From: an uncultured delta proteobacterium
GTDB lineage: Bacteria; Myxococcota_A; Polyangia; Polyangiales; B10-G4
DNA: 64,000 nucleotides
Assembly (NCBI GenBank): GCA_963727445.1
Contig: CAVSGI010000027.1
Coordinates: forward strand, 64,001 to 128,000
Direction: 5' to 3'
The notes under the pieces are model-generated. The model saw only the letters and a program-made list of their open reading frames with translations. It did not search any database and was not told the origin of the DNA. Shown here in pieces: positions 1-64,000 of the stretch (positions are counted from its first letter, which is position 1; each line of letters begins with the position of its first letter). The position numbers and the translations under genes are program-made.

Positions 1-2
1 GC

Positions 3-959
<957 letters not shown>

Positions 960-1036
960 AGGGCGCCTTCCACGACGGGCCGCGTAACGGCGCCTGAAGC
1001 GCGCCATCGCGCGGCCCGCGCTAGACTTCGGTTCCG

Positions 1037-2341
1037 ATGTCCTCGGACAAACCCCTTCCCTGGCCCTACGACGTGCGCCGCGGCGACGTCGACGAGGTCA
1101 TGGTGGTGGCGAGCGACATCGAGATCGGGGCGGGCGGCGCCACCGAGGACTTCCCGCAGTCGGCGTTCCTCGGCGACCTCTTCCTGCGCTACTGCGCGCC
1201 CCCTTTCGCCCACCTGCCCGTCACCCTCGTCCTCAACGGCGACAGCTTCGATCTCCTCAAGACCCCGCTGAAAGACGGCACCTTCCCCGTCCACGTCAGC
1301 GAAGAGATCGCCGTCGCGAAGCTCGAGCGCATCATCGCCGCCCACGGGCCTTACTTCGAGCGCCTGCGGCGCTTCCTCGCCTACGACGGCGCACCCCGCG
1401 ACCTGATCTTCGTCGTCGGCAATCACGACATGGAGGTCTTCTTTCCCGGCGTGCAGGAGCGCTTGCGCCAGGAGCTGGGCAACTCCGATCGAATCGCCTT
1501 TCCCGGTCTGCGTCACCAGCACGGGCTCGTTCACGTCGAGCACGGCCAACAGCACGACCCCCTCTTCGCCATCGACGCCCACCACCCCTTCTTGAGCTGG
1601 GAAGGCGAGACCATTCTCAATCTCCCCTGGGGGACGCTGGCGCTCCTCGAAGTGGCGATGCCCTTCCTGCCGGAGCTTCATCAGATCGATCGCCTCAAGC
1701 CGAGAGACGAGGTCCTCGACGCGCTTCCGGAGGTGCGCGAGCTCCTTCTGTCAGCGTTCTGGCGCTACTGGACCCGCGACTTCTGGCAGCGCTACTGGCG
1801 CAGCCGCGACCCGCTCCGCCGCGTCAGCTGGACCATGCTGCAGGAGGTCGCCTATCGATTCAGCACCGGCGATCCGGACGTCTCGATGCAGGACTGCCGC
1901 CGGCTCCTGCACGGACGGCGTGACGACACCCTGTTGATCCTCCTCGGCCACGAGCACGAGCCGGCGTGGTGGAACGAAGGAGAGCGGCGCGTCCTGCGCA
2001 CCGGGTGCTTTCGCAACGAGTACGCCGCGGACCTGATGGGCACCCACCATCGCCTCCTGCCCAAGGTCTACGCCGAGGTCTATCTGAACGACGGCGTGCC
2101 CCTGCGCTCGCGCCTGGTGGAGGTGAACGCTCCCCCGCCGCCGGCCGACAACCTCCCCGGCTCCCTCGACGCGATCGTGAGCCGCGTACCGCTCCTCCGG
2201 CAGGCTGCGCATCTCGACGACGCCCCTCGCGCGGCCAAGGCGCGCGCTGCTCAACGAGATCGAGAGGCCGATGAGCACAAGAGCCGCGCCCTGCCCGGCT
2301 TCGTCGAGACGCTACGGCACGTCCTGAGTCGCAACTCGTAG
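1037..2341 (+). CDS. Calcineurin-like metallophosphoesterase (LpxH-like)
   Basis: Motifs SDIE, NGDSFD, GNHD, EHG, GHEH in the expected order. Confidence 0.8.
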   Translation: MSSDKPLPWPYDVRRGDVDEVMVVASDIEIGAGGATEDFPQSAFLGDLFLRYCAPPFAHLPVTLVLNGDSFDLLKTPLKDGTFPVHVSEEIAVAKLERIIAAHGPYFERLRRFLAYDGAPRDLIFVVGNHDMEVFFPGVQERLRQELGNSDRIAFPGLRHQHGLVHVEHGQQHDPLFAIDAHHPFLSWEGETILNLPWGTLALLEVAMPFLPELHQIDRLKPRDEVLDALPEVRELLLSAFWRYWTRDFWQRYWRSRDPLRRVSWTMLQEVAYRFSTGDPDVSMQDCRRLLHGRRDDTLLILLGHEHEPAWWNEGERRVLRTGCFRNEYAADLMGTHHRLLPKVYAEVYLNDGVPLRSRLVEVNAPPPPADNLPGSLDAIVSRVPLLRQAAHLDDAPRAAKARAAQRDREADEHKSRALPGFVETLRHVLSRNS

Positions 2342-2414
2342 CTCACCCGCGCTGAGGCACGAGACGACGGATTGGCGAGGCGGCAGAGGAACGAGCGAGG
2401 CCCCTCGAAACTCG

Positions 2415-3356
2415 TCAGCTGCGCACGCGCCTCTCCGCTTCGACGAGCGCTTCCATCACCTCTCGGCTGGCCTTCTGCACCGCGGGCTCCGCTTCGCCGT
2501 CGAAGCGGTCGGGGTGCACAGCACGTGCGAGACGGCGCAGTGCCCGGCGTGCCGCGGGGGCGTCTGCGTCGTGGGGGATGTCGAGGAGGCTGGTGGCGCC
2601 TGCCGCGTGGCGAAGCTGGCGCTGCTTGCGCAGGAGCAGCGAGTAGCTGCGGCCCGCGGTGGGCGCGCTGATCGCCGACAAGAGGTGGAGCGCGTAGAGG
2701 GAACGGATCGCGCGCGAGGAGCCGCCACCCATGGCGAGCACCATGTCCACCGGCGCGCCACGCCTCAGGATGGGCAGCATCGCTTCCTCGACGGGCGTCA
2801 GCTCCGCGTCCTCGACCAACGCCCCGCCGAGCCGTGAGAGCAGCACCACGCCCAAGCCGAGGCGCCGCCGCGCGAGCAGCAGCGGCACGTCGCCCACCGC
2901 TTCGCGCATGGAGGCGAGCACCAGGTCGGCGGGCTCACGCGCAGCCTTCACGTGCGCCACCCCGACGTCCGCGAGCCCGGCGCGGAAGCGCAACTCCGCG
3001 GAGGGCCACATCAGGGTGTCGGCCACCCGCCGCGAGAGCTGCTGCCCGAGCGCCGCCTCCACCGCCTCGCGACTCGCGGCGCCGACCTCCACCAACCATT
3101 GCCCCACCGGACCGATCGGCGACGCCGCCCGGAGCGCCGTCTCGTGCGCGCGTCGATCCAGCTCCCCCCGACGGGCGAGGACGTCGCCGAGGGTCTCCTC
3201 GTCATCGGGAACGGAGATGGCGCGCGGCACCCCGCGAACGATGGCCAGCTTCGCTTCACGCCTCTCCGCTCGCACCGTCAGCACGCCCGTCGCCTCCGCG
3301 CGGCGGAGGGCCAAAAGGGCACGAGAGATGGAGGTGGCGCTGGGAAGCGGGTCCAC
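2415..3356 (-). CDS. DUF4388-type domain plus C-terminal DnaJ (J) domain protein
   Basis: N-terminal ATGVLTV...LGDVL pattern; C-terminal RRALRRLARAVHPDRF (HPD motif); GTG start chosen, TTG at 3392 is an alternative. Confidence 0.75.
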   Translation of the reverse strand: MDPLPSATSISRALLALRRAEATGVLTVRAERREAKLAIVRGVPRAISVPDDEETLGDVLARRGELDRRAHETALRAASPIGPVGQWLVEVGAASREAVEAALGQQLSRRVADTLMWPSAELRFRAGLADVGVAHVKAAREPADLVLASMREAVGDVPLLLARRRLGLGVVLLSRLGGALVEDAELTPVEEAMLPILRRGAPVDMVLAMGGGSSRAIRSLYALHLLSAISAPTAGRSYSLLLRKQRQLRHAAGATSLLDIPHDADAPAARRALRRLARAVHPDRFDGEAEPAVQKASREVMEALVEAERRVRS

Positions 3357-3413
3357 CCCACGGGGGTACCGAGGGCGAGCCCCAACCGCCAAGTTTTTGG
3401 CGACGACGCCTCC

Positions 3414-5552
3414 TCAGGCGCCGCCGCCCGCGAGCCGTTCGAGATCGCCGAGCGCCCGCTGCCAGCCCGCTTCGTTCGACGGGTCGCGCCGGCGCGCGTC
3501 CGCCAGGATGGCGCGTGCCCTGTCGACATGGCCGGCTGCCACCTCGACCCGCACCGCCGCCATCACCACCTCCGGCGAAGGCGGCGCTCGCTGGAGCAGC
3601 GGGGCGAGCGCCTGTCGCGCGCCCTCGAAGGAGCCGAGCGCCAGCTGCGCGCGCGACCGGCTGAGCGCCCCTTCGATGTCGTCGCCACCGGGGGCCCCAT
3701 CCATCTCCAGCGCGGCGGCTTCGATGGCAGAAGCGATGGCTTCGCTACGCGCGTCGCCGCCCGAAATCGCCCGAGCGCGTGCGGACGCGCGCCGGGCGGC
3801 TTCGAAATGAAGCCGGCGCGCCCGGGCCAGCGCGAGGGCATCGTAAGCGTCGACGTCGCGCGGCTCGCGCCGCGTGATCTCTCGCAGGCGCGCCACGGAT
3901 TCCGACAGCGCACCGTCCCGCATCTCGGCGGTCGCCCAGGGGAGCTGCACGCGCTGCGAGTCTTCCGCCAGCCGCTGTCGCTCCTCGTCCGAGAGCCGCA
4001 GCGCGATCACCCCGCCGCCGATCTCCAGGGTCGCCTCGCGACCTTCGACGATGGACGCGTAGAAATCGCGAAGGGCGCCGAGCGCGGCGTGATCCGCGTC
4101 GTCGATGCTTGTGGCGCGGAGCCGAGCGAGCTCGAGCGCCACGTCGATCTCGAGACGTCGATCGTGGGCGCGCACCGCCTGGTCGTAGGCGCCGAGGAGC
4201 AGCGCCTGTGCCTCGCCGCTCAGCCCCGCGTCGGCGGCGAGGCTCGCCAGCTCGCGCGCTGCCACCACGTTCCGCGGATTTTCACGATGCTCGTACTCCC
4301 AGAGTGCTTCGTCGGAGGCGAAGTGCCCCTGTGCGATCACGGTGAGGGTCGCGAGCCCGAAGAGAGCGGGGAGCGCACCGGCGAAGAGCACACGGGTCAG
4401 GGCTCGGTCAGGCGAAGCCGCGAGCCCGAGCAAAGCCCGCGTCACGAGGGCCGCGATGCCGAGGTGGGGCAGAAAGAGAAAGCGCTCCGAGATCCAGGAG
4501 TAGTGGCCCAGGGGAACGATGTTGAGGACCGGGACGAGCGGAAGGAGGAAGTAGCAGAGGTCTGCCAGCCAGGGACGCAGCCGGGGCGCTCGGCGCGCCC
4601 GCATCCCGAGGACGGCGACCGCCACGACTGTGGCCGCGCCCGCGAAGAGCGCCGCCGGATCGTAGACGGCTCCGTAGCTCTCGTCGTGCATCCGGATCGC
4701 GGGGTGAACGGTCGTGGACAGCGGCCAGAGCGTGGCGAGCACGTAATGACCGAGCGATGCGAGCACGCGCTGCAAGAGATCCGCGACGTCGCCCGACCCG
4801 AGACCCACGGACGGGACGAAGGCAAAGCGGAGGACGAGAGCCGAGAGCACGCCCGCGGCCGCAGCGACGAGATGCTTTGCCTTTCGTCGAAGCGCGTCCG
4901 AGGCCCGCGCTTCGCCACGGAGGAGCACCACGTCGACGGCGAGGAGCACGGGCATCACCAGCGCGGCCTCCTTCGACAGGACCGCGGCGGCGAAGAAGAG
5001 GCCCGTCCCCAGGACGGCCGAGGGGCGCGGGGAGCTCGCCGACAAGAGCCCGCCGAGCGCGCATGCGGTCATCGCCACGTCAGGCAGTCCGCTGATCCAG
5101 GTCACCGACTCCACACGCGCCGGCAAGAGCGCGAAGAGCAGCGACCCGACCGCCGCTGCGCCGAGCGTAGCGGCATCGGGCGCGCCCGCGTGACGACGCC
5201 GGAGCCAGAGGAAGAGCAGCAGCGCGACCAGCGCGTGCAGCGCGATGCTGACGGCATGGTAGCCGGCCGGCGACTGGCCGAAGACTTCGTGCTCGAGGAG
5301 CTGCGCGGCCTTCACGAGGGGGCGATAGATGCCGCGGTAGACGGGGTTGTCGGGCGCCGGTGCGGCGGAGACGTCCCAGAAGCCGGTGGTGAGCGCGCGG
5401 CCGAGGTTGTCGAGGCCGTGCGCGTGGGTGTTGTGGACGATCAGCGACCAGTCGTCGGAGACGAAGCCCGCCCAGAGCGAAGGGGCGAAGACAAGCAGGG
5501 TGACGACGGCCACGCCGAGGGCGACGAGCCGCGTTCGCTGACGCGTCGCCAC
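3414..5552 (-). CDS. TMTC-like (GT-C fold) membrane glycosyltransferase with C-terminal TPRs
   Basis: FVSDD, YRPL, YHAVSIALH, ESVTWISG, LSKE and ERFLFLP motifs; many TM helices; TPR-like tail. Confidence 0.75.
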   Translation of the reverse strand: MATRQRTRLVALGVAVVTLLVFAPSLWAGFVSDDWSLIVHNTHAHGLDNLGRALTTGFWDVSAAPAPDNPVYRGIYRPLVKAAQLLEHEVFGQSPAGYHAVSIALHALVALLLFLWLRRRHAGAPDAATLGAAAVGSLLFALLPARVESVTWISGLPDVAMTACALGGLLSASSPRPSAVLGTGLFFAAAVLSKEAALVMPVLLAVDVVLLRGEARASDALRRKAKHLVAAAAGVLSALVLRFAFVPSVGLGSGDVADLLQRVLASLGHYVLATLWPLSTTVHPAIRMHDESYGAVYDPAALFAGAATVVAVAVLGMRARRAPRLRPWLADLCYFLLPLVPVLNIVPLGHYSWISERFLFLPHLGIAALVTRALLGLAASPDRALTRVLFAGALPALFGLATLTVIAQGHFASDEALWEYEHRENPRNVVAARELASLAADAGLSGEAQALLLGAYDQAVRAHDRRLEIDVALELARLRATSIDDADHAALGALRDFYASIVEGREATLEIGGGVIALRLSDEERQRLAEDSQRVQLPWATAEMRDGALSESVARLREITRREPRDVDAYDALALARARRLHFEAARRASARARAISGGDARSEAIASAIEAAALEMDGAPGGDDIEGALSRSRAQLALGSFEGARQALAPLLQRAPPSPEVVMAAVRVEVAAGHVDRARAILADARRRDPSNEAGWQRALGDLERLAGGGA

Positions 5553-5556
5553 GGCC

Positions 5557-6507
5557 TCACGCGTAGCGGGGATCGCCGGGCTCGAGATCGAGGGCGTCTC
5601 GAATCTCGCCGTAACGGCTCGAGAGGCTGCCGGGCGCGACGCCGTAGCGGCGCGCGACGCTGGCCTTCGTCACTCCGCGCACCCCCATCACGAAGGTGAT
5701 GGCGTACTCGACGGCCGCGGCGTAGGTCTCGGGCTTGATCACCCGGAGGTGGCGGCCGTCGTGGAAGTCGGCCCAGAGCGCCCGGGCGCGCGCCACGGCG
5801 GCCTTCGAAAAGCCGGCCTTCTGCATCTCGCGCTCGAGCGCACGCTCGACCTCGAGCTCCTTGCCGTCGACGCGATGCACGCCCGCCGGATGCTCCAGAC
5901 GCGGCGACGGGCGGTCGCCGGCGCCCCCCTCAATCCACTCGAGGAGATCCCGGTGGCTCGCGTTGTGCGGCGCCGCGAGGGCCGCGTCCTCCGCCAGCTC
6001 ACGGGCTTCTTCGAGCTTGCCGAGGCGCGCGAGGCAGTGCGCGAGCGACGCGGTGATCTCGTGCTCGAGCGGCTCCATGCGATGCGCGTCGCGCAGGTGG
6101 TGCTCGGCGTCGGCGGCACGCTCGAGCGCGACATCGAGGAGGTGACCCAGGTTGTGGTGGTACCAGGGGTTCTGAGGCGAGATCAGAAGCGCGCGACGAT
6201 ACGCAGCGACGGCGGCGCGGAAATTACCGAGCAGCGCCTGGCAGAGCCCCATGAGCGCGTGGACCACGTCGTCGTCCTGACGGTGCGCCGCGACCCGCCG
6301 GAGGTGCAGCGCCGCCTGCCACGGATCGGATTCGATGCGCAGCTCTGCGAGGTGCCGGTGCGCGAAGAGCGCATGCTCGCCCTCGTCACCCACGACGTCG
6401 AGGAGCTGAAGGAGCAGCGCGGAGATGTCCTTGCCGTCAGCGCCTTTCGCGAGGGCGTTCTCGGCGAGTCTTCGCAACCGGTCCGCATCGTTCGGAGCAC
6501 CGCTCAT
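5557..6507 (-). CDS. TPR protein with C-terminal TFIIB/cyclin-like HTH domain
   Basis: TPR pattern (AAVAAYRRALLISPQNPWYHHNLG); tail KPETYAAAVEY...TKASVARRYGVAPGSLSSRYGEI; ATG at 6507. Confidence 0.7.
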   Translation of the reverse strand: MSGAPNDADRLRRLAENALAKGADGKDISALLLQLLDVVGDEGEHALFAHRHLAELRIESDPWQAALHLRRVAAHRQDDDVVHALMGLCQALLGNFRAAVAAYRRALLISPQNPWYHHNLGHLLDVALERAADAEHHLRDAHRMEPLEHEITASLAHCLARLGKLEEARELAEDAALAAPHNASHRDLLEWIEGGAGDRPSPRLEHPAGVHRVDGKELEVERALEREMQKAGFSKAAVARARALWADFHDGRHLRVIKPETYAAAVEYAITFVMGVRGVTKASVARRYGVAPGSLSSRYGEIRDALDLEPGDPRYA

Positions 6508-6614
6508 GCCCGACTCGTATAGCTTTTCGTACCCCGAGGGGCAAGAGCGACACATCCGGACAACCACGCGGCGGACGCGTCGCGGAGCCAGGATTGCCAA
6601 CCTCGCGATCGCAC

Positions 6615-7358
6615 CTATTCCGCCTTGCGGAGCATCGCGATCAAGAAGCCGCCGAGGTACCGAAACGGTGACGCACTGGCGCGCCGCTCTGCCCGGGCGA
6701 TCGCCGCGCCCAGAAGCGGAATTCGGTGCACGAAAGCCGCGGGTGTCACCACGCGAACGCCGTGAAAATCGACGAGATCTACGCCCGGCGGAAGGTGGCG
6801 CGGTATCACCCACGGTGCGTCCCAGCGGGTGTAGACATCCGCCTCCGTCCGACCGTCACTGATCGGCTGCGGCCCCGCGAGACGTTTCGCTACGTAACGC
6901 AGGCTCAAGGGGTTGTAGAACTCCAGGAACATGTAGCCGCCGGGCCGGGTGACGCGTGCGATCTCGGCCAACGCGACATCGATGTCGGGGACGTGCGCGA
7001 GCACTTTGAAGGAGCACACCACGTCGAAGCTCTCGTCCTCGAAAGGCAGCTCGGTGGCGCTGGCCTCGTGCACCTTCAGCCCGCGCTCTCGCGCCTTGTC
7101 GAGCATCCCGGGCGACAGATCGATGCCGACTGCTTCGTCGGCGATGGCGGCGAGCCGCTCGAGGATCAGCCCGGTGCCACAGCCGACCTCGAGCACGCGC
7201 TTGCCGCGCACGAAATCGCGCACCGTCTCGATCTCGAGGTCGTCGATCAGGCCGTGATAGCCACGCCCCCGCTCGTCCTCGTAGCCGGCGCTGAAGTCGT
7301 CGTAATAGCCTCGCGCCCTTTCGTCCGAAGGCGCTCTCGTTTCGGTTCCATCATCCAT
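6615..7358 (-). CDS. Class I SAM-dependent methyltransferase
   Basis: VLEVGCGTG, IDLSPGML, LPFEDESFD, RVTRPGG; start overlaps the upstream GT4 stop. Confidence 0.9.
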   Translation of the reverse strand: MDDGTETRAPSDERARGYYDDFSAGYEDERGRGYHGLIDDLEIETVRDFVRGKRVLEVGCGTGLILERLAAIADEAVGIDLSPGMLDKARERGLKVHEASATELPFEDESFDVVCSFKVLAHVPDIDVALAEIARVTRPGGYMFLEFYNPLSLRYVAKRLAGPQPISDGRTEADVYTRWDAPWVIPRHLPPGVDLVDFHGVRVVTPAAFVHRIPLLGAAIARAERRASASPFRYLGGFLIAMLRKAE

Positions 7359-8466
7359 CGAGCAGCTCGTCGTACAACGCTTCGTAGCGTCGCGCCATGG
7401 CGGCGGGCAGGTGATTGGCGAGGACGTGGCTCCGGGCCGCCTCCCCCAGGGCCTCTCGCGCCGCCTCGTCGTCCAGGATCTCGTCGAAGAGCGCGGCGAT
7501 CTGCGCTGGATCGCCATCCACCAGGCGCGCCCCACCCTGCTCGGCGAGCTCCGCGGCCGCGGTGCCTTCGGCGACCACCGTCGGCCGCTCCATGCTCATC
7601 GCCTCGAGGAGCACCAGCGGATAATCCATCTTCGCGTAAAGATCGTCGCTGGGCAGCGCCACGATGTCCGCCGCGCCCAGCAGAGCGTGGATCCGGCGGG
7701 TCTCCCCCACCCACACCGTTCGCTCCGCGAGCCCATTCGCCGAGACCTCCTGGCGAAGCGCGTCCTCCGCGACCTCGGCCTGAGGCGTCTTCTTCCGCGC
7801 GGCGATCACCAGGACGACGTCGCTTCGATTCATCGCCGCGACCCCGTGGATCACGCGCTCGGCGCCCGCCCCGAACTCGAGGTCGCCCGGATAGACGATC
7901 ACCGGCGCCGTGAGCGGCAGCTCGAAGTGCTGGCGCGCTTCGGCCCGCTCCGCGTCGCTCAGCGGATCGAGCGGCTCGATCGCGGGGCCGATGCGGCGGA
8001 TGCGCTTCGCGGGCATCCCTTCGTCGATGAGCCGCCGCTCCGTATGTCGACTGAGCACCACGGTGATGTCGGCGAAGAGGACCCGCTCGAGGTCGAGCCC
8101 CTCCCGCGGCGCGCTGCAGACGGTGTGCACCGAGGGGACGCGCCGCGTTCGGCAGAGCGCGCGCGAGGCGATCGACGTCTTCGGGTTCGGGGCGAAGAAG
8201 AAGTGCCAGAGGTCGCCGCGCCGCCCGAGCGCGAGCCGCCCCAGCACCTTCAGGTTGTCGGCGAGCGGCGGCGAGAAGCCGCCGGCGCGCTCCGGATAGA
8301 GCGCCTCTACCACGCTGCCCTCGGGCAGCGCGAGCTCGACGCCGGGCCGCGAGAGCACCCGGGGGTGATGACGCGACAAGCTCCTCGCGAGGTCGTGGAC
8401 GAGGTTCTTGCTGCTGTCGTTCCAGGGGGGAGCGACGGGTTTGGAGATGAAGAAGATCTCGGCCAA
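7351..8466 (-). CDS. Glycosyltransferase family 4 (GT-B)
   Basis: ADIVALPS...DYPLVLLEAMSMERPTV acceptor/donor motif; typical C-terminal helix. Confidence 0.85.
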   Translation of the reverse strand: MAEIFFISKPVAPPWNDSSKNLVHDLARSLSRHHPRVLSRPGVELALPEGSVVEALYPERAGGFSPPLADNLKVLGRLALGRRGDLWHFFFAPNPKTSIASRALCRTRRVPSVHTVCSAPREGLDLERVLFADITVVLSRHTERRLIDEGMPAKRIRRIGPAIEPLDPLSDAERAEARQHFELPLTAPVIVYPGDLEFGAGAERVIHGVAAMNRSDVVLVIAARKKTPQAEVAEDALRQEVSANGLAERTVWVGETRRIHALLGAADIVALPSDDLYAKMDYPLVLLEAMSMERPTVVAEGTAAAELAEQGGARLVDGDPAQIAALFDEILDDEAAREALGEAARSHVLANHLPAAMARRYEALYDELLDG

Positions 8467-8482
8467 GGAGCTACTCCAGGCG

Positions 8483-8992
8483 CTACTCGTCGTCGCCTGC
8501 GCTCACGACCTCGTCGTCCTCCGGCGGCGGCTCGGTCCTTCGCCGGCCCCGCGGCGGAGAGTCGCTCTTCCTGCCCTTGCGCTTGGGCTCGACCTCGGCC
8601 TTCACCTCGGGCTTCACGCCTCCGGCGTCGTTGGGGATGAAGCGTATCTCCGTCTTGATCTCGAAGGACAGGCTGGTGAGCGCCTTCTGGAGCTCGGTCG
8701 CGATGTCCGTCGCCTGCAGGAAGTCACGCACCTCGCCGGCGACCACCCGCACCAGGGCGTTCTTCGTCTCGTCGACCTGCGAGAAGATGTAGCCCACCAG
8801 CTCCTTGGGCAGCTTCACGTTTTCGCCGACGAGCTCCCGAACGACGTTGTCCGTCCTGCTCAGCGTGCCGATGCCCGCCTCGAGGCCGCGCCGGATGGCG
8901 CCGCCGAGCAGTTTCTCCAGACGCAACCTGCGGCGCTTCTCGTCGTCGATATCCGGTGGGATCTCGGACTCGCGACTCTCTTCGTCGGCCAT
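8483..8992 (-). CDS. Hypothetical protein, helical/coiled
   Basis: Strong GC3-biased codon usage; fits the operon-like arrangement. Confidence 0.7.
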   Translation of the reverse strand: MADEESRESEIPPDIDDEKRRRLRLEKLLGGAIRRGLEAGIGTLSRTDNVVRELVGENVKLPKELVGYIFSQVDETKNALVRVVAGEVRDFLQATDIATELQKALTSLSFEIKTEIRFIPNDAGGVKPEVKAEVEPKRKGRKSDSPPRGRRRTEPPPEDDEVVSAGDDE

Positions 8993-9013
8993 GCGGGGAT
9001 TATGCCTTCCGGC

Positions 9014-10045
9014 TCACTGCATGTCGCTGTCGTCGAAGCCGGGCGGCAGGCGCCCCGCCTCGCGCAGCTCCTCGATACGCCGCTCGCGGGCGTTGCGAAG
9101 CTCGGTCGGACCCGGGGAAGCCCCGCGCGCCGGCGTCTCCGGATCGAAGCCTTCGGGCAGCTGGGGTGGGCTGCGGTGCGCCTCGGCCGCGCCCCCCTCG
9201 ACCCGGCGGATCAGAATGCGCTCGATCACCACGTCGGTGAGCGGGGCGTTGTCGGAGTCGCCGTCCTGAGGCACCCGCGCGATGTTCGCGATCGTCTCCT
9301 CTGGCCGGCACTGACCGAAGATGGTGTAGCTGCCATCGAGCTGGGTCGCCGGTCCGTCGGTGATGAAGAACTGCGCGCCGTTCTCGTTGGGGGCGGGCGG
9401 AGCCATGCAGAGCTGACCGGCGCGATCGTGCAGCTGAAGCGACTCGTGGATCTCGTCGGGGATGGTGTAGCCGACGGTGCCGCTGCCGTCGCCGAGGTAG
9501 TCGCCGCCCTGGATCATGTAGTTCGGGATCACCCGGTGGAACTTCGTCATCCGGTATGCCGGACGAGTGACCCACTGCCCCGCGCGCGCGTCCCACCACG
9601 GGCGCTTGCCACGGGCGAGGCCGATGAAGTTGGCGACGGTGTTGGGAGCGCGGTCGGCGTGGAGGTCACAGAAGATCGTCCCGAGGTCGGTGTTGATCTC
9701 CGCCACCAGATCGCCGTCGATGGGAAGCCCCTCGACGGCATCCTCGAGCGTGAAGTGCCCCTCCTTCGGATCGGGTGCGTTGGGCTCGCGTACCAGCTGC
9801 TCCTCGAGGTGCTCCCGCTGGCGCTCGCGCTCCGCCTCCCGGCGCTCCGTCGCGGCGCGACCCGCGGCGCTCGGGTTCGAAAAGATGATGTCGTAGCCGT
9901 CGGGGGTCTGCGGGGCCGGCTCGCCGGCACCCGGGGTCGCGGCTCTGAGCGCGCGCTCGCCTTCGTCGCCCTCCCCGTCATCGCCACAGGCGACGACGGT
10001 GAGGCTGAGCGCGACGAGCGCAGCGATTTTCGTTCGTGCTTTCAT
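9014..10045 (-). CDS. Cyclophilin-type peptidyl-prolyl isomerase, lipoprotein
   Basis: APNTVANFIGLA, FHRVIPNYMIQGGD, NGAQFFIT, LDGSYTIFG; lipobox VVAC. Confidence 0.93.
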   Translation of the reverse strand: MKARTKIAALVALSLTVVACGDDGEGDEGERALRAATPGAGEPAPQTPDGYDIIFSNPSAAGRAATERREAERERQREHLEEQLVREPNAPDPKEGHFTLEDAVEGLPIDGDLVAEINTDLGTIFCDLHADRAPNTVANFIGLARGKRPWWDARAGQWVTRPAYRMTKFHRVIPNYMIQGGDYLGDGSGTVGYTIPDEIHESLQLHDRAGQLCMAPPAPNENGAQFFITDGPATQLDGSYTIFGQCRPEETIANIARVPQDGDSDNAPLTDVVIERILIRRVEGGAAEAHRSPPQLPEGFDPETPARGASPGPTELRNARERRIEELREAGRLPPGFDDSDMQ

Positions 10046-10560
10046 GGTGACTCTCCGGGGAGGGATACGCCCGACAGCTCGATCCCGCTACCCGGGACGA
10101 TCCCGTGGGTTCGGGCGAAGCCGGCGTTGACCTCGAGTACGTAGCGGCTGGGCTTGTCGATCGCGATGGAATCCTCACTCAAAGGCACGGTATCCGTGAC
10201 GATCCCCAGGATCGTCAGGTCCTCGCCGATGAACAGGACATCCAAGGGGATGAAAGTGTTCTTCATCCAAAAACTGGCAGTCTTCGGCTCCTCGAAGACG
10301 AAGAGCATCCCGGCGTCGGGATCGAGGTGGCGGCGGAACATCAGCCCCTGGGCGCGCTCCTGCGGGTCGTCCGCGACCTCGATGCGCACCTCCACGGGCT
10401 CGGCATCCCGGGCGAGCAGGCGAAGCAGGGGCCGGCTGGGCAGCTCGGCGGCCTGCTGAAGCGGCTCCGAGGGGGCCTCGGCGACCTCCACCGCCCCCTC
10501 GGTGGACTGGACCTCGGGAGCGCTCCCCCGCCACGGCTTCACCTCCGCTTCCGCACCCAA
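10042..10560 (-). CDS. DUF192 family protein
   Basis: EVAD...RAQGLMFR...GMLFVF...FWMKNTFIPLD...YVLEVNAG; start uncertain. Confidence 0.88.
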   Translation of the reverse strand: MGAEAEVKPWRGSAPEVQSTEGAVEVAEAPSEPLQQAAELPSRPLLRLLARDAEPVEVRIEVADDPQERAQGLMFRRHLDPDAGMLFVFEEPKTASFWMKNTFIPLDVLFIGEDLTILGIVTDTVPLSEDSIAIDKPSRYVLEVNAGFARTHGIVPGSGIELSGVSLPGESP

Positions 10561-10682
10561 GCACCATCATCAGGACCCAGATCAACGCGCGCCCCTTTGC
10601 AAGTCACGGCTCTGCGGCTCGCCCCCGCGGCCGAGGACGGGGTGGTAGCACACCCCCGCGAGCCCGGTATGCTCCGGGCCAT

Positions 10683-12212
10683 ATGACGGCGAAGGTCTAC
10701 CTCCTCGGCGCGGGCCCGGGCGACCCGGGGCTCATCACCGAGCGGGCCAAACGGCGCCTCTCGGAGGCCGACGTCGTCCTATACGACGCGCTGGTGCACC
10801 CAGACCTCCTCGCCCACTGCCGAAGAGACGCAGAGCAGGTCTTCGTCGGCAAGCGCGCCGGGCAACCCTCTGTGCGGCAGGCGCGGATCAACGAGCGCAT
10901 GGCGACCGAGGCCCGCGCCGGCCGCGTCGTGGCGCGCCTCAAGGGCGGCGACCCCTACCTCTTCGGCCGCGGCTCGGAGGAGGCGGAGTTCCTCTCCGAA
11001 GCGGGCATTGCCTTCGAGGTCGTCCCCGGGGTGCCGTCGCCGGTCGTCGCCGCCGCCTACGCGGGGGTGAGCCTCACGCACCGCACGCTCTCGAGCTCGG
11101 TCGCCTACATCACCGCGACGGAGAGCGCCGAGAAGGACCGCACCTCCCACGACTGGGCGAAATTGGCGACCGCCACCGAGACGCTGGTGATCTTCATGGG
11201 GCTGCGCAAGCTGCGCGGACTGATGAAGCTCCTCGTCGATCACGGGCGGCCTCCCGACACGCCCGCGTGCGTGATCCAGAGCGCGTCGCTTCCTTCGCAG
11301 CGCACGGTGGTCGGCACCGTCTCCAACCTCGCCGATCGCGTGGAGGAAGCGGGCCTGGGGATGCCGTCGCTCACCATCGTGGGGCCGGTGGTGAGCCTGC
11401 GCGAAGAGCTGCGCTGGTTCGACCGCCTGCCGCTCTTCGGTAAGCGCGTGCTCGTCACCCGACCGAGCGGACAAGCGGCGGTGCTGAGCGAGCGGCTCAG
11501 GGACGAGGGCGCTCTGCCGATTGAGGCGCCGACCATCCGCATCGCGCCTCCGGAAGACGGCGCGCCACTCGAAGAGGCGGTGAAGGAGCTCGCGCGCTAC
11601 CAATGGGTGCTCTTCACCAGCAAGAACGGCGTGACGCGCTTCTTCGACGAGGTCGCACGACAGGGCGGCGACGCGCGCCGGCTCGGCGGCGCGAAGGTGG
11701 TCGCGATCGGGCCGGGGACGGCGAGCGCGCTCGCCGAGGTGGGGATCGTCGCCGATCGCGTCCCGAAGGAGCACATCGGCGAGGAGGTGGCCAAGTCGGT
11801 GCTCGAGGCACACGGCTCAGACCTCGAGGGCGTCCGGATCCTCCTGCCGCGGGCCGCGGTCGCGCGCGAAGCGCTGCCCGAGGCGCTCCGCGAGGCTGGC
11901 GCCGAGGTGGACGTGGTGCCGGCGTACCGGAACGTGCCCCCCGAGGGAGAGGCGGCTGCACGACTGCGGCGCCTGCTCCAGGATGGCGAGGTCGACATCG
12001 TGACCTTCACCGCCTCCTCCACCGTGCAGAACCTGGTCGACGTTCTGGGCGAAGACGCCCAAGCGCTCCTCGCACCCTTGACGATCGGCTCCATCGGGCC
12101 GATCACCACGGGGACCGCCGAGCGGCTCGGCCTGTCGGTCGCGGTCACGGCGAGCGAGTACACCAACGTCGGCCTGGTCGACGCCCTTCGAGACCATTTC
12201 CAGCAGCCATGA
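10683..12212 (+). CDS. cobA: Uroporphyrinogen-III C-methyltransferase / uroporphyrinogen-III synthase fusion (CobA-HemD)
   Basis: VYLLGAGPGDPGLIT, RLKGGDPYLFGRG; second half KRVLVTRP...FTSKNGV...FTASSTV (HemD). Confidence 0.95.
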   Translation: MTAKVYLLGAGPGDPGLITERAKRRLSEADVVLYDALVHPDLLAHCRRDAEQVFVGKRAGQPSVRQARINERMATEARAGRVVARLKGGDPYLFGRGSEEAEFLSEAGIAFEVVPGVPSPVVAAAYAGVSLTHRTLSSSVAYITATESAEKDRTSHDWAKLATATETLVIFMGLRKLRGLMKLLVDHGRPPDTPACVIQSASLPSQRTVVGTVSNLADRVEEAGLGMPSLTIVGPVVSLREELRWFDRLPLFGKRVLVTRPSGQAAVLSERLRDEGALPIEAPTIRIAPPEDGAPLEEAVKELARYQWVLFTSKNGVTRFFDEVARQGGDARRLGGAKVVAIGPGTASALAEVGIVADRVPKEHIGEEVAKSVLEAHGSDLEGVRILLPRAAVAREALPEALREAGAEVDVVPAYRNVPPEGEAAARLRRLLQDGEVDIVTFTASSTVQNLVDVLGEDAQALLAPLTIGSIGPITTGTAERLGLSVAVTASEYTNVGLVDALRDHFQQP

Positions 12213-12604
12213 GGCGCATCAAAGACACGCTGTGCATCGCATCCCTCGGGCTCGTCCTGACGCTCGGGCTCGGCTGCAACCGCACCCTCGCCCCGTCGAC
12301 CATCGAGGTGGGCCTCGCCGATCATCCGCCGAGCGCCGGGATGACCGACGGCGACGAGTGGCAGAGCGTGGACTGGCTGGGCGATCCGTGGCTCCGCTAC
12401 CCGGGCCGCGCGACGTTGATCATGGAGCACGAGCTGGGGCGGATGCCCTCGAGCGTCCTCGTCTACCTGAGCTTCTCGCCCGACGGATCCGCCGCCGCCC
12501 TCACCGCGGGCTCCACCGCGCAGATCGAATCGGTGGACGAGCGCTTCGTGACGATCACCAACAACACGGACGCGGACTTCTTCATCCGCGTCGTGGTGCG
12601 TTGA
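12209..12604 (+). CDS. Hypothetical lipoprotein
   Basis: ATGA overlap with cobA stop; signal MRRIKDTLCIASLGLVLTLGLGC. Confidence 0.75.
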   Translation: MRRIKDTLCIASLGLVLTLGLGCNRTLAPSTIEVGLADHPPSAGMTDGDEWQSVDWLGDPWLRYPGRATLIMEHELGRMPSSVLVYLSFSPDGSAAALTAGSTAQIESVDERFVTITNNTDADFFIRVVVR

Positions 12605-13071
12605 AGGCTCGGAGTGTCGCCCCTGTGAAGCGCTTCGAGATGGACGCGGGGGCCGAGCGAGCCACCGGACGCTTTCGTCTCGTCGCAGCGATGGTCACCC
12701 TGGCCGCGGTGGTCTGGCTCGCCACCTCGGGCCCCGGGATGGTGGGATGGGCGATCGCGGTCCTCGGGACCCTGGTCTCGGTGGGTTGGCTCGCTTCCTA
12801 CCGGCGCGGCCGGCGACGAGCCGCCGAGGCCCATCGATTCTTCTTGGAGCTCGACACCGAGGGATTGACCCTGGCGGAGGGCGAGGTCGAGCACCATATC
12901 GCCTGGGCCGACATGAAAGACGTGGAAGTGGACGAAGAGCGCCTGGTGGTCTCCGTCTCCCGGCGCGGGGGGCCGCCCCTGACGATTCAGCCCAGATACC
13001 GGGGGGTTTCCCTCCTCGAGCTGGCCACCGCAATCCGAGAAGGTGCCGCGGGCGCCGAGATGGTTAAATGA
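12601..13071 (+). CDS. Hypothetical membrane protein (2 TM plus bacterial PH-like tail)
   Basis: TTGA overlap; two hydrophobic helices, then LELDTEGLTL...IAWADMKDV. Confidence 0.65.
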   Translation: MKARSVAPVKRFEMDAGAERATGRFRLVAAMVTLAAVVWLATSGPGMVGWAIAVLGTLVSVGWLASYRRGRRRAAEAHRFFLELDTEGLTLAEGEVEHHIAWADMKDVEVDEERLVVSVSRRGGPPLTIQPRYRGVSLLELATAIREGAAGAEMVK

Positions 13072-13077
13072 CCCGAG

Positions 13078-13398
13078 ATGGCGGATCGCTTCGAAAACGA
13101 CGAAGGGGTCATCACGCGGACCCAGGCAGAGAAGAAGGTCGCTCGACCGAAGCTCTACAAGGTCCTCATGCACAACGACGACTACACGACCCGCGAGTTC
13201 GTCGTCGAGGTGCTCAAGCACGTCTTCCACCAGTCGGAGAGCGACGCCGTGCAGATCATGCTGCACGTCCACCACAACGGTCTCGGCATCGCCGGCGTCT
13301 ACACCCGGGAGATCGCCGAGACCAAGATCACCCGCGTCGAGCACCTGGCGCGGGAGTGCGAGTTCCCCTTGAGGCTCACGATGGAGCCCGAGGAATGA
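13078..13398 (+). CDS. clpS: ATP-dependent Clp protease adaptor ClpS
   Basis: YKVLMHNDDYTTREFVVEVL...MLHVH...EIAETK...FPLR. Confidence 0.97.
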   Translation: MADRFENDEGVITRTQAEKKVARPKLYKVLMHNDDYTTREFVVEVLKHVFHQSESDAVQIMLHVHHNGLGIAGVYTREIAETKITRVEHLARECEFPLRLTMEPEE

Positions 13399-13408
13399 TG
13401 CGATAGCC

Positions 13409-15684
<2,276 letters not shown>

Positions 15685-15747
15685 GCTGGCTCCTGGCCGC
15701 GCGGCACCAAAAGTTGAAAAGTGTAGACCGTCCCCGGCAGCGGGGCC

Positions 15748-16068
15748 TCAGAGCGACGGCCAGAGCACGACGTAGAAGATCATCAGCGCGACGCTCGCGA
15801 CGATGCCGGCGATGCAGCCGCAGCCGATGGGCGCGCCCACGGCGATCCCCATGCCCTTCTTGCGCGCGAGCAGCGCGGGCAGCCACGCGACGAGCCCAGC
15901 GACGATGAAAGGAACCGTCATGTAGCTGACGGTGACGGCTTCCTCTTCGCGCATCTCGGAAGCGGCGATGCCCGTGAGCACGCAAGCGATGAGGGAGACG
16001 AAGAGCATCGCCGCCGACAGGCCGACGCCGATCCAGGTGCCCTTCTCTTCCGGCTTCTGTTCCGTCAT
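15748..16068 (-). CDS. Small hypothetical membrane protein (3 TM)
   Basis: MTEQKPEEKGTWIGVGLSAAML... with three hydrophobic stretches. Confidence 0.7.
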   Translation of the reverse strand: MTEQKPEEKGTWIGVGLSAAMLFVSLIACVLTGIAASEMREEEAVTVSYMTVPFIVAGLVAWLPALLARKKGMGIAVGAPIGCGCIAGIVASVALMIFYVVLWPSL

Positions 16069-16118
16069 GGCCGCGGAAGGTACAGCCATCTCTGGGAGTT
16101 GGCTACGAGGTGCTCCGC

Positions 16119-16786
16119 TCAGCGACGGCCACCCCGGAGGCGCTCCACGCGCGCGAAGAGCGCATCGGTCGTCACCTTCGAGGGGGTGATGGGCGCCCCC
16201 ACCGTCACCTCCACCCGTGAGCGCCACGCGCGGGGCAGCTTGGTGCAGGGCGCGCCGCCCTTGCGGCTGAAGAAGCTCCCCCACAGCCCGGTGAGCGCGA
16301 CCGGAACGACAGGCACCGGACGGCGGCGGACGATGCGCACGACGCCCTCCTTGAAGGGCTTCATCTCTCCGTCCGGCGTCATCTTGCCCTCGGGACAGAT
16401 CGCGACGAGATCGCCGGACGCGAGCGCGGCGCCGATCGCCTCGTAGGCGCGCGCGAGTAGCGCCGGGTCCTCCTTCTGCGTCGCGATGGGGATCGCGCCA
16501 AAAGCGTCGAAGATCCACCGGAGCAGCGGACGGTCGTAGTCTTTGAAGTGCATCACGAAGCGCGGAACGCGGGTGCAGGTCACGGCGATGAGGAGCCAGT
16601 CGATCACCGAGACGTGGTTGTGGATCACGACAGCCGGTCCCTCTTCGGGGATGTTCTCGCGGCCGCGGAGCCGCAGCCGATAGGCGAGCGAGAGAGCGCT
16701 CGATGAGCACGATGCGCAGGAGCTGGATGAAGAGCCCATCGGGCCCGGGGCGCGGGATGAGACGAGGCGTCGTCGATGGCGATCAT
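16119..16786 (-). CDS. PlsC-like 1-acyl-sn-glycerol-3-phosphate acyltransferase; N-terminus apparently frameshifted
   Basis: NHVSVID, ICPEG, PVVPVAL motifs; frames disagree around 16695-16745, so the start is uncertain. Confidence 0.8.
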
Positions 16787-16962
16787 GGCCGTGCCGAGTG
16801 CAGCGGACGTGCCACCAGGTTTTCCCGGTCCGCCTCGCCCGGCCTGTGCAACTCCCTTCCCGCCGCGGTCGGGCCTCGTGCAACCCAGTGCACGCTCCCA
16901 CCGCACCCCCCCCGGAATCATGGAGCTCATGGCCTGGCACCGCTCCTGAAGAGGGGGAGCGC

Positions 16963-17850
16963 ATGGACCCTCGTGCCTGCCTCTTCGCTCGCCGCGTCGC
17001 GCTGAGCCTCCTCTTCGGTCTGGCCTTTCCCACCAGCGCCGACGCCCAGGACGAGCCCCGCGGCGCCGGCACCCGGTTCGTCGCTCGCCAGCAGCTCGGG
17101 CTTCTCCTCAACCCCATGGGCGCCGAGCACCGCCTCGAGCTCGCGGGCCGCGCGAGCATCGGCGACCAGAGCTCTCTGCTCTTCCAGGGCGCGCACCTCG
17201 AGGTCGGCGTGGCCAACGCGGTCTCCCCCGTGTACGCGGTCGGCGCCGGATACGTCGAGCTCTCGCCGCTGTCGGTTCTTGTGTTGCGCGCGGAGGTCGG
17301 CGGAGAGGGCATCTGGCCCATCGGGTTGAAGGGCGCGGGCTACTACGGCCTCTGCGAGTACGACCACTACCTGAACCCGAACGACCTATCCCCCCAGGCC
17401 GCGCGCAGCGCCGCCGGGTGGCGCGCGGCCTTCAGCGGAACGCTCCAGGGCATGGTGTCCCTCGGCGGCGTGCGCCTTCTCTTCCTCGACCAGTTCGAGG
17501 GCGAGCGCGCTCACGTGGGCGACTCCCCCTACTACTACGATCAACGCAACGACATCGTCCGGGCGCAGACCGATTGGCTGTTGAAGAACGACGTCTTCCT
17601 CGGCCTCGAGCGTGACGTGGAGGCGGACACCATGCTCCGCCTGGGCGTCTACGACAGCCTTCGTGTGCGGCCCGCCTCGAGCGACGTGAACCACCAGCTC
17701 GGGCCCATGGTCATGGTCGTCTTCCGCCGCCCGAACCGCACCCTGTCCTCCATCACCCCCTTCGTTCGCGGCGGCTACTACACGCATCACGGCTCGCGGC
17801 AGCACTCGACCACCATCCTCGGCGGCATCAGCCTGGAGTACGACCTGTGA
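16963..17850 (+). CDS. Secreted, probably outer-membrane beta-barrel protein
   Basis: Signal peptide ending ADA-Q; alternating beta-strand pattern; C-terminus ISLEYDL. Confidence 0.6.
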   Translation: MDPRACLFARRVALSLLFGLAFPTSADAQDEPRGAGTRFVARQQLGLLLNPMGAEHRLELAGRASIGDQSSLLFQGAHLEVGVANAVSPVYAVGAGYVELSPLSVLVLRAEVGGEGIWPIGLKGAGYYGLCEYDHYLNPNDLSPQAARSAAGWRAAFSGTLQGMVSLGGVRLLFLDQFEGERAHVGDSPYYYDQRNDIVRAQTDWLLKNDVFLGLERDVEADTMLRLGVYDSLRVRPASSDVNHQLGPMVMVVFRRPNRTLSSITPFVRGGYYTHHGSRQHSTTILGGISLEYDL

Positions 17851-19310
17851 GCAACCGAAGCCGCACCCTGCTCGCCTTCGGCGCCTCGGGCTTCGCCCAG
17901 AACGTCATGGGCACGCTCCTCGGCGTCCACCTCTTCGTCTTCTACACCGACGTCGCCGGCCTCGCGCCACTCTGGGTCTCGGGCGGGCTCATCGTCGCCA
18001 CCGTGTGGGACGCCGTCTCCGACCTTTGGATGGGGCGCATCTCCGATGCCACGCGCTCGCGTTTCGGTCGGCGGCGCCCCTACATCCTCGCTGGCGCCCT
18101 CCCCGTCGGCCTCGCCTTCGTCATGCTCCTCTGCCCGCCCGAAGGGCTCGAAGGCGCGGCCCTCGGCCTCTACTTCACCGTCGCCCTGCTCCTGCTCTTC
18201 ACCGCCAAGACGGTGACCCAGGTGCCCGCGCTGAGCCTCCTGCCCGAGCTCGCCGGCGGCTACGAGGAGCGCACGCGCTTCGCCGCCGCGCGGGAGCTCT
18301 TCGGCAACGTGGGCGACCTGGTCGGGCTGCTGTTGCCCATCGTCATCCTGCTGCTCCTCGCAGGTCCGGACGGCGCGGACGATCCAGTCGCTGCCCGTGA
18401 AGCCTTCCGCCGCGCGGCCGTGGTGGGAGGCGCGCTCGCCGCCACCGCGCTCCTCATCACCTTCGCCGGCACCCGCGAGCGCCCGCTTTCGCGCAGCGCC
18501 GAGCCCGCGCCCCTCGGCGACGTGCTCCGCGCCCTCAGACACGACCGCGCCCTCGGCGCCCTGCTCGGCGCGGCGTGCCTGGGCGCGATCGCCTTCGCCT
18601 TCGTGCAGTCCCTCGTCCTGTACGTGCTCGAGCACGTGATGGGCGAAACCAATCCCGTCGTCCACCTCGCGGCCTTCGTGACCAACGCCCTCGCGGCCAT
18701 CGCGTCCTACCCGCTCTGGACGCGCATCGCCAATCGCTTCGGAAAGCCCACCGCCTTCCGCGCGGGCCTCTCGCTCTCGAGCGTGACCTTCGCCTCGGTC
18801 TTCTTCATCGGCCCCGGGACCTACGGCCTGCTCTTCGCCGTGATGGCCTTCTCCGGCGCGGCCAACGTCGGGTTCTGGGTGACCCTGCACGCGCTCAACG
18901 CGGACGTGACGGACCTGGACGAGCTCGCGAGCGGCGAGCGACGCGAAGGGCTCTTCGCCGGCTTCGCGGCGCTGGTGCGGAAGATGGCCTTCGCCCTGGC
19001 CGCCGCGGGCGTGGGCGTGGGGCTCACCCTCGTCGGCTATGAAGCGGGGTCCGCCCCCTCCGCCGAGACCGTCTTCGGGCTCGAGCTCCTCTTCGCGGCG
19101 CCGCCGACGGCACTCGTCCTCTGCGCGCTCGCCGTCTTCTCGCGCTTCAATCTCACGCGCGAGCGACAGGCCGAGGTGCGCGCGCTCCTCGATCAGCGCG
19201 CGGCGGCTCTGCGCACCATGAGCGTGACCGCGCCGCTCCGCGAGAGCATCCCGGGGCCCAGCACCGGATCGTTCCTGCGCGACTCGAGGCCGTCGGCGGT
19301 CACCTCGTAG
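17847..19310 (+). CDS. MFS transporter, GPH/MelB family
   Basis: WDAVSDLWMGRISDATRSRFGRRRPY; ADVTDLDELASGERREGLF. Confidence 0.9.
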   Translation: MSNRSRTLLAFGASGFAQNVMGTLLGVHLFVFYTDVAGLAPLWVSGGLIVATVWDAVSDLWMGRISDATRSRFGRRRPYILAGALPVGLAFVMLLCPPEGLEGAALGLYFTVALLLLFTAKTVTQVPALSLLPELAGGYEERTRFAAARELFGNVGDLVGLLLPIVILLLLAGPDGADDPVAAREAFRRAAVVGGALAATALLITFAGTRERPLSRSAEPAPLGDVLRALRHDRALGALLGAACLGAIAFAFVQSLVLYVLEHVMGETNPVVHLAAFVTNALAAIASYPLWTRIANRFGKPTAFRAGLSLSSVTFASVFFIGPGTYGLLFAVMAFSGAANVGFWVTLHALNADVTDLDELASGERREGLFAGFAALVRKMAFALAAAGVGVGLTLVGYEAGSAPSAETVFGLELLFAAPPTALVLCALAVFSRFNLTRERQAEVRALLDQRAAALRTMSVTAPLRESIPGPSTGSFLRDSRPSAVTS

Positions 19311-19804
19311 CCCTCGGCGGCCTGGGCTTCGAGGGTGAGCTGCCCGCGCGCGCCGCGGGTGCGCACCTCGACCGAGAGCGGCCCGCGTCCCCATGCGTCG
19401 TCCGGAAGCTCCGCCGCGTAGAGCGCCACCGCCCGGATCCCCGACCGGCTTCCCTCCCGGGGTGGCGCCGGGAACGCGATGCTCTCGATCGTGAGCGGCA
19501 CCTCTTCGTCTCTCACCACGAGCGACAGACCGTGACGCACGCGCGGCCCGATGGTCTGCACCCGCGCCAGTCGCTCGAGGGCCGTCTCCACCACGCCGTC
19601 GTCGCTCGCATCGTAGCGCGCCCGAAGCCCGTCGGCGATGCGCCCCGGTCGCACCTCGTAGGCCACCATCATCAGGACCCGGTCGGCCTCCACCGAGACC
19701 ACCAGCCGCCGGGTCTCCTCGAAGTCGTGCGCGCTCCCTCCCGCCGGAAGCGCGAGCGCGGCGGCGAGCAGTGCGAAGGTGGCGATGCGAAGCCGGCGGT
19801 TCAT
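19193..19804 (-). CDS. Hypothetical secreted protein (mature N-terminus HD)
   Basis: ATGA overlap with upstream gene; signal MNRRLRIATFALLAAALALPAGGSA-H. Confidence 0.65.
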   Translation of the reverse strand: MNRRLRIATFALLAAALALPAGGSAHDFEETRRLVVSVEADRVLMMVAYEVRPGRIADGLRARYDASDDGVVETALERLARVQTIGPRVRHGLSLVVRDEEVPLTIESIAFPAPPREGSRSGIRAVALYAAELPDDAWGRGPLSVEVRTRGARGQLTLEAQAAEGYEVTADGLESRRNDPVLGPGMLSRSGAVTLMVRRAAAR

Positions 19805-22800
19805 GGCGTGTGGGTGTGGGAGAGGCGGCGCATGATGGCGCCGAGGTCGTGGCGGACCGCGGGATCGCGTCCGAAGAGCCAGGGGGAGAGGGGCGGCGCC
19901 GGGGCCGAGGTGGTGGTGAAGATCGTCTGCGGCGGGGTGGGACCGCGCGGGAAGCCCGAGTCGTTCGCCGGGTCGGCCTGCACCTCCGGCGGCACGAGCC
20001 CCGGCGCCTCGAAGGGGTGATCGCCGTTGGTCACCCAGACCGGATTGGTGATGGCGTAGGCGGTATGCGGCAGGTTCTCGCTGGGCGTCGCGCTCCCGAG
20101 ACCGGGACCGAGCACGTCGACGCCGCCCGCGAGGGTGTTGACCGCCTCGGTGATCTGGAAGGGCGAGACCTCGAAGGGCCGGACCACCGGGAACATGCTG
20201 CGGTAGCCGATCACCTCCGCGACGAACCAGCTGTCGATCGGTTGCCCGCTCTCGTTTCGCGCGAGGGCCACGTCGAAGGCGAGCTCGATGGGATCGGCGG
20301 CGTAGTCGCGCGACTCGTCGAGCATCGCCACCTCGAGGATCTCGCCATTGCGCACGATGTTCAGTCGGCCGACCCCGACCCACGGCGCCGCGGAGATGCG
20401 CACCGTGAGGCGCAGGGAGTCGGGCGTGTCCGTCGAGAGGGTCTGTCCCATGGCGCCGCGCTCGCGGTCCTCGATCCACATCTCGACGAAGGGCCCGTTG
20501 GTGGCGATGGCGCGACCGCTCCTCAGGCCCCGGACGACGTCCAACTCGTCGAGCTCGCGCACGTCATCGGCGCCGACGTACACCATGGTGCGGAAGAACC
20601 CGGCCTCGCTCTGCACGTCGTGCGAGTCGCTGGTCCCGACGGCCACGAAGTGAAAGCCGCGATTCAAGAGGTTGTACCAATCGTCGACGACGCCCGGAAA
20701 CGCGGCCTGGCCGCTGTCGTCGGTGACGATGCCGCCCGTCGGCGGGAGGTCCGGCGGCGCATCGGGGGGAAGCGTCTCGGGCGTTCGGTAGGCGTGGATG
20801 TCGCGGAAGAGCTTGCCATTGACGACCTCGAGGAGCTCGAAGTCGAGGGAGAAGGTCGTCCGCCCGCCCGCGTCGACGAAAGCGGGCCCGGTCGGGGAGA
20901 GGAAGAAGTCGCTCAGGCCGGTGGGGAGCTGATCCATCGTGAAGGTGTCGCGCTTGAACTGGCCGAAATAGCCCAGCACCGGAGCCCGCGGATGGTTGAC
21001 CTGCACCAACGTCTCCTCGGGCCCGTACCGGCCCATGGCCCTCAGGCGCGCGAAGATCTCGTCGGGCGGCTTGTCGCTCCACTCGATCGCCCCACGCGTC
21101 ACGTTGGCGAGCTCGTAGCGGAGCGGATAGCCGTTGAAGTGGCCCGCCTCGATGGTGGTGACCTCGAGGCCGACGCTGCTCCCGAGGAAATCCGAGAGCC
21201 CCGCCTGGGCGATCGCCGGGCCGAAGTCGGTGACGTAGTTGTGGTCGCTCGACACCGCCCATTCGATCCCCTCGGCGGAAATCGAGCGCACCCGATGATT
21301 CAGATCGAGCGAGGAGTCGTGACTGTTCGCGCTGTGCAGGTGCATGTCCGCGGAGATGAAGCCGGGGCTGTCGACCACGCGGTGCAGGGTGTGCGCCAGG
21401 GTGACGGTGCGGCCGGGCAGGAGCTCGACCAGGTTCGAGTCGGTGTCGTACTCCGGGCCGCGGCTCGAGTGCACCTCGTAGACGCCGGGTCGCACCAGGA
21501 GCTCGGCGATGCCGTCGCTGTGCGTGAGGCCGTCGTTTTCGACGTAGCGGCGCGTGAGCGGATCGGTCGGGTCGTCGGGGACCAGGTCCTGCACCCGCGG
21601 GTGCTGGCCGACCGACAGGTCGTAGAGGAAGTCGCGGGGCCGCATGCCGACCCGCGACGCGTCGTAGGTCCCGATCACCGTCGCGCGCGCGGGCAGCGCC
21701 CTGCCCCGCTCGTCGTGGACGTGAACGACGAGCCGCGCAGGTGAGAGCGCCTCGAGATCGAGCGGCGTGGTGCGCCCGCCGACGATGGTGAAGTCGACGA
21801 AGTCGCTGAGCGGCCGGCCGGGACCGACGATGCGCGCGCTGTAGTCGCCGGGCTCGAGGGTGCCGCCGAAGGAGCCACCGGTGAAGACGTCGTACTGGCT
21901 GAAGATGGTGCGTCGTCCGTCGCCCAGACGCCGGTAGACGAGGACCGAGGCGTCGGTCGCGGCGGCGCCGCTCAGCGCGTCGAAGGCGCGCCCGCCGAGC
22001 CGTCCGGTGGCCACGCCCTTGATCCTGTTGACCTCGTCGAGCACCGAGCCGACATCCCCGCGGCCGACCACGAAATAGCGCGTCGCTTCGAAGGACTCGG
22101 AGGGCGGGAGCGTCGGCGGCGCCACCTCGTAGAAGATGGTGACGAAGCCGCCCGCCGCGAAGGGCACGAAGACCGAGGTCTGATCCACCGGCCCATCGTC
22201 CGCGTACTGATCGCGGTTCTGCCACACGTAGTTGCGCTCGCTCGGCGCAGCGACCAGGCCGTAGCTCACGCCGTCGCCCCGGGTGGCGACCCACGGCGCG
22301 GCCACGCCGGGCAGGGCCGGCAGCTCGCGGGGCGTCCGCGCGGCGTCCTCGATCCCGAAGCGGAGATCGAAGCCGATGCCGGGGACGAAGGCCTGACTCG
22401 ACGCGCTGAAGGCGGCGATGTCCCCCACGGGTATCGGCAGGTCGCTTCCGTCGAAACCGACGAGCTCGGCGAGTCGCGACGCGTCCGCGGTGGGAAAGCT
22501 GAGCGTGCCCGAGGAGATGTTCGTCACCTCGAGGGTGAGCTCGAGGTGACGCGCGCCGGGACGGAGCGTGTAGATCAATCTCGTAGCGGAGCCGCTGCTC
22601 CGACATGGGCTCGCGGTAGTCGGCGTGGCTGCCGAGGAGCAGCCGGTTCAAGACGCCCACCAGCTCGACGAAGTCCCCAGCGGTCCCCGTCGCCGCCACC
22701 ACCGCCGGCCCGCCGTCCGAGCCGTCGGCGCGCACCTCCACCGTCTGCACGTCGACCGCCTGCAGGAGGAAGGTGGGAAAGATCTCGCCGAGGGCGTCGA

Positions 22801-23125
22801 GGCCCACGCCGCCACGGGAGTCGCCCATCTCGCCGCCCCGGGGGCGCACCAGGTCGACGTCGATCAGCCCGCCCCCGTAGATGCCGAGGGTGCGCGAGTG
22901 GGTGGGGCCCTGGACGATGACGCGCACCTGATCGTTGTCGAGGCGGAAGTCACCGACCTCGCCGAGCGCCCGCGGACCACCGATGAGATCGGTGCGGTTC
23001 TCGACGAGGCGCGCCCGCGCCTGCACGGGCGCCTCCACCGCGCAGCTCGTGGACGCGAGCGCCGCGAGGAGGGAGACGGCGAGGACGAAGGGGGGAGGCG
23101 TCGTACTGCGAAGCCGGGAGCGCAT
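19801..23125 (-). CDS. CehA/McbA-type PHP metallohydrolase lipoprotein, frameshift near 22577
   Basis: Lipobox STSC; ADMHLHS, SDHN, GLE..GHFNGYP, NHPR, GTSDSH; two ORFs join at YEI|IYTL. Confidence 0.82.
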
Positions 23126-24570
23126 CAGAACTTCAGCTGGGTCACGATCTGCAGGCGATCGTTGCTCACCTGCCGAGCGGTGTTCTCGAGGGTGAAAGTG
23201 TAGTTCAGCCAGGCGGTGATGCCGAGCGCCTTCGAGGGGTGCGCAAGCCGAACGCCCACGGTGTGATAGAGCAGCTCGAAGGTGGACAGATCCACGCCAC
23301 CGTCGTTGCCCCCGTTCTGCCAGGGATCGTAGTAGGCGAAGCGGTAGTTCACGACGAAGGGGAACGGGATGAAGGGCAGCTGGTAGCCGCCCTGGATGTG
23401 GTACTCCATCCGCACGCGATCGGGGCTGGCGATGGTGTCGTAGCGGGTCCGGAGGTACGTGAAGTGACCCATGAGCTCGATGCCGTAGAGCTCCACCGTC
23501 AGGTCCGCGGTGACCCCGAAGTCCTCCTCGTCGAAGCAATCGGGGAGCGGGCCCTCGGTGCGCGAGTTGTAGACCACGCCGCCGCCGAGGCGGACCCAGT
23601 CTCTGAAGTGCAGCTCGGCGCGCCCTGCGACCGCGAGGCGGGCGTTGTCGTTCAGGAGCTGGTTGATGCCGTTGCCGTTGAAGACTGTCGCGGAGTAGGC
23701 GACGCCCCAATCGCCGAAGTAGAGCGGCTCCGGCGTGCCGAGGCGCAGGCCGAGCTCGCGGTCGAAGACGATGCCGTTGAGCTCGAAGCCGCGCCCCACG
23801 GGCACGCCGGCGAGCCCCACCGCGCGACTGGCGAAGGGCAGCGCACCGTCGCGACCGAGCCAGCCAGCCATGAAGGGCACCTTGAACTGCCCCAGCCGCG
23901 CGCTGAGCCAGGAGGTCATGTCCCACTGCATGAAGGCATCCACCAGGCGCACGCCGAGATCGGCCTGCGGGGAGTTCACCACCCCGCGCAGGTCCGCCGC
24001 GCCCTCCGCTGACAGCCGGAAGGTGAGGTTCCACCGCGGCGCCGCGCCCTTCACACCTGCACGCGCGTTGCCGAGCACGAACCCGTCGTTCTCGCCGATG
24101 AAGTCGTACCGCGCGTCGTGCTGTACGTATTCGTAGCCCACGCGGATGAAGCCATAGGGCGCGATGGTCCAGCCCTCCTCGTCCTCCTCCGCCCCCTCGA
24201 CCTCGACCTCCGAATCAGCGAGGTCCTGGTCTTCCGCGATCCCCGCTCCCGAGCCCGTGCCCGCTCCCGTTCCCGTTCCCTCTCCCGCTTCCGTTCCCTC
24301 TCCCGTTCCCGTTCCCGTTCCCTCTCCCTCTCCCGTTCCCTCTCCCTCTCCCGTTCCCTCTCCCGCTTCCGTTCCCTCTCCCGTTCCCGTTCCCTCTCCC
24401 GCTTCCGTTCCCGAATCCGACTCGCTCTCCGTATCCGTCTCCGAATCCTCCCCCGGCGCCACGCTCCGCCCGCGCTCCCACCACGGGCGGGGATCGTCCT
24501 GGGCTGCCGCCGTGACGGAGAGGGAGGCCAATAGGAGCGAGGCGACGGCGACGGCTTTCGGACGGTTCAT
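23125..24570 (-). CDS. Porin (phosphate-selective porin O/P-like) with acidic G/E/T repeat N-terminus
   Basis: Signal peptide; LVDAF...[21 protein letters not shown]; terminal QLKF. Confidence 0.75.
24245..24445 (-). repeat. Degenerate hexamer coding repeat ([12 protein letters not shown]) in the porin N-terminus
   Basis: ccgttc/cctctc units on the + strand. Confidence 0.85.
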
Positions 24571-24760
24571 CGGTGCGGGCCGAGGGCCGCGGGAGTATCC
24601 CGCAATGTCCTTGGAAGTGGCCAGCGTAGCGGCCACCAACGGCTCCCGCCGTATGCCACTTCGGGTGAAAAAGGGAAGCAATTTCGTTTGCCACGCCCGT
24701 GACATTCGTGGCGCGGTGATTGCTGTGAAGCTGGCGGCCCGGTCCCTACTCGGAGTCCCG

Positions 24761-26689
24761 ATGTATCCCGCTTTCGCTTCGCGTCTACGCCTCACCTTCG
24801 CCCTCGTTTCGCTGGGGCTCCTCGCCGCGTGCACCCCGGGTGGCGCGGATAGCCTCGGCGATTTCGCGATCGTCGCTCCGCTCGAAGGGGCGCGGGTGGG
24901 GACCAGCGCCGTCCGCGTCCAGGGCCACGTCGGCAACGACGCGATCCACTCCGTGCTCGTGAACGGAGAGACGGTCGCCGTGAGCGACGGGGAGTTCCAC
25001 ACCACGCTTCTGCTCGACGACGGGCCCGCCCGGATCGAGGCGAGCGCCGGTGAGCTGGTCGACGTGGTCAACGTCTACGTCGACAGCCGCGCCCCGACGG
25101 TGGTGATCGACGCACCCATCGCCGGCAGCTTCATCGAGGGCGATCGCTTCGAGCTTCGCGGTCACTTGGAGGATGCGACCAACGCGACCGTCACCGTCGA
25201 CGGCGAGAGCGTCGAGCTCGACGCCAGCGGCGCGTTCACCTGGGGGCGCGACGTACGCCCCGGCGCCCACCGCGTGCGCGTCCGCGCCGAAGACGACCTC
25301 GGTCACGTGGGGAGCGCCTTCACCAGCGCCATCATCGGCCACTTCGCCGACCCCGAAGCGCCGCTGACCCGCGCGATCTCCCTCGCCCTCGGTCCCGACG
25401 CTCTGCGCGCCATCACCACCGTGGCTGCGCCGCACATGTCCCCCGAGGCCGTCGCCCCCTTCATCATGGCGGCGAACCCCGTGGCCGAAGGCTTCTGGGG
25501 CGAAGTGAACGCCTCGGGGGAGAGTCACAATCCCGTCTACCTGCGGATCACGCCCGGCAACGGGGCCCTCGACGTCGGGATCGACGTGCCCAACATCGCG
25601 GTCCCCTTCGTCGCCAGCCTGGCCGGCTTCGACATCTCGGGGACCGCCTACGTCGGGATGGCGTACATCACGGCGACCGCCTGGGTCGATGCCGCCGACG
25701 GCCGGCCCGTGGTCGACATCGGCCGCTCGGAGGTGGCCCTGCAGGATGTCCTCATCGACGTCGACGGCCTGTGGGATTGGGTCGACCAGCACGTGGTGAC
25801 CGCCGCCCTTCGCGGGACGATCGAGAGCAGCCTACAGGACGCTGTCGCGAACGAGATCCCGACGGCGATCGAAAGCGCTCTGGCGACGCTGCCCATGTCC
25901 CAGGAGATCGAGCTCCAGGGTTATCGCGCGGAGGTGCTCGGCGCGGTGGCGGAGCTCCGCTCCACCGAGGAGGGGCTCAAGGCGGTGCTCGACGCCGGGG
26001 TGCGCCCCGTCGGTGGCCCTGGCGCGGCGATGCGCGACGCGCCGGGCGCGTTTTTCCTCGGCTCCGGCCTCGAGCCCGACTCGGCGCTTCCCGGCGTCGA
26101 AGGCGCCGTCACCCTCGACCTCATCAATGCGGCCCTTCACGCGGCCTGGGGCGTCGGCGCGCTCGCCCACCGGCTGGACGAGGTGCCCGGGCCCGGGGGA
26201 ACGCCGCTGAACGTCGGCCTGGTGAACGTGGTGCTGCCTGTCAGTGGCGCCCCCCAAGACGCGCTGGTGTCAGTGGAGGTGGAGGCCGCCCTGCCCCCGG
26301 TGGTGCAGCCGACCGACACGGGCCTCGAGATGAACGCCGCTGACCTCCACGTGCGTCTCTTCGCGCCGGTCGATGGGGAAGACACGCTCCTGGCGAACGT
26401 GTCCTGCGGCGTGCGCGCCACGGTGACGCCGATCCTCGCGGCCGACGGCCTGGGCCTGACCTTCGACGAGGTCGAGGTGACCATCGACGGCATCGGCGAG
26501 CTGGATGGCCTGCCGCCGCCCGAGGATCTCGACCACCTCCTGGGCGAGCTGTTGGCCCCCCTGCTCGCCTCTCACGGTGAGCTTCGCGGCCTGTCGATCC
26601 CCACCGTCGCGGGATTCGACATCGGCGCCGACGCCCTCTTCGTCCACGAAGGCTACGTGGTGTTCCAGGGCGAGCTCGACGCGCACTGA
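24761..26689 (+). CDS. Lipoprotein with two Ig-like domains and a putative BPI/LBP (TULIP)-like region
   Basis: Lipobox LAAC; Ig-like VxGxV...VNG...D..G; VTLDLINAALHAAWGVGAL resembles the BPI C-domain helix. Confidence 0.65.
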   Translation: MYPAFASRLRLTFALVSLGLLAACTPGGADSLGDFAIVAPLEGARVGTSAVRVQGHVGNDAIHSVLVNGETVAVSDGEFHTTLLLDDGPARIEASAGELVDVVNVYVDSRAPTVVIDAPIAGSFIEGDRFELRGHLEDATNATVTVDGESVELDASGAFTWGRDVRPGAHRVRVRAEDDLGHVGSAFTSAIIGHFADPEAPLTRAISLALGPDALRAITTVAAPHMSPEAVAPFIMAANPVAEGFWGEVNASGESHNPVYLRITPGNGALDVGIDVPNIAVPFVASLAGFDISGTAYVGMAYITATAWVDAADGRPVVDIGRSEVALQDVLIDVDGLWDWVDQHVVTAALRGTIESSLQDAVANEIPTAIESALATLPMSQEIELQGYRAEVLGAVAELRSTEEGLKAVLDAGVRPVGGPGAAMRDAPGAFFLGSGLEPDSALPGVEGAVTLDLINAALHAAWGVGALAHRLDEVPGPGGTPLNVGLVNVVLPVSGAPQDALVSVEVEAALPPVVQPTDTGLEMNAADLHVRLFAPVDGEDTLLANVSCGVRATVTPILAADGLGLTFDEVEVTIDGIGELDGLPPPEDLDHLLGELLAPLLASHGELRGLSIPTVAGFDIGADALFVHEGYVVFQGELDAH

Positions 26690-26731
26690 GTCTGAGACGC
26701 CGACAGGGCGCGACGTGGTAAATCATGACGC

Positions 26732-27454
26732 GTGCCCGTCTACCTGCTGACCGAGGAGCTCCTCTTCCCGCCGCCCTCCGGGGCGACGGAGGAAGGCCTG
26801 GTCGCGGTCGGCGGTGATGCGTCGCCCGCGCGCCTCGAGCTCGCCTATCGCGAAGGGATCTTCCCGTGGCCGATGCGCGGGATGCCGCTCCTGTGGTTCT
26901 CCCCCGACCCGCGCTTCGTCCTCTACCCCGGCGAGGTGCACGTCTCTCGCTCGCTCCGCCGCACCATCCGTCGCGGTCGCTTCGAGGTGCGCATGGACAC
27001 GTGCTTCGCCGAGGTGATCGACGCCTGCGCTGCGCAGCCGCGGCCCGGGCAAGACGGCACCTGGATCACCCGCGAGCTCGTCGACGGATTTTCGGCGCTC
27101 CACGAGAGGGGCCTCGCGCACAGCATCGAGGCCTTCGTCGACGGTGCGCTGGCCGGGGGGCTCTACGGCATCTCCCTCGGCCGCGCCTTCTTCGGAGAGT
27201 CGATGTTCGCGCGGCGCCCCGACGCCTCCAAGGTCGCCTTCGTCACGCTCCTCGGCCACCTCTTCGGCGCCTGGGACTTCGACTTCGTCGACTGCCAGGT
27301 CTACACCGATCATCTGGCGAGCTTCGGCGCCCGCGACGTAGCGCGCTCCACGTTCCTCGACGCGCTCGAGGTCACCTCGAAGCTGCCCACCCGCCGCGGT
27401 CCGTGGTCGGCGGAGCTCACCCCCGCCGAGGCGCTCTCACGCCTCAGCGGTTGA
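26732..27454 (+). CDS. aat: Leucyl/phenylalanyl-tRNA--protein transferase
   Basis: GLVAVGGD...AYREGIFPW...WFSPDPR...GGLYG...FFGESMF...DASKVA...DCQ. Confidence 0.97.
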   Translation: MPVYLLTEELLFPPPSGATEEGLVAVGGDASPARLELAYREGIFPWPMRGMPLLWFSPDPRFVLYPGEVHVSRSLRRTIRRGRFEVRMDTCFAEVIDACAAQPRPGQDGTWITRELVDGFSALHERGLAHSIEAFVDGALAGGLYGISLGRAFFGESMFARRPDASKVAFVTLLGHLFGAWDFDFVDCQVYTDHLASFGARDVARSTFLDALEVTSKLPTRRGPWSAELTPAEALSRLSG

Positions 27455-30090
27455 AGAAGATCGGGTTGGTCACACCGAAGGGCAGCCGGGTCGGATGCAC
27501 CGGGGCGAGGTCGTCGGTCCCGTCCGCGACGAAGACCACCCAGCTCCCGGCGGGCGCGACGGATATCTCGATGTCCTGCGACAAGCGCGTCGTCGGCTCC
27601 ATGGGATCGCGCGTCGTCTCGTCGAGGGTGATGGTCTCGGTCATCACGCCGTCGACGAAGACCCGCAGGCGGTTCGCGTCGATCCAGTTCGCCGCCTGAA
27701 CACGGACGCTCACCGTCTCGCGATCCATCGCCCCCATCACGTCACCGCCCGGCCCGACGTCGCCACGCGCCAGCGCGTCGACGTAGATGCCGCCGCTGAC
27801 AGTCACGTGTCCGTCCCTCACCTGATCGCGCACCACGGTGGCGCCCATCGCGCGGAGCGTCGCCGGCTCGTCGGTGCCCAGCTGCACGCAGGTGCGCGGA
27901 TAGCCCACCGGCGAGCTCGTGATGCGGTGGCTGTCGGAGGAGCCGACGGTGAACACCCGGCGGCCCGAGTTCAGGAGCGAAAACCAGTCCATCACCGTGC
28001 TGTCGGTGCCGCCCGTCGGGTCGTAATTCTCGTCGAAGGAGGAATCGTTGAAGACCTCGACGAGGAGAACGGTCGTCCCAGAGTCCGGGCGACTGACCAT
28101 GCCCGTCCGGGGTCGTACCGGCCTGGATGAAGTAGCCGGCGGACCCGCCGCCCGCGGGTGGTTGATGATCAGCGCCGGCGTCCTCGGGCCGCGCCTCGCA
28201 CGTCGTCGAAGACCGCGGGCGCGAGGCCGATCGTACCAGCGAAGGAGCCGCCGTCCGCTCGGAAGCGCGAGCTCTGGCACCAGCGGGAACACGCCGAAGT
28301 GGCCGTAGGTGAAGGTCGTCAGCTCCATGCCGGAGAGCCGAAGCGAAGTCGGCGAGGCCAGAGCGACTCGATCGACGGGCTGGAAGTCGTTCACCAACTC
28401 GTGATCGGTCCGAATCGGGATCTCCAGGCCGTCGGCGACCAGCGCGAGGACCTTGAAGGTGCCGGTGTCGGCCGAGTCGAGCGAGCGGTGGGTGTGGATG
28501 TGGAAGTCGGCGCACATCACGTCGGTGGTGTCGACCACCCGCGCCAGGGCGGCATCGACGTTGACGGTCTCCCCCTCTCCAACCATCACGTCGACCGACA
28601 CCACCTCGTACTCGTAGCCGCGGCTCACCACCACCGTCTGCATCCCGGCGCCGACCAGCAACGACGCGTGACCGTCCGCCGGGCTCACGATGTGGGTTCG
28701 CCCCGTTCGAAGCTTCCGCTCACCGAAGCGGTTCGGCGGCGCGTCGATGGCCGGCGAGGGCAAGACCTGGATGCGTGCAGGAAGGGACTCGCCGCTCACC
28801 ATGTCTCGCGCGTTGATCTCCAACGTGCCGACCGGACCCATCGTGATATCCGCGGTGTCGGTGGCGGCCGCCACCGCCGTCGGCCCGACCATCGGCTGCC
28901 CGCGCCGGAAGGCGGTGAGGTTCACGTCCTCTTCGGGGACGTGGAGCGTGAAGGTGCCGTCCTCGCCGCTGGTGGTCCGGGTGTAATAGGTCCCATCGGC
29001 CAGGTCGGCGTGGACCCGCACGCCCGGCGCGGGCGTGGTGCCGTCGTTTTCGTAGACCGTCCCGGTGATGGTGCGCTGGGTCTCGCCGTCGGTACGGGCC
29101 ATCGCCGACCGAAGCCCATCGAGGCCCGGACCACCGACGTCGAAGCGGCCCATCTCGACCGTCGTCTGGCTACACGCCTCGATCCGGTAGGGCGGGACCT
29201 TGAGCACGACCGTGCCCGACACCTGAAGGAGCACCTCGAGGGGCCCATCGGTCTGATAGGCATAGCTGGTGGCGTCGTCGTCGACGAAGCCGAGCCAGTC
29301 GGTGGGCATGGAGTCGTCGAAGTCGAAGCCGCCCAGCGGAGTGACGGCGGGCATGCGCGAGAACTGCATCGACAGGACGATGGGCAGCATCACCGGCGTC
29401 GGGGTCGCGCGTGGAGAGCGGAAGGTGAAGCGCTGCTGCACGGCGTCCGCGTCGGGCTCGAGGATGTAGTCGATGGCCAGCTCGATGTCGCCGTAGTCCT
29501 GTGGCGCGAGCGCGCGACCGAGCTCGTCGATGAAGGGGATGGGCTCGAGGGGTCCCTGTGCGCGCACGATGGCGGCGCCGCCGTCGCTACCGTCGGCGAG
29601 GACCGTGACGGAGGTCGGGTTGATGACGTAGCGACCGACGCCGAAGGAGAATCTCGTTGAAGTCGCCGGCGCGCGTGAGCGCGCCGTCTTCCACGGCGAA
29701 GATGCCGACGAGCGCGCCGCCCCACGGATCGTAGAGCTGGGAGACGCCGGCCTGTTCGATCAGGACCGCGACGTGATCGTTGGCGAGGAGGTAGTCGCCC
29801 GCGTCCCAGGTCTCGAGCCCGCCGGGATTGACCGGAAGGTCCGCTTCGGTCACGCGACCCGCGCGCGCCTCTCCAGGACCCGCGCCCAGGGGCTCGGGGT
29901 GTCCGTCGGGGTCGCCCTCCATCAGAGGGGGGACCGTCGACATGTCGCACATCGGAGGCGGACCGGTGTCGGCGGCGTCCCCGCCGGTGTCGCCGCCGGC
30001 GTCGCCTGGCGGTGTGTCATCGCCGCAGGCTGAGAGGAAGAGGAGGAGGGAGAGGGACGCTGTTACAGCGAAGTGACGGCCAAGCAGCAC
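27444..30090 (-). CDS. Second CehA/McbA-type PHP metallohydrolase lipoprotein, several frameshifts
   Basis: Lipobox LSAC; ADFHIHT, TDH, GME...GHFGVFP, NHPR, GSSDSH; frame break near 29645 and garbled stretches at 28060-28390. Confidence 0.78.
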
Positions 30091-30105
30091 GCGCTGAAGT
30101 TAGCA

Positions 30106-30459
30106 CTATTTTCTGCGCCGCGCGTCTCGGACCAGGTTCAGCGGCATCCCGAGGATCTTGCCCAGGATCAGCCCCCCGAGCCCTCCCCCCAGGAGCGGTC
30201 CGAGGATCAGGATCCCCACCATCAAAGGCAGCTCGTAGCCGCCGCTCAGCGCCACCCACACGCTGATGGGCACCGACGCGATGGCGAAGACCTTGTGGAG
30301 GAGCGCCTCCATCCAACCGACGCGATACGGGATGATGGTGCCGCAGAGGTGACCACATCCCGGGCACTTCACCTCGTCGGGCGGCAGGCGAAAGTCCGAA
30401 AGCTCCCCCTTGAGCGGCAGTGCGTGGTTGCACTTCTCGCATCGCGCGGCGCTGAGCAT
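30106..30459 (-). CDS. Small zinc-ribbon membrane protein
   Basis: CEKC...CPGC followed by two TM helices. Confidence 0.65.
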   Translation of the reverse strand: MLSAARCEKCNHALPLKGELSDFRLPPDEVKCPGCGHLCGTIIPYRVGWMEALLHKVFAIASVPISVWVALSGGYELPLMVGILILGPLLGGGLGGLILGKILGMPLNLVRDARRRK

Positions 30460-30469
30460 GCGAGACCTT

Positions 30470-31810
30470 CTAGTCCGATTCTTCCGCGGGTGCAGCCGGA
30501 CGGCCGGGATGGCCCAGGCGCACCTGGGAAAGGTCGCGATAGCGCTCGAAGAGGCGCTCCTGGCGAGAGGTCATCGGCGTCGGCTCGCCCCGGACGAAGA
30601 CGTGTGTCGCCCAGGTCGTGAGCTCGAAGGGGTCGCCGTTCCAGACGACGACGTTCGCCACCTGGCCCGGCGCGAGCTGACCGTGATCGCGGTCCATGCC
30701 GAAGACGCGCGCGGGCTCGACCGTGACCGCGCGCAGGGCCGCGCCCCGGTCCATGCCCCAGGCGACGGCGTTGCCTGCCTCCTGTCGGAGCTGGCGCACG
30801 TCGTGGGCGCCGTGATGCATCGCCGTCGTGAGGATGACGCGCGCCCCGGCCGCCGCGAGGAGCGCGGCGTTGTCGTAGCGGGTGCCGAGCGCCGAGAACG
30901 ACGTCGGGAGATTGGAGAGCGGATGCACCATCACGGGCACATCGGCCGCCGCAATCTCATCGGCGACACGCCACCCCTCTTCGACGCCTGCGAGGACCAG
31001 TCGCAGGCGGTACTGTCGCGCGAGCTCGAGCACGCGCAGGATGTCGGCCGCGCGCGAGACCTTCACCACCACCGGGATCCGGCCAGCCAGCGCTTCGTTC
31101 ACGCGCTCGAGGTCGAGCCGGCTGATGCTCAGCTCCCGAAGCCCCCGACGATCGTAGGCGGCGCGGCTGCGCGCATAGAGGCGTGCGTCCTCGAAGAGCT
31201 CGCGAAGGCGCATCAGCGCGCTCGGCATGGCGCCGCCCGCCGCGGCGACGCCGCTGTCGTTCAGACTCACGTGAAGCGCGGCGTCGGGCCGGGCGATCAT
31301 CTCCGCCGGCGTGTCGCCCCGAAGGTCGAGCCACGCGCTGGTCCCCGGCACCAGCCCGCCGACGGGCGTCGACAGGGCGCTGGTGACGCCGCCCATCCGG
31401 GCGACGGGAATCAACGTCGAGCGGGGATTGAACCCATCGGCCGCGCTGAACGCCGCCCGGACCGGGTCGGCGGGCTCTCCCTCAGTGCTTTCCGGCGCCG
31501 AGTCGCGCGTCGAGTCCTCGGCCCCGATCTCGACGAGCCCGATCGGCGTGCCCGCCGCGACCAGACCCGCCGTCACGATCCCACCCGCCGCGTCGATGCG
31601 CGTCGCGCCCGCGGGCGCCGCGGCGTTCGGCCCGGCGGCGACGATGCGCCCGTCGCGGATCACCACCGTGCCCGCGGCGGGCTCCCCCTCCCCGGTCCAG
31701 AGCAGCCCATTGTCGATCACGTAAACCGATGGCGCGTCGTCCTGGGCGCGCGCGTGCGCGCTCACGAAGGTCATCAGCAGGAGCGAGAGAAGCGGGAGGG
31801 CGCGCCTCAT
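30470..31810 (-). CDS. Secreted amidohydrolase-family protein lacking the HxH motif
   Basis: Signal peptide; IDAAGGIVTAGLV, GQLAPGQVANVVVWNGDPFE; ATGA overlap. Confidence 0.85.
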   Translation of the reverse strand: MRRALPLLSLLLMTFVSAHARAQDDAPSVYVIDNGLLWTGEGEPAAGTVVIRDGRIVAAGPNAAAPAGATRIDAAGGIVTAGLVAAGTPIGLVEIGAEDSTRDSAPESTEGEPADPVRAAFSAADGFNPRSTLIPVARMGGVTSALSTPVGGLVPGTSAWLDLRGDTPAEMIARPDAALHVSLNDSGVAAAGGAMPSALMRLRELFEDARLYARSRAAYDRRGLRELSISRLDLERVNEALAGRIPVVVKVSRAADILRVLELARQYRLRLVLAGVEEGWRVADEIAAADVPVMVHPLSNLPTSFSALGTRYDNAALLAAAGARVILTTAMHHGAHDVRQLRQEAGNAVAWGMDRGAALRAVTVEPARVFGMDRDHGQLAPGQVANVVVWNGDPFELTTWATHVFVRGEPTPMTSRQERLFERYRDLSQVRLGHPGRPAAPAEESD

Positions 31811-33336
31811 GGCGTCGCCTCCAAATCGAGGCCGGTCTCGAAATCGGTCGGGGTCGCCTGCGCTCCGTCGCGGCCGCGCTCGTAGACCAGGAGCCCGTCG
31901 ACGTAGACGCGCTCGGCGCGGCTGTAGACCGAGAAGGGAGAGCCCGACCAGACCACGACGTCCGCCATCTTCCCCGTCTCGAGGGTGCCGGTCTCGTCCT
32001 GGATGCCGAGGGCCCACGCCGGGTTCGCCGTGAGCCAACGGAGCGCCTGGTCTTCGGTGATCGCGATCCCCACCCGTCTGCCGGCGGCCATCGCCTTGGC
32101 GGCCTCCTGGTTGAGATGCTGGATGCCCTGCGCGGAGTCCGAGTGGACGATGCCGCGAACGCCCGCCTCGGTGAGGAGCGCGAGGTTTTCCGGGATCGCG
32201 TCGTAGGCCTCGAGCTTGAAGCCCCACCAGTCCGCCCAGGTGCTGATCGCGACCTCTTCCTCCGCGAGGATGTCGCGGATCTTGTAGGCCTCCACCGCGT
32301 GGTGGAAGGAGCGGATGTGGAAGCCGAACTCCTGACCGAGCTCGACCGCCCGCACCATCTCGTCCGCGCGGTAGCAGTGCATCTGCACCAGCACGCGCCC
32401 CTCGATGACGCCGAGCAGAGCCTCGAGCGCGTGATCGCGCGCGGGCGGCGCCGGCTCGGGGCCGGGATCATCGGGAGAGTCCTCTTCCTCCTCGTCGCCG
32501 TCCTCGTCCGACGGCGAGTCTTCATCCTCCTGCGCGTGCTCGAAGCGCCAGTGCTTCTGCTGCCAGATGCGATGGTTGTGCTGCCAGTCGCGGAAGCTCC
32601 GCCCGTACTCCGCCGCGTCCTGGAAGGCCGCGCGATAGCCGGCGACGCTGCCCATGCGGGTCGAGGGCGCGGTGTTGCGGCCGCCGTAGACGCGCTTCGG
32701 GTTTTCGCCGCACGCCATCTTCAAGGTCATGGGCGCTTCGTAGAGCAGCATCTCCGACGCCGAACGGCCGAGGTGCATCTTGAAGATCGCGCCGCGGCCA
32801 CCGATCAGGTTCGCGCTGCCCGGGAGGACCTGAATGGTGGTGATGCCGCCGGCGATGGCCCGGGGCAGCGCCGGATCCTGCGGCCAGAAGGAGTCGGCGG
32901 CCCAGACCTCGGCGGTCACCGGCGCGGTCGCTTCGTTGCCGTCCCGCGTCGCGTTCACGCCGGGCTGCGCGTAGACGCCCATGTGGGAGTGGGTGTCGAT
33001 GATGCCAGGGGTGACGTAACGACCCGAGACGTCGACGCGCATCGCTCCGTCGGGGATCGCGACCTCGTCCTCACTGCCCACGGCGACGAGCCGACCGTCT
33101 TGCATGATCACCACACCCGGCGACAGGACGTCGCCCGCCGCGGTCATCACCGTCCCGCCGACCAGCGCCACCAGCGGCGACTCGACCACGCGTTCGGGCC
33201 GGCGCGCGCTCTGCCAGGGCATCGGCGGCGAGCTGGGCTCGGGCGCCTCGTCATCGGCGCTTCGCGCGCCGGGAGTGCCGCCGCCGCATCCGAGCGACAG
33301 CGCAATCAGGACCGGGACCGAGAGGAGCTCACGCAT
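31807..33336 (-). CDS. Amidohydrolase-family lipoprotein
   Basis: TPGIIDTHSH, LKMACGENPKRVY, HCYR, HHAVE, HSDS, GTLETGKMADVVVW. Confidence 0.9.
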   Translation of the reverse strand: MRELLSVPVLIALSLGCGGGTPGARSADDEAPEPSSPPMPWQSARRPERVVESPLVALVGGTVMTAAGDVLSPGVVIMQDGRLVAVGSEDEVAIPDGAMRVDVSGRYVTPGIIDTHSHMGVYAQPGVNATRDGNEATAPVTAEVWAADSFWPQDPALPRAIAGGITTIQVLPGSANLIGGRGAIFKMHLGRSASEMLLYEAPMTLKMACGENPKRVYGGRNTAPSTRMGSVAGYRAAFQDAAEYGRSFRDWQHNHRIWQQKHWRFEHAQEDEDSPSDEDGDEEEEDSPDDPGPEPAPPARDHALEALLGVIEGRVLVQMHCYRADEMVRAVELGQEFGFHIRSFHHAVEAYKIRDILAEEEVAISTWADWWGFKLEAYDAIPENLALLTEAGVRGIVHSDSAQGIQHLNQEAAKAMAAGRRVGIAITEDQALRWLTANPAWALGIQDETGTLETGKMADVVVWSGSPFSVYSRAERVYVDGLLVYERGRDGAQATPTDFETGLDLEATP

Positions 33337-33382
33337 CGGGCGCGGAGCATCGCACACGCGCGGGGGCAGCGGTATGCGGGCC

Positions 33383-34420
33383 TCAGCGGACGATCAGCTC
33401 TAGCTCGTAGTCGTGGTCGTAGGCGCGGACGAAGATCCGCCCTCCCCGCTCGATGATGTACATGGGGCCGGCGTCGAGGCGGTGACGGCTGAGGCGGCGC
33501 CCGGTGTGGCGGTCGAGCACGTAGAGGTCGTCCTTTTCGTTGGTGAAGCCGTAGCCGGTGACGACGACGTCCCCCACCACCGCGAAGGTGCGCGCGTTGG
33601 CCTCGAGAGGCGCGCTCCGCCACAGCAATGCCTGCTGGTTCATGTCGATGGCCGACAGATAGGCGTTGTGGCCGCCGGTGGCGGAGGCATAGGTGCGATG
33701 GGCGTTCGAGACGTAGAGGATGTCGCCGACCACCCAGGCGAAGGTGGTCTCCATCTCGGTCACGCCCGGACCGCCCGTGTATTGCGAAAGGTCGAAACAG
33801 GCGCGTATCTGAGCGTCGTCGGTCATCACCACCAGGAGCGACGCGACGGCCGCGGGACTTCGATTCGGGCGGTACAAGAGGATGGACAGGTCGGTCTGCG
33901 GCACGACCTCCGTGAGTCGATACCCGGACACGGTGGGATAGGCGCTCGGGTCGAGCGTGGCCGGGCGTCCCCAGCTCCTGAGCGCGGGATCGGTGAGATG
34001 ATTCGTCCGAAACCACGCCTCCTCGTCCGTGATGCGGTTTCGGCGGCTCGAGACGCGACGAAGGCGGGCCGTGTGCACCGGCGTGGGACGGCGCGCGAGG
34101 GTGCGGCGCATCGGCGGCGCAGGGAGCCTCACGGGCCTCGCCGCGTCGAGAGCGCGCTGTGCCGGGCTCGCCTCGGCGTCCGGCGCGACCGTGGGCGCTG
34201 GCCCTGCCTCAACGGGCGACGCGCCCGGCGCCACCGCGACGACCCCCGGTCCCGCATCGGGTGCGCGGTCGCTCTCCGCAGGCGCTTCCTCTGCGGGGTC
34301 ATCCCCCGCACGCGGCGCCTCGGCGCGCTGCGGCGGCATGCTTCGGCCGCGCTCGGGCGACTCCTGCCGTCCGCCGCCACACGCGGCGATCAGGACCATG
34401 ACTGCGCTCAGACGCACCAT
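33383..34420 (-). CDS. Lipoprotein with Pro/Ala linker and PQQ-like beta-propeller tail
   Basis: Lipobox IAAC; LSAID...LLWRS and LYVLDRHTG blade motifs. Confidence 0.65.
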   Translation of the reverse strand: MVRLSAVMVLIAACGGGRQESPERGRSMPPQRAEAPRAGDDPAEEAPAESDRAPDAGPGVVAVAPGASPVEAGPAPTVAPDAEASPAQRALDAARPVRLPAPPMRRTLARRPTPVHTARLRRVSSRRNRITDEEAWFRTNHLTDPALRSWGRPATLDPSAYPTVSGYRLTEVVPQTDLSILLYRPNRSPAAVASLLVVMTDDAQIRACFDLSQYTGGPGVTEMETTFAWVVGDILYVSNAHRTYASATGGHNAYLSAIDMNQQALLWRSAPLEANARTFAVVGDVVVTGYGFTNEKDDLYVLDRHTGRRLSRHRLDAGPMYIIERGGRIFVRAYDHDYELELIVR

Positions 34421-34468
34421 CGCCCCCAGAGAATAGCCGCGGCGGCCTTCCCCTGGTGTAATGAACGG

Positions 34469-35962
34469 ATGCAGCGAGTCGTCTTCTTCCTCTTCGCGTC
34501 GGTCGCCCTGCTTCAGGTCGCGGGCTGCGCTTCCGGTACCCGTCACACCGTCGGCGGTGACGGTGGTGACGCCGGGACCCCCGATGCGAGCCCCGACGCC
34601 ATCACGGTCGACAGCAACCTCGTCGACGGCTCGAGCTGTCCGGCAGGCGAGCTCCTCTGCGGCGACACCTGCGCCAACGTCGCCACCGATACGGCGAACT
34701 GTGGCTCTTGCGGTATGGCGTGCGCAGACGGCGACCTCTGCTCCTTCGGCACCTGTGTCCCGCCCTGCATGGCGCCCACGCCGACCTCCTGCGAGGGGAC
34801 CTGCGTCGATCTGATGACCGACGACGCGCACTGCGGCTCCTGCGACAACGCCTGCACGCCCACCGAAGCGTGCGACTCGGGCGCCTGCGTCTCGACCTGC
34901 GAGGCGGGCTTCGTCGGCTGCGGGTCCACCTGCGTCGATACCACCAGCGACCTGATGCATTGCGGCGGCTGCGACATGCCTTGCGCCACGGACGAGCGCT
35001 GCACCGCCGGCATGTGTCGCTCGAGCTGCTCGGACGGAACCGACGGCGCCTTCATGCCCACCGCGGACATGATGCTGACCTCCGGCACCTACCACTACAG
35101 CGAGGTGGTGATCCCGGCCGGGGTGACGATCACCGTCGCCGGGGACGTGCCGCTGATCATCACCGCCGACTCGGTGACCATCGGCGGCACACTCAATCTC
35201 TCCGGCGCCGACGGCCTCGACAGCGTGAGCGGCGGCGCCACCCTCCCCGACGGCGGCGACGCGGGCCCTGGCGGCGGTGGCGGCGGCGGCGGGGGAAGCT
35301 GCGGCAATGGCAGCGGCGCCGGCGGCAGCCCCAACGGCGGCGACCCCATCGTGTCCTCGGGCTCCAACACCCACGGCGGTCCTGGCGGCGCTGCTCAGGG
35401 GAGCGTCGCCGCGGTCTCCACCGGCGGTGGTTGGGGTCCGGGCGGCGGCGGCGGGGGCGGCGGCGCGAGCGCAGCGGGGACCGCGGGCGATCGCGTCGAC
35501 ACCACCTACGGCATCGGCGGCGCGCTCTTCAGCGACGCGATGATGACCCTCTTCACCGGCGGCGGGGGCGGCGCCGGGGGCGGCGCGAACGGCGGCGGTG
35601 GTGGCGGCGGCGGCGGCGCCACGCGGATCGACGCCGACACCATCACAGTCGAAGCGACCGGGGTCATCGACGTCAGCGGCGGGGGCGGCGGCGGCAAGAC
35701 CGGCGGCTCCTGCACCTCGGGCGGCGGCGGGGGCGGCGGCGGCGGCATAATCTGGCTCGAGGCCGCAGTCCTGACAATCGATGGCTCGCTCCTCGCCGCT
35801 GGCGGCGGCGTGAAGCCGCTGGACTCGGCCGCAGGCCTCAACGCGGCAGGCGGCGCGGGCGCCGACGGACGCATTCAGCTCTCGAGCCCGGACCTCACGA
35901 TGACCGGAACCGTCACGCCCGCCGCAGGATTGACGCGGATGGACCTGCCTGTCTGCGACTGA
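34469..35962 (+). CDS. Lipoprotein with Cys-rich (Stig1/MXAN_6577-like) repeats and a glycine-rich domain
   Basis: Lipobox VAGC; three C..D..[NH]CG.C..C repeats; GGGGGG tracts. Confidence 0.8.
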   Translation: MQRVVFFLFASVALLQVAGCASGTRHTVGGDGGDAGTPDASPDAITVDSNLVDGSSCPAGELLCGDTCANVATDTANCGSCGMACADGDLCSFGTCVPPCMAPTPTSCEGTCVDLMTDDAHCGSCDNACTPTEACDSGACVSTCEAGFVGCGSTCVDTTSDLMHCGGCDMPCATDERCTAGMCRSSCSDGTDGAFMPTADMMLTSGTYHYSEVVIPAGVTITVAGDVPLIITADSVTIGGTLNLSGADGLDSVSGGATLPDGGDAGPGGGGGGGGGSCGNGSGAGGSPNGGDPIVSSGSNTHGGPGGAAQGSVAAVSTGGGWGPGGGGGGGGASAAGTAGDRVDTTYGIGGALFSDAMMTLFTGGGGGAGGGANGGGGGGGGGATRIDADTITVEATGVIDVSGGGGGGKTGGSCTSGGGGGGGGGIIWLEAAVLTIDGSLLAAGGGVKPLDSAAGLNAAGGAGADGRIQLSSPDLTMTGTVTPAAGLTRMDLPVCD

Positions 35963-36018
35963 CCGGGGGCCTGGCGACGCACCGTCGGCTCCGTGACCCC
36001 TGCGCTGCGCGCGGTCTT

Positions 36019-36888
36019 CTACATGGGATCGGCACGCCAGATCACCGCGCCCATGTCCTCGCCCAGGCTCGGGATCGGCAAGACGCCGTAGGCGAACCAG
36101 CGACCGTTCACCAGCACCTCGCCGGTGTAGCCGCCGGGGCTCTTTTCGAGGCCCTGGGCGCGCGCGCTCGCGGTCCCCACGCCCTCGTTCATCTGCGCGT
36201 CGATCCCCTCGGGCGTGCCGAAGTGGAAGAGCTGATCGCCCTTGTAGAGATAGACCCAGAAGATGAGGTCGTTCACCTCACCAGCGTCGACCTGGAGCTG
36301 GCGCGTGAGCCGCTGCGCCTCGCGCCACAGCGGGATGCCCGCCACCGCCGCGCCCACCACCTCGCCATCGCGCTTCGAAGGCGCGACGAAGAGCATGGAG
36401 AAGCTCGACTCACCGCCCTCCTCGTTCGACTCGAACTCCACGAGCTCGTAGCCGGCTCGCCCCTCTTCGAGCGCGCGGCGCACCACGTCGAAGCGCTCCG
36501 CGAAGTTCTGTCCCTTCATGCGATCGTTTTCCGCGGTGCCGTCCCGCGCGATCACCACGCCGTCGCTTCCCACCGCTGCGAGGAAGCTCATCGGCGAGAC
36601 GATGAATTCCGGCACGCCCCGCGGCGGCTCCTGCACGTAGCGCAGCGCATAACGCATCTGCCGCTCCCGCTCCTCCGGCCCCTCGACCTCCGCCACGAAG
36701 CCGGGAGCCAGGCGCTCGGCCGCCTCCCGGATCCCGCTCCGGTGCTCCGTGCGGTCCTGGCGGATGAGCTGGGCGACGTAGCCCATGTGCTCGTCGTGCG
36801 ATCTCTTCTGCGCCTCGGTGGCGTTCCCGTCGCATCCGACGAGGAGCGCGCACGCGGCGGCGCAGACGATGGCGATCGGCCCTGTCAT
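36019..36888 (-). CDS. Lipoprotein with Cache-like domain
   Basis: Lipobox LVGC; FLAAVGSDGVVIARD...VRRALEEG...FVAPSKRDGEVVGAAVAG. Confidence 0.6.
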   Translation of the reverse strand: MTGPIAIVCAAACALLVGCDGNATEAQKRSHDEHMGYVAQLIRQDRTEHRSGIREAAERLAPGFVAEVEGPEERERQMRYALRYVQEPPRGVPEFIVSPMSFLAAVGSDGVVIARDGTAENDRMKGQNFAERFDVVRRALEEGRAGYELVEFESNEEGGESSFSMLFVAPSKRDGEVVGAAVAGIPLWREAQRLTRQLQVDAGEVNDLIFWVYLYKGDQLFHFGTPEGIDAQMNEGVGTASARAQGLEKSPGGYTGEVLVNGRWFAYGVLPIPSLGEDMGAVIWRADPM

Positions 36889-37103
36889 GGGCCGCGAGAC
36901 TATCCCCGGCATGGAAGTGCGGACAACGCCGCTCTCACGAGGTTCCGTAGCGTGAGGTTCGCTCGCCCAATTGCGTGAAAACTCACATCCTTTCGCTCCA
37001 GAGGACATATCCACTCCCCTCGGGTGGCGAGGCCCGGGGAGTGGGTGCTAAAGCGTCAGCGCCCGAGGGGGCCGAGCAGCCCTCAGGAACAGGGGAAACG
37101 TCG

Positions 37104-38177
37104 ATGATCAGGACCATCGAAATCACCGATCCGCGCCACGACCCGAAACACGAGGAAGGCCTCGTGGGCAAGCTCGCCCTGAAGCTGATCCGGGACAAGC
37201 GGGACATCCCGTTCATCGAGCTGATGCTCCAGCACACGCTGATCCAGATCCCCTTCGCGATCGCGCTCTTCGTGCCCGGCGTCTTCCGCTGGTGGCTGGC
37301 GGTCGGCTACGTGGCCCTGACCTTCGGGATGTTCTTCGACCGCTTCATCCTGATGCTCCACAACACGAGTCATCGGCCGCTCTTCAAGAGGGAATACGGG
37401 TTCCTCAACAACTACATCCCGTGGGTGATCGGCCCCTTCAACGGTCAGACGCCGGAGACCTACTACGCGCACCACATGGGCATGCACCACCCCGAGAACA
37501 ACCTCGAGGCGGACCTGTCGACGACCATGCCCTTCAAGCGCGACCGGCTCACCCACTGGCTGCGCTACTTCTTCCGCTTCTTCTTCCTCGCGATCATCGA
37601 GCTGCCCATCTACCACTACAAGCACAAGAACCGGAAAGCGATCCGGCGCCTGCTCACGGGCGAGGCGAGCTTCATCGCGATGTGCGTGCTCCTCGCCGTC
37701 TACGTCGATTGGCGCGCCACCCTGGCGGTCTTCGTGATCCCCTACATGCTCGCGCGCTTCCTGATGATGTGCGGCAACTGGGCACAGCACTCGTTCCTGG
37801 ACCCGCGGGATCCGAACAACCCGTACATCAACTCGATCACCTGCATCAACACACGCTACAACCGTCGCTGCTTCAACGACGGCTACCACATCGGCCATCA
37901 CGAGCGCGCCGCGCGTCACTGGACCGACATGCCGGCGGACTTCGAGAAGAAGCTCGACAAGTACCGCTCGGAAGGCGCCATCGTCTTCGACGGCATCGAC
38001 TACTTCCAGATCTGGTTCTTCCTGATGCTCAAGCGCTACGACATCCTCGCGAAGCACTTCGTCGACCTCGCCGAAGAGCCGCGCAGCCAGGAAGAGGTCG
38101 TCGCGCTCCTGAAGCAGCGTACCGACCCGATCCTCCGCACCGAGGACGAGATCGCCGCGGCGGCCGCCACCGCCTGA
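37104..38177 (+). CDS. Membrane fatty acid desaturase
   Basis: Three His boxes HNTSH, HHMGMHH, HIGHH; TM helices; purine-rich RBS upstream. Confidence 0.9.
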   Translation: MIRTIEITDPRHDPKHEEGLVGKLALKLIRDKRDIPFIELMLQHTLIQIPFAIALFVPGVFRWWLAVGYVALTFGMFFDRFILMLHNTSHRPLFKREYGFLNNYIPWVIGPFNGQTPETYYAHHMGMHHPENNLEADLSTTMPFKRDRLTHWLRYFFRFFFLAIIELPIYHYKHKNRKAIRRLLTGEASFIAMCVLLAVYVDWRATLAVFVIPYMLARFLMMCGNWAQHSFLDPRDPNNPYINSITCINTRYNRRCFNDGYHIGHHERAARHWTDMPADFEKKLDKYRSEGAIVFDGIDYFQIWFFLMLKRYDILAKHFVDLAEEPRSQEEVVALLKQRTDPILRTEDEIAAAAATA

Positions 38178-38312
38178 GAGCGCTCGACCCTCCGGATTGG
38201 TGAGACAGCCGACGGCTGAGCTCCCCGCCTTGGTGAGTCACGCTACCATTTCGTCGAAAAGACTGACGAAAGCGCGGTCCCGAGCGTCCGCTCCTGGTAG
38301 AACTTTCCAGCA

Positions 38313-39540
38313 GTGAACTGGGGGACGGCCTATACGAAGTGGCTTCGTCGTCGCGGCGTGGCCATCGCGGACATCGGCATTCACGTGCGAGTGGCCTCGC
38401 GCATCATGGCCGAGGTCGGCAACGACACGGTGGCGCCGAAGCACGTGGACGATGCCCGGGCGGAGGCGATCCGGCGCGGCTCGACCCCCGAGCAGCTCGA
38501 CTCCTTCGACGCGCTGGCCGGCGTGTTCATGGAGTTCAACGCCGATCCCCACGCGTACGAGGAGCCCGAGCCGGCGCCCGAAATCGACCTCGGCCCGATG
38601 GAGGAGGCCACGGATCAGATCGACCTCGGTCCGATGGAGTCGGGGTCGGCGGCCGCGACGGGAACCGAGACGCAGACAGAGACAGAGTCGGCTTCGGAAA
38701 CGGAGACGGACACGGAGTCGGAGACGGACGCGGCCCCGGAGACGGCTTCCGAGGCGGAGATGAACACGGCCGCGGAGACGGCTTCGGAGACGGAGACGGC
38801 CGCGGAGACGGCGGCGGCCGACGCGTCGCCCTCTCCCCACGCGGCGCGATCCTGTCGCTACTGCGGCGGCCCGGTCGCCATCGACTACAGCCAAGAGCGC
38901 CTCCTCATCGCGCTCGGCGTAGGGACGCTCCTCAGCGTGGCTCTCGGCTTCTTCCTCGGCACGCTCGGCACGGTCGCGCTGATCCTCCTCTGCGCCGCCG
39001 GCGCGGCCGGCGCGGGCGCGGCGCTGGTCGCCCATCGTTGCGAATCGTGCCGACGCGTGGTGGACACGAGGCGGCTCAAGACCGCGGAGGTCGCCCTGGT
39101 CGCGGCCACACGGAGGCGCTTCCGCGGTCTTGCGGCCGGCGCCGCGGTGGCGGGTGCGGCGATGGGCGTCGCGGGGGTGGTCGTCGCGGCGAACGCGGTG
39201 GACCCGCGGGACGCGCTCTTGTCGAACGCGGTCGAGACGGTCGCACACCGCATCGCATCGGATCAAACGCTTCGCGAGGAGAGCCTTCGCTACGACCCGG
39301 AGCTCGTGAACGAGTCCGTGATCATGACCTTCTTCAGCGACGATTACGCGGCGCACGCACCGCGCCCGCCCGACGGCATCGGGATTCTGCCGCTTCCCCC
39401 CCGAACGACCGTTCTGCGTCGTGGTGCGGGCGGGACAGGATGCCCACCGCATCCTTGTCGAAGGCTACGGCGCCAATCGCGAGACCATCGTCGCCCACCA
39501 GCAGCTGGAGGTCCTGCCCCCCGAGCGGCCAGCCGACTGA
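38313..39540 (+). CDS. Hypothetical membrane protein with acidic linker and LITAF-like Zn motif; frameshift at the C7 run 39396-39402
   Basis: After the C run another frame reads PERPFCVVVRAGQDAHRILVEGY... with good codon usage to TGA at 39538-39540. Confidence 0.6.
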
Positions 39541-39612
39541 GCGCACGAAACGCGTGCGTGTTCCGCACGAATCGCCTCGTGGCCGCCGCGCCTCGCGACC
39601 ATCGTGAGGGCC

Positions 39613-40122
39613 ATGACACGCATCACGGCCCTGGCAGCGCTTCCGCTGCTCCTCGCCTGCGCGGGCGACGCCGAAACGGCGCCGACCGAGCTCGTCTTCG
39701 AAGCCGCCGCCCCGTCCGGAGCAAGCGCCGTCTACCTCGACGGCACGCTCGACGAGGCGGGGCTGACCCTCCAGCTGTGGGTGCGGGACGCCGGCGACGT
39801 CTTCGGCGTCGCCGCCCACCTGATCCACGAGACCCCCGCCCGAGAGGTCGTCGCCGACCGGCCCCTCGGCTCCGACGACGAGGCCCTGCACCTGGTCGTC
39901 GACGCCCCGGGCGACCTCTCGGTTGGGGGCACTCGGCTCGCGCCCTCCCTCGGAGACGTGTCGATGGACGGCCCCACCCGGCTGGCCACGCTGACGCTCC
40001 CACCGCCGAGCGGCCCCACCACCTTCGCCGTGGAACGCATCACCATCCGGCGGAGCGACGGCACTTTCGTGCCGACTTCGGGCTACGGCGCCGCGGTGGT
40101 GGAGAGGGCGGTGTCCCGATGA
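39613..40122 (+). CDS. Lipoprotein with cohesin-like domain
   Basis: Lipobox LLAC; LTLQLWVRDAGDVFGVAAHL...LSVGGTRL...DGPTRLATLTL. Confidence 0.62.
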   Translation: MTRITALAALPLLLACAGDAETAPTELVFEAAAPSGASAVYLDGTLDEAGLTLQLWVRDAGDVFGVAAHLIHETPAREVVADRPLGSDDEALHLVVDAPGDLSVGGTRLAPSLGDVSMDGPTRLATLTLPPPSGPTTFAVERITIRRSDGTFVPTSGYGAAVVERAVSR

Positions 40123-41846
40123 AGCGCGCCCTGCCCTTGGCCTTGCTCTCGATAGCGGCCGTCCCGGCCACGGCGTCGGCGCAGATGGACGTGGTCGAGC
40201 AGGCGGTGACCGTGGACGTGACCGGAGAGCTCGAGATCGTGATTGACGCGACGGTCGCGCTCACCGCAGCGACGAGCACCCTCTACCTCTCCGCGTTCCT
40301 CACGGACGCCCAACAGATCACGGTGGACGGCGAGCCCGCCACGCTCACGCCCTACCCCGACTTTCCGCAGTACGCCTCCGTCGTCACTCTTCCGGTGGCC
40401 CGGGACGCGGGCGAAACGCTCGCCTTTCACGTCGTCCTGCGCGGCGCTCCACACTGCAATGTAGGCGCGCCCCCCGGCGCCGCGTGGTGCTGGCATTCGG
40501 AGCGCGAGACGATCCTCCCAGGCGGCGGCGCCGGACACGCGTGGTATCTCGAGAATCTCATCGAGAGCGATCCCTTCACCGGCCACATCGAGGTGCTGGC
40601 CCCGACGGGCCACGAGGTCCGCGCCGCACAGAACGCGCCGACCGAAGTGAGCACCGAAGGCGCGGTCACGCGGACGCGCTTCGAGATCTCGCGCCCCACC
40701 ACGCTGGTGCCGCTCTATGCAGGGGACGCCTCCGTCGCGAGCGGCGAGGGCTTCGACTTCGACGTCCTCTACCATCCCGAGCGGGACGACGCGGCGAAGG
40801 TCGCGCGGATGGCGCAGCTCGGCGCCGAGGTCTACCCCCTCTACGGCGAGCTCTTCGGTGTGCTGCCCACCGACCGCGCGCAGGTGGTTCTGGTACCGCG
40901 GACCTTCGGTGCAGGGGGCATGGGGCTCATGGGCAATCCGTTCATCGCCGAGTACGTGGTCGGCGACTACGACTACCTCCTGGTCCAGGGCACGGCGCAC
41001 GAGCTCGCGCACTCGTGGTGGGCGGGGGTCGCGTCGGCACCCGACCCGGTGGAGGCGCCCTTCCTTCAGGAAGGGTTCGCCGAGTACTCCGCGTGGCTGG
41101 CGCTCGGCGACCTCTACGGCGCCCAGACCCGCCTCTCGGGCAACCGAATGAACGCCACCTTCTACATGTATCGCCGCCCCGACGGCGTCGATGTCGCCAT
41201 CCTCGATCCGAGCGGCGCCGATTCCCCGGCGTATCTCCACGCCATGTACCACAAGGGCTCCCAGGTGTTGCGCATGCTCGAGGCGCGCGTGGGGCGCGAC
41301 GCTTTTCTCGACGCCCTGGTCGGGCTCGTCGCGCGCGGACCGAACGAGCTGTCGGTGCGCGCGCTCCACGACGAGCTCTTGCGGGCGAGCGGTGAGGACC
41401 TCGCCCCGATCATGGATCAGTGGCTGCGCGGCACCGGCTATCCGGTCCTGACCGCGAGCGCCACCGACCTCGCGGTGGACGGGGACTGGCTGCTTCGCGT
41501 CACGGTGCGCGACACCTGGGGCGACGGTCGGGTCGTCGAGGAGAGCGTCGACCTCACCACCGGTACCGCCCCCCTCGACCCCCATCCCGAGGCCGTGCTG
41601 CGCGAGATCGATCCGGCGTGGACCTTCGCCCGCGAGGTGCGCCCCGCGACGCCTGGGGACGTGACCTTCGACGGGACGGTGGACGCCGCCGATCTGATCG
41701 CCGTCGCGCTGAGGAGCGGCACCGAGCTCCCCGTGGAGCGGCGGCGCGATGGGGGCTACGACCCGCTCTTCGATCTCGATGGCGACTTCCGCGTGGATCG
41801 GGCGGACGTGATGGCGGCGGCAGCGCGCGCGACCGCCGCACCTTAG
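40119..41846 (+). CDS. Secreted M1-family zinc metallopeptidase with C-terminal dockerin-like domain
   Basis: Signal ending ASA-Q; HELAH-x19-E(GFAEY); YHKG; GDVTFDGTVDAADL and DLDGDFRVDRADV Ca-loops. Confidence 0.85.
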   Translation: MKRALPLALLSIAAVPATASAQMDVVEQAVTVDVTGELEIVIDATVALTAATSTLYLSAFLTDAQQITVDGEPATLTPYPDFPQYASVVTLPVARDAGETLAFHVVLRGAPHCNVGAPPGAAWCWHSERETILPGGGAGHAWYLENLIESDPFTGHIEVLAPTGHEVRAAQNAPTEVSTEGAVTRTRFEISRPTTLVPLYAGDASVASGEGFDFDVLYHPERDDAAKVARMAQLGAEVYPLYGELFGVLPTDRAQVVLVPRTFGAGGMGLMGNPFIAEYVVGDYDYLLVQGTAHELAHSWWAGVASAPDPVEAPFLQEGFAEYSAWLALGDLYGAQTRLSGNRMNATFYMYRRPDGVDVAILDPSGADSPAYLHAMYHKGSQVLRMLEARVGRDAFLDALVGLVARGPNELSVRALHDELLRASGEDLAPIMDQWLRGTGYPVLTASATDLAVDGDWLLRVTVRDTWGDGRVVEESVDLTTGTAPLDPHPEAVLREIDPAWTFAREVRPATPGDVTFDGTVDAADLIAVALRSGTELPVERRRDGGYDPLFDLDGDFRVDRADVMAAAARATAAP

Positions 41847-41857
41847 GCGGCCGTTAG

Positions 41858-41891
41858 CGGATGCACGCCTCGCCCGCCGGGCGTGCATCCG
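41858..41891. terminator. GC-rich hairpin after the peptidase gene (12-bp perfect stem, 10-nt loop, no U-tract)
   Basis: cggatgcacgcc at 41858-41869 / ggcgtgcatccg at 41880-41891. Confidence 0.5.
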
Positions 41892-41955
41892 GCGCCAACC
41901 GCGCCCGAAATGACTGCGGGTTCGCCTCGCACGTGGGTTGCACTCTCTTCGGCGC

Positions 41956-42780
41956 ATGAACGAGCTGGCGCTGTCCACGAGCCCCACGCCGACCCTGGCC
42001 CTCCGCCGCTGGTCCCGCCCCGACGGCCCAGCCCGCGCATACCCAGAGAACGCCCATCCCACCTGGGAGGTCGCTCGGGTGACCCGGGGCCTCGCCCGCT
42101 ACGACGCCGGCCGCGCACATTTCGATGTCGGGCCGGGCGCCACCATCCTGGTCCCCGCCGAGGTCGGCCACGTGACGACCTTCGAAGGCGCCGCCGTCGC
42201 CACCTCGCTTCAGATCTCAGCGGCACGCTTCGAGGGGATCGCCCGGGCCGCGCATCTCGACCCCTCCGGCGACCCGATGGTCTTCGCGCCGAGCGACGCG
42301 CGCGCCGAGCGGCTGGACCGCCTCTTTCAGCTCATCTCCGACGAGGTCGCGCGCGCAGACGCGGGCAGCGCGCTCGCGATCGACGCGCTCGGTGAAGCGT
42401 TGGTCGTCGAGGCCCTGCGGGGAAGCGAGCGCGCGACCGAACGCCTCGATCTCGACCCGCGGATCGCGCGGGCCATCGAGCTGGTGCAGTCGTGCTTCGC
42501 CGATCCGCTCTCCGTCGACGACCTCGCGCGCGCGGCCGCGATGAGCCGCTTCCACTTCAGCCGCTGCTTTCGCGCGCAGGTCGGCCTCAGCCCCTATCAG
42601 TACGTGCAGAAGATCCGTGTCGAGCGCGCGGCGCTCATGCTGAGCCGTGGCCGAACGGTCTCGCAAGCCGCGCTCGACGTCGGCTTCTCGGATCTCAGCC
42701 GCTTCGCGCGCGCCTTCCGGCGTCACCTCGGTTGCACGCCCAACGAATGGGCGAGTCGCGAAGACAGGCGATGCGCCTGA
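41956..42780 (+). CDS. AraC family transcriptional regulator
   Basis: Cupin N-terminus (AHPTWE); LSVDDLARAAAMSRFHFSRCF; VGFSDLSRFARAFRR. Confidence 0.92.
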   Translation: MNELALSTSPTPTLALRRWSRPDGPARAYPENAHPTWEVARVTRGLARYDAGRAHFDVGPGATILVPAEVGHVTTFEGAAVATSLQISAARFEGIARAAHLDPSGDPMVFAPSDARAERLDRLFQLISDEVARADAGSALAIDALGEALVVEALRGSERATERLDLDPRIARAIELVQSCFADPLSVDDLARAAAMSRFHFSRCFRAQVGLSPYQYVQKIRVERAALMLSRGRTVSQAALDVGFSDLSRFARAFRRHLGCTPNEWASREDRRCA

Positions 42781-42793
42781 GGCCGGCGTGCTC

Positions 42794-43969
42794 TCAGGCC
42801 GCGCCCGGCGCCTGGCAGAAGCCTTCGTAGTCGATGTACTCGGTCACCGTCGGCGAATCGCCGCAGACCGGGCACTCGCTGTCGCGTCGCAACTTCAGCG
42901 TGCGGAAGTTCATCTTCAGGCTGTCGTAGGTGAGGAGCCGCCCCACGAGGGGGTCGCCCTGGTCCAGGAGGATCTTGATCGCCTCGGTGGCCTGGATGGT
43001 GCCGATCACGCCGGGCAGGATCCCCAGCACGCCGGCCTCGGCGCAGCTCGGCGCGAGATGCGGCGGCGGCGGCTCGGGATAGAGGCAGCGGTAGCACGGC
43101 CCCTTCTTCGGCCAGAACGTCGTGACCTGTCCGTCGAAGCGGAAGATCGATCCGTGCACCACCGGGATGTCCTTCCAGACGCTGGCGTCGTTGACCAGGT
43201 AGCGCGTGGGGAAGTTGTCGAGGCCGTCGACGATCACGTCCCAGCCGTGATCGAAGATGCGGTCGACGTTGGCGCTGGTCAGGCGCTCGTCGAAGGTCAC
43301 GATCTCGACGTCGGGGTTCAGGTTGGAGAGGGTCTTCCTCGCGCTCTCCACCTTGGACGTACCCACGCGGTCTTCGCCGTGCATGACCTGCCGCTGCAGG
43401 TTCGACACGTCGACGGCGTCGTTGTCGACGATGCCGAGCTTGCCCACGCCAGCCGCCGCGAGGTAGAGCGCCGCGGGAGAGCCCAGACCGCCCGCGCCCA
43501 GGAGCAGGACACGGCCCTCGAGAAGCTGCTTCTGTCCCTTCTCGCCGACCTCGGGCAAGAGGATGTGTCGCGAGTAGCGGTTCAGCTGGGTGTCGCTGAG
43601 CTGGACGGGAACCTCGACCGGGTAGCCCTTGTCCTTCCAGTTGCCGTAGCCGGGATTCGCTGACTCGACGTGGGTGTAGCCGAGCTGGGCGAGCGCCTGG
43701 GCGGCGAAGGCGCTGCGGATGCCTCCGGCGCAGTAGAGGACGATGGTGGCGTCCTTGTCCGGGAGCCGGCTCTCCGCCTGCATCTCCAGAAAGCCACGTG
43801 GCAGGTGCAGCGAGTCAGGGATGAACCCCTGGCGCCGCTCGTCCTTCTCGCGTACGTCCACTAGGGTGAGCTCTTCACCGGCGTCGATCCTGGCCTTGAG
43901 GTCCTCGAGCGACACCAACCGGACGCTGCCCTTCACCTCTTGCAAGAGGTCTGAGTACGTCTTCGACAT
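42794..43969 (-). CDS. moeB: Rhodanese-MoeB/ThiF adenylyltransferase fusion (MoeZ-like)
   Basis: N-terminal rhodanese YCAGGIRS; RYSRH, GAGGLGS, SNLQRQ, CYRC, CPVC. Confidence 0.93.
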   Translation of the reverse strand: MSKTYSDLLQEVKGSVRLVSLEDLKARIDAGEELTLVDVREKDERRQGFIPDSLHLPRGFLEMQAESRLPDKDATIVLYCAGGIRSAFAAQALAQLGYTHVESANPGYGNWKDKGYPVEVPVQLSDTQLNRYSRHILLPEVGEKGQKQLLEGRVLLLGAGGLGSPAALYLAAAGVGKLGIVDNDAVDVSNLQRQVMHGEDRVGTSKVESARKTLSNLNPDVEIVTFDERLTSANVDRIFDHGWDVIVDGLDNFPTRYLVNDASVWKDIPVVHGSIFRFDGQVTTFWPKKGPCYRCLYPEPPPPHLAPSCAEAGVLGILPGVIGTIQATEAIKILLDQGDPLVGRLLTYDSLKMNFRTLKLRRDSECPVCGDSPTVTEYIDYEGFCQAPGAA

Positions 43970-43995
43970 GGCTTCTCCTACAAATCGGGTATGGA

Positions 43996-44024
43996 ACTAT
44001 GGGAATTGAATTCCTGAGCGTCAA
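43996..44024 (-). promoter_or_regulatory. Sigma70-type promoter of moeB
   Basis: TTGACG (44024-44019) - 17 nt - CATAGT (44001-43996); AGGAG RBS just upstream of ATG 43969; AT-rich island. Confidence 0.6.
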
Positions 44025-46152
44025 GCGTTCCCGGGCATTTACGAGCATTGCTCTAATTGCCGCATCGTTTTTGTCAGGAATTTCTCTTCTCAGCTGTGGG
44101 GAGGATGACGCCCCGCCCGCCGAGGCGCTCTTCGTCCTGCCCCGAGAAGGGGTCGAGCAGGGCTTCTTCGACCTCCCCTGGCCAACGGACATCCGGATGA
44201 CCGGAGACGGCTTCATCGATGTCCGAGACTTCCCCAACCCACGAGGGCCCTCCTCGACCCTGGGCATGTACCTCGAGGTCATCTCGACCCACCTCAGGGG
44301 CTACAGCAACAACGGCCACGCGTACCTGCGCTTCTCCGCCCCCGTCGACACAGACACCCTGCCCGCCGACGCCGCCGCCAGCCTCGAAGACTCCGCGGCG
44401 GTCTTCCTCCTCGACCTCGAGACGGGACAGCGCCACCCCGCCACCGTCGCCTATCAGGACGAGGCGACCATCTACTGGCCGGAGCACACCATCGCCATTC
44501 GGCCGGTCTGGGGACGACCCCTCGCGCCGAGCCGACGCTATGCAGCGGTGGTCACCACCGGCGTCGAGCCCGCGGGCGGCGGCGCGTTCCTGCGCTCCAC
44601 CGATCTCAGCGACCTCATCGACGGCGGGGGCGACGCGACCGTCGCAGCAGCCCGCGAAATCTACGGCGACGCCCTCGACGCGATCGAGGCGGCGGGCGTG
44701 ACGCGCGACGACATCCTCTCGCTCGCGGTCTTCACCACCCAGGACCCGGTGAGCGAGCTGGCGGCCATGCGCGACTGGATCGTCGACTCGTACACCGAGC
44801 CCGAAGCGATGGACATGGCGTGGCGTTGGATCCGAAACGAGCCGGATGAAGGCGACTACTACACGCGGATCGAGGGCGCTTACTACCCGGCCCCCAACTT
44901 CCAGACCGGCCCTGCGCCCTACGACGAGATGGGGAGCGGAGAGATCGTGGTGCAGGACGGCGCACCGGTGGTCGCCGAGGAGTTCGCGGCTCGCTTCATG
45001 CTCACCGTCCCGAACACGCCGATGCCGCCCGACGGATACCCCATCGTTCTCTATGCGCACGGCACCGGCGGCGACTACGAGTCCTTCGTCAGCAGCAAGG
45101 TGGGCATCCTCCTCGCGCAATCGGGCTACGCGGTCATGGGCATCGACCAGGTGCTCCACGGCGACCGCAACCCCACGACCACCGCACCGGACCTGCTCTT
45201 CTTCAACTTCCTCAACCCCATGGCGGCGCGCGACAACAACCGCCAGGCCGCGCTGGACGTGGTTCAGCAGTCGCGATTCGCCGCGACGGTGGAGGTCCCG
45301 GAACGGATCATCGGCACGGGGGGTGCGCCGCTGCGCCACTTCGATCCCGACCGGATCTACGTCTACGGTCACAGCCAGGGCGGGCTCAACATGCCGCTCT
45401 TTCTCGCCGTGGACGACAGCGCCAAGGGCGGCTACCTCAGCGGAGCCGGCGGCCTGCTCTCGATCTCCGTCATCGAGAAGACCGAGCCCCTCTCCATCGC
45501 CTCGGCGGTGCAGCTCTTCCTGGTGCTCCCGGGCTCGACGCCCGCCGCGGCCCTCGAGGCGGAGTCCTTCAACTATGCGCACCCCGTGCTCTCGCTCCTG
45601 CAGACCTGGATCGAAGTGAGCGACGGCGTGAACTACGGGCGCATGATCTTCGACGAGCCGCGTGAGGGCTTCGCGCCGAAGAGCGTCTTCATGACTGGCG
45701 GCCAGGACGACCCGTACACCAGCGCGCACGCCAACGCCGCCCTGGCGGCGGGCACCCGCGTGCCGCTGATCAACCCGGTGGTCAACACCATCGAAGCCAA
45801 CGACGTCAGCGGCATCACCCCGGTCACCGCGCCGGTGATGGGCAACGTCGCCGGCGGTCAGGCGACCGCGGGCCTACAGCAGTACCCCATGGAGGGGCAC
45901 TTCGTCGGCTTCACCAACGAGCCTTTGCGCCAGCGCATCCGGAGCTTCTTCGCCAGCTTCGAAGACGGCATACCCACCATCCCGGCGGTCGACATGGTCA
46001 TCCCGCCGCTCGACGCCGGGATGGAGATGATGGACGGCGGCGCCGACGCGTCGATGGACGCGGGCGCCGATGCCGCCATGGACGCGGGCGCCGGGGACGC
46101 GATGATGACCGACGCCATGATGATGGACGGCGGCATCCCCGACGGCGGCTGA
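43999..46152 (+). CDS. Lipoprotein, Ig-like N-terminus plus alpha/beta hydrolase, with D/A/G/M low-complexity tail
   Basis: Lipobox LLSC; YAHGTGG, GHSQGG nucleophile elbow, late Asp and His (QDDPY, EGHF). Confidence 0.82.
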   Translation: MGIEFLSVKRSRAFTSIALIAASFLSGISLLSCGEDDAPPAEALFVLPREGVEQGFFDLPWPTDIRMTGDGFIDVRDFPNPRGPSSTLGMYLEVISTHLRGYSNNGHAYLRFSAPVDTDTLPADAAASLEDSAAVFLLDLETGQRHPATVAYQDEATIYWPEHTIAIRPVWGRPLAPSRRYAAVVTTGVEPAGGGAFLRSTDLSDLIDGGGDATVAAAREIYGDALDAIEAAGVTRDDILSLAVFTTQDPVSELAAMRDWIVDSYTEPEAMDMAWRWIRNEPDEGDYYTRIEGAYYPAPNFQTGPAPYDEMGSGEIVVQDGAPVVAEEFAARFMLTVPNTPMPPDGYPIVLYAHGTGGDYESFVSSKVGILLAQSGYAVMGIDQVLHGDRNPTTTAPDLLFFNFLNPMAARDNNRQAALDVVQQSRFAATVEVPERIIGTGGAPLRHFDPDRIYVYGHSQGGLNMPLFLAVDDSAKGGYLSGAGGLLSISVIEKTEPLSIASAVQLFLVLPGSTPAAALEAESFNYAHPVLSLLQTWIEVSDGVNYGRMIFDEPREGFAPKSVFMTGGQDDPYTSAHANAALAAGTRVPLINPVVNTIEANDVSGITPVTAPVMGNVAGGQATAGLQQYPMEGHFVGFTNEPLRQRIRSFFASFEDGIPTIPAVDMVIPPLDAGMEMMDGGADASMDAGADAAMDAGAGDAMMTDAMMMDGGIPDGG

Positions 46153-46634
46153 GGGGACCGAGGGGACGCTAGATTGACAATTGACTTACGCCCCCCAGAG
46201 CCTTTCCGACTCCTGCCGCCCGCCTCTGTGGCGTAAGTCAATTGTCACTCTAGCGTCCCCCGACCCGTCTGGCGTAAGTCAATTGTCAATCTAGCGTCCC
46301 CGACAGGAGGATCCGTCATCCCGCCGCTCGACGCCGGGATGGAGATGATGGACGGCGGCGCCGACGCGTCGATGGACGCGGGCGCCGATGCCGCCATGGA
46401 CGCGGGCGCCGGGGACGCGATGATGACCGACGCCATGATAGATGGACGGCGGCATCCCCGATGGCGGCTGAGGGGACCGAGGGGACGCTAGATTGACAAT
46501 TGACTTACGCCCCCCAGAGCCTTTCCGACTCCTGCCGCCCGCCTCTGTGGCGTAAGTCAATTGTCACTCTAGCGTCCCCCGACCCGTCTGGCGTAAGTCA
46601 ATTGTCAATCTAGCGTCCCCGACAGGAGGATCCG
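45997..46634. repeat. About 318-bp direct tandem duplication containing both flanking gene 3' ends
   Basis: 45997-46314 repeated at 46315-46634 with one extra base (46440) and one C>T (46462). Confidence 0.92.
46162..46620. repeat. REP-like 31-bp element, six copies in inverted and direct arrangement
   Basis: ggggacgctagattgacaattgacttacgcc at 46162 and 46481; reverse complement at 46230, 46271, 46549, 46590. Confidence 0.88.
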
Positions 46635-47588
46635 GTGGCGTACGTGGTCGTCCACGTTGCGGCCGGTGAGGACCAGGACCACGGCGTCATCACCTTCGAG
46701 CGCGTCGAGATGCGTGCGTGCCCAGGCGATGACGGTGGCGGCGCTGCCTTCGACGGTGACGCCGAGGCTCTCCTCGGCGAAGCGCATCGCCTCGGCGATG
46801 GCCTCCTCCGAGACCGTGTCGATCCGCTCCACCGCGTCGCGCACCAGCGCGAAGCTCGCCTTCGACACGCCGCCTTCGAGGCCCTCGGCGAGGGTCTCGC
46901 CGTCGGCCTCCATCGCCTCGATCGCTTCGCCCTTCTCGATCGAGCGCTTCATCGCCGGACACGCCTCGCTCTGCACGCCGAAGAGCTTCACGGTGTCGCG
47001 CCCAGCGGCGGCCCGCGCCGCCGCGAGGCCCGCCATCAGTCCTCCGCCCCCCACGGGCGCGACGACGGCGTCCACCTTCGCGAGCTGAGCGAAGATCTCC
47101 GCGCCGAGGGTCCCACCGTTCCCGGCCGCGACCCACGGGTCGTCGAAGGGCGAAACGAAGACCGCGCCGAGCTCCTCCGCAGCCTTTCGCGCTTCGGCCT
47201 CCGCCTCGTCGTAGCCCGCGCCAGAGGACACGATCACGTGCGCGCCGCGCCCCGCGATCCCGTCGCGCTTCACGAGCGGGGCCGTCTTGGGCACGTACAC
47301 CCGCGCGCCAATCCCCAGCCGCGACGCCGCCTCGGCGACGCCGAGACCGTGGTTTCCCGCCGACGCCGCGACCACACCGAGGCGCCGCTCCGCCGGGGTG
47401 AGGCTCGCGAGCTTCGCGATGGCCCCGCGAAACTTGAAGGAGCCGGTGCGCTGGTCGGTCTCGAGCTTCAGCCAGGCGCGCGCGCCGAGCTTCGGGGCCG
47501 GGACCAGCGGCGTCACGAGGGCGTGCTTGCCGACGACGTGCGCGGCGCGCTCGAGGTGCTCCGCGTCGATGGTCCAGTTCGTTTCCAT
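46605..47588 (-). CDS. PLP-dependent serine/threonine dehydratase family (catabolic type, no ACT domain)
   Basis: LKLE..QRTGSFKFRGA, ASAGNHG, PVGGGGL, VLTGRN. Confidence 0.9.
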   Translation of the reverse strand: METNWTIDAEHLERAAHVVGKHALVTPLVPAPKLGARAWLKLETDQRTGSFKFRGAIAKLASLTPAERRLGVVAASAGNHGLGVAEAASRLGIGARVYVPKTAPLVKRDGIAGRGAHVIVSSGAGYDEAEAEARKAAEELGAVFVSPFDDPWVAAGNGGTLGAEIFAQLAKVDAVVAPVGGGGLMAGLAAARAAAGRDTVKLFGVQSEACPAMKRSIEKGEAIEAMEADGETLAEGLEGGVSKASFALVRDAVERIDTVSEEAIAEAMRFAEESLGVTVEGSAATVIAWARTHLDALEGDDAVVLVLTGRNVDDHVRHRILLSGTLD

Positions 47589-47651
47589 GCTCCGAAAATG
47601 CCACGGGCCGGCCCCGAAGGACCGGCCCGCCGGCGTGTCGCCCGAGCGCGC

Positions 47652-48287
47652 CTAGAGCGCCAGGTTCGGGTGGCTGGGCGTGACGCTGTCGAGCTCGGAG
47701 ATGCCGAGCTTGTAGGAAGCGTTTTCGCCCTCGGTGTAGCTGCCGACGAAGATCTGGTACGTGCCCGCGGGCGCGCCCTGGATCACGACGACCGGATTGA
47801 GCCCGTCGCCATCGTCGTTGCAGGCGTAGCTGCCGTCGGGCTTATGCACCACGAGGGTGGTGTCCGACTGCGAGTTCGCCATGATGCGCAGATTGCTCAT
47901 CGCAGTCGTCGCCACGAGCAGGTGGTCCGGCGTGCTGTCGATCTGACCCCGGCAGTTGGCGTCGAGGGTCGAGGCATCACGACCCGTGGCGCCCGCACCG
48001 CTCGTCCCCTGCTCCACGTGTGGGTCGGGGGTGAAACCGGTCGCGAGGGTGATCGTCCCGAAGTTCGAGCCCCCAGCTGCCGGGTTGTTGTTTGCCTGAG
48101 CCGCAGCTGCCTGCTGCGCCTGCGCCTGAGCCGCAGCCGCCTGCTGCTGCGCCTGCTGAAGCGCCTGCTGGGCCTGCGCCTGTGCGGCAGCGGCTTGCGC
48201 TTGCGCGTTCGCTTCTTCGTCGTCGTTGCCGCAACCGATTCCCACTGCCATCAGCGCTGCGAGTCCGAGACCCATCAAACCCTTCAT
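47652..48287 (-). CDS. Lipoprotein with Q/A linker and pre-peptidase C-terminal (PPC)-like domain
   Basis: Lipobox GIGC; GFTPDP, DTTLVV..PDG...CNDD..GLNP, GTYQIFVGSY; GGAGG RBS. Confidence 0.75.
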   Translation of the reverse strand: MKGLMGLGLAALMAVGIGCGNDDEEANAQAQAAAAQAQAQQALQQAQQQAAAAQAQAQQAAAAQANNNPAAGGSNFGTITLATGFTPDPHVEQGTSGAGATGRDASTLDANCRGQIDSTPDHLLVATTAMSNLRIMANSQSDTTLVVHKPDGSYACNDDGDGLNPVVVIQGAPAGTYQIFVGSYTEGENASYKLGISELDSVTPSHPNLAL

Positions 48288-48418
48288 CGTCTCCTCCTAG
48301 CCGTCCCCGGCTTTCCGGGGCCCGCGCATGGTACGAGATACGGGGCCCCGATGTCCCCCCTGTTCCGGCGCTATTGTGAGAAGGCTCGAAACCGCGGGAT
48401 GACGCAGGAAAACGTCGA

Positions 48419-49312
48419 TCAGATGAGCACGGGGACGACCGTGGTGACCCCAGCCCCCCAGAACTGATCCGTACCGGTGTCGGTGGTCACAAGCTCGCCG
48501 GCGCCCGTGTCGCGGTCGATCTCGATGAGCTCGCCTGCGTTCGAGAAACCGTAGAGGACGCGGCCCCAATAGCCGACGCCGAAGAGCTGCGTGAAGTCGC
48601 GCGTCGAGCTCTTGATCGGACCCTTGACCACCACCGTGCTCGAGCCATCGGCGGAGAAGAGGATCTGCACCAGCACGTCCGACGGGAAGTCGTCCCGCTT
48701 CACGGTCGCGAAGGTACCGAGCCCCTCGACCGAGACGATGTCGCCGCTCGAACGCCATCCGTCCGGATAGGAGCCGAGGAGTGTCGCAGCCGCGGTGTCG
48801 CAATCGATGCGGTAGTAGTCGCCCGAGTTGGCGGCGCCGATCAGCACCTCTTCGCTCCCCAGCTCACCCGGCGGGAGGAATGACAGGGCGAAGAGCTGAT
48901 CGCCGAGACCGAAAGAGCCGACCTGCGTGACCTCGGCGGTCCTCGGATCGACGATCCAGAGATCGTCGGCACTCGAGGTGAAGACGTTGCCGTCCGAGTC
49001 GACGGCGAGATCCAGCATGTTGGGAGGCTGCGGCCCTCCCCCCGCGACGTGGAACACGCCGACCGTCTCCACCGTCAGCGTCGCGGGCGAGAAGGTGAAG
49101 AGCGTGTCGCGCGAGTGCGCGTAGATCAGCACGTTCGACAGATCGGGACCGACGTCCCCGGTGTCGGGACGGGGACGGGTGTCGGCGACGACCGTATCGG
49201 GCGCCGCGTCCATCACCATCGCGTCGGGAAACCCGCCACCGTCGATGCGCGTCGAGCGCGTCGAGCACGCGGCGGCGAAGAGGCTGAGAGCCACGACCAG
49301 AGCCCAACGCAT
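48419..49312 (-). CDS. Myxobacterial-type beta-propeller lipoprotein
   Basis: Lipobox AAAC; IYAHS..TLF.F.P, DLAVD..G, SSGDIV, FWGAGVTT. Confidence 0.72.
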   Translation of the reverse strand: MRWALVVALSLFAAACSTRSTRIDGGGFPDAMVMDAAPDTVVADTRPRPDTGDVGPDLSNVLIYAHSRDTLFTFSPATLTVETVGVFHVAGGGPQPPNMLDLAVDSDGNVFTSSADDLWIVDPRTAEVTQVGSFGLGDQLFALSFLPPGELGSEEVLIGAANSGDYYRIDCDTAAATLLGSYPDGWRSSGDIVSVEGLGTFATVKRDDFPSDVLVQILFSADGSSTVVVKGPIKSSTRDFTQLFGVGYWGRVLYGFSNAGELIEIDRDTGAGELVTTDTGTDQFWGAGVTTVVPVLI

Positions 49313-49373
49313 GCGGCTATTTAGCCGACGGAGCGCCGGATCGCCAGCCGAAGATGGGGAGGGGGCCGGGGCT

Positions 49374-49913
49374 CTAGGCCGCCCGGACGTAGCCCTCGTC
49401 GAAGGCGTAGGCCTTCAAATCGTCCTGGAGCCGCTTACGGGCGCGATGCAGCCGGCTCATCACCGTGCCGATGGGGCAATCGAGGGCCTCGGCGGCCTCT
49501 TTGTAACTGAGCCCGCTGCCATCGACGAGGAGCACTACGCAGCGGAAATCCTCTGGAAGTCGGGCCAGCGCCGCCTCGACCTCGTCCGAGAGCCCATCGC
49601 GCGCCCGGCAATCGTCGTCGTGCACCCACTGGGGCTTCTTGACGACCTCGCTCCGCACCTGACCCAGCACCTCGCGCTCGCGCTTCTTGCGCCGATAGCC
49701 GTTGATGAAGGTGTTCATCAGGATGCGGTGGATCCACGCGCGTCCGTTGGTCCCGGCCTCGAAACGATCCCAGAACGCCCAGGCGCGCATGATCGCCTCC
49801 TGCACGAGGTCTTCGGCGTCGGTCTTGTCACGCGTCAGTCGGACCGCGGTCCCGTAGAGCTCGTCGAAGTGTTGGAGGATGGCGCGATCGAAGTCGTGGC
49901 GGATCTCTGTCAT
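49374..49913 (-). CDS. ECF sigma-70 family RNA polymerase sigma factor
   Basis: DAEDLVQE, WIHRILMN, LSYKEAAEALDCPIGTVMSRLHRAR. Confidence 0.93.
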   Translation of the reverse strand: MTEIRHDFDRAILQHFDELYGTAVRLTRDKTDAEDLVQEAIMRAWAFWDRFEAGTNGRAWIHRILMNTFINGYRRKKREREVLGQVRSEVVKKPQWVHDDDCRARDGLSDEVEAALARLPEDFRCVVLLVDGSGLSYKEAAEALDCPIGTVMSRLHRARKRLQDDLKAYAFDEGYVRAA

Positions 49914-50052
49914 GGGCGGCTCTCCGGCCCGGAAGCTTTTGCAACCGCCGGACCACCCCGTTTCGACGCCCGAAGCCTGGTTGTTCTTGGGAAACGCAGG
50001 CACACAGCGTGGCGGCTTCGCCACGGTGTCCAATCTCAGCCACGCTGGCGTG

Positions 50053-51570
50053 TCAGTCTGTCAGCGTCTCCGCCAGGACGTGGGGGATGGCCCCCGCGAC
50101 CTCGGAAGCCAACAGGCCCCGATCGCTCGCGGCCGCCCATTGTCCAGCCAGGGCGTGGAGAAGCACCCCCGCCGAGGCCGCGTCGAAGGGCGACAAGCCC
50201 TGACTCAGGGACGCGGCGATGACGCCTGAGAGCACGTCCCCCGTCCCTCCGGTCGCGAGCGCGGGCGTGCCGAAGGGGCACACGCGCATGGCCCCGTCGG
50301 GCGACGCGATGACGGTCCCGGCGCCCTTGAGCACGACCACCGCTTGCGTGGCCTTCGCGAGATCGCGCGCCGTCGCATAACGATCGGCCTGCACCTCGCT
50401 GCTCGAAGCCCCGGTGAGGCGCGCCGCCTCTCCCGGGTGAGGCGTCAGCACGCGCGGCGCCGGCGCCCCCCCCAGGCTCTGATCGGCCTCCGAGGCGAGC
50501 GCGGTCAGCGCGTCCGCGTCCACGACCAGCGGCCGGGGGAGCGAACGGCAGAGCGACAGGGCGAAGCGGCGTCCATCGTCGTCGACGCCGAGACCCGGCC
50601 CCACCACCGCTGCATCGAAGGTGCGCGCCGCCGCGCGCGCTTCCTCGGCCGCGGCTTCCACGTCGCCCGGGAGCTCGGCGCTCATCAGCTCGAGCACCTT
50701 GCCCTGCACCGCTTCGAAAGCCGCCGCGCGCGGAGCGAGGGTGACGAGCCCCGCACCGGTGCGGAGCGCGCCGAGCCCGCTGAGCACCGCTGCGCCGCTC
50801 TTTCCCGGTGAGCCGGCGAAGATCCAGACCCGCCCTGCGCTCCCCTTGTGCGCGTCCACCGCGCGTCGCGCCACCAGCTCGGCGACGTCGCTCCGCTCGA
50901 GGAGCGACACGTCGCTCGCGCCCGGCGAAGGCGCCTCGACGCCAATCGACACCAGCGCGATCTCGCCCGCGTGTGCACGCCCGGGATGCTGGTGGAGACC
51001 GCGCTTGTGGGCGGCGAAGGTGGTCGTGAGCGCGGCGCGCACCGCGACCCCGAGGATGGCGCCGCTCGCGCCATGCACTCCGCTTGGGATGTCGAGGGCC
51101 ACCGCCGGCGCGCCCGAGCCGTTGATCGCCAGGGCCACCTCGGCGAAGCGACCCTCGAGCGGGCGATCGAGCCCGGTGCCGAAGAGCCCGTCGACGATCA
51201 GCGTGGCATCCGCGAGCAGGCGCGAGAGCTCGACGTCGTCCGCGGACTGGACCACCAGGCCCATCGCCTCGACCGCCGCGAGATTGGTCGCCGCGTCGCC
51301 GTGGACCTTGTCGCGCGGCCCCACCAGGACCGGGGTGACGAAGACGCCGCGAATGTGGAGGTGACGCGCCACCACCCAGGCGTCCCCCCCGTTCTGTCCC
51401 GGTCCGCCGAAGATCACGACGTGACCCAGGCGCTCGCCGAAACGCTCGAGCAGAGCGCGCGTCGCCCCACCTCCAGCGTTCTCCATGAGCGCCACGCTGG
51501 GCAGGCCGAGGACGTCGACGGCGCGCTGATCGATGGCGCGCACCTCATCGGGCGACAGCAGCGGGATCAC
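50053..51570 (-). CDS. nnr: Bifunctional NAD(P)H-hydrate epimerase/dehydratase
   Basis: [55 protein letters not shown]. Confidence 0.95.
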
Positions 51571-52322
51571 GCGTCGCCTCCTGTCCGCGCTTGCTCGCCC
51601 CGGCCAATCGCAGCGAGGAACGCGCGCACCGCGGCGTCGAGCCCCGAGAGCACCGCGTCCGAGACGAGCGCGTGGCCGATGTTGAGCTCCACCACCTGTT
51701 CGATGGCAGCCACCAGCGGCTCGGTGTTCGCGACCGTGAGCCCGTGTCCAGCGGCGACGGCCAGCTCCGAGGCTTCGGTCGCGGCGTAGCGCGCCGCTTC
51801 CACCAGGCGCGCGAGCTCGCGCGCCGCGGCCTCTCCCCCGGCGTTCGCGTAATCCCCGGTGTGAAGCTCGATGGCCTTCGCGCCGAGCTCGCGGGCGGCG
51901 GCGATCTGCGCCGGCTCGGGATCGATGAAGAGGCTCACCGGAATGCCGGCGTCGGACAGGCGCGCGATGGCGGCGCCCACGCCCTTGCGCTGGCCGACGA
52001 CGTCGAGGCCCCCCTCGGTCGTCTGCTCCTCGCGCTTTTCGGGCACCAGGGTGACGAGGTCCGGTGCGACACGGCTGGCGACGGCCACCATCTCGTCGGT
52101 CGCAGCCATCTCGAGGTTGAGCAGGGTGGTCACCGTCCCTCGAAGCGCCTCGACGTCGCGGTCCTGGATGTGCCGCCGGTCCTCGCGCAGGTGCACCGTG
52201 ATCCCGTGCGCGCCCGCCTTCTCGCAGAGCCGCGCAGCGTCCACCGGATCCGGATAGGGCGTGCCCCGCGCCTGCCGGAGGGTCGCCACGTGGTCGACGT
52301 TGACGTGCAGCCGAACCGTCAT
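51567..52322 (-). CDS. pdxJ: Pyridoxine 5'-phosphate synthase
   Basis: [46 protein letters not shown]. Confidence 0.98.
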
Positions 52323-52379
52323 GGCCCGGACGTTAACCCCAGCGCTCGCCGGAGTCGACCCGGGATCCGGGCCGCAACC

Positions 52380-53138
52380 TCAGACCTCGTAGGTCGCGCC
52401 GTCCACCGCCAAGGAGAGCTCCCCTTCGTAACCCGCGGCACGTACCTCGGCCTCGACATCGACCGCATCGCAGACGGGATAGAAGTGAGTGAGCACCAGA
52501 CGGGTGACGCCCGCTTCGGTCGCGAGGCGACCTGCGCTCGTGGTGTTGAGATGATGGTCCGACTCCCGCGACGCCGGATAACTGCATTCGGCGAGCACCA
52601 GATCGGCGCCCCGGAAGAGCGAGACGAGCGCGTCGCAGGGTCCGGAGTCTCCGCTGAACGCGAGCGTGCGGCCGCCGGAGGTGACGCGGACCCCGAGCGC
52701 TCCCTCGCTGTGCCGAACGTGGCGCGCCTCCACCTCGAAGGGGCCGAGGCTCCACGTACCGCCATCGCCCAGCTCGACCCGATCGTGCAATCCGGCGCGG
52801 TCGGCGACCATCGCGCCGTGCACGCCTTCGAGCCCATCGATCAGGGCGCGATGCCCGACGGGACCCGCGAGCGCGAGGCGCGTCTCGGGGGGCGGCTCGA
52901 TCACGTTGCGCAGGAAGAGCACGGCAGCCAGATCGCTGATGTGATCGAGATGATGATGGGTGCAGAGGATCCCGCGCACGTCACCGAGCGCGATCGCGTG
53001 GGCCGGCCAGCGCCGAGTCGATCCCGGCCCACACTCGAGGAGGAGCACGCTGCCGTCGTCGGCGATGCAGGCGTATCCGCTCGCCCCACGCTCCGGGTGG
53101 GGAATCGTAGTGCCGCTACCCAGGATGGCGAGCTTCAA
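52380..53138 (-). CDS. MBL-fold metallo-hydrolase, RNase Z-like
   Basis: ILGSG, THHHLDH, FSGD, ECS, HL, LTHFY; TTGA overlap. Confidence 0.88.
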   Translation of the reverse strand: MKLAILGSGTTIPHPERGASGYACIADDGSVLLLECGPGSTRRWPAHAIALGDVRGILCTHHHLDHISDLAAVLFLRNVIEPPPETRLALAGPVGHRALIDGLEGVHGAMVADRAGLHDRVELGDGGTWSLGPFEVEARHVRHSEGALGVRVTSGGRTLAFSGDSGPCDALVSLFRGADLVLAECSYPASRESDHHLNTTSAGRLATEAGVTRLVLTHFYPVCDAVDVEAEVRAAGYEGELSLAVDGATYEV

Positions 53139-53443
53139 ACGTACTCGCCCCCGACCTTCACCAGCGTGTGATGGTCGTGCGTGCGACCGAGGACGACGTC
53201 GACGGTGTCGGCGCTGCAGGCCAGCTCCCAGGTCAGCATCTTTCCGACGAGCTTCACCAGATCCGCGTCCGACACCAGAGGGATGCGGTCCTGAAGGCGC
53301 ACCCCCCACTGGCTCGGCGCTCGGAAGACCTCCGCCCAGGCGATCACCTCGCCCGACGCCGCCACCAGCTCCCACACCTCGGCCCCGGCTCGTTGAGTGG
53401 AAGCCGAGCGCCGAAAGGTGACCTGTTCCAGCTCCGGGCTCAC
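53135..53443 (-). CDS. Small hypothetical protein
   Basis: GTGA overlap with the PrkA stop and TTGA overlap downstream; good codon usage. Confidence 0.7.
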   Translation of the reverse strand: MSPELEQVTFRRSASTQRAGAEVWELVAASGEVIAWAEVFRAPSQWGVRLQDRIPLVSDADLVKLVGKMLTWELACSADTVDVVLGRTHDHHTLVKVGGEYV

Positions 53444-55683
53444 TCCTCGTAGCGCTCCTGGAGCAGCTCGCCCAGAGCTTCTCGCGCGCTCTCTTCGTTG
53501 TAGCCGTAGCGAGCCACGAGGGCTGCGAGCGTGGCCTCGGCGGCTTTGCGCCGCTCGGGCTCGAGCCCGGCCTTCCGGTCGTCCTCTTCGTCGATGATCG
53601 CGAGGACGTCCTTGGCGATGGCGCCGACCTGCTTCTTTCGCTCGCCGTAGTACGCCTCGCGCAGCTTCTGGATGTAGGAGGGGAAGAGCCGCTGGTAGTC
53701 GACCTTGGCGCCCGGGTTGTCGATGGCGTGACCGGCGACCGCGCTGATCAGGTTCTTGCGGAAGCCCTCGTTGTCGGCGTCGACGCCGAGCTTGTCCTCG
53801 ATGGACTTCATCAGGTCCTCGTCGGGATCGACGTGCCTGCCGGTGTGGGTGTCGTAGACCTTCTCCTTCTTCACCCAATAGGAGACGTGGGTCACATAGC
53901 GGTTGAAGAGGTCCTGATACTGCGTCTCCTCGATCAGTCCGGTGCAGGAGCGCAGCTCGTCGTCGGCGCGATCGAGCCATCGGCCGTGCACCTGTTCCAC
54001 GAACTCCTTGTGGTCCATGTACCCCCGCTCGGGGCTCTGCTTCAGGAAGTCGTAATCGGTTCGCGCGCAGAACGCCTCGAGACGATCGATCACGCCGAGG
54101 GGTGAGAGGATCTTGCGGTCGGGATCGTCCGCCGCTTCGAGGAGGATGGTGCGGATCTCCCGCGGCGATGCGCCGGTGAGCCCTTCGTAGACCGACTCCG
54201 TGTCCCACTCGGAGACGATGCGGCGAACGCCGCTCCCGAGCTCGCGGGATTCCTCCGAGGAGAGCCGCCGCGGGATGGTCCCGTGCGCGTAGAGGTCCGC
54301 CTTCTCCAGCGGGGTCAGATCCGCCGCGATGCGCCCGAGGGTGGAGCTCTCGAAATGCTCGGGCTGTGAGCGCCTGAGCCGGGTGAGCACCGACCAGAGG
54401 GCGGCCACGTAGATCGCGTGGGGCGCGACGTGACGCCGCACCTGCGGCTTGATCTGGGCGTCGTAGATCTCCTGCTCGTCGACGTAGCTCAGGAGGTAGG
54501 GCACACGCACCGGCTGGAGCCGACCGCGGAAGGAGTTGTACTCGTGGTGCTCGCGGAAGGCGTGCAGGTGCACCTCGTTCGAGCTGGCGACGAGCACCGC
54601 GTTGAGCGGCAGGTTGCTCATCGGGAGCGCGACCTCGCCGTCCTCGATGGCGAGCAGGAGGTACCTCCAGGCGTCGAGTGGGCGCTTGAGCAGGTCGCAG
54701 TACTCGACGATGCCGCCGGAGGCGTCCACGAGCTCGCCGTACGGGCTCGAAGAGCGTGAGGGAGCTGAGGCTCGCGGGCAGCGCGTTCAGCGTACGGTCG
54801 GCCGTGATCTGACGCTCGTACGCGTCCACCGCCATCTCGCGGGCCGATGGTGACCGCGCCGACGCGGTAGCGCCGCGAGACGTAGTAGCGCTCCACCTGC
54901 ACGTGGGCGAGGACCTTGCCGAGGTCGCCGCGATAGGCGGTCAGGAGCGCCTCGAAGATCTGCTGGTTCTTGTGGCCGAGCTGGCCATTCCGAGATCCAG
55001 TCGGGCACACCCTCGTCGACGCCGCCCTTCTCGTATGCCTCGCGCACCATGAGGCGGCGCTCGTCACGGGGCAGGAGCAGGAGCGGATGCTCGCGCAGCT
55101 CGCTCGGGAGCTTCACGTCGATGTTGGCGTCCGGCAGGTGCGCGAAGGAGCGTCCGGGCACCGGCACCTCGTCGCTCGAGCCGAAGCCGATGGTCTTGCC
55201 GTCTCGGCCGCGGGGAAACACCCAGCTGAAGCGATAGAGCGCGCCCTCGTCGAGGGTCGAGTAGTGCTCGAGCGCCGCCATCAGGCTGTGGACGAAGGTG
55301 GTCTTCGCGCTGCCGTTAGGCCCGTGAAGGAGCACCAGCCTGTTGGCGCGCCCTTCGCGGACGAAGTTCGACAGCACCCGATAGAAGCTCTCCTGCAGCG
55401 CTTCCTGACCCACGAGGCGATCCGAGCGCTCGCGCTCGAAGGACTCGGCGAAGACCTGGTCGAAGAGGCGGTAGCGACGCACCGGCCCCCAGGGCCGCTG
55501 CACCGCGTAGTGGCCATAGTGATCGAACGCGCCTCGCAGGTAGCGCGCCGCGTCGCGGGTGTGGCGGCCGGGATGTTCGAGGACGAGGTCCAGATACTCC
55601 TCGAAGCCCAGGACGCGCTTCTGTGCCTCGAAGCGCCCTTGGACCGCATCGGCGATGCGGGTGAGGTCGTCGCGAACCGTCAC
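53440..55683 (-). CDS. PrkA/YeaG-family AAA+ serine kinase, at least 3 frameshifts (about 54987, 54838, 54745)
   Basis: LLHGPNGSAKT, EHPLLLLP, GIVEYCDLLKRP, GASPRE, YGY..ESA; pieces lie in different frames. Confidence 0.85.
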
Positions 55684-55684
55684 C

Positions 55685-56221
55685 TCACTGCACCGGGAGG
55701 TTGACCGCCAGGGTTCGCTCTTCCGGAATGCAGTTCTCGTCGGTGCAGACCGCGAAGGACACGTCGCAGACCACCGTGTACTCACCGGCCGCCGACGCGG
55801 TGAAGGGGACGTCGAAGCGCGCGCTCTGTCGCTCCCACTCGGCGGCGTCGCCCTTCTCGAGCTCGCTCTTCGGGAACTCCACGTTCTCGACCTGTCGCAC
55901 CGTGACCATCGTCGGGTACTCGTCGTTCATGTGGAACTCGCCCTTGGGGCGGATCTGAATCGCGAACTGACCGAGCTCCCCGTTGGTGTAGCTCTCGGCC
56001 GCGGTCGCGCGGAGCTCGAAGTTCGCTTCGTCGACGAGGGGACCCGGCGCCTCTTCTTCGGCCTCGGGCGGCGCCTCCTGCTCGGTTTCGGCGACCTCGG
56101 GGGTCTGTGCGGGCTGCTCCGTCTCCGGCGCGGCGGTCGTCTCTCCCTCTCCGTCGTCGTCACAACCCCCGAGCAGACTGAGGGCGAAGAGCGCGGCCAT
56201 GAGCGTGCGGAACGATGTCAT
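55685..56221 (-). CDS. Hypothetical lipoprotein (DsbD-N-like Ig fold possible)
   Basis: GGAGG RBS; lipobox LGGC; FHMNDEYP, FAVCTDENC. Confidence 0.72.
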   Translation of the reverse strand: MTSFRTLMAALFALSLLGGCDDDGEGETTAAPETEQPAQTPEVAETEQEAPPEAEEEAPGPLVDEANFELRATAAESYTNGELGQFAIQIRPKGEFHMNDEYPTMVTVRQVENVEFPKSELEKGDAAEWERQSARFDVPFTASAAGEYTVVCDVSFAVCTDENCIPEERTLAVNLPVQ

Positions 56222-56343
56222 CTGAGTCCTCCGGGCAGAACCATCGCAGGCGCCACGAGGATTCGAAACGACAAAACGCGACGCCTTTGGTGCAGGGCCC
56301 CTGGCCCCGCCGTCGTGTATGGTCCTCTCGATGTGGCGTTTCG

Positions 56344-56731
56344 GCAATTGAAGAGAAGCGGCGACGAAGCGGAGCGCCCCCGGCGCTCGGGCTCTGCCCG
56401 AGCAAAGGGCGCGCGCAGCGTAGGCGCCGCGGGAGTGCTCCGCAATTGAAGAGAAGCGGCGACGAAGCGGAGCGCCCCCGGCGCTCGGGCTCTGCCCGAG
56501 CAAAGGGCGCGCGCAGCGTAGGCGCCGCGGGAGTGCTCCGCAATTGAAGAGAAGCGGCGACGAAGCGGAGCGCCCCCGGCGCTCGGGCTCTGCCCGAGCA
56601 AAGGGCGCGCGCAGCGTAGGCGCCGCGGGAGTGCTCCGCAATTGAAGAGAAGCGGCGACGAAGCGGAGCGCCCCCGGCGCTCGGGCTCTGCCCGAGCAAA
56701 GGGCGCGCGCAGCGTAGGCGCCGCGGGAGTG
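56344..56731. repeat. Tandem array of nearly 4 identical 98-bp self-complementary units
   Basis: Units start at 56344, 56442, 56540, 56638; each contains the gctcgggc-tct-gcccgagc hairpin. Confidence 0.95.
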
Positions 56732-57392
56732 ATTGCCCTGATAGCCGGGTTGCTCTGGCCCGCGGCGGGTTGCGGGGCCCCCCTGCCTTGCACGTCGAGC
56801 GCCCTGTGCTCCCGAGGGGAGGTCTGCAGCGCCGCCGGCGCCTGCGCGCCCCTCGACCCGAACGCCGGACGCTTCTCGCGCTCCATTTGGCTCTCGCCGA
56901 GCGACTGGGGCGGCACCGCGCGGCGGAGGGCGGGAGAGGCGGCGCGGACGCGGGACACGGATCTGCTCCTGCTCGGCGGCCCCCGAGATTCGGGAGTTCC
57001 ACCTGGCCTTCGGCCCACTCCCCGACGACGGCACCATCTCCAAGGCCGTTCTGGTGCTGGCGCCTCATCAGACCTGGACCCCGCCGGCGGAAGGCGCCGA
57101 CCTCTCGGTGTTCATGACGCGCCCCTTCCGCGGCGTCCGGCTCGATCGCCGCGACGCACCGCGTCGTGCACCCTTCCCCGACGCACGGGCGGCCCTCGCG
57201 CCAGGAGCCACCCACGTGCTTCGCGTGGATCTCACGGACGAGGTAGCCGCTCGACGTACACGTGGCGCCACGTGGGTCTTCGTGGCGATCGCCGGTGCCG
57301 GGCGCGGATCCGACGCTCCCGCCCTGCGTTTTGCGTCCCCACGGAGCCTCCGCGCCGAAGATCGGCCCCGGCTCGAGCTGAACGTGCGCTGA
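56729..57392 (+). CDS. Putative lipoprotein, Cys-rich N-terminus plus DNRLRE-like domain; frameshift near 56991
   Basis: LLWPAAGC; C..S..C...EVC....C; second frame FHLAFGPLP...ISKAVLVL...PRLELNVR. Confidence 0.55.
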
Positions 57393-57456
57393 TCGCTCGA
57401 TCGACCGCCACTCCCCTTGCAAAAATAGGCGAATTTGCCGCACTCTAGGGTGCCCC

Positions 57457-58788
57457 ATGCGTCGGACGAAGCGGCTCGGGCGCTACCATCTCACGGAGCG
57501 CATCGCCTACGGCGGAATGGCCGAAATCTTCCGGGGTTTCACCTACGACGATGACGGCTTCCGCCGCGACGTCGCGATCAAGAAGCTGCTGCCTCACTAC
57601 GTCGAGGACAAGAGCTTCATCGACATGCTCACCGACGAGTTCAAGCTCGTCAGCCATCTCAAGCATCCCAACATCGCAGAGGTCTACGAGCTCACCGAGA
57701 TCGAGGACACCCTCCTCATCGCGATGGAGTACGTCGACGGCAAGGACCTTCGCTCCGCGGTGGAGAAGGCGCGCCAGCGCGGCGTGAGCCTGCAGTTCGA
57801 CGACATCGCCTACATCCTCGCGCGCGCCCTCGACGGAATGCACCACGCCCACGTCGCCCGGGACGAGCACAATCAACCGCTGCGCATCGTCCACCGCGAC
57901 TTCAGCCCTTCGAACATTCTCGTCGCCTACGACGGCACCGTGAAGATCTGTGACTTCGGCATCGCGAAGGCGACGCACAACCGCGTGCAGACGAAGACAG
58001 GCATCATCAAGGGCAAGGTCAAGTACATGTCGCCGGAGCAGGCCTTCGGCCGCAAGCTCGACTGGCGCAGCGACATCTTCAGCGCGGGCAGCGTGCTCTA
58101 CGAGCTCGCGACCGGCGCCGCGCCCTTCAGCGCCGCCAACGAGATCGACCTGATCTTCGCCGTGCGCGACGCGGAGCCCAAGCCGGCCGGGCACGTCAAT
58201 CGCCACATCCCTCCCGAGCTCCAGCAGATCATCGAGAAGTCGATGACCCGCTCGCGCTCCGGGCGCTATCAGACGTCGATGGAGTTCCGCGACGCCCTGC
58301 TCGGCTTCTTGCGTCGCTACAACCCCAAGTACCGCCGCACCAAGCTGGCGCGCTTCCTGAAGAAGCTCTGGGCCGAAGAGATCGAAAAGGAGCTCCGCGC
58401 GATGGAGGACTTCGTCCTCGACGCATCGCCGGCGCAGGACCTCGGCAAGAACCTCATCGCCGACGCACTCGGTCCGGACGCCACCTACTCGAAGTTCAGC
58501 CCGAATCCGACGAGCACCGTCGACCCCGACCGCGCCGTCTCCGGCATCAGCGGCATCGAGTCGGAACAGACCATCGACGACCCGGTGCACGCCGCCAAGA
58601 CCGAGATGATCGCCAGCCCTCAAGCCGACAAGCGTCGCGCGACCCAGCCGGTGCGCCAGGCGCGTGGCAAGCGCTCGGTCGACCCCATCCACAACGAGAA
58701 GACGGCGCTCACCGACACCAGCGAGGATCTCGCCGGCGAGAAGACCACCGTCGAGACACCGCCCAAGGGCCACTCCGTCAACGAGTGA
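57457..58788 (+). CDS. Hanks-type Ser/Thr protein kinase, cytoplasmic
   Basis: GGMAEIF, VAIKK, HRDFSPSN, DFGIAK, YMSPEQ, SDIFS. Confidence 0.96.
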   Translation: MRRTKRLGRYHLTERIAYGGMAEIFRGFTYDDDGFRRDVAIKKLLPHYVEDKSFIDMLTDEFKLVSHLKHPNIAEVYELTEIEDTLLIAMEYVDGKDLRSAVEKARQRGVSLQFDDIAYILARALDGMHHAHVARDEHNQPLRIVHRDFSPSNILVAYDGTVKICDFGIAKATHNRVQTKTGIIKGKVKYMSPEQAFGRKLDWRSDIFSAGSVLYELATGAAPFSAANEIDLIFAVRDAEPKPAGHVNRHIPPELQQIIEKSMTRSRSGRYQTSMEFRDALLGFLRRYNPKYRRTKLARFLKKLWAEEIEKELRAMEDFVLDASPAQDLGKNLIADALGPDATYSKFSPNPTSTVDPDRAVSGISGIESEQTIDDPVHAAKTEMIASPQADKRRATQPVRQARGKRSVDPIHNEKTALTDTSEDLAGEKTTVETPPKGHSVNE

Positions 58789-58821
58789 TCCAGAGCGCCG
58801 AAGCGCGCGCGGCTCTCGGCT

Positions 58822-59410
58822 CTACTCTTCGTCCGCTTCGTGAATGACCGTGGTCGTACGCTGGTTGCGCTGACGCGGGACCTCACGGCGCCGCTCGAGG
58901 AGATACTCGACCCGGCTGAGCACGGGCTGGGACGCGGGGGCGAGGTGCCAGTGCGGAAGGACGCTTCCGTCCTCGGCCTGGTACCACTTCAAGAAAGCGA
59001 TCAGCTCCGTGTCGAGGATCTGCCGGCTGTTGCCTTCGACGGTGCTGAAGCCCTCTTCGTTCTGGCTCACCTTGAGCTCGATCTCGTCGGGGACCTCGCC
59101 CAACAGGGTCCGGCTCGGCTCGGCGATGAGCCTCAGGGTGGTCTGGCGATTCGGATCGGTATCGGTGCGGACGGTCTGGATGGAGACCACCGCGATCACA
59201 TCGGACCAGCTCACCCGCTGGTCGAGCTCGCGGGACCAATCCTCACGCCAGCGCCCTTCGAGGCCTTCCGGATCGGCGACCAGAATCGATCCCGTCCTCG
59301 AACACCGCTGCATGTTCGGCGGTGAAGGGGGTGACCTGGACTTCCACTTCCTGGGCGCCGCCCCCGCAGGAGGCCATCACGACGAGCAGCGACGAAAACG
59401 AGAGGCGCAT
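58822..59410 (-). CDS. Hypothetical lipoprotein, 1-nt insertion near 59285
   Basis: MRLSFSSLLVVMASC...FEDGID joins LVADPEGL... when one T is removed; length is 3n+1. Confidence 0.68.
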
Positions 59411-59479
59411 GGGACCGCGCACCTTAGCCTCCGGGGGAGGCCGTGTCGATCGCCTCCGAGAACGCTGGAGGGGACCCCA

Positions 59480-60451
59480 CTACGATCCCGCCGACAACGA
59501 CGCCCAGAGCTTCTCGAGATCGGAGGAAAGCGGCGCGCGCACCGTGAAAGGCTCGTCCTTCAGCGGATGGGTCAGCGTGACCTGGTGGGCGTGGAGGGCC
59601 TGCCGGTCGTGCCCAAGCCGCGAGAGGAGGGCCTCGGTCATCCCGGTGTCGATGAAGTCGAGGAAGGGCTGCTCGCGCTCCGGCCCGTAGAGCTTGTCAC
59701 CGACGATGGGGTGGCCGATCTCCGAAAGGTGAACCCGCAGCTGATGCTGGCGACCGGTCTCCGGATGTAGCGACAAGAGCGTGTGCTTCGCCGCCCGCTC
59801 GAGCACGGTCCAGGCGGTGCGCGCCGGCGGGCCGCCCGGACGCACCTCCATCATCACGTGAAGCCCCTCCTCTACCGGCGCGAGGGGCAGCTCGATCCGC
59901 CCCTCGTCCTCCGCCATCACCCCGCGCACGATCGCCAGATAGGTCTTGTCGACCGCGCGATCCTCGAAGGCCCGCTTGAGCCCCCGCTCCGCGTCCAGAT
60001 GCTTGCCGCAGATCACCACCCCGCTCGTCTCGCGATCGAGGCGATGCGCGATGTGCGGTGGGCTGTCGCCGTAGCGCTCCCTGAGCAGGTAGGTGAGCGT
60101 GTGCCGATGGTAAGTGGCCGTCGGGTGCATCGGCAGCCCCGCCGGCTTGTCGACCCCGAGGACGTCCTCGTCCTCGAAGACGACCCCGAAATAGAGCGGC
60201 GTCGGTGGCTCCTCGAACTTGGGGCGCACCAGGATCACCGTCTCGCCCGTACGGGTTCGCTCGCTCGGGCGGCGCTTCCGACCGTCCGGATGGAAGCAGC
60301 ACGAGCGCACGATCTCGTTCGCGCGGGTGCGGGAGAGCCGGGAGATGCGGTTCTGGATGAAGCGATCGAGGCGCAGCCCGACGAGCTCCCGCGGGACCGG
60401 GAAGGTCAGCACGATCCCGTCGGGATCAGAGCCCGGCGGACGCGCGACCAC
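59480..60451 (-). CDS. RluA-family pseudouridine synthase with S4-like N-terminus (RluD-like)
   Basis: RLDRFI, VDKPAGL, HRLDRETSG, TGRQHQLRVH, GHPIVGDKLYG, QALHA. Confidence 0.93.
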   Translation of the reverse strand: MVARPPGSDPDGIVLTFPVPRELVGLRLDRFIQNRISRLSRTRANEIVRSCCFHPDGRKRRPSERTRTGETVILVRPKFEEPPTPLYFGVVFEDEDVLGVDKPAGLPMHPTATYHRHTLTYLLRERYGDSPPHIAHRLDRETSGVVICGKHLDAERGLKRAFEDRAVDKTYLAIVRGVMAEDEGRIELPLAPVEEGLHVMMEVRPGGPPARTAWTVLERAAKHTLLSLHPETGRQHQLRVHLSEIGHPIVGDKLYGPEREQPFLDFIDTGMTEALLSRLGHDRQALHAHQVTLTHPLKDEPFTVRAPLSSDLEKLWASLSAGS

Positions 60452-60513
60452 CGAATCTAGCGAAGCCGTTTGGATGCGTCAGCCGCCGAGCGGGCGTGAC
60501 CGAGCAGCATCGA

Positions 60514-60705
60514 TCAGGCGGCCTTTTCGACCTTGCCCGAGCGGATGCAGCGGGTGCAGGCCTTGATGCGCTTCACCTTGCCGTCGATTTTGGCGCGGAC
60601 GGACTGAAGGTTGGGCTCCTGCCACTTGCGCGTCTTGATGTTGGAGTGGCTGACCTTGTGAGCCTTCTGCCGGCTCTTGCCACACAGGTCGCAGCGATAT
60701 GCCAT
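60514..60705 (-). CDS. rpmB: 50S ribosomal protein L28 (zinc-binding type)
   Basis: [10 protein letters not shown]...[17 protein letters not shown]...[15 protein letters not shown]. Confidence 0.97.
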
Positions 60706-60767
60706 GATTTTCCTCGCCCCACGATGGGGGTCGTGCGTGTAGCACTGCCCGCCAGGGACCGCAAGAC

Positions 60768-63700
60768 GTGGCCGAAAACGAGGAAAATCCAGGAGGGGAT
60801 GCCCCCTCCCCCCAGCCCTCGCCCCCCTCCCGTCGGCCCCCCCCGATACTGGTGCTGGGCTGGCTGCTCGCCGGCATCGGGTTCCTGCTCCTCGCCTACG
60901 CCCTGAGAGGCGACGGGAGCCCGGGCGGTCCGGACGGCGGCGTTCAGCATCCGGACGCCGCGCGGGTCCCGACCGGCACCGCCCGCCTGGTGGTGACTGT
61001 GGAGGACGATTCGGGTGAGACCCTCGAAGGGGCGACGGTGACCCTCGAGATGCGCTTCGATGATGGGGCACCCCTCGTGCGGGAGGTTCGCACCGACGCC
61101 CACGGCCTCACCGAGCTCCGGGGCCTGCCAGAAGGAGACGCCGACGTCTTCGCGATCGCCCCCGGCCGGGCCCGCGGCCACATCCGCGTGAGGGTGCAGG
61201 GGCGCGAGGCGCGCGCCCAGCTCTCCCTGGTGGAAGGCCAGACCGTTCGCGGCGAGGTGGTGGACGAGGTCGGCGAGCCGGTGACTCAGGCGGCGATCGA
61301 GGCGACCTCGGTGGCCGACGAGACCGCGCCTCCCTGGAAAGCCCTGACCGACGACCAGGGTGTGTTCGTTCTCGACCATCTGCAGAAAGGGGCCCAGCGC
61401 ATCCTCGTCCGGGCCGAGGGGTACGACGAGATCGCCCGACGGGTCGCGCCCTTCGAGGTCGAGGCCCGGGACGGCGAAGAGCCGCCAACGCTGCGCATCG
61501 TCCTTCACCACACCGGCATGATCTCGGGTCACGTCACGGGCAGCGACGGCGGGCCCGGCGACCGCACGCGCATCGTGCTGGTGGGGAGCGGGGTCTGGCC
61601 CGCGCGCAGCGCCGAAGCCGACAGCGAGGGCCACTACCAGTTCGAAGGGGTGCCCGAAGGGATCTACGAGATCAGCGCGCGGCGGGACACCGAGGTCGCG
61701 GCGCCACGGGAGGGGTTGATCCTCGAGCCCGGCGAATCCCTCGAGGTGGATCTCGCGCTCGAGCCGGGCCTCGCGCTCAGCGGCGTCCTTCTCTCCGCCG
61801 AGGACGCGACGCCCATCGCTGGCGCCGATGTCGTCATCGGCGAGCAGACGCTCTCGTTCACGCCCCGCGCCACCACCACCGACGAGGAGGGGCGCTTCTC
61901 CTTCGAGGGCCTCCGGGCCATGACGCATCGCCTCGACATCCACGCCCCAGGCTGGGTCTCGATGGGCAACCACACGGCGGAGCCCGGCGGCGAGCCCCTG
62001 CGGATCCTCCTCGCCAAAGAAGCGATCGTGTCAGGTGTGGTCGTCGACGCCCTGGATCATCCGGTCGCCGGCGCCGAGATCGAGCTGGTCGGCACCGCCG
62101 ACGACGGAACGCCGGTGGCCCTGAGCGGCGCCGACGCGAGCTTCCAGGCGGCGCTGATCGCGGCCCAGGTGCGAGGACCCACGCCGGTGGACCCCGCCGG
62201 CGACCTCGGCGTGACCCTCGGCGCCGTGCCTCCGATCCCCATCGGCCCCGGTCTCGTCCCAGGAGGGCCGTCGCCGAGCGCCCTTTCCCCGGGCGAGACG
62301 ACGGAGGCTGGAGATACGGAGCCGGAGCCGCTCGCGGAAGATTCGGCCGCGCTCATGGGCTTCTCCACCGACGCCGAGGGGCGCTTCGAGATCCACGGCA
62401 TCCCCGCGGGTCGCTACCAGGTGGTGGGGCGCCACCCGGCCCACGCCCCGGGCATCGGCGAGCCTTTCGTGATCCACACGGGAGAGCATCGCGAGGACGA
62501 GCGCCTGGTCCTACCGGCCGGCGCGACCATCGACGGGCGTGTCGTGGACGGACGCGGCTTCCCCGTCGCCCAGGTGCGCGTGGAGATGCACTGCGAGCGC
62601 GAGCCCTTCCCGCGATGGGCGCTCTCGGCCGACGACGGCACCTTCGGCTTCGAGGGGGCCCTCGACACCTGCGTCTTCAGCGCCTATCCGGCGGCGCAGC
62701 CCGCGGCCCGCAAGACCCTCACCATCGAAGGCGGCGACGCGGTGCCCGTGGAGCTCGCGCTCAGCGACGAGGTCGACACCTTCCGAGGTCGCGTGATGGA
62801 CGAAGACGGCTTCCCCATCGCTGGCGCCCGGGTCAGCCTCCGCTCGCTGCGGCCCGACGCGCCCGCACGCCGCACCGCCTTCAGCAACGACGATGGCACC
62901 ATCGAGATCGGCGGCATGCCCGCGCCGCCCTGGCGCGCCGAGGTGGATCAGGAAGGCTACGCGCTCGAGGTCTTCCGGCGCATCGATGACGCCGAGGGCG
63001 AGCATCGGCTGACGCTTCATCCCGCCGCCACCGTCATCGGGCGCGTCGTCGACGGATGGGACGACACGCCGGTGATCGGTGCGAAGGTCTCGCTCCTTCG
63101 CGGCGGGACCACGGCCTTCGAAACCGTGAGCGACGATACGGGGACCTTCGAGATTCCCCGCGTAGCTGCCGGTGATTACACGGCTCTCGTCGAGGCCTCG
63201 GGGCTCTTGTCACATCGGGCGCCGGTCAGCCTTCGCGCGACGCGCCAGGGTCTCGAGGACCTCGACCTCGGCGACATCTCCCTCGAGGCCGGAGGCGGCA
63301 TCCAGGGGGTGGTGGTCGATGCGCTCTCGAGCCCCATCGGCGGCGCGCGGGTGGTGGCGGGGCCGGCGGGCGATCCCCTCGCCGAGGCGCGCAGTGACGA
63401 CGCTGGCGCCTTCGCCCTCGATGGCCTGCCCCCGGGCGACATTCCGGTCGTCGCCAGCCACCCCGGCGCCGGCACCTCGGAGCCGCTCACGGTGCGCGTG
63501 CGCGCTCGGGAGGTGATCCCTGGCGCGGTGCTCCGGCTCCCCGACCGCTTCGACGCCGAACGCGCCGAGAGCGCTGGGGGCGGACGCCGGACGGGGGTTC
63601 AGCTCGTCCTCGGACGCCGGGGGGGCTCCACGGTGATCCGTCGGGTGCCTGCGGATGGGGCGGCGGCGGCGGCGGGCCTCGCGCGCGGGGACGTGATCAC

Positions 63701-63845
63701 CAGCATCGACGACGAGGCCGTGACGTCGCCGTCGCAGGCAGATGTTCTGCTCCGAGGCCCTGCGGGGACCGAGGTCCTGGTGACCGTCGAGAGGCGCGGC
63801 CAGAGGTCGATCATCGCCGTCGAGCGCGAGAGCTACGAAGAGTGA
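60768..63845 (+). CDS. Membrane-anchored protein with repeated carboxypeptidase-regulatory-like (CnaB/SdrD-B-like) domains and C-terminal PDZ
   Basis: One N-terminal TM; repeated G.VVD..G.P..GA.V...[17 protein letters not shown]...LRGPAGTEV. Confidence 0.85.
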
Positions 63846-63854
63846 ACGCCCGGC

Positions 63855-64000
63855 TCAGGTCTTCCAGCGACTGCCGAAGGCCTTGAGCAGCCCGACGATC
63901 GCTTTGAGCCGCGCGACCACGCTACCGCCGCCGCGGATCACCGCCATGTTGCGGCCGATGGCGGCGAGCCCGTCGGTGTACGGGTGCCACCACATCTCCT
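63855..64000 (-). CDS. 3' end of a gene entering from the right edge, possibly an aldehyde dehydrogenase
   Basis: EMWWHPYTDG...AFGSRWKT-stop; the WWxPY tail resembles some ALDH C-termini. Confidence 0.45.
   Translation of the reverse strand, partial: EMWWHPYTDGLAAIGRNMAVIRGGGSVVARLKAIVGLLKAFGSRWKT

Follow-up and report, generated by a model that had tools for sequence, protein, structure and literature searches.

The window, a stretch of 64,000 nt from a contig of an uncultured delta proteobacterium, contains a two-gene operon for which we consider the following arrangement probable: a cohesin-bearing lipoprotein holds a dockerin-tailed peptidase of the M1 fold one-to-one at a membrane of the cell envelope, and a linked AraC-family regulator switches the pair on via a direct repeat. 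The features on which this reading is based are as follows (positions are those of the window).

39543..39575, + strand: tandem direct repeat GCACGAA(A/T)CGC upstream (5') of gene 1, two copies (39543-39553 and 39565-39575) 22 bp apart
39613..40122, + strand: gene 1 (P0001), 169-aa predicted lipoprotein with a short linker and one cohesin domain (approximately residues 25-167)
39658-39660, + strand: Cys16 codon of gene 1 in a lipobox-type LLLA-C16, read by eye
40119..41846, + strand: gene 2 (P0002), 575-aa predicted secreted zinc metallopeptidase of the M1 fold, with domains I-III and a dockerin, helical domain IV missing
40914..40928, + strand: GGMGL in the position of the exopeptidase motif GXMEN of M1 enzymes (alignment with GAMEN of 7v9n)
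40998-41012, 41070-41072 and 41247-41249, + strand: catalytic set of gene 2, H294-E295-x-x-H298, E318 and Y377, each invariant in 61/61 family members
41445..41645, + strand: beta-sandwich domain III of gene 2 (approximately residues 443-509), contacting the cohesin in the predicted complex
41655..41837, + strand: dockerin of gene 2, two Asp-rich loop-helix repeats (residues 513-573)
41858..41891, + strand: GC-rich hairpin in the interval separating gene 2 from the AraC gene, U-tract missing
41956..42780, + strand: 274-aa regulator of the AraC/XylS family containing a cupin domain (Pfam HTH_18 and AraC_binding)

Organization of the gene pair

Genes 1 and 2 share the stop/start tetranucleotide ATGA at 40119-40122, as originally predicted, and comparable overlaps were found in 55 of 60 loci of the family. 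Such an overlap suggests co-translation, which would supply the two proteins in equal amounts. The 1177-aa open reading frame that encloses the pair, and that had been called a spurious fusion, was ruled out as a read-through over gene 1, where the GC content of third codon positions is 0.56 in the long frame vs. 0.91 in the frame of gene 1. The hairpin reported downstream of gene 2 is real but modest (-27.4 kcal/mol, z -2.59, 4/200 shuffles as good); we rejected it as an intrinsic terminator because it lacks a U-tract, and a terminator scan passed over it. A signal peptide was assigned by eye to residues 1-21 of gene 2, and a lipobox-type cysteine was picked by pattern in 56/60 relatives of gene 1 (three of these picks being the wrong cysteine). 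Judging by these signals, both proteins would be exported, with Cys16 of gene 1 being lipidated.

Cohesin domain of gene 1

By the fold of its model, the product of gene 1 is a cohesin. The model (76 aligned homologues, pLDDT 94) is all beta, and a Foldseek search with it returned cohesins as the best matches (E 2e-6). In a wide structural search against 48,161 chains, ranks 1-18 were all occupied by cohesins (Z 13.4 to 9.6), headed by 6kgc_A (Z 13.4, rmsd 3.1, 129 residues aligned); a fold of another kind first appeared at Z 9.4. The cohesin jelly-roll was thus recovered, and the initial description of gene 1 as a lipoprotein with cohesin-like strands agrees with both the fold and the lipobox-type Cys16.

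The Pfam Cohesin model (PF00963) gives no match to gene 1, and Pfam and NCBIfam searches yielded nothing informative on this protein. Seventeen of 61 gene 1 relatives do match PF00963 at E <= 0.01 (best 1.7e-10), and a profile of the 61-sequence cohesin family (A5) retrieves solved cohesins first (E 1.2e-9). Since both the cohesin and the dockerin of the window fall under the Pfam cut-offs, our domain calls are made from structure and family profiles, and the module may therefore be overlooked in genomes. The ESM Atlas result for gene 1 (0.90, Cohesin on 58% of one cluster) was taken as a lead only. The first cohesin alignment (A1) was dropped: 1/76 of its members matched Pfam Cohesin, weakly, its PDB matches were signal-peptide noise, and its variability made it unsuitable for scanning loci.

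Dockerin tail of gene 2

The two calcium-type loops claimed at the C-terminus of gene 2 are both present (D514-D525 and D552-D563), and the protein model places helices at residues 523-531 and 561-573. D522, D525, D552, and D563 are kept in 61/61 family members, and D514 in 60/61. Searched with the family profile of the tail (A6), the PDB returns dockerins first (2y3n_B, E 1.6e-7); the duplicated dockerin signature is therefore borne out by loops, helices, and profile alike. At the level of Pfam, Dockerin_1 (PF00404) matches gene 2 weakly, with 12.4 bits, which is below the cut-off of 22.9, while 17/61 gene 2 relatives match it at E <= 0.01 and one of them (L278) passes the cut-off. With respect to dockerin type, sequence profiles favor type II, and both helices contact the cohesin in the predicted complex; the structural Z values for types I and II differ by no more than 1.

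Peptidase domains of gene 2

The assignment of gene 2 to HExxH peptidases was confirmed by HELAH at residues 294-298, followed after 19 residues by E318, and by a match to Pfam Peptidase_M1 (44.9 bits, E 1.4e-11). The spacing of 19 residues is that of gene 2 itself, 42/61 relatives being gapped at that column. Together with the catalytic tyrosine and the M1 fold, the HExxH motif and the distal glutamate zinc ligand characterize the protein as an M1 gluzincin. Its model (pLDDT 88) aligns with IRAP and ERAP1 at a TM score of approximately 0.7 when normalized by the query and 0.47 when normalized by the target; over M1 targets of 850-900 aa, the score is 0.45-0.50.

Domains I-III, the zinc ligands, and the catalytic tyrosine are common to gene 2 and the M1 aminopeptidases ERAP1, IRAP, PSA, EryP (7v9n), and M1dr (6a8z; 474-aa chain, matching gene 2 over domains I-II only). 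In contrast to these enzymes, gene 2 has neither the GXMEN glutamate nor domain IV and carries a dockerin tail, although the two-domain M1dr, as the accessible part of its description has it, is likewise devoid of C-terminal domains. The glutamate is missing in 61/61 aligned peptidases, the position being occupied by glycine (32), alanine (17), or serine (12), and in the gene 2 model the dockerin directly follows domain III, at the place of the lid domain IV. In the available text of a study of M1 enzymes (10.1101/2023.05.30.542994), it is proposed that the GXMEN glutamate binds the N-terminus of the substrate, and most M1 structures show domain IV closing the active site. Because gene 2 lacks this glutamate and has a dockerin instead of the lid, it is likely not an ordinary aminopeptidase; sequence and model point to an open enzyme that is likely not a strict aminopeptidase. 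Peptides or proteins would be cleaved in an open site having no grip on a free N-terminus, and from the loss of motif and lid we rate endopeptidase-type activity as having clearly better than even chances. No clue to the substrate was found for gene 2. The lost exopeptidase motif and lid had escaped the original prediction.

Co-conservation of the pair

Cohesin and peptidase genes are adjacent, in either order, in 83 loci including that of the window, in line with the expected co-conservation across Myxococcota. A cohesin gene lies directly upstream in 16/16 full-length orthologs of the peptidase; for 11 of these 16, titled genome records exist, all of them metagenome-assembled and most labeled Myxococcota or Deltaproteobacteria. 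Scans with the peptidase alignment (160 loci kept, 80/127 and 80/125 being confirmed) supplied the control, in which only 1/144 other M1 loci had a cohesin, the exception (L116) being a distant member of the family.

Searching from the cohesin side gave matches in 48/401 genomes of the phylum. Forty-five of the 47 further cohesin loci adjoin a peptidase with a dockerin-type tail, and the other two end at a contig edge. From the peptidase side, 73 loci scoring above 60 bits were found in 67/401 genomes. Forty loci not reached via the cohesin were retrieved, namely 28 with a full peptidase and 12 with other dockerin proteins, which were excluded from the count. An adjacent cohesin was found for 20 of the 28 (two weak); among the remaining eight, which have no cohesin in view, five are cut by contig ends and three are second copies. 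The latter belong to three genomes (G423, G169, and G438) that have two dockerin peptidases and one cohesin each, the second peptidase having no adjacent cohesin. Outside the phylum, one of five genomes matched, with an unrelated long cohesin-dockerin protein without a peptidase, and this match was discarded. Ten homologs whose source annotation was looked up had either no name or the label "hypothetical protein".

Of 60 loci, 45 have the cohesin gene in first place and 15 the peptidase gene. Trees of the two proteins have 40/58 splits in common (label shuffles: mean 0.2, maximum 3), a congruence that partly reflects kinship of the genomes; the trees, built with FastTree only, omit the frameshifted L031 and the truncated L103. 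The distribution is patchy: a genome of the same genus (G001, 86% complete) yielded no match.

Predicted complex

A complex of the cohesin with domain III plus the dockerin and two calcium ions was predicted with a score of 0.93 in three runs, the best control reaching 0.01; at least 98% of contacts agreed between runs, and the pLDDT of the partners was at least 93. The score mark is reached by 116/157 solved pairs and 2/215 mismatched pairs, a calibration that is only rough here because our own alignments and calcium were used, and the score may reflect memory because similar cohesin-dockerin complexes have already been solved. In the model, both dockerin helices and domain III contact the cohesin. 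The dockerin would accordingly fold with calcium, and its two helices, together with domain III, would dock on the cohesin sheet. The contact between domain III and the cohesin is presumably akin to that of the X module in type II X-dockerin pairs. The interface includes six of the top 15 conserved cohesin positions, namely G65 and G105 (the two most conserved), A67, H69, R108, and R146, while mean conservation is barely higher in the interface (0.41) than elsewhere in the domain (0.37). The model thus predicts that the dockerin of gene 2 binds the cohesin of gene 1 one-to-one.

Two other readings bear on this complex. The pair might share an operon and a function without mutual binding, the tail being only a calcium-binding stabilizer, as the sub-threshold Pfam scores and a threonine at position 3 of loop 1 in the window's protein might indicate. 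This is highly improbable in view of the complex score, set against that of the best control, and of the 83 loci in which the two halves of a known binding pair stand together, whichever comes first. The other reading, somewhat less remote yet still quite unlikely, holds that the cohesin sits where domain IV would be and acts as a detachable lid, an activator, or an inhibitor guarding the cell from its own peptidase. The position of the dockerin directly after domain III and the contact of the cohesin with this domain agree with such a role, and the strict one-to-one coupling of the genes would suit an enzyme and its partner. However, the complex model does not include domains I and II, all its contacts follow the ordinary cohesin-dockerin pattern, and the three genomes with two peptidases each have one without an adjacent cohesin. 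We retain the tether as probable: the cohesin fold, the dockerin tail, the co-conservation, and the predicted binding together argue for the original proposal that the lipoprotein anchors the peptidase at the membrane.

Stoichiometry and cellular location

Family profiles detected one cohesin, one clear dockerin, and one doubtful lipoprotein motif in the window's genome (86% complete), in which no cohesin or dockerin exceeded the Pfam cut-offs. This census of dockerin proteins, with one clear member of the family, does not reveal the "peptidosome" put forward initially, if that term is taken to mean several enzymes. A scaffoldin with several cohesins was not found in this genome (86% complete), and gene 1 itself has a single cohesin domain. 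One cohesin and one dockerin thus point to a one-to-one tether rather than a scaffold. A regular expression for double calcium loops retrieved from the genome only repeats that we take to be Cys-rich or thrombospondin-like, and these were set aside.

In a cell with two membranes, lipoproteins go to the outer membrane by default, usually to its periplasmic face. The product of gene 1 may follow this default and, barring further export, would most likely face the periplasm, a placement that we offer tentatively. The accessible text on Myxococcus xanthus lipoproteins associates lysine at position +2 with the inner membrane and alanine at +7 with the matrix (PMC3222651). Gene 1 has alanine at +2 and threonine at +7; among the 56 picked cysteines, position +2 is mixed (serine 16, glycine 14, aspartate 12) and never lysine, and alanine at +7 occurs in approximately six, counted by eye.

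A further reading, which we regard as unlikely, puts the two proteins on the outer cell surface or on vesicles, where they would degrade peptides as a minimal complex and so serve feeding or predation. Extracellular complexes of cohesin-dockerin peptidases have been proposed for Planctomycetes and Cloacimonadota (PMC6461901, PMC8542988, available parts), the cysteine pair C113 and C124 is kept in 59/61 cohesins, and three genomes combine one cohesin with two dockerin peptidases. Secretin genes exceed the Pfam cut-off in the window's genome, so an export route may exist. On the other hand, the residue at the matrix-sorting position +7 is threonine here and alanine in only about six of the 56 picks, a single cohesin but no scaffoldin was found in the genome, no gene for a transporter or for secretion was seen to be co-conserved with the pair, and the module was not detected in the same-genus G001 (86% complete). 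Nothing was found that bears on a role in predation.

Compared with the simple envelope tether that we prefer, a more far-reaching scenario appears equally doubtful as the surface complex. It supposes that an M1 lineage exchanged its exopeptidase motif and lid for a dockerin, and that the cohesin on its lipid anchor not only places but also gates a two-chain envelope endoprotease, which would be inducible and calcium-switchable, present in approximately one-sixth of the sampled Myxococcota genomes, and devoted to signaling or processing rather than bulk feeding.

Comparison with known systems

The single-cohesin proteins OlpA and OlpC of C. thermocellum anchor dockerin enzymes, of which they accept many, at the wall of a Gram-positive cell that also has a full cellulosome. 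Their cohesin has the same fold as that of gene 1 (PDB 3ul4 and 4dh2, Z 12.0 and 12.6), whereas the system described here has a predicted lipid anchor, two membranes, and one co-encoded peptidase, with no scaffoldin found in the genome. Also comparable are the planctosome of freshwater Planctomycetes (PMC6461901) and the complex of Ca. Stygibacter (PMC8542988), which likewise concern non-cellulosomal tethering of peptidases in two-membrane bacteria and, as far as the accessible parts of these papers go, are proposed from genomes only. Those systems have large multi-domain anchors or scaffoldins and peptidases of the M12B, M14, S8, or C25 families; the unit of the window, in contrast, comprises two genes acting one-to-one, whose products are a lipoprotein of 169 aa and an enzyme of the M1 fold, together with a linked regulator. 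In Ruminococcus flavefaciens, the peptidase RflaF_05439 is likewise tethered through a beta-module and a dockerin to the surface-anchoring cohesin of ScaE, although it is an NlpC/P60 cysteine peptidase of a Gram-positive cellulosome system and not an M1 enzyme; clostridial S8 proteases are also known or proposed to be tethered by cohesin-dockerin pairs (PMC3573020, PMC12484212, available parts).

Outside cellulosomes, cohesin and dockerin modules are widespread and their role is unclear, according to the accessible part of PMC9012536, where archaeal cohesin-dockerin pairs are given as verified binders. The non-cellulosomal cohesin of Archaeoglobus fulgidus (PDB 2xdh) has the same fold as gene 1 (Z 12.8). 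What non-cellulosomal pairs do is a long-standing question, since for most of these genes no partner is apparent. Cohesin and dockerin genes are adjacent in Archaeoglobus fulgidus, and we know of no M1 peptidase linked to this cohesin. The two-gene operon described here fixes cognate partners in more than 80 loci and hence offers a small, testable system, and its naturally diverged pairs would be useful for studies or engineering of specificity. The pair would represent a way of anchoring secreted enzymes in bacteria with two membranes, and the enzyme a natural test of an M1 peptidase devoid of the exopeptidase glutamate and lid. A literature search that covered few subscription journals and no supplements, and that included 10.1101/2023.11.21.568195, yielded no account of a dockerin-bearing M1 peptidase paired with a cohesin lipoprotein in the accessible parts of these sources. 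The principle of anchoring is known; the two-gene form, the altered enzyme, and the dedicated regulator are likely undescribed in the literature searched.

Probable regulation by a linked AraC-family protein

The co-conserved AraC gene and its likely operator are further points that the original prediction had missed. Of 15 other loci in the clade of the window, 14 have an AraC homolog next to the pair, upstream or downstream and in either orientation; for loci of other clades, whose flanks are shorter, the count is 0/46. For 13/13 tested homologs, the best match in the window's genome is the gene at 41956-42780. Its cupin domain contains an invariant His, Glu, and His, and induction would proceed through a small effector sensed in this domain.

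The direct repeat shows a corresponding distribution. Among 14 other upstream regions of the clade, it is tandem in nine, single in three, and absent in two (allowing up to 2 mismatches), and it was found in 0/46 loci of other clades. With a matrix from which the window was left out, the repeat upstream of gene 1 scores 37.6 bits and is the top tandem site of the 9.47-Mb genome (the next has 20.9 bits); the repeat core had been picked by eye from sequences including the window. A larger regulon was ruled out, since this operon alone has a strong tandem site in the genome.

A linked AraC-family gene and a bipartite direct repeat upstream constitute the layout of an AraC/XylS operon. MtlR and XylS bind bipartite direct repeats, and MtlR-type sites likewise consist of two direct repeats that are spaced by approximately two helical turns, lie upstream of the target, and are recognized by a regulator with a cupin and a helix-turn-helix domain (PMC4514859, accessible part); the sequence of the repeat differs here, and the operator is putative. 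From their co-occurrence, the repeat is likely the operator of the linked AraC protein, which in turn is likely a dedicated activator of the pair. The pair would thus form an inducible regulon of a single operon. In another clade, the pair lies beside a pair of ECF sigma factor and FecR genes.

Neighborhood of the gene pair

The gene upstream of the cohesin–peptidase pair is the apparent source of the 1177-aa open reading frame that runs over the lipoprotein gene.

38313-39541, + strand: gene upstream of the pair, encoding an acidic repeat, Cys-pair motifs, and membrane segments

A Pfam search of this gene gave no match. Its reading frame apparently changes near 39400-39440, and it is this shift that produces the 1177-aa read-through; the stop codon at 39539-39541 is likely the true end of the gene. 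At the related loci checked, the gene was not conserved beside the pair. A secreted protein is also encoded in the window.

34461-35962, + strand: secreted protein combining Cys-rich repeats with a Gly-rich C-terminal domain

In one family of relatives (f38), a divergent gene for an ECF-type sigma factor (21 of 46 loci) and a gene with a FecR domain (20/46) flank the pair, which is followed by a radical SAM gene in 18 loci. These neighbors may reflect mere kinship or a signaling link.

L251:1897-2601, L237:654-2006, L220:5540-6400, and approximately 20 loci of f38: examples of this neighborhood

Variant pairs and additional dockerin-like proteins

Some relatives (L275:3358-4230, L276, and L285) have a cohesin lipoprotein with an additional IPT/TIG domain N-terminal to the cohesin. 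Each gene of the pair at L031:4561-6732 carries an apparent frameshift in that assembly, which may reflect either an error of assembly or decay of the genes. Second dockerin-tailed M1 peptidases lacking an adjoining cohesin were observed at L265, L278, and L279; their host genomes hold a single cohesin, and these peptidases may have one anchor in common.

A predicted lipoprotein in the genome of the window (L300, G000:C9:236987-237874) carries, close to the C-terminus, a weakly scoring dockerin-like double loop whose spacer is very short; this protein is a possible second dockerin of this genome. Further Myxococcota proteins without an M1 domain (L287-L298) possess similar dockerin-like tails, some of them N-terminal and some on repeat proteins; no cohesin was in view near these proteins. 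An unrelated genome (L299:359-5600) encodes three secreted proteins that contain long Pro/Thr linkers; one of these proteins combines an N-terminal cohesin with a C-terminal dockerin-like motif.
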